Source: an uncultured virus (IMG/VR IMGVR_UViG_3300025009_000077) (Duplodnaviria; Heunggongvirae; Uroviricota; Caudoviricetes). From it: 20,000 bases of DNA. Positions 1-20,000 of the stretch are shown here, piece after piece. Under the pieces are notes generated by a model, which was not told where the DNA came from, ran no database searches, and was given only the letters and a program-made list of their open reading frames with translations. The DNA is taken from positions 56,604 through 76,603 of the IMG/VR virus record IMGVR_UViG_3300025009_000077, one strand, 5' to 3'. The translations under genes were made by a program, and so were the position numbers. Within the stretch, counting starts at the first letter, position 1. The number at the start of each line of letters is the position of its first letter.

Positions 1-2181
1 CCTACTCAAGATAAGATTCTTAAAAAATTAATTAAAGCTAATGAAAGTATCGAGGGATTTTCTCCAGATGATGATAGTGTCATAGACTATCCTAATATAT
101 TTTTAGAATCCTTAATGGAAGCTAAGTCCCTCGATAAGGACTATCTTGAAATAATTAAAGAGAAGATAGAAGAAGCTACTTGTATCTATCCTCTTGATTT
201 AGAAGAACATTTCCCAGAGTCATTAAAAATTCTTAAAGAGAATTTTTATACTCTTGAACCTTCTATGAAAAAAATTAAAATCAAGAAGTATAAAGAAAGT
301 GAAAAGAATTTAAATCCTAAAAATTGTTTAGATATAATTTATGATGCTTTACGTAAATCAAAATTAACCTTATGTCATAATGCCACATTTGATATGTCAA
401 TGCTTAAGAAGGAAGGTTATGATACTTCAAAGATAAATATTTTTGATACTATGGTATTGACCTATAATTCAGATACAAATGCTAAAGGTATGATGGGATT
501 AAAACCAGCAACGGAACATTTCTTGGGAAGACGTGCTACTAAATTTAAAGAAGTATTAGGTACCAACAAGACATTAAAAGACGTAGACCCTTCTGCTTGT
601 GCTTTTTATGCTTCTTGTGATACTGGAAATACTTTTGGGCTATTTCAAGTTCTCTATCCAACTTTGAAAAGGGAAGGTTGCGAAAAAATATTATCCTTAG
701 ATAATAAGCTTGTTAAGGCATTTGCTGATTACTATGTAGAGAATCCTTTGTACATAGATAAGCTTGTTATGAACGAGTACAAAGATACTATATTAAAGAG
801 AATAGAAGAACTAGAGATGAGTATCTTCCAAACAGTAGGATACCCTTTTAACATACGTTCTAGGACTAAAGAGCTACCAGCAGCCTTAATGTCCTTGGGA
901 ATAGATACGGGAGTCAGAACAGAGACTGGTTGTATGAGTACTGCTAAGGATGCTTTATTGCAAGTATCTGGTCAGCATCCTATAGTCAAAGAGTTGATAG
1001 AGCTTAGTTCTTTGGAGAAACAATTAAATTCTTATATAGATAAACTATCTAAGTGTGATTCGCTTCCAGATAACCCTAACATAGGAATATGCAGGATTAA
1101 CTATAAATTATTCGACACTGCTTCTGGAAGGTTAGCTTCTGGAACGGGGGGTAAGTCTAAAGCCGAGGACAATGATTATTTCATAAATTTAAATATACAG
1201 AATTTAACTAAGCCTAAACCAGCTATATACGAAGCTATCAAGTTGGATAATGACTACCAAGGCATTCTTGGGTATGAGTTTAAATTAATCGGTAAGCCAG
1301 ATGATGTTAAGGAATATGTATCTCAGAATCCTAATAAGTATTTTGTAGAGGGATTAAGCCCAGACCTTAATGTAAGAAAAGCTATACGGGTTAAGAACGA
1401 TGATGAGTTAATCCTATCAGTGGATTATTCAGCACAAGAACTTAAGTTAGCTGGTGTTATTAGCGGGGAACCTAACTTCGTAGAACCTTTTAAAGAAGGT
1501 AGGGACGTTCATACTGAAATGGCTAAGAAATTATTCGGAGAAGAGAATTACGATAAAGAAAAAAGAAAAGCAGCTAAGGTAGCTAACTTTGGTTTATTAT
1601 ACGGAGGAAGTCCTCCAGTCTTGAAAGCGGTAGCTGAACAGATGGGAGTTATGATGTCTGAAGAGGAATCTCAAGAGCTGTATAATAAATGGTGGAATGC
1701 TAACATAACTCTTAAAGTTTGGAAAGACCTAGAGTTGAATAAGGCAGAGAAGGAAACTAACTTTACAGTAACCGATATGTTCGGAAGACCTCGGAGAGTT
1801 AAACACTACTTAACTTCCGATGATAGAGGAACTTATAACTTTGGAGTTAGGACAATAGCTTCTCATAAAATTCAAGGTTCTGGAAGTTCTATTATGAGGC
1901 AATTGTTAGTGAACTTAGCTAATAAGATATTTCTTAATCCTAAGTACTCTAGTGAGGTAGCTTATGTCTCATCCGTACATGATGAATGTAATTATAGAAT
2001 AAACAAAAGAAGATTTACTCAGTGGGCTAAAGTAATAGAAGATTTGATGGTATTCAATCCTCCTAACTTCCCAATACCTATAGATTGTTCTATAGAGGTG
2101 GGAGACAGTCTTGGACACCTATTTGCTTTCAAATGGGAAGACGACAGCAGAGTAAGACTGATTCCTAAACGCTGTAATTAA
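1..2181 (+). CDS. polA: Family A DNA polymerase with 3'-5' exonuclease domain (5'-partial)
   Basis: Frame is open from base 1 (PTQDKILKK...) and ATG115 has no RBS, so the start is probably upstream. Motifs: ExoII HNATFD, ExoIII YASCD, TASGRLAS, motif A DYSAQELK, motif B RKAAKVANFGLLYG, motif C VHDE. Confidence 0.95.
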   Translation, partial: PTQDKILKKLIKANESIEGFSPDDDSVIDYPNIFLESLMEAKSLDKDYLEIIKEKIEEATCIYPLDLEEHFPESLKILKENFYTLEPSMKKIKIKKYKESEKNLNPKNCLDIIYDALRKSKLTLCHNATFDMSMLKKEGYDTSKINIFDTMVLTYNSDTNAKGMMGLKPATEHFLGRRATKFKEVLGTNKTLKDVDPSACAFYASCDTGNTFGLFQVLYPTLKREGCEKILSLDNKLVKAFADYYVENPLYIDKLVMNEYKDTILKRIEELEMSIFQTVGYPFNIRSRTKELPAALMSLGIDTGVRTETGCMSTAKDALLQVSGQHPIVKELIELSSLEKQLNSYIDKLSKCDSLPDNPNIGICRINYKLFDTASGRLASGTGGKSKAEDNDYFINLNIQNLTKPKPAIYEAIKLDNDYQGILGYEFKLIGKPDDVKEYVSQNPNKYFVEGLSPDLNVRKAIRVKNDDELILSVDYSAQELKLAGVISGEPNFVEPFKEGRDVHTEMAKKLFGEENYDKEKRKAAKVANFGLLYGGSPPVLKAVAEQMGVMMSEEESQELYNKWWNANITLKVWKDLELNKAEKETNFTVTDMFGRPRRVKHYLTSDDRGTYNFGVRTIASHKIQGSGSSIMRQLLVNLANKIFLNPKYSSEVAYVSSVHDECNYRINKRRFTQWAKVIEDLMVFNPPNFPIPIDCSIEVGDSLGHLFAFKWEDDSRVRLIPKRCN

Positions 2182-2225
2182 TCTTAAGTTATATTATATA
2201 TAGATAAAACGGAAGAGGGAAGACG

Positions 2226-3560
2226 ATGGAAAAATTTGAAAAGCTTTTTGAGTTATTGTATCAAGGGTGTATCTCAGAAGGTAAATACAGGGGAAGAAGT
2301 TACTGGAGAAAAAGAATAAGAGAAGTATCTAATGAGTACACAACTAATGATATTAATATGTTCTTTAGTTCGGAATATAGAGATAAATTAGTATTAGAAT
2401 TATCTAAGTCAGATATATATCCTTCTGATTTGTCTAAGCAGAAACAACAAGAATTAAAAGAGGATGTAGAGAAAGAAGTAGATGAGGATGTTTTAATTGC
2501 TAACATTCAATTAAGACGTAAGGTTCAAAAGCTTCAAGATATTAATAGAATAGAACGTAAGGGGCTTAGACACGAAGATAGATTAACTAACGCTTTAGAG
2601 GAATCTAATTTAGAATTAATACAGTTATTGAAAAGTATTAATCTTTCAGAGAAAACAATTAAACATACTAACGTAAGCTCAGATTGTATGGGTATCATTC
2701 AACTATCTGATTTACATTTTAACGAGTTAATCAATTTAAAGAATAATAAATATGATTTTCATATAGCTTCTAAGAGATTAAAGTTGTTAGCAGATAGAGC
2801 AGTTAGCTATTTTAAATTAAACGGTATTAAAAGTGTTGCTGTCTGTTCTACGGGGGATTTACTCAACAAAGACGATATCCTAGATAAGTTATTAAACAAT
2901 GCTACTAATAGAATGAAGGCTTGTTTACTTGCTACAAGTTTGTTGTCCCAATTTATCTTGGACTTAAATAAAGATTTTAAAATTACTTTTTGCGGTGTAA
3001 CGGGTAATGAAACTAGAATGGCTAAAGATATTGCATGGACAGATATTATAGCTTCTGACAATTATGATTTGATGTTATATAATATGCTTAACGCTAGATT
3101 CATGGGTTCTCCGTCAGTGTCTTTTCATTTAGAAGACCCACTAGAACAAGTCATAGATGTTGCAGGTAACAATGTTTTGTTAATTCACGGGCATCAATTT
3201 AAATCTGATTTAGCTAACGGAATCAAGAAGGCTGTAGCGAAGTATGCTTATGATGGAATTTTTATTGACTATGTGCTTAGTGGACATTTACATGAAGCTT
3301 GTGTGTCTGATAATTATAGTAGGTCGGCTAGTATGTGTGGTCAGAATGCTTACTCCGATAGAGGATTACAATTATCGGGAAGAGCTTCTCAGAATATAGG
3401 AATTTTCTATAAGAATAAGAACAGGGATATAATTAAGGTGGATTTACAAAATTACGGAGACGTAGTTGGTTACGATGTTACTAAAGAGATAGAAGCGTAC
3501 AATGCTAAGAGCCACGATAAACTTTGTGATAATAAAACTATTATTAAAGTTGTTATATAA
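2226..3560 (+). CDS. Calcineurin-like metallophosphoesterase with N-terminal helical/coiled-coil region
   Basis: Motifs SDLH, TGDL, GNE (normally GNH), IHGH, GHLH; purine-rich RBS-like GAGGG upstream. Confidence 0.85.
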   Translation: MEKFEKLFELLYQGCISEGKYRGRSYWRKRIREVSNEYTTNDINMFFSSEYRDKLVLELSKSDIYPSDLSKQKQQELKEDVEKEVDEDVLIANIQLRRKVQKLQDINRIERKGLRHEDRLTNALEESNLELIQLLKSINLSEKTIKHTNVSSDCMGIIQLSDLHFNELINLKNNKYDFHIASKRLKLLADRAVSYFKLNGIKSVAVCSTGDLLNKDDILDKLLNNATNRMKACLLATSLLSQFILDLNKDFKITFCGVTGNETRMAKDIAWTDIIASDNYDLMLYNMLNARFMGSPSVSFHLEDPLEQVIDVAGNNVLLIHGHQFKSDLANGIKKAVAKYAYDGIFIDYVLSGHLHEACVSDNYSRSASMCGQNAYSDRGLQLSGRASQNIGIFYKNKNRDIIKVDLQNYGDVVGYDVTKEIEAYNAKSHDKLCDNKTIIKVVI

Positions 3561-3566
3561 TTTAAA

Positions 3567-3595
3567 TTGACATATCTTAAATATTGTGATATAAT
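3567..3595 (+). promoter_or_regulatory. sigma70/sigmaA promoter
   Basis: TTGACA (3567-3572), 17-nt spacer, TATAAT (3590-3595), extended -10 TG; intergenic, upstream of an AAGGAG RBS. Confidence 0.9.
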
Positions 3596-3623
3596 GGATT
3601 AAGAATGATATAAAGGAGAAGGG

Positions 3624-4211
3624 ATGTATCTGTTTTTATCCACGGCTACTACTGGATTGAATTCAGAGTATGACGATATAATAAAATTATGTTATAGAGT
3701 AGAACACAATAATGCTATAGTAGACCAGAATACATTTCATATTAAGCCCAGACGAGGTAGACTTCCTTCCACTATAGCTAAAGAAGCTTTAGATTTTAAT
3801 GGAATAGACATAGATACTCTTAGAGGTTATGGAAATCCAGAAGAAGCTTGTTATAAGTTCATATCTACTCTTAAAGAAGTTACCAATAAAGGAAAAGATA
3901 AATTGACTGTCGTGGGGCATAATATTAAATTCGATTTAGAATTTCTTAATAACTTTATAAAATTATATACGGAGTATAATCTATATAGTTATATTAAGTT
4001 TGGAGGGTATGACTTACTTTACATAGCTCCATTAATAGAGAATGCTACTAGAGAATCTTATAGGGATTATAAATTTGCTACTCTGTGCAAAACATTTTCA
4101 TTACACTACGACTCGAAAGATATAGAGTCGAAGACAGAGAATATTAGAAATTTATTTGATGTTTTCAATAAAATAGTAGGTTATAATAGTTCAGTGGGGG
4201 ATTTTTCATGA
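3624..4211 (+). CDS. DnaQ/DEDDh 3'-5' exonuclease-fold protein, probably inactive
   Basis: N-terminal LFLSTATTGL aligns to ExoI hhhDxETTGL; ExoII VVGHNIKFD is intact; ExoIII is degenerate. Confidence 0.8.
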   Translation: MYLFLSTATTGLNSEYDDIIKLCYRVEHNNAIVDQNTFHIKPRRGRLPSTIAKEALDFNGIDIDTLRGYGNPEEACYKFISTLKEVTNKGKDKLTVVGHNIKFDLEFLNNFIKLYTEYNLYSYIKFGGYDLLYIAPLIENATRESYRDYKFATLCKTFSLHYDSKDIESKTENIRNLFDVFNKIVGYNSSVGDFS

Positions 4212-5017
4212 CTTGTGTAGTAGGGATACGGACTGAGGATTATGTATACTTAGGAACTGATAGTTTTGGTTCTAATAGTTTTACTGGAGCTAAGATAAAT
4301 TATCCGAGAAAAGTTTTTCAAGTAGGAGATTTTATCATAGGAGTTTGTGGAAGTTTTAGGATGATACAGATATTAACTCACAAGTTAGTTGTAGTTCCTA
4401 GATTTATTGACCAAGATATATATGAGTATGTATATACTTCTTTTTATGATTCACTTATTAATTGTTTAAGACAAGAGAAATTTCTCATAGATGTGAATGG
4501 TGTAGAACTTATGGGAGGAGGCAGTGAACTCATTGTAGGTATAGAGAATAAGTTATTTGTAGTTCAAACAGACTTATCTATATTAGAACCTGCTGATAAT
4601 TTTGTTTGTATAGGCTCTGGAGAATATCACTCCCAAGCTATCTTAGAATCATTACAGGATACGAAGTTGTCTCCTGCTGAGAAGATACTTAAGGCTATTC
4701 AGAAAACAAGTAAGTATGTTGTATCTGTAAATGAAGATGTATATATAATGACCAATGATGAAGATGCAGTTACGACAGATTCTTTAAAAGATTTAGAAGA
4801 TGATGAGACGGAAGAAGAGAAACCCAAAAAGAAAAGAAAAAGTAAGAAGCAGAAAGAACAAGAAGCTTTAGCTGAAGAAGTTAGATTAGCTTTAGAAGAG
4901 CAGACAAGAAGAGACTTAGAAGAGAAAAAAGAACTTCAAAGGGATAAACGTATTAAGAAAAAACTTGAGAAGTTAATAAATCCCGAAGAGGATTCTCAAG
5001 AGGGTACTCCAGATTAA
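4208..5017 (+). CDS. HslV/proteasome beta-subunit-like Ntn threonine protease with charged C-terminal tail
   Basis: After Met removal: Thr1 (TCVVG), Asp17 (GTDS), Lys34 (RKVF), VCGS and IGSG motifs; ATGA overlap with the upstream gene. Confidence 0.8.
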   Translation: MTCVVGIRTEDYVYLGTDSFGSNSFTGAKINYPRKVFQVGDFIIGVCGSFRMIQILTHKLVVVPRFIDQDIYEYVYTSFYDSLINCLRQEKFLIDVNGVELMGGGSELIVGIENKLFVVQTDLSILEPADNFVCIGSGEYHSQAILESLQDTKLSPAEKILKAIQKTSKYVVSVNEDVYIMTNDEDAVTTDSLKDLEDDETEEEKPKKKRKSKKQKEQEALAEEVRLALEEQTRRDLEEKKELQRDKRIKKKLEKLINPEEDSQEGTPD

Positions 5018-5028
5018 CGGAGGGGATT

Positions 5029-6288
5029 ATGAAAAAGGAGGAAATATTACAACATTTCAAGGTACGAGGTATTCCTATACCATCTAATCCTAAGACTACC
5101 AACAAAGAGCTTGAAAAAATATTGGGAATAGATTACTATAATAAGTATCCTAAAGTTCAAACATGGGGGATGTATAAACGATTGTTTGAATTACATACTC
5201 CACAACTATGTTTTTCTTTTAAAGAACTTAAACCAGAGGAACAAAAACACCTCTTGACATCAGAGGACTGGTTGGGCGAGGTTAAGATTGATGGATGCCG
5301 TGTTATAATAACTTATCACCCCGACTGGGGATTTGAGTTTTTCTCTAGGGATATATCAGATATAACTTTTCTACCTAATTGTTATACGGAAAAAATATTA
5401 TTAATAACTAAAGATGGTAAAGTTAGAACCCCCCAGAGTTATAGAGGGGTGTTCAAACAATCTTTTATCTTGGATGCTGAGGTTTTAGTATCTAATAAAA
5501 CTTTAGATACTACTTCAAGGGGCGGAACATTCTCAGCTACTGAGTTGAATGCCACTGTTTCTATCTTAGGTTCCCATGCAGAAAGAGCTATAGAGATTCA
5601 GATGGATGGGAATCCTTTGAAGTTTTGTGTGTTTGATATGTTGGAGTTTGATAACCAAGACCTTAAACCTAAAACACTCAGACAACGCAGACAACTATTA
5701 ACTAGCTTTATGAAAAAGATTGAAGGGATAACTCCTTTTGAGTTACCAGAAAGTACTATAATAAATAAACAAGAATTCTTTGATGGGATAGTAGCTAACG
5801 GGGGAGAAGGGATAGTACTAAAGAATCTTAACGAGCAATACTATGCTACTACTTCTCGTAAGAGACATGTTCAAGTTAAGATGAAGAGAACACTATCTGG
5901 AAGTAAGAATGAAGATATAGATTGTTTTATCTCAGGTTCCATACTTCCTAAAAAGAATTCAGCCCTAGCAGTACAGAATTTAATAGGAGGCATCAAAGTT
6001 TCTTGTTATGTTGAGGAAGAAGATGAATCTTTAACTGAACAATGGATTGGAACTATCTCTGGAATAACTGATTCTTTGAGAAGAAAGATGACAGTAATAG
6101 ATGAACAAGGTAATCCTACATTGAATACTGAATACCTAGGATTGGTATTAGCTTGTGAGGGTCAGGATTTTAGCTCAAAAAATAATAGAATGTCCCATTG
6201 CAGGGCTATGGATTGGAACTTTAGGATTGATAAGAAGCCAGACGATTGTATAATTACTCGAGAATTTATAAACAGCATGATTTTGTAG
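5029..6288 (+). CDS. ATP-dependent DNA ligase
   Basis: Motif I EVKIDGCR (KxDG), FSR, ILDAEV, FCVFDML, EGIVLK, VKMK; GGAGG RBS. Confidence 0.9.
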   Translation: MKKEEILQHFKVRGIPIPSNPKTTNKELEKILGIDYYNKYPKVQTWGMYKRLFELHTPQLCFSFKELKPEEQKHLLTSEDWLGEVKIDGCRVIITYHPDWGFEFFSRDISDITFLPNCYTEKILLITKDGKVRTPQSYRGVFKQSFILDAEVLVSNKTLDTTSRGGTFSATELNATVSILGSHAERAIEIQMDGNPLKFCVFDMLEFDNQDLKPKTLRQRRQLLTSFMKKIEGITPFELPESTIINKQEFFDGIVANGGEGIVLKNLNEQYYATTSRKRHVQVKMKRTLSGSKNEDIDCFISGSILPKKNSALAVQNLIGGIKVSCYVEEEDESLTEQWIGTISGITDSLRRKMTVIDEQGNPTLNTEYLGLVLACEGQDFSSKNNRMSHCRAMDWNFRIDKKPDDCIITREFINSMIL

Positions 6289-6317
6289 TTGACATTTATT
6301 TACATTAATGATATAAT
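6289..6317 (+). promoter_or_regulatory. sigma70/sigmaA promoter
   Basis: TTGACA (6289-6294), 17 nt, TATAAT (6312-6317), extended -10 TG. Confidence 0.9.
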
Positions 6318-6328
6318 GTATTATAAGG

Positions 6329-6769
6329 ATGGGTTTTATTATGGACATGATAAATATTTCTAGTAAGTACGATTCATTAATAAATAATTATATGTTAGGT
6401 ATCCAATCCAAAGAAGATGTTATACTTGAAGTAGAACATAAATTTGGAGAACATTCTTGGTTAGATATATCTTATTTGCCTAATTTACCAGAGAAGTTTA
6501 TAAATTCTTTTAAAGACTATTTAACTTGGGACGGTATCTCTACTAACCCTAATTTGGGAAAAGAATTTATAATGGACAATATAAGTAATCTTAATTTAAA
6601 TAATTTACTCATAACTTCTAAGTTGGACATAGGAATTATATTATCTATAATATCTTCAACGAGAAGTAAAGAATTAAAAAACAGATATTACTCCTTGATA
6701 CTTGCTTACCAGAATTTGGGAGAGGAAGATTTAGGTAGAGTAAAATTTTTAAAGGAGATTTGTGAATGA
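6329..6769 (+). CDS. Hypothetical protein with two tryptophan-repeat-like units
   Basis: WLDISYLPNLPEKFI and WDGISTNPNLGKEFI, a W-x2-IS-x2-PNL-x3-FI repeat about 22 aa apart. Confidence 0.55.
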   Translation: MGFIMDMINISSKYDSLINNYMLGIQSKEDVILEVEHKFGEHSWLDISYLPNLPEKFINSFKDYLTWDGISTNPNLGKEFIMDNISNLNLNNLLITSKLDIGIILSIISSTRSKELKNRYYSLILAYQNLGEEDLGRVKFLKEICE

Positions 6770-7158
6770 GTTGGGAAGGAATATCTAGGCTAAGGACAGA
6801 CTTAGGAAATAGTATAAATGTATTCAAGACTGTGTTAGCGGATAACAGAGACGACTTAGAAAATTTAAACTTGTCTATAACAGAGTATGAAAGTAGGATA
6901 AATGTTAGCTTAGAGCTACAATATAATGCTAGTTACATTGTTTCCATTCTATACAATTTGTCCAGTCTTATTAAGGATAAAGTAAAAAAAGGAGGAACTG
7001 TATCAGAACAAGTTCAATCCAAGAAAGCTTATGAGGAAGTTAATTCCATGTTAGAAGAATATAAGAACCATGTATATACTTTTTCTCAAAGGGCTAGAAC
7101 CTTGGCGGACTTGTTAAAAATTAAACAAATGGCAAATCCTGATACACGCAGGTATTAG
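6766..7158 (+). CDS. Hypothetical helical/coiled-coil protein (possible recombination mediator)
   Basis: AAGGAG RBS and ATGA overlap; 130 aa amphipathic helical sequence; function inferred from context only. Confidence 0.5.
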   Translation: MSWEGISRLRTDLGNSINVFKTVLADNRDDLENLNLSITEYESRINVSLELQYNASYIVSILYNLSSLIKDKVKKGGTVSEQVQSKKAYEEVNSMLEEYKNHVYTFSQRARTLADLLKIKQMANPDTRRY

Positions 7159-7160
7159 AC

Positions 7161-7484
7161 TTGAAAGCTGATGATTTATATACAGGTATATGCAATGACC
7201 TAGCTGAGTTAGGAATATATTTAAATAAGAGAGATGTTCACTTACTATTGTATATAATTTTAAAGAACATGAAGGAGGTTTGTAGAAATACAGATAGGTT
7301 ATATTTATCTAAGTATAAAAAGATAAGTGCTTCATTAGTCAAAGGGAACATAGAAATAAATATTTGTGATGACTATATTCCTAAAAGCAAAACATTACGG
7401 ATGACAGATAAAGCCAGTAATAAAATATTTAACGATATATTTTTACCGAGCATAGTAGAGTTATTAAATTCTGAGGAGGATTAA
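7161..7484 (+). CDS. Hypothetical protein, N-terminus weakly HU/IHF-like
   Basis: TTG start; helix pattern MKADDL...LNKRDVHLLLYIILKNMKEVCRNTDRLYL resembles the HU body, but the GFGTF/RNP arm motifs are absent. Confidence 0.4.
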   Translation: MKADDLYTGICNDLAELGIYLNKRDVHLLLYIILKNMKEVCRNTDRLYLSKYKKISASLVKGNIEINICDDYIPKSKTLRMTDKASNKIFNDIFLPSIVELLNSEED

Positions 7485-7489
7485 ACAGA

Positions 7490-8422
7490 ATGGTAAAATT
7501 CGGAGAAGCCCCAAAACAATCTAACATTATTAAGAAAATGGATTTGGTGGACGATGAGATTAAATTTGTAAACATACTTAGCGTAGATGAGGATTTCTTT
7601 TTGAATCCAAAGACACACTTTGTAAAGGGAGTTGGCTCTATTCATTGTACCACATCAACAGACGATGACGGAATACGCATCAAGGGAGATTGTTGTAAAG
7701 TACTAGAGGACTTAATAAGTCAAGGGGTACTAAGTGAAGAAACTACAAAGTCCTATCCATCTAGTAAGTATGTATTACCAGCAATGGTTTTTACTACTGT
7801 TGACAAAAACAATTTTCAACTACCTGTATCTTTTGTAAGATTAGAATTAACGGAGAAAGATTATAAAGCATTGTTGGATGAATTAGAAGACAGTGAAGTA
7901 GACCCTGCTACTATCCCTTCTAAGATATTACGTATCAAAGGAACTTCAGAAGGAGAAGGTAGATTTAAAAGAGTTTCTCCTAAGATTAAAGTTAAGGGAG
8001 GATTTGATATTGCAAAGAATCCTCAGCTAGTAGAACAGGCTAAGAACTTCTTAATCAGTTACAGGGAATTAATTAGACCTTCTTTAGGTAAAGATTTGAA
8101 TGGGGACAAACTAAGAAACGCTATCTTACAAAATGTTTCTAAATCTCAGGAAGTATTAGCATCTCCTCAAGTAGAAGCATTACCTCAGCCAGTGGCTCAA
8201 CCTCAAGTACAGCAACAACAAACGGTAGCTGGGGTTGTGGGATTATCATTACCTCCACAACAGATAGCACCTGTTGTGAACTTGGCACCTTTACCCCAGC
8301 CAGCACAAGTTGTTCCTACTCAGGCACCTGTTCAAACGGTACAACTCCCTAGCTCTACTGAGTTAGAAGGTCTCGACTTATCTGAGATTATTCAAGATGT
8401 AGATGATTTTTATACCGAGTAG
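7490..8422 (+). CDS. Probable single-stranded DNA-binding protein
   Basis: GAGGAGG RBS; His/Cys cluster (THF...IHC...DCC); Q/P/V-rich linker; acidic-aromatic tail QDVDDFYTE; located in a recombination cluster. Confidence 0.6.
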   Translation: MVKFGEAPKQSNIIKKMDLVDDEIKFVNILSVDEDFFLNPKTHFVKGVGSIHCTTSTDDDGIRIKGDCCKVLEDLISQGVLSEETTKSYPSSKYVLPAMVFTTVDKNNFQLPVSFVRLELTEKDYKALLDELEDSEVDPATIPSKILRIKGTSEGEGRFKRVSPKIKVKGGFDIAKNPQLVEQAKNFLISYRELIRPSLGKDLNGDKLRNAILQNVSKSQEVLASPQVEALPQPVAQPQVQQQQTVAGVVGLSLPPQQIAPVVNLAPLPQPAQVVPTQAPVQTVQLPSSTELEGLDLSEIIQDVDDFYTE

Positions 8423-8434
8423 GATTTATAAGAA

Positions 8435-8470
8435 TAGAGATAAGAGGTTAATTTTAACCTCTTATCTCTA
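8435..8470. repeat. Perfect 17-bp inverted repeat (hairpin/cruciform)
   Basis: TAGAGATAAGAGGTTAA-tt-TTAACCTCTTATCTCTA, directly followed by GGAG of the resolvase RBS. Confidence 0.95.
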
Positions 8471-8481
8471 GGAGAAACATT

Positions 8482-9021
8482 ATGAAAGACAAGTTCTTTA
8501 TTGGTATAGACCCAGGCTTCCAAGGAGGGATATCCGTAATTAGGAATGGAGTCGTTGAACTAGTAGTGGATATTCCTATAAAATCTACTTCTACTGGGAA
8601 GAAGAAAATGAATATCTCCAAAATGAAGAGGGAAGAGATATTCATCAGAGAAGTGGATACCGTCAAGTTACGAGATATTATAAATGTCTATGCAGTAGAA
8701 AAAACCGAAGTACTTATAGAAAAAGTGGCTTCTATGCCAGGACAGGGAGTAGTATCAGTATTTACTTTCGGATATAATTATGGGCTAGTGGTAGCCTCCG
8801 TTCAAAATTCAAACTTCAATTTACATAAAGTCTCTCCTAGGAAATGGAAGACATACTATAATCTTGATAGTGATAAAGGCAAGTCTATCTCTTTAGTTAG
8901 GGAGATGTATCCAGAATCAAAAGATTGTATTAAATTAAAGAAACATGACGGAAGAGCAGAATCTTTACTACTAGCAGATTATCTATTTAAACATACAAAG
9001 GAGTTTGGAATTGTGGAATAG
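8482..9021 (+). CDS. ruvC: RuvC-like Holliday junction resolvase
   Basis: FIGIDPG, VLIEKV, FTFGYNYG, SPRKWK, HDGRAESLLLA. Confidence 0.85.
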   Translation: MKDKFFIGIDPGFQGGISVIRNGVVELVVDIPIKSTSTGKKKMNISKMKREEIFIREVDTVKLRDIINVYAVEKTEVLIEKVASMPGQGVVSVFTFGYNYGLVVASVQNSNFNLHKVSPRKWKTYYNLDSDKGKSISLVREMYPESKDCIKLKKHDGRAESLLLADYLFKHTKEFGIVE

Positions 9022-9670
9022 TTGTATTGTTTGTGGTAAGAATTATTATGTTAGACCCAGTAGCATTGATTCTAAAACATGCTCTCGTAAATGCTACAAT
9101 GAATTTAATTTGAAGAGGAGACTTGAAGTATTAGGAGAGTACATTCTTTGTGATAACGGTTTGTACAAAAAATATCATATCAATAAAAAAGGAGATATAG
9201 GATACAACTATTTTTATAAATCTTCTTGCATTTTTTGTGGTAAGGAATGTTTTAGAGTTCACATATTAGGAAAAAGAGAAATTGCTACAGTATGTAGCAA
9301 AGAATGCAAAAAAGAACTAATGAGGGGAAAGCAAGTAAAGGGTCTTAAATATAAAACCTCTGGAAGTATTCTTCAGTATTCTCCTAATCATATTAATAAT
9401 AGAAAAGGTTATGTGGCACAACACCGTCTTGTGATAGAAGAAGATTTAGGAAGAATCCTGAGTATGGAGGAGGTAGTTCATCATATTAATATGGACAATA
9501 GTGATAATGAGCTAGATAACTTGTACCTGTGTAGAAATGCTTCTTGTCATAACAAAGCCCATGCCTCTTTAAATTATTGTGTGAAGGATTTAATAAATAG
9601 AGGATGTCTAAAATTTAACAAAGAAGAGGGAATCTATATATTAGGAGATAATATATGGAAGAAGAGTTAA
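9005..9670 (+). CDS. HNH homing endonuclease with N-terminal Cys/Zn motifs
   Basis: YVAQHRLV...VVHHINMDNSDNELDNL...CHNKAH; two CxxC...CSxxC modules. The start may be TTG9011, which is better spaced from the AAGGAG RBS. Confidence 0.85.
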   Translation: MELWNSCIVCGKNYYVRPSSIDSKTCSRKCYNEFNLKRRLEVLGEYILCDNGLYKKYHINKKGDIGYNYFYKSSCIFCGKECFRVHILGKREIATVCSKECKKELMRGKQVKGLKYKTSGSILQYSPNHINNRKGYVAQHRLVIEEDLGRILSMEEVVHHINMDNSDNELDNLYLCRNASCHNKAHASLNYCVKDLINRGCLKFNKEEGIYILGDNIWKKS

Positions 9671-10206
9671 TAAGAATAATAGAGTTTGATAACTTTGATA
9701 TCCGATTAGTTAGATGTTCCGCAGAAGGTTGTAAGGATATCATAATGGTTTGGGCTTACAACAAAGATGGTAAGTACATAGATGATGCTGTAGAGTTAGC
9801 TATCAAGATGGATAGGTACTCTATAGACTCAGAGTTCCAAACATCTAAGCCAGAGAATAAAGTTTGTAGTGTAGGATTCTCTACTAAAGAACAGAAGTGG
9901 TATGGGTGGAGTCATAGAGCTATCTTTGGATTTGGAATAGGTTCTACTTGTAAGAAAGGAGATGCTCACTATATTCCAGATAACTTTGAAGATTATAGGT
10001 ATGGAAGTGTCTGGGGAGCTTGCTCTGATTTAGTAGAAGATTACGGAATAGATGATGGGACAAGTAGATTACTTTGTAGGGATACCCGAATAGAATGTAA
10101 TGAAGATAGTTGTCCTCATTATACAAAAGGAAGAGGAGAATGGGTAGCATCTACCCTAGAGGATGCCAAACGTATGGCACGAGATTTTGCGACAAGTGTA
10201 TCATAA
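9655..10206 (+). CDS. Hypothetical phage protein
   Basis: AGGAG RBS; aromatic-rich block GFSTKEQKWYGWSHRAIFGFGIG; no function recognised. Confidence 0.65.
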   Translation: MEEELIRIIEFDNFDIRLVRCSAEGCKDIIMVWAYNKDGKYIDDAVELAIKMDRYSIDSEFQTSKPENKVCSVGFSTKEQKWYGWSHRAIFGFGIGSTCKKGDAHYIPDNFEDYRYGSVWGACSDLVEDYGIDDGTSRLLCRDTRIECNEDSCPHYTKGRGEWVASTLEDAKRMARDFATSVS

Positions 10207-10225
10207 AACAACGGGAGGACATAAA

Positions 10226-11347
10226 ATGGCACCAAAGAAACAAGCCAAGAAGAAAGAAGACACGGATTTAGCTGGAATAAATATGAAGTTATCCTTTGAT
10301 GACTTCTTGAAGAAATATGTTAATGCAGAAGCCAGAGAAGACGAAGTAGTTCCTACTGGAATTATCCCCATGGATATATTGTTATCTGGAGGTATCCGAG
10401 AGGGAGATATGATTATGATATATTCTCCAGAAGGTTTAGGTAAGACTACTTTAGTACTACACATGGCTAGAAGATTGATGGAACAGTATGGTAAGAAAGT
10501 TCTCTTCATAGACGTGGAAGCTGGTTTAGCTAACATGATTGAATCCCAAGGAATGCTACCTTATATAGATAAGGGGTTATTTAATTTCGTAGATGAGTTA
10601 CAGACCGTAGGACATTTAGAAAAGATATTAGAGGGATTAGTTAAACAAGATGTTCCTGCTTACGATGTGGTCATTATAGATAGTATTACTAATGTGTTGG
10701 ACGACTCTGTATTAACTAGGTCAGTCATAGACCCCATGATGTGTGGACAGGCAAAGGCTATGACATCCTTCTTACAGAAGTTTAGGGTACTGTTAAGGAA
10801 AGCGGGTATTACAACTTTCTTGGTAAATCAAGAGAGAGCTAATATAGAAGCGAAAGGTCCCTACGACAAGAAAACTAAATCGGCAGGTTGCAAGGCTCTA
10901 CACTATCAACCAGACGTTATCATATCTTTAAAGAAAGACAGTGGTAGAACTGGAGGAGCCGATATGATGGAGAAGAGGATAACATTAGAAGGAGAGAAAG
11001 ACGTACCAGTTGGATGCTATATCTCTGCTAAGGCAGATAAGAACAGGAAAGGATTTTCTAAGATTCCAATAGTATTTCCTTTGATATTTACTAAGGGTGT
11101 TTCTAATATTTATTTCTTAGTAGACCTGTTGAAAAGTAAAGGATATATTAAATCAGCGGGAGCTTATTGGAAAACTGAAATCATTCCTAACCCAGCGGGG
11201 GGAGAGTGGAGTCTCTGTGGTATGAAGTCTTTATATAAATGGGTTAAAGATAACTTTGCAGAGCTAGATGAGTTCTTAAAAAATGATGGAGCTTACACAT
11301 TAGTACATGAGAAAACAGAGGAGGATATAGTAGAAGAAGATGAGTAA
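10226..11347 (+). CDS. recA: RecA/UvsX-like recombinase
   Basis: VVPTGIIPMDILLSGG, Walker A variant YSPEGLGKTT, FIDVEAG, Walker B VIIDS, LVNQER. Start moved to ATG10226 behind GGGAGG. Confidence 0.9.
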   Translation: MAPKKQAKKKEDTDLAGINMKLSFDDFLKKYVNAEAREDEVVPTGIIPMDILLSGGIREGDMIMIYSPEGLGKTTLVLHMARRLMEQYGKKVLFIDVEAGLANMIESQGMLPYIDKGLFNFVDELQTVGHLEKILEGLVKQDVPAYDVVIIDSITNVLDDSVLTRSVIDPMMCGQAKAMTSFLQKFRVLLRKAGITTFLVNQERANIEAKGPYDKKTKSAGCKALHYQPDVIISLKKDSGRTGGADMMEKRITLEGEKDVPVGCYISAKADKNRKGFSKIPIVFPLIFTKGVSNIYFLVDLLKSKGYIKSAGAYWKTEIIPNPAGGEWSLCGMKSLYKWVKDNFAELDEFLKNDGAYTLVHEKTEEDIVEEDE

Positions 11348-11564
11348 AGTAAGAATAATACAGTTTAAGAAGAATTACAAATTAGTTGTAACTAAAGACG
11401 GAGTGGATGAGATAGTAGCAGAAGTATATAACCAAGAGGATGCTCTACTTGTATCTTATATGATAGAGAAAGCTTTGAATGGCGGAATAGATGAACAGGA
11501 ATTAAAAGACTATATACTTGGTGTTGCTAAAGAAACTCCTTTTATAAAGGTACCAAAAGAATAA
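11340..11564 (+). CDS. Hypothetical protein
   Basis: 74-aa ORF overlapping the recA stop and ending before the terminator. Confidence 0.6.
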   Translation: MSKVRIIQFKKNYKLVVTKDGVDEIVAEVYNQEDALLVSYMIEKALNGGIDEQELKDYILGVAKETPFIKVPKE

Positions 11565-11584
11565 ATCATATTAAAATTTTTAAG

Positions 11585-11612
11585 AGCTAGAGAAAAACCT
11601 CTAGCTTTTTTT
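11585..11612 (+). terminator. Rho-independent terminator
   Basis: AGCTAGAG-aaaaac-CTCTAGCT followed by a T-run. Confidence 0.85.
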
Positions 11613-11621
11613 ATTAAGATA

Positions 11622-11630
11622 TGATATAAT
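11622..11630 (+). promoter_or_regulatory. Extended -10 promoter element
   Basis: TGATATAAT, identical to the other promoters, with no consensus -35; upstream of the Rad50 operon. Confidence 0.6.
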
Positions 11631-11662
11631 ATTAATTATGCTATAGTAATTAGGAAAGATAT

Positions 11663-12778
11663 ATGAAATTAAAAATAAAGAACTTTCAACTTATCGCTGA
11701 AGCTGAATTAGAATTTCCTGTAGGCATCACAGCTATAATAGGACCCTCTAACTCTGGTAAGACATCAACTATAAGAGCTATCTATTCTCTACTAAAGAAT
11801 CCTCCAGAGGCTAAATCTTTCATTAAACATGGCAAAGACAAAGCTGAAGTGGAGATAGAGACGGACAGAATGAAAGTTAAGTGGACTAGAACTCCCAAAG
11901 AATCTATATATGAGATAGATGGAATAGTTCATCAGAAAGTAGGAAGAACAGATTTATTCGAGCTAGTTCCAGATAATGATTTTTATCTTGATGAAGATGG
12001 AAGTATAATAAATATACAAGATGAATGGTCTTCTTTATTCCCATTTGATAGAACAGACTCTCAAGTATATAAATTATTTGAAGATATTTTTGCTATGAAC
12101 GAGAATGATTCCACGGCTGTCATGAAGAAGATAAAGGAAGATGAGTCAGAAGCTAAACGTAAGATAGCCGATATGAATAATAAACTTGCTATAAACGAGG
12201 AGAGACTTAGTAAGATAAACTCTTTCATAAACTCTTATAGTGAGGAAGACTTATTGACTATGAGGGATAAGTTACAATTCATGCTTCAGGAATACAAAGG
12301 ACTGGACAATGATTGTAATAGTATTGTATCATGTCTTAGAATTATATCTGACATATCTAAGATTGAAAGAAAAGAGTTCGATTTCAATATTGTTAATAGT
12401 TATACCGAGCTAGATAAAAATGTTAAAGTCTTAGAAGATTGTATGTCAATAGTGAATAAAGAAATACTTCATAAAGAGTTCGATTTCAATATTGTTAATA
12501 GTTATACCGAGCTAGATAAAGATGCTAACAAGCTGGTAGATTTAAATAAATCTTTGTCCATAGATATTCCAGAAGACCCTAAGTTTGATTTTAATATTGT
12601 GAAACAATATCAAGAACTCGATAGGGATTGTGAAAATTTAATTAGTATTCTAAAAGAAGTTAAAGATATATCTGATGAAGAGAAAGAAGTTAAAAAGAAC
12701 TTGGTAGAACTAAAGGAACAGTTAGATTCTATGGATACCTGCCCGTTATGTGGACAAACTATAAAGGAGAAAGTATAG
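11663..12778 (+). CDS. Rad50/SbcC (gp46-like) N-terminal half: Walker A, coiled coil, zinc hook
   Basis: KIKNFQ, Walker A GPSNSGKT, Q-loop-like NIQD, long heptad region, CPLCG at the C-terminus; no signature or Walker B motif. Confidence 0.9.
   Translation: MKLKIKNFQLIAEAELEFPVGITAIIGPSNSGKTSTIRAIYSLLKNPPEAKSFIKHGKDKAEVEIETDRMKVKWTRTPKESIYEIDGIVHQKVGRTDLFELVPDNDFYLDEDGSIINIQDEWSSLFPFDRTDSQVYKLFEDIFAMNENDSTAVMKKIKEDESEAKRKIADMNNKLAINEERLSKINSFINSYSEEDLLTMRDKLQFMLQEYKGLDNDCNSIVSCLRIISDISKIERKEFDFNIVNSYTELDKNVKVLEDCMSIVNKEILHKEFDFNIVNSYTELDKDANKLVDLNKSLSIDIPEDPKFDFNIVKQYQELDRDCENLISILKEVKDISDEEKEVKKNLVELKEQLDSMDTCPLCGQTIKEKV
12371..12520 (+). repeat. 48-bp exact direct repeat (12371-12418 and 12473-12520), period 102 bp
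   Basis: AAAGAGTTCGATTTCAATATTGTTAATAGTTATACCGAGCTAGATAAA twice, encoding KEFDFNIVNSYTELDK; a diverged third copy lies near 12581. Confidence 0.95.
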
Positions 12779-13045
12779 ATGGATATCAGAGAAGCAGAAG
12801 CTATTAAAAAGAACTACGAAGCTTTTCAATTAAGACAATCTAAAATAGAAGCTGTAAAGAATATGAAAGTTAAAGAAGCAAGTAGTTTAGTAAAGAAATA
12901 TAATTTTGAAGATTTGAAGGATTGGAAGAAAGTGGTAGCACTTAGGGATAGTAGGAAACCAGAAGTAGAATCCTTCTTAGACCAAGTTCAGAACTACATG
13001 AACTCTTCTGAACCCCAACTCAGAGAGATAGAGGATAATATTTAA
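12779..13045 (+). CDS. Small coiled-coil protein, possible middle segment of split Rad50
   Basis: ATG directly follows the TAG of the Rad50 N-half in the same frame; own AAGGAG RBS at 12764-12769. Confidence 0.65.
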   Translation: MDIREAEAIKKNYEAFQLRQSKIEAVKNMKVKEASSLVKKYNFEDLKDWKKVVALRDSRKPEVESFLDQVQNYMNSSEPQLREIEDNI

Positions 13046-13046
13046 T

Positions 13047-13670
13047 ATGGATGACAATATTTTACTGTCTCTCGATTATAGAGTTAGAAGGTACGGGTCT
13101 CTTAAATCTCGAGTAAGTAATATAGAAAGTAATATCTTTTCAACCAAAAAAGAGATAGAAGAAGAAAGTAGGGACTTAGAAACAATTAGAGAATCTGCTA
13201 TCTATTACAAGAAGAGTCAGGATATTCTATATGATAAAAGCATAGGATTCTTGAAGGAGCTTATAAATTCCGCTCTTAGATTTATATTCTATGATAAGAG
13301 TTATGAGATAGCAATAGAGCTAGAAGATAAAAGAGGAACCAAAGGATTGTCTTTTAAACTCAAAGACTTAGATAATGATTTTGAAGTATCTCTCAAGAAC
13401 GGATGTGGCAACGGGGTTAGGTCTGTCATCTCCGCTATACTTAATATCTTTGCATTAGTGAATAAGGGTAAAGAATTTTTAGAAGTAGATGAAAAGTATT
13501 CTTATATCTCTACTGAGTATCTTCCTAATTTTTTTACTTTTCTAGGTAGAATCTGTCAAGAGAAAGGATTAAGAATATCGATAGTAACTCACGACCCTAG
13601 GTTTCTGATGTATGCTAATAAGATTTATAGGATTAGCGATGGGAGAGTTGAAGAGGTTCCTAATGCTTGA
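13047..13670 (+). CDS. Rad50/SbcC C-terminal half (signature, Walker B, H-loop)
   Basis: N-terminal coiled coil, variant signature GCGNG, Walker B FLEVDE, IVTH, terminal ANKIYRI. Confidence 0.85.
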   Translation: MDDNILLSLDYRVRRYGSLKSRVSNIESNIFSTKKEIEEESRDLETIRESAIYYKKSQDILYDKSIGFLKELINSALRFIFYDKSYEIAIELEDKRGTKGLSFKLKDLDNDFEVSLKNGCGNGVRSVISAILNIFALVNKGKEFLEVDEKYSYISTEYLPNFFTFLGRICQEKGLRISIVTHDPRFLMYANKIYRISDGRVEEVPNA

Positions 13671-13950
13671 TTACAGGCACAAGATAATTTGTATCAAAGA
13701 AAAGTTATCCAGTTTAAATGAAACTTACTTTGAAGAATTATGTTTATCAGATAGGCAACAGTTAATAGAGATAGTTGAATACTGTAATAAATTTTTATTT
13801 AATCCAAGTAATTTAGAGTTATTAGATTCTTTATGGATAGAACTTAATTATTTACATAGTTATAACAAAGTAAATAAAAAGAGAAGATATCTATTTAGAG
13901 CAACCATAACAGAGATAACCAACAGCGTAAAAGATTTAATGGAGGAATAA
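13663..13950 (+). CDS. Hypothetical protein
   Basis: Start moved to ATG13663 (GAGG upstream, short overlap with the previous stop); TAATG coupling to the next gene. Confidence 0.55.
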   Translation: MLDYRHKIICIKEKLSSLNETYFEELCLSDRQQLIEIVEYCNKFLFNPSNLELLDSLWIELNYLHSYNKVNKKRRYLFRATITEITNSVKDLMEE

Positions 13951-14831
13951 TGGCGACAGCTATAATAGGAGACCTTCATGCCTCCGACACTAAACCAAAA
14001 AGTAGAATGGATGACTACCCTACTACTTGTATAGATAAATTAGAATCCATATTAAAATTATATAAGTATGTAATAATACTTGGAGATTTATTTCATAGCT
14101 CTTCAGTGTCTACAGAATACTGTAATAAATTAATTAAAAGATTAAAACCTTATAAGGGAAGATTACACTCTATATTAGGGAACCATGATGCTTCCTATAG
14201 AACTCTTAACTTAGATAAGACAGACATGGGAACTCTAATGAACTCCGATGTTATAGATTTACATTTAGAATCTTTTGAATTAGAAGGTGTATCTTATGAT
14301 GTGGCTTCCGTGGTTCCAGAGTTAAAACTTCCCGAGAAAAAATCAAATATATTATTGGGACATTTCTATTTAGATAATAACTTAGCCCCTAAAGAAAGTT
14401 TATCTATGGGTAACTTAAAGAGTTATCAGTATGTCTTCTTAGGACACGACCATTCTCCGTACTCAACTATAGTAACTGAAACTACTAATGTCTATCGTAT
14501 GGGTTCCTTCATGAGGAACACTGCCGATGGATATAATCTAGTTAGAGATATTATAACCTATGCTGTTATTGACAAGGGTATTGTATCCTTGAATCAGCTA
14601 AAGGTAACTCCTGCTAAGGAAGTGTTTGTTCCTGAAGCATATAATAATATGGATAGAGTTATTAATAAGATTTGTGATTTATCTAACTTAGACAATTTGA
14701 TATCTAATTTTAAGAAGAGGAATCCTTCTGAAAGTATAAGTACCCTTAAGATTCTTCAAGAGTTGGAAACTCCTGAAGCTTCTATGGAATATTTAAAATT
14801 GGTACATGAACAATTGGGACTACGATTCTAA
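13950..14831 (+). CDS. Mre11/SbcD (gp47-like) nuclease
   Basis: IIGDLH, LGDLF, LGNHD, LGH, LGHDH, MGSFMR; GGAGG RBS; adjacent to the Rad50 halves. Confidence 0.9.
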   Translation: MATAIIGDLHASDTKPKSRMDDYPTTCIDKLESILKLYKYVIILGDLFHSSSVSTEYCNKLIKRLKPYKGRLHSILGNHDASYRTLNLDKTDMGTLMNSDVIDLHLESFELEGVSYDVASVVPELKLPEKKSNILLGHFYLDNNLAPKESLSMGNLKSYQYVFLGHDHSPYSTIVTETTNVYRMGSFMRNTADGYNLVRDIITYAVIDKGIVSLNQLKVTPAKEVFVPEAYNNMDRVINKICDLSNLDNLISNFKKRNPSESISTLKILQELETPEASMEYLKLVHEQLGLRF

Positions 14832-14840
14832 AAAAGGATA

Positions 14841-14869
14841 TTGACATTTATATCGATAGATGATATAAT
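14841..14869 (+). promoter_or_regulatory. sigma70/sigmaA promoter
   Basis: TTGACA (14841-14846), 17 nt, TATAAT (14864-14869), extended -10 TG. Confidence 0.9.
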
Positions 14870-14898
14870 CAGAGTACTAAGTTGTCTAAAGGGATACT

Positions 14899-15231
14899 AT
14901 GATAAAAGAAACAGTTCTATGTTTAGATGATGAATATGAATACTACTATGCTATTGAACTTTGTGAGGAGTTGAATATCAGCTTTGAAGTGTTAAGATGG
15001 CATAGTAGAACATCGGTTCATGTTACCAGAAAAGAACCCAGTAACCTAGAGAACTTTAAGATGGAAACAATCTTTTCAGCAGATGAATCGAAGTTGGGTT
15101 TCTTCATGCACCTTTTAACAATAAGAATAGATAAAGTAAATCTATTCAATAAATGTTTAGAACTAATCAAAGAAACGGATTATGATAAAGAGATAGATGA
15201 CTTTTATGAAATGATTTATAAAGAACATTAA
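14899..15231 (+). CDS. Hypothetical protein (acidic)
   Basis: 110-aa ORF after the promoter, AAGGGA RBS. Confidence 0.65.
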   Translation: MIKETVLCLDDEYEYYYAIELCEELNISFEVLRWHSRTSVHVTRKEPSNLENFKMETIFSADESKLGFFMHLLTIRIDKVNLFNKCLELIKETDYDKEIDDFYEMIYKEH

Positions 15232-15264
15232 GTTTTAAGATATCTTGTTAAGTGGGAGAGACGA

Positions 15265-15537
15265 ATGGTTTTAAATCCTGAAGAAATCCTAGAAGAAATT
15301 AAAGTGGGTAAATCATACCTGCTGGATGAAGATGTTAATCTGTTAGGGGAGATAGATTACGAGGAGCACCTGTTTTATATCCCCAAGAGGAATATCTTTT
15401 GTAGGCATCAGATAGACTGGCTCTGTTATTTTAAATCCAATTGGAAGAAGGCTAATTCATTTGAAGAGATAGATGAAGAAGAAGCGTTGATTCTTATTAG
15501 ACTAAAATTGGAGCAGGATGAAGATGATAAACCGTAA
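15265..15537 (+). CDS. Hypothetical protein (acidic)
   Basis: 90-aa ORF, GGGAG RBS. Confidence 0.65.
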   Translation: MVLNPEEILEEIKVGKSYLLDEDVNLLGEIDYEEHLFYIPKRNIFCRHQIDWLCYFKSNWKKANSFEEIDEEEALILIRLKLEQDEDDKP

Positions 15538-15835
15538 GGATTTGAGAGCCTTGAGACGAGGAGAGATACCCCATATAATATTACCAGATGGGTATATGTT
15601 AAAGTTAGATGATTACAATAAGATATTTATCAGTAGGGGAGGAAAGAAACATTATTATTTAACTGATGCTTTCCTTGATGTATTATGTAATAAGAAACCA
15701 ATAAACAATAATATGCTATTGTTCTTAAACATAATTAAGAACATAGAAGGCATAGCTAAAAGATTAAAGAAAGAATCTCTGACAAGAATTAAGTTAGAGA
15801 AATTAATAGAGGAGATTAAAACTAAGTATGAATAA
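15518..15835 (+). CDS. Hypothetical protein (basic)
   Basis: 105-aa ORF overlapping both neighbours; GGAG upstream. Confidence 0.6.
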   Translation: MKMINRKDLRALRRGEIPHIILPDGYMLKLDDYNKIFISRGGKKHYYLTDAFLDVLCNKKPINNNMLLFLNIIKNIEGIAKRLKKESLTRIKLEKLIEEIKTKYE

Positions 15836-16031
15836 GTTAAAGAATTTTTTATTAAAGCTTAAGACATTCATATTATTATGTATGCCTTTATGTTTTTATA
15901 TATGGTTATTAAGAAAAGTTAGTACAGATAGATTACAAGATTACGCTGGTATCTTAGGGGACAATCCTAAATCTCTGATTGTATATCATGGAGTAGTCAT
16001 GGTAGACTTGGATGAAGGAATGCAGATTTAA
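15828..16031 (+). CDS. Small putative membrane protein
   Basis: GAGGAG RBS; hydrophobic stretch TFILLCMPLCFYIWLL flanked by basic residues. Confidence 0.55.
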   Translation: MNKLKNFLLKLKTFILLCMPLCFYIWLLRKVSTDRLQDYAGILGDNPKSLIVYHGVVMVDLDEGMQI

Positions 16032-16055
16032 TCTATAAATATTAAAGGAGGTTCT

Positions 16056-16298
16056 ATGTACCTAAGTTATGATGAGGGTAATGGAGGTCCCATAGTATTC
16101 TTCGATGATGAAGACAAGTGTAGATTCTGTAAACACTTAGCTAAGTGTCCTTTGATATCCGCACTCCAGTTGGGAGAATATTGTATTCCTATTAGGGAAA
16201 AGATTCCAACTCAGGATTTCTGTGAGTTGTTTGAAGCTAACCCTAGAATTAAAAGTATGCAAAAAAGTTTAGAGAAAAGAAAGAAGTCGAAAGATTAA
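16056..16298 (+). CDS. Small Cys-rich protein
   Basis: AAGGAGGT RBS; C-x2-C-x5-C plus two further Cys; TAATG overlap with the adenosyltransferase gene. Confidence 0.7.
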   Translation: MYLSYDEGNGGPIVFFDDEDKCRFCKHLAKCPLISALQLGEYCIPIREKIPTQDFCELFEANPRIKSMQKSLEKRKKSKD

Positions 16299-16993
16299 TG
16301 ATAAATAAATCAGGTTTGATACAAGTGTACACTGGGAGTGGTAAAGGAAAGACTACAAGTGCATTTGGTTTAGTGATGAGAGCTATGGGTCAGGACTGGA
16401 ATGTTTTGATAACTCAATTCATGAAGGGGGACTCCTCAGTGGATAGGGTTTACGGAGAACTTAAATCTTGCAGGATGTTTAAGAATAATATAACTATTAT
16501 ACAATCTCACGATACTGTTCCCTATAAAGTAATACTGGAACATAATAAAGATGAAGAGGATAAAGTACTTGTAAGAGAGGCTTGGCTCTCTATGGTAGAT
16601 GATATAAACACTGGTAAGACTAAGAAGAATATAATAGCACAAGACCACATAGAAGAATACTTTGAACCTTACAACATGTTAGTGTTGGATGAGATACTAG
16701 GAGCTCTAAACCTATCATTGATATCTCAGAAAACTTTCTTTGAGTTCATAAGAACTATGAAGGAGGAAAGACCAGACCTAGAAATAGTTCTAACTGGGAG
16801 GATGTGGTCTGAACCACTGTATGATAAAGTTAAAGATATAGCAGACCTTATGACGGACTTACGTTGTGTTAAGCACTATTTCGAGAAGACATGTTCTACT
16901 TGTAAGAGAAGTTTTGAGTTCAGGTCTAATTACTGTCCCAATTGCGGAGCTGTTTTGAATACTGTGCCTATTAGAAAAGGAATTGACATATAA
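16298..16993 (+). CDS. btuR: ATP:cob(I)alamin adenosyltransferase (CobA/BtuR/CobO family) with inserted zinc ribbon
   Basis: GLIQVYTGSGKGKTTSAFG, QFMKG, YGE, LVLDEI, IVLTGR, IADL, VKHYF...RKGID. Confidence 0.9.
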   Translation: MINKSGLIQVYTGSGKGKTTSAFGLVMRAMGQDWNVLITQFMKGDSSVDRVYGELKSCRMFKNNITIIQSHDTVPYKVILEHNKDEEDKVLVREAWLSMVDDINTGKTKKNIIAQDHIEEYFEPYNMLVLDEILGALNLSLISQKTFFEFIRTMKEERPDLEIVLTGRMWSEPLYDKVKDIADLMTDLRCVKHYFEKTCSTCKRSFEFRSNYCPNCGAVLNTVPIRKGIDI

Positions 16994-17012
16994 TAACGCT
17001 TGTATTTATATT
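16983..17012 (+). promoter_or_regulatory. Possible promoter for the GIY-YIG gene
   Basis: TTGACA (16983-16988) inside the last codons of btuR, 18 nt, TATATT (17007-17012). Confidence 0.45.
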
Positions 17013-17045
17013 ATAGATATATAAATACATTGAGGAACAAGTATA

Positions 17046-18101
17046 ATGAAAAAAGCAGGTATCTATAAAATAACTAATAGAGGGAATAATAAAGTATATA
17101 TCGGAAGTTCAGTAAATTTAGATAATCGTAAGAGACAGCATTTTTACTTACTCTCTAAAAATAACCATACTAATAGATATTTACAATATGCGTATAATTT
17201 ACATGGGGGAGAAAACTTCAAATGGGAAATTATAGAGTATGTAGAAAAGTTAGAGAGCTTGGAAGAAGTTAAAAAGAAACTGTTAGAAAGAGAACAGCAT
17301 TGGTTAGATTTATTTTTTGGAGAAGATTGTTATAATTTCAATCCTACAGCAGGAAGTAATCTGGGAATAAAATTATCTAAGGAAACTAGAATAAGAATCG
17401 GCAGAGCAAACAGTATAGCTTTGAGGGGAAGGAAGCTTCCACAAGATGTTATAGAAAAGATTAGATTAGGAAACCTAGGAAAGAAGATGTCTCCTGAATC
17501 TATAGAGAAAACTAGACAAGCTAATTTGGGTAAAATACTATCGGAAGAAACTAAAGAAAAATTAAGACAAGCTAATTTGGGTAAAATACTATCGGAAGAA
17601 ACTAAGAAGAAAATGAGTGAGAAGTTAAAAGGGAATACTCATACCTTGGGACATGTATTGTCTGAAGAACATAAAAGGAAAATAGGGGAGAAGAGTAAGA
17701 GAAATAAATATGCTCTGGGTAATAAGTTATCTGAGGAACATAAAGAAAAGATAAGACAAGCTAACTTAGGAAATACTCATACACTTGGTAGAAAGTTATC
17801 TGAGGAGCATAAAGAAAAGATTAGATTAGGAAACCTAGGAAAGAAGATGTCTCCTGAATCTATAGAGAAAACTAGACAAGCTAACATAGGAAAGAAGCTC
17901 TCAGAGGAGCACAAAAGGAAAATAGGGGAGAAGAGTAAGGGAAGAACTTCCAAGAAGGTTATTAACTTAGATACTAATGTTGTTTTTAATAATATTACGG
18001 AAGCATCTCTTTTCTATAATTTAGATATCACAAGCATAGTTAAAGTATGTAAAGGGAAAAGGAAAACATGTGGGGGTTTTAGATGGAGTTATTTGGACTG
18101 A
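17046..18101 (+). CDS. GIY-YIG homing endonuclease with NUMOD3 repeats and C-terminal NUMOD1-like HTH
   Basis: GIYKITN...VYIGSS...R, REQHWLD, YN; many LSEE(T/H)K.KI repeats; terminal ITSIVKVCKGKRKTCGGFRWSY. Confidence 0.92.
   Translation: MKKAGIYKITNRGNNKVYIGSSVNLDNRKRQHFYLLSKNNHTNRYLQYAYNLHGGENFKWEIIEYVEKLESLEEVKKKLLEREQHWLDLFFGEDCYNFNPTAGSNLGIKLSKETRIRIGRANSIALRGRKLPQDVIEKIRLGNLGKKMSPESIEKTRQANLGKILSEETKEKLRQANLGKILSEETKKKMSEKLKGNTHTLGHVLSEEHKRKIGEKSKRNKYALGNKLSEEHKEKIRQANLGNTHTLGRKLSEEHKEKIRLGNLGKKMSPESIEKTRQANIGKKLSEEHKRKIGEKSKGRTSKKVINLDTNVVFNNITEASLFYNLDITSIVKVCKGKRKTCGGFRWSYLD
17453..17884 (+). repeat. Exact intragenic direct repeats in the NUMOD3 array
   Basis: 72-bp identity 17453-17524 vs 17813-17884; 41-bp identity 17514-17554 vs 17565-17605. 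Confidence 0.9.
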
Positions 18102-18116
18102 TAAAAGGGGAATTAT

Positions 18117-18314
18117 ATGTCTAAAGATAAATATGAATTAGAATTAAAAAGATTATATAAACTAGCTTCAAAGTTATCGGGAAGATATAAATTGTTATTT
18201 AAAGATACTTCTAGGTTTACTGTGGGACTGTTAGATACAGTAGTATATGAAGAAGGTCTTGATACATGTGGTAAGATAGACACTATGATTGAAGATACAG
18301 ATATTTTCAACTAG
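18117..18314 (+). CDS. Hypothetical protein
   Basis: 65-aa ORF with AAGGGG RBS. Confidence 0.55.
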   Translation: MSKDKYELELKRLYKLASKLSGRYKLLFKDTSRFTVGLLDTVVYEEGLDTCGKIDTMIEDTDIFN

Positions 18315-18318
18315 ACTA

Positions 18319-18347
18319 TTGACATTCATCTTAACTTGTGATAAAAT
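18319..18347 (+). promoter_or_regulatory. sigma70/sigmaA promoter
   Basis: TTGACA (18319-18324), 17 nt, TAAAAT (18342-18347), extended -10 TG. Confidence 0.8.
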
Positions 18348-18402
18348 AATATTAGTATGTAAAAATAGTATTTAATATAAACATATATAAAAAGGAGATT
18401 AC

Positions 18403-19089
18403 ATGAGCGACTTTCTAAATATAGAAGGCACTCTGAGAAGCATATTTTCATTAGGTAAGTCTAGTAACAAGGTAACTATTCAAAGTAATAGTGGAACCTT
18501 GGAAGGGAAAAACTTTGGAGGAGTTTTTTCTAAGATACTTCTTGGAGGTAATAATCTCAATGATGTATCCAATAAAAATACTTCTTTGAACAATTTACTA
18601 CCATCTCAAACTGGGAACACTTCTAAGATTCTTACAACGGACGGAACTGATACAAGTTGGTCTAGTATAGATTCTCTTCCAGCATCTAAAGTACTTGTAA
18701 AGAATACGTCTACCCAAGCTATTCAAGGAGGAGTATACACTAAAGTATTATTTCCAACTGAAGTAACGGATACTTTATCTGAATTTTCAAGCAGTACTTT
18801 CACTAGCTTATCCACCCAAACGGTATTAGTATCTGCTTCCTTTTCTGGAACTGGTTTTGGTAATGATAGATTGTTGTATCTTTACATTTATAAGAATGGC
18901 AGTACTTATATACACGCTTTAGAAAATAGCGGAGGAGGAGCTACTGGAGGATTAGTATGTGTTAATATATCTTTTCCGATAGATGTTGTTGCAAATGATA
19001 CTTTAGAAATTTATGCTAGACATACTGATGGCAGTAACAATAGAAACTTGGATGGAAATCAAATACTTAGTATTATTAAATTAAGGTAG
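18403..19089 (+). CDS. Putative virion fibre/decoration protein with C-terminal C1q/TNF-like beta domain
   Basis: S/T/G/N-rich; fibre-type motifs NNLNDVSN...LNNL and LPSQTGNTSKILTTDGTDTSW; C-terminal TKVLF..E..D...F...TFT...IYKNG...DTLEIY. Confidence 0.6.
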   Translation: MSDFLNIEGTLRSIFSLGKSSNKVTIQSNSGTLEGKNFGGVFSKILLGGNNLNDVSNKNTSLNNLLPSQTGNTSKILTTDGTDTSWSSIDSLPASKVLVKNTSTQAIQGGVYTKVLFPTEVTDTLSEFSSSTFTSLSTQTVLVSASFSGTGFGNDRLLYLYIYKNGSTYIHALENSGGGATGGLVCVNISFPIDVVANDTLEIYARHTDGSNNRNLDGNQILSIIKLR

Positions 19090-19100
19090 GAAATATATTA

Positions 19101-19727
19101 ATGAGTTTTAATTATAGAGAAGCAGTAGATGCTTATGTTGGCAGGGAGGTAGATTATAATTCAGAAGTTATAATCTGTCAAGATTGGGATGGAGACTCAG
19201 ACCCAGATGGATTTTGTATAGAGGAATGGAATATAGTTTCTCCCACTAAGCCTACCTACCAACAGTTACTTGACCTATGGAATACTCTCGACCATACCCT
19301 GTGGTCTAATTATCCAGACTCTTATGTTTATGCTACAGGAACTTCTCAGAGTATTCAATCAAGGGTATTCACTTCTGTCAATTTTACTGAAGTAGAAGAT
19401 AAAGATGTAGAGTTTGTAACTAATACTTTTACTTCTAAGAAGGTACAATTTGTAGCTGTGAACTTTGTGGGAACTTTAAATAATGTTTCTAGTAATTATA
19501 AGTTTGAAGTAACGGTAAGAAAGAATGGTGCCATAATAGATTTTGATACTAATGTCTCTATGGCGGGGTTACTCTCTACGGAAGATTTATTAACCTCCTG
19601 TAATGTTATAACCAGATTAACTAAGGGAGATACTCTTGCAGTGGAAGTTTATAACAGTAGTCTTAGCACTCTGAGCTTAACAGATTATAGATTAGAGATA
19701 TTAACTGTGGAAGGGAGAGGCTTATAA
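19101..19727 (+). CDS. XkdW-like N-terminal domain fused to C1q-like domain
   Basis: IEEWNIVSPTKPTYQQL; C-terminal TSVNF.EVED...F..NTFTS...VRKNG...GDTLAVEVY, paralogous to the previous ORF. Confidence 0.55.
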   Translation: MSFNYREAVDAYVGREVDYNSEVIICQDWDGDSDPDGFCIEEWNIVSPTKPTYQQLLDLWNTLDHTLWSNYPDSYVYATGTSQSIQSRVFTSVNFTEVEDKDVEFVTNTFTSKKVQFVAVNFVGTLNNVSSNYKFEVTVRKNGAIIDFDTNVSMAGLLSTEDLLTSCNVITRLTKGDTLAVEVYNSSLSTLSLTDYRLEILTVEGRGL

Positions 19728-20000
19728 TGGATTTTGCTTCTAGTATAGAAAAGAAACTTGGGAGAAAGATAGATTTTAAGAAGGATGTTATTCTTAAGGT
19801 TGATAGTGCTGGGAATACTTATATCCATTCATGGAATTTAGAAGACCCAGAGCCTACTGTTCCAGACCTTACGGATATATATAATGCTAATAAAACATCT
19901 ATGGAAATAGATGCTAAGTTAAAAGTAACTCCCTATTTTAAAGTGTTGAGGGTAGACGGAGCTAATGATATAGTGATAGGATATCCAGATATGGTAGATA
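19727..20000 (+). CDS. XkdW-like protein (3'-partial; absent from the ORF track)
   Basis: TAATG-coupled ATG19727, open to the window end: MDFASSIEKKLGRKIDFKKDVILKVDSAGNTYIHSWNLEDPEPTVPDL..., similar to the N-terminus of 19101..19727. Confidence 0.7.
   Translation, partial: MDFASSIEKKLGRKIDFKKDVILKVDSAGNTYIHSWNLEDPEPTVPDLTDIYNANKTSMEIDAKLKVTPYFKVLRVDGANDIVIGYPDMVD

Follow-up and report, generated by a model that had tools for sequence, protein, structure and literature searches.

A CobA-type corrinoid adenosyltransferase homologue with a cysteine ribbon inserted in its C-terminal tail, from a clade found so far only in phages

Introduction

Microbes trade in vitamin B12, which is scarce, and the adenosylated form of the vitamin is indispensable to class II ribonucleotide reductase (RNR). 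What, then, does a phage do with a gene of the B12-adenosylating family, and what is the purpose of four cysteines that interrupt the last conserved motif of the encoded protein? Both questions are raised by a stretch of 20,000 nucleotides from an uncultured caudoviricete (IMG/VR record IMGVR_UViG_3300025009_000077, positions 56,604 to 76,603), which we refer to as the window. One of its genes, here called cobA-Zn, was read in a first-pass annotation of the bare letters as a phage-encoded cobalamin adenosyltransferase that supports B12-dependent dNTP synthesis. In the following, we examine the family, the insertions, the distribution and the genomic neighbours of this gene. We lean towards the view that cobA-Zn is a working CobA-type adenosyltransferase from a phage-restricted, ribbon-bearing clade, that it serves a class II RNR and that its ribbon is a structural zinc module; the other readings that we weigh appear unlikely to different degrees.

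Results

cobA-Zn has the family motifs and the predicted fold of CobA

The gene is phage-borne, and its assignment to the CobA/BtuR family is well supported: the match of the protein to PF02572 reaches 132.2 bits against a cut-off of 25.7, with residues 5-200 covering positions 2-165 of the 172 in the profile. The protein scores below the cut-offs of the NCBIfam cobA equivalog TIGR00708 (85.6 vs 167.75 bits) and of the subfamily NF004637 (103.1 vs 185 bits). Judged by these scores, cobA-Zn lies inside the CobA/CobO/BtuR family and outside the group that NCBI names by TIGR00708. A profile made from one of our alignments (A1) matches Salmonella enterica CobA with an E value of 4e-29, and a PHROGs search gave no family below E 0.01, with matches only over the ribbon.

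In the AF2 model (pLDDT 88), cobA-Zn adopts the CobA fold, a P-loop alpha/beta domain with six strands, and its C-terminal tail is where this fold has it. Foldseek with this model returns 1g64, 1g5r and 4hut at the top (E 4e-10, target-normalised TM 0.71-0.84), and VIA-align pairs model residues 1..231 with residues 24..195 of 4hut_A at Z 20.6 and an rmsd of 2.8 over 172 residues. Unrelated folds come next in VIA-align, at Z no higher than 13.8, the order being CobA, then KaiC, FlaH and RecA-like proteins. Thymidine kinase cores align to the model at Z 11.7-12.7 over residues 5..191. We rejected the thymidine-kinase resemblance seen with Foldseek, as it concerns the P-loop core only, the kinase zinc domain falls outside the aligned range in most matches, and no thymidine kinase family scored.

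All CobA/BtuR motifs had been listed as present, and this is borne out in the window protein by an alignment of 109 rows, 37 with the ribbon and 72 without it. The family-invariant set GxGKGK(T/S)(T/S), R28, QF.K, DE, TGR, KH and R.G.(E/D) is complete in the window protein; its residues are kept in about 36-37 of the 37 ribbon rows and in 66-72 of the 72 ribbon-less rows, K192 being lower in the ribbon rows (29/37 vs 69/72). Every ribbon row keeps G13, K18, G24, R28, F41, K43, D131, E132, T166-G167-R168 and H193, and G13 and K18 are also found in 72/72 ribbon-less rows. In the tail, position 226 is R or K in 36/37 ribbon rows, G228 is present in 36/37 and position 230 is E or D in 37/37; the final aromatic residue of the family tail is absent in the window protein, which has I231. 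A homologue, P0273, carries an intein that splits the P-loop between GKGK and TT.

Two elements known from S. enterica CobA are changed. First, F91 and W93 of that enzyme align to V78 and L80 in the window protein, and position 78, the counterpart of F91, is aromatic in 2/37 ribbon rows vs 43/72 ribbon-less rows. The aromatic pair F91/W93 of the S. enterica enzyme reportedly forms four-coordinate cob(II)alamin, a result attributed to Moore et al. in 2012. Second, the N-terminal helix, which caps the neighbouring active site in S. enterica CobA, is missing: only four residues precede strand 1 in the window protein, and its alignment to 4hut_A starts at chain residue 24. This helix is also missing in most cellular homologues of about 177 aa. 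The family, fold and insertion topology of cobA-Zn are established, and we infer that the protein has the enzyme activity of the family.

A ribbon of four cysteines lies between KH and the C-terminal tail

The motif CSTC-x10-CPNC occupies exactly the positions first given for it (16892-16945), flanked by KH on one side and by the R-x-G-I-(D/E) tail on the other (Table 1). In alignment A1, 19/19 rows of the 201-234-aa group have CxxC...CPxC between KH(Y/P)F.K and R.GIE, whereas 9/9 cellular rows (about 177 aa) are contiguous and run from KH.F.. directly to G(V/I)..R.GIE(Y/W/R); the claim that the cellular tail is contiguous holds in each of these nine rows. The ribbon columns are gapped in 72/72 ribbon-less rows of the larger alignment.

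The cysteines are strongly conserved. All four are invariant in 21/21 close sequences (alignment A2), and the 36 sequences of the wider alignment A4 show no exception at C199, C202 or C213 and retain C216 in at least 90% of cases. Across the 37 ribbon rows, the counts for C199, C202, C213 and C216 are 37/37, 37/37, 37/37 and 36/37, and Asp replaces the fourth cysteine in the clade members P0130 and P0270. The two knuckles are 10 residues apart in the window protein and 10-14 apart across clade members. Other ribbon positions are conserved as well: residues 206 (35/37 rows), 208 (F, Y or W in 33/37) and 212 (30/37) are aromatic, and L220 is found in 36/37. The model places short strands at 196-199, 205-207 and 219-222, and the match to Zn_ribbon_3 (PF13248) reaches 22.7 bits, under the cut-off of 27. 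Zinc would be the bound metal in our reading, and we treat the insert as a putative zinc ribbon. No paper on a ribbon-bearing CobA was found in the limited set of literature examined.

Table 1. Positions of cobA-Zn, its parts and its neighbours in the window
Feature	Position	Strand	Remarks
cobA-Zn	16298..16993	+	231 aa, stop included in the coordinates; CobA/CobO/BtuR-family ATP:corrinoid adenosyltransferase homologue
P-loop GSGKGKTT, residues 13-20	16334..16357	+	aligns to GNGKGKTT of S. enterica CobA
Mid insert, residues 104-124	16607..16669	+	predicted beta hairpin ahead of the Walker B strand
Walker B D131-E132	16688..16693	+	D in 37/37 ribbon and 71/72 ribbon-less rows; E in 109/109 rows
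T166-G167-R168, then clade-specific 4-residue insertion (MWSEPLYDK)	16793..16828	+	TGR in 37/37 ribbon rows
K192-H193, final family motif before the ribbon	16871..16876	+	H193 in 109/109 rows
C4 knuckles C199-x2-C202 ... C213-P-x-C216 (CSTC-x10-CPNC)	16892..16945	+	putative zinc ribbon
Entire ribbon insert, about residues 197-225	16886..16972	+	about 29 residues between KH and the tail
C-terminal family tail R226-K-G-I-D-I231	16973..16990	+	back at the tail position of S. enterica CobA
Promoter-like TTGACA-17-TATAAT (12/12, with TG)	14841..14869	+	consensus match only
Five small ORFs in a run	14899..16298	+	promoter-like site upstream; run ends at cobA-Zn
80-aa Cys-rich ORF	16056..16298	+	its stop codon shares one base with the start of cobA-Zn
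Insertion with free-standing GIY-YIG/NUMOD3-type homing endonuclease (ORF 17046..18101)	16987..18103	+	absent from G001

The first-pass annotation had also noted a second insert ahead of YNMLVLDE. This insert is real, a predicted hairpin of about 21 residues (104-124) beyond cellular CobA with strands 107-113 and 117-123 in the model, but it varies in length and belongs to the closer clade members only; it is absent from P0014-P0020 and is a gap in 9/9 cellular rows of A1.

Beyond these two inserts, there is an additional difference, a 4-residue insertion after TGR (MWSEPLYDK vs A.PE----). It occurs throughout the ribbon clade, and position 177 is a gap in 71/72 ribbon-less rows. In the same segment, W170 is found in 21/37 ribbon rows vs A in 63/72 ribbon-less ones.

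These features are not due to chance. Purifying selection acts on the ribbon as strongly as on the remainder of the gene. A comparison of the window copy with the 94%-identical copy of the related phage G001 gives pN/pS values (uncorrected proportions, pS 0.63) of 0.07 over the whole gene and 0.08 over residues 196-225; the value over the mid insert is 0.19.

The ribbon form has a single origin and is found so far only in phages

The ribbon is the mark of one clade, with at least 40 sequences and with 19 members among the 150 best representatives at 50% identity. We built an unrooted tree of the 37 ribbon rows and 72 ribbon-less CobAs without the columns of the ribbon and of the mid insert. 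In this tree, a single branch with support 96 (0 of 500 shuffles as low) sets all 37 ribbon rows apart, and the split persists at support 97 when the columns of the 4-residue helix insertion are dropped too. The ribbon clade is thus of single origin. A second tree included one of the five CobAs from the phylum of G005 that entered the filter. Phylogeny had been proposed as a check of both phage specificity and donor. The former stands, with the ribbon found on phage or phage-like contigs only. An unrooted tree, in which all sampled ribbon-less CobAs lie across from the ribbon clade, names no sister group and hence no donor lineage.

Wherever the surroundings of a ribbon copy could be read, they were those of a phage or phage-like contig, and no cellular context was found. 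Readable contexts comprise the window with L001/L002, G001, G002/G003, G004, G005:C2, G006-G009 and a truncated copy in G010. An insertion widespread in cellular CobA was not found either: among 185,579 species genomes, the ribbon motifs were matched in one, on a contig syntenic with phage G001. In 401 genomes of the phylum to which this genome belongs, 115 had a match, only the phage contig spanned profile positions 2-203, and no ribbon was seen in any of about 100 ribbon-less CobAs. As a lead only, the nearest ESM Atlas cluster (score 0.92, 80 members) is labelled Viruses 100%. Among the matches listed in a metagenome scan with the ribbon motif were the window's own contig and L166, a fragment of 2.1 kb, the others listed being unrelated zinc ribbons; the matches listed in a viral scan with this motif gave a similar picture. 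The frame is intact and the motifs are invariant in sequences down to 29% identity. The ribbon-bearing form of CobA has so far been found only in phages.

The single cultured-phage match to P0131, MT835487, was set aside, as the genes around its CobA-like ORF look bacterial and this ORF lacks the KH tail.

The gene keeps its position among relatives of the window phage

With the whole window as query, megablast found no match among cultured phages. Relatives of the window phage include G001, a complete phage of 190 kb, and G002, which is 90% complete, and the position of cobA-Zn is conserved in these two and in G005:C2. The capsid protein of G001 shares no more than 36.5% identity with any cultured phage and therefore gives no hint of the host. 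In the window, cobA-Zn adjoins a recombination and replication block. The promoter-like site ahead of the upstream run of small ORFs is one of 20 in the whole region vs 18.6 in shuffles, that is, not above shuffles. The 80-aa ORF immediately precedes cobA-Zn in the window as well as in G001 and G002. Its residues C22, C25, C31 and C56 are invariant in 5/5 sequences down to 41% identity; it had no NCBIfam match and just two further homologues among 5.8 billion proteins.

On the downstream side, blastn matches window positions 16039-16986 and 18104-19195 to G001, where only 17 bp lie between the two segments. The ORF in the intervening insertion scores 116 bits against a cut-off of 56 for TIGR01453, a group I intron endonuclease family. 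The window protein ends in DI vs EY in G001, since the homology to G001 stops at 16986, at the start of the endonuclease insertion.

A B12-dependent reductase adjoins the gene in a syntenic relative

In the syntenic relative G005:C2, cobA-Zn (54% identical) begins 18 bp after a 1123-aa, intein-bearing RNR, with a dUTPase upstream of the pair. This RNR matches PF17975 and PF21995 and scores 341.1 bits against the cut-off of 340.05 for TIGR02505 (RTPR). Other neighbours of ribbon copies are a dNMP kinase, ThyX and a MerR-like ORF, which precede the gene in G004, and a thioredoxin, which follows it in G006. G413, a phage with a ribbon-less cobA, has an RTPR-like ORF of 731 aa about 7.5 kb from that gene. 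Cyanophage P-SS2 carries a class II RNR together with cobO, the role of which its authors call unclear (PMC2784084). Indeed, all three cobA-bearing phage records with any RNR (G005:C2, G413 and P-SS2) hold the B12-dependent class.

The link to B12-dependent dNTP synthesis that the first-pass annotation had proposed gains direct context from the RTPR 18 bp away in G005:C2; the relatives in which we looked for nrdJ elsewhere in the genome do not bear it out. Neither the complete G001 nor the 90%-complete G002 yielded an RNR with PF02867, the G005:C2 RNR protein or TIGR02505 as query; the sole match to these queries in G002 and G003 is an intein. No B12-binding family appeared at E <=1e-4 among the 212 G001 ORFs of at least 100 aa, beside which this genome has 142 shorter ones. 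Six viral records with a cobA gene have a completeness rating of 90% or more (G001, G002, G008, G009, G411 and G412), and an RNR was found in 0/6 of them. A search of the window and eight related loci (141,044 bases) gave no cobalamin riboswitch. Considering that the window lineage has neither a reductase nor another B12 enzyme, the client would have to be a host enzyme, as we assume.

Two candidates for CobS/CobT-like cobalt-chelatase parts, the AAA_5 ATPase of G008 and the AAA_3 and DUF2201 pair of G001, were rejected since they had no NCBIfam support.

Discussion

We propose the following. cobA-Zn would convert reduced corrinoid and ATP into adenosylcobalamin. A predicted Cys4 zinc ribbon is inserted in the C-terminal tail of its phage-restricted clade; the chain would loop out after KH and return, so that the R-x-G-I-(D/E) tail is still at its usual place. 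The adenosylcobalamin most likely feeds or re-arms a class II RNR during phage DNA synthesis, and some relatives would encode this client reductase themselves, while the window phage would use that of its host. For the ribbon itself, a structural zinc module on the enzyme's substrate face is most likely; there it may act as a lid or as a docking surface, and its conserved aromatic residues may replace the aromatic pair of S. enterica CobA on the lower corrin face. For the role of the ribbon, we favour a lid or docking surface over redox chemistry.

cobA-Zn has its Pfam family and fold in common with S. enterica CobA (BtuR) and Pseudomonas denitrificans CobO (1G5R, 1G64, 4HUT). It shares GxGKGKTT, QF.KG, DE, TGR, KH and the G-I-(D/E) tail with S. 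enterica CobA, to which it adds the Cys4 ribbon of about 29 residues, the 21-aa hairpin and the four residues after TGR; it is without the N-terminal 23 or so residues and has V78/L80 for F91/W93. Among phages, the cobO of P-SS2 is a CobA/CobO-family gene in a genome that also has a class II RNR (Sullivan et al. 2009, PMC2784084). This cobO is of a different kind, cyanobacterial in type and 344 aa long, without a ribbon and with a tail that reads HRHYAENGVALKRGIDY; its product is 24% identical to the window protein and is placed among the ribbon-less rows in our tree. The same B12 dependency is seen in phages with a class II RNR, such as the Cobavirus group, which take the cofactor from the host and, as their authors argue, need B12-producing hosts (PMC6775973). 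In contrast, the window phage has the cofactor-activating enzyme but, as far as its relatives G001 and G002 show, no reductase, and the two genes are adjacent only in G005:C2.

Other proteins resemble cobA-Zn in single features. EutT is an adenosyltransferase that needs a protein-bound metal, held by cysteines. It is unrelated to cobA-Zn in family and fold, and the window protein had no match to any EutT or PduO-type family. The likeness to the predicted metal site of cobA-Zn is that EutT is a metal-containing corrinoid adenosyltransferase (title of reference 127 in PMC7242693). TK1-type thymidine kinases and DnaI-type loaders also combine a P-loop or RecA-like core with a small Cys4 zinc domain, a likeness of layout only. 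DnaI is an AAA+ protein with its zinc domain at the N-terminus.

The location of the gene raises the question of whether the ribbon clade is still, or only, a B12 enzyme. It is possible, though we think it unlikely, that the clade is a phage replication factor, for example a loader, in which a RecA-like ATP-binding core on the CobA fold works with DnaB, the ribbon binds DnaB or DNA and corrinoid activity is gone. This would explain why the gene stands directly after dnaB in four independent small phages without a recognisable loader or B12-dependent enzyme. In a divergent ribbon subclade, the gene is directly downstream of that for DnaB in 4/4 contigs (L191, L192, L193 and L194), in the order SSB, DnaB, cobA-Zn, 5'-3' exonuclease, and Pfam recognises neither a helicase loader nor a polymerase, an RNR or a B12 enzyme among the 53 ORFs of the complete 40.5-kb phage G008. 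The recombination and replication block beside the window gene, the scores of the clade under the cobA equivalog cut-off and the P-loop intein of a homologue, at a site typical of replication proteins, point in the same direction, and DnaI-type loaders have a P-loop domain joined to a zinc-binding domain. However, every CobA-specific motif beyond the P-loop is kept on both sides of the ribbon, namely QF.K, G53-E54 (YGE in the window), TGR, KH and R.G.(E/D), which would be unexpected if the ATPase had been turned to other work. Ribbon-less phage CobAs with high scores (170-215 bits; L200 and L206) also lie in replication modules; this means that the location is a habit of phage cobA genes and not of the ribbon form. 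Furthermore, the neighbour in G005:C2 is the RTPR and not DnaB, dnaB of G001 is about 16 kb away, and the fold is CobA-like rather than AAA+, with 14.8 bits against a cut-off of 200 for the IstB helper model.

The adjacency to dnaB is in itself equally compatible with a role in replication and with a role in nucleotide supply.

Even if the adenosyltransferase works as we propose, its product may serve some other adenosylcobalamin process of the host, or may act as a signal, for example by shutting off host genes of B12 uptake and synthesis through a riboswitch; btuB is under riboswitch control by adenosylcobalamin. This possibility, which we also hold to be improbable, shares the family and motif evidence with the class II RNR reading, and most cobA-bearing phage records are without any RNR, as in each of the six rated at least 90% complete. 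Nevertheless, class II reductases are the only B12-dependent genes seen with phage cobA (G005:C2, G413 and P-SS2), the neighbours belong to nucleotide metabolism or replication rather than to catabolism, and the phage loci searched contain no cobalamin riboswitch.

As for the ribbon, the first-pass annotation had suggested that a Zn/rubredoxin-like knuckle delivers electrons. In such a scheme, the four cysteines would bind iron in a rubredoxin-like centre that supplies the electron for Co(II) to Co(I) reduction, independent of host flavodoxin. The second knuckle does read CPxCG, as in rubredoxin, and the 4-residue insertion of the clade falls where S. enterica CobA has R165, a residue reported to be important for flavodoxin docking in that enzyme. 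The rubredoxin motif is CxxCG ... CPxCG with knuckles about 29 residues apart and iron bound; in the ribbon clade, the first knuckle is CxxC(K/G/N) (CSTCK in the window) and the knuckles are far closer together (10 residues in the window). Rubredoxin potentials are also far too positive for the Co(II)/Co(I) couple, and a one-electron centre would need a reductase of its own as well. EutT sets a precedent for a metal-containing corrinoid adenosyltransferase (title of reference 127 in PMC7242693). No rubredoxin family matched the ribbon at E <=1, a level at which several zinc-ribbon families did, and the members with Asp for the fourth cysteine also speak against the scheme. We therefore regard electron delivery by the ribbon as quite improbable and return to the structural zinc module as the favoured role.

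That cobA-Zn is a decaying passenger without function in the phage is the least credible reading and was already disfavoured: the complete G001 has no client enzyme, the endonuclease insertion altered the last two codons in the window and the relative L201 is truncated at 163 aa, but pN/pS is 0.07 at pS 0.63 between two lineages, the frame and motifs hold down to 29% identity, and the position is conserved in G001, G002 and G005:C2.

A phage-only lineage of a B12-activating enzyme is found in phages whose sizes range from about 40 kb to 190 kb, and most of these have no reductase of their own. If the ribbon clade were a replication factor after all, a cofactor enzyme would have been recruited into the replisome. 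The inserted ribbon provides a natural experiment on the closure of the CobA active site and on its electron source. If cobA-Zn is the adenosyltransferase that we propose, phages would tune the activation of a host cofactor, beyond the reductase itself, to secure DNA precursors, and the gene would be a cheap lever of 0.7 kb that has barely registered in current lists of auxiliary metabolic genes.

The ribbon-bearing protein

Judged by sequence, the cobA-Zn gene of the window encodes a structural variant, specific to phages, of an enzyme already known: a CobA/CobO/BtuR-family protein with an inserted Cys4 zinc ribbon. The first-pass annotation had noticed this ribbon, and the observation is confirmed, down to the exact coordinates. 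The window is a low-GC (33%) tailed-phage stretch with nearly all ORFs on one strand; named through orthologues in G001, its complete 190-kb relative, its genes include family A DNA polymerase, exonucleases, ATP-dependent ligase, and RecA-like and SbcCD-like proteins. The cobA-Zn product matches Pfam CobA_CobO_BtuR over residues 5-200 (132.2 bits, cut-off 25.7), and several zinc-ribbon models match residues 190-222 slightly under cut-off (best Zn_ribbon_3, 22.7 against 27). The NCBIfam cobA equivalog (85.6 against 167.75) and subfamily (103.1 against 185) models are both matched far under cut-off, and no PHROGs family was found for the protein.

By sequence, S. enterica CobA is the sole relative with solved structures, and the family profile reaches these at E 4e-29. 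CobA is also the best Foldseek match of the AlphaFold2 model (pLDDT 88, pTM 0.81). In a second structural alignment, model residues 1..231 lie on residues 24..195 of 4hut_A (Z 20.6, rmsd 2.8, 172 residues), and unrelated RecA-like folds come next at Z 13.8 or less. Because both chains stay aligned to their final residues, the ribbon is a true loop-out in the model, with the tail returning to the CobA tail position. In the alignment of ribbon-bearing proteins, the residues that define the family are conserved before and after the insert, which argues for the ancestral CobA chemistry.

Three additions set the protein apart from cellular CobAs (see table). Between the window gene and its 94%-identical G001 copy, pS is 0.63, near saturation, and pN/pS is 0.07; the ratio is 0.08 in the ribbon and 0.19 in the hairpin, thus the ribbon is as constrained as the catalytic core. 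The window protein ends in GIDI, versus GIE(Y/F) in G001 and most of the clade, because the junction of a downstream insertion falls within the last cobA codons. In one homologue, P0273 (77% identical, on a 3,124-bp contig), the P-loop of the ribbon-bearing CobA is interrupted between GKGK and TT by an intein that includes a LAGLIDADG-type endonuclease; the following Thr would act as splice nucleophile. The early stop in the G010 copy is probably a frameshift or assembly error.

Features of the cobA-Zn protein, of the window and of related records
Feature	Location	Character	Context
Hairpin insert	residues 104-124, ~21 residues	before Walker B strand	variable length; absent in part of ribbon clade
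Four-residue insert	directly after TGR motif		alignment against cellular CobAs
Ribbon	~residues 197-225	C199, C202, C213, C216	alignment against cellular CobAs
cobA-Zn	window 16298..16993 (+)	231 aa
Small ORF	window 16056..16298	80 aa; four invariant Cys (CxxCx5C...C); no family match; just 2 other homologues among 5.8 billion proteins	one-base overlap with cobA-Zn start; same place in G001, G002
Insertion	window 16987..18103	free-standing GIY-YIG/NUMOD3 homing endonuclease (ORF 17046..18101; TIGR01453, 116 bits)	right behind cobA-Zn; absent from G001
ORF	window 9655..10206	183 aa	position matching G001's Tad6-family gene
Tad6-family Thoeris inhibitor	L013:15563..16111 (G001)	137 bits	just ahead of RecA-like gene
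tRNA genes	L011:10060..11527, L009:12471..12547 (G001)	block of 15 plus tRNA-Trp	ARAGORN tmRNA-like call overlaps block
Intein	L016:5265..8186 (G001)
MerR-type ORF	L006:9366..9845 (G004)	159 aa; too short for B12-binding domain of CarH-like regulator	directly upstream of cobA-Zn
Phage RTPR and family A polymerase	L025:4096..7467 and G005:C2 46-50 kb	RTPR with intein and LAGLIDADG segments; polymerase matching G001's in three pieces
TnpB-like ORF	L025:64..1398	OrfB_IS605 and Cas12f1-like TNB domain	phage-like contig; RAGATH-18 RNA match (64.7 bits) at 3' end (1286..1357)
tRNA-Trp	L183:13374..13447		just downstream of cobA-Zn in G005:C2
Shortened cobA	L201:8001..8492 (G010)	TGRIWSRSL signature; stops early at 163 aa	ribbon clade; tblastn match continues past

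Distribution and origin

Wherever the surroundings could be read, the ribbon-bearing gene lies on a contig of viral or phage-like character. The close group, on viral records, comprises the window's own contigs (L001, L002), G001 (190,151 bp, terminal repeats, rated complete), G002/G003 (61% identical protein) and G004 (38% identical); the divergent group comprises G006-G009 and the shortened copy in G010. A scan of 185,579 prokaryote species, one genome each, found the ribbon motif at one locus only, on an 83-kb contig (G005:C2) of a genome labelled Candidatus Saccharibacteria. The GC content of this contig is 30%, 98 of its 103 ORFs share a strand, and the order of its SbcCD-like, RecA-like, ligase, polymerase, helicase, baseplate and sheath genes is that of G001. 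The contig is a piece of a related phage that either resides in the Saccharibacteria-labelled genome or was binned along with it. In the contexts read, the insert is phage-specific; the first-pass annotation had weighed this against its being widespread in cellular CobA.

In the phylum of G005, 115 of 401 genomes have matches to the clade profile, and only that of the phage contig covers positions 2-203; the cellular CobAs end at ~168-173, at the KH motif. A few short hits over positions 144-200 were rejected as unrelated ribbons. Ribbon-less CobA occurs in about a quarter of the ~1-Mb genomes of this phylum (~100 of the matches are strong), whose organisms are not expected to synthesize B12. 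The closest ESM Atlas cluster, of 80 members and with a score of 0.92, carries the label 100% viral, which is a lead only. The ribbon form was not found in the cultured phages of the collection searched, where cyanophage P-SS2 alone has any CobA-family gene. Phage cobO is already in print, the P-SS2 description including both cobO and a class II RNR (PMC2784084); a literature search of limited scope found no published account of the ribbon-bearing form. One record filed as 'Bacteriophage sp.' (L189, MT835487.1) has a CobA-like ORF surrounded by TypA/BipA-, DapA-, DapB- and AsnA-like genes, named from translations read by eye, and the stretch looks bacterial.

A word-indexed search returned 1095 homologues, of which the best 20 (201-234 aa, 38-94% identical) are all ribbon-bearing and those from rank 21 onward are ~177 aa and ribbon-less. 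When 1.84 billion representatives were searched exhaustively by profile, 6616 CobA-family proteins emerged; among the best 150 of these, 19 match through the ribbon, all 19 with the Cys pattern, the fourth Cys being Asp in two. We built an unrooted FastTree tree, with ribbon and hairpin columns removed beforehand, from 37 ribbon and 72 ribbon-less rows (70 random picks of 160-205 aa from two homologue searches, the L007 phage CobA and the P-SS2 CobO C-terminal domain); five ribbon proteins that were near-duplicates or fragments were left out. A single branch divides the ribbon rows from all the others (SH-like support 96; 0/500 label shuffles as low), and the grouping is unchanged when the four-residue insert columns are dropped as well (support 97). 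The ribbon form thus had a single origin; since the tree is unrooted, the donor lineage cannot be named.

The phage group is rich in selfish elements, as indicated by the intein segments of the G005:C2 reductase, a family A polymerase on that contig that matches G001's in three separated pieces, and inteins in G001 and G002 (L102). G001 also encodes Mom-family, RtcB, two RNA ligases, PTH2, patatin and AdoMet decarboxylase proteins.

Replication modules

It is possible, at low probability, that cobA-Zn is a loader-like replication factor working with DnaB. On all four contigs of the divergent subclade (L191-L194; small phages, ~38-40 kb where complete) it directly follows dnaB, in the order SSB, DnaB, cobA-Zn, 5'-3' exonuclease and dATP/dGTP diphosphohydrolase-like protein (PF18909). 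No recognisable helicase loader was found in the complete G008, in which no polymerase was seen either, and the pairing of P-loop core and zinc module beside dnaB recalls DnaI-type loaders. However, beyond the P-loop none of the CobA-specific motifs has been lost, phage CobAs of the canonical, high-scoring, ribbon-less kind likewise sit in replication modules (L200, L206), and such modules are the usual home of reductase genes and their helpers.

Role of the ribbon

The following is inference. The insert exits just past the KH-ending strand and rejoins the tail, and solved CobA complexes hold ATP and corrinoid at this end of the sheet. The N-terminal segment of Salmonella CobA, which caps the neighbouring active site, is missing from the phage proteins; the F91-equivalent position is aromatic in 2 of 37 ribbon rows versus 43 of 72 ribbon-less rows, and ribbon positions 206, 208 and 212 are aromatic and nearly invariant. 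A role as lid or wedge would fit this reciprocal loss and gain, and we regard it as a lead; aromatics also simply pack small ribbons. Ribbon net charge is not conserved (positive for the window protein, close to neutral across the divergent subclade), which argues against general nucleic-acid binding. As for the electron-delivery role that had been suggested, the CPxCG knuckle is the one point that speaks for a redox centre.

The client enzyme

The strongest functional clue is the gene order on G005:C2, where cobA-Zn begins 18 bp downstream of the gene for an intein-bearing reductase of 1123 aa, with a dUTPase just upstream. Both the RNR alpha domain and the B12-dependent RNR insertion domain are recognised in this reductase, which scores at the cut-off of the NCBIfam adenosylcobalamin-dependent RTPR equivalog (341.1 against 340.05). 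In G004, dNMP kinase, ThyX and a MerR-like ORF precede cobA-Zn; in G006 (L191), thioredoxin follows it. G413, a phage with ribbon-less cobA, has an RTPR-like ORF ~7.5 kb off. With P-SS2, all three cobA-bearing phage records that have a reductase thus have the B12-dependent class.

Most cobA phages have no reductase. PF02867 matched nothing in G001-G004, G006-G010 and G411-G415; since this model barely detects RTPR-type enzymes (just 20-28 bits on that of G005:C2), searches were repeated with the G005:C2 protein on G001-G004, giving intein hits only, and with TIGR02505 on all fourteen records, where G413 was the sole positive. None of the six cobA phage records rated at least 90% complete has a reductase. 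An nrdJ elsewhere in the genome, which the first-pass annotation had proposed to look for, was found by none of these three queries in the complete relative G001. Pfam scans of 212 of the 354 called G001 ORFs (those of at least 100 aa) and of 53 G008 ORFs showed no B12-binding family, and no cobalamin riboswitch was found in the window or 8 related loci.

By these results, the client for the window phage would have to be a host enzyme. The cellular part of G005 encodes a class II reductase of the NrdJ type (696 bits, cut-off 400), and no CobA-type or PduO-type adenosyltransferase was found in this possibly incomplete genome beyond that of the phage contig; this is a weak pointer to a host, as co-binning is poor host evidence. 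The proposed support of B12-dependent dNTP synthesis is thus partly supported: in the relative, the gene order beside RTPR shows a link to B12-dependent ribonucleotide reduction, and for the window phage we infer such a link.
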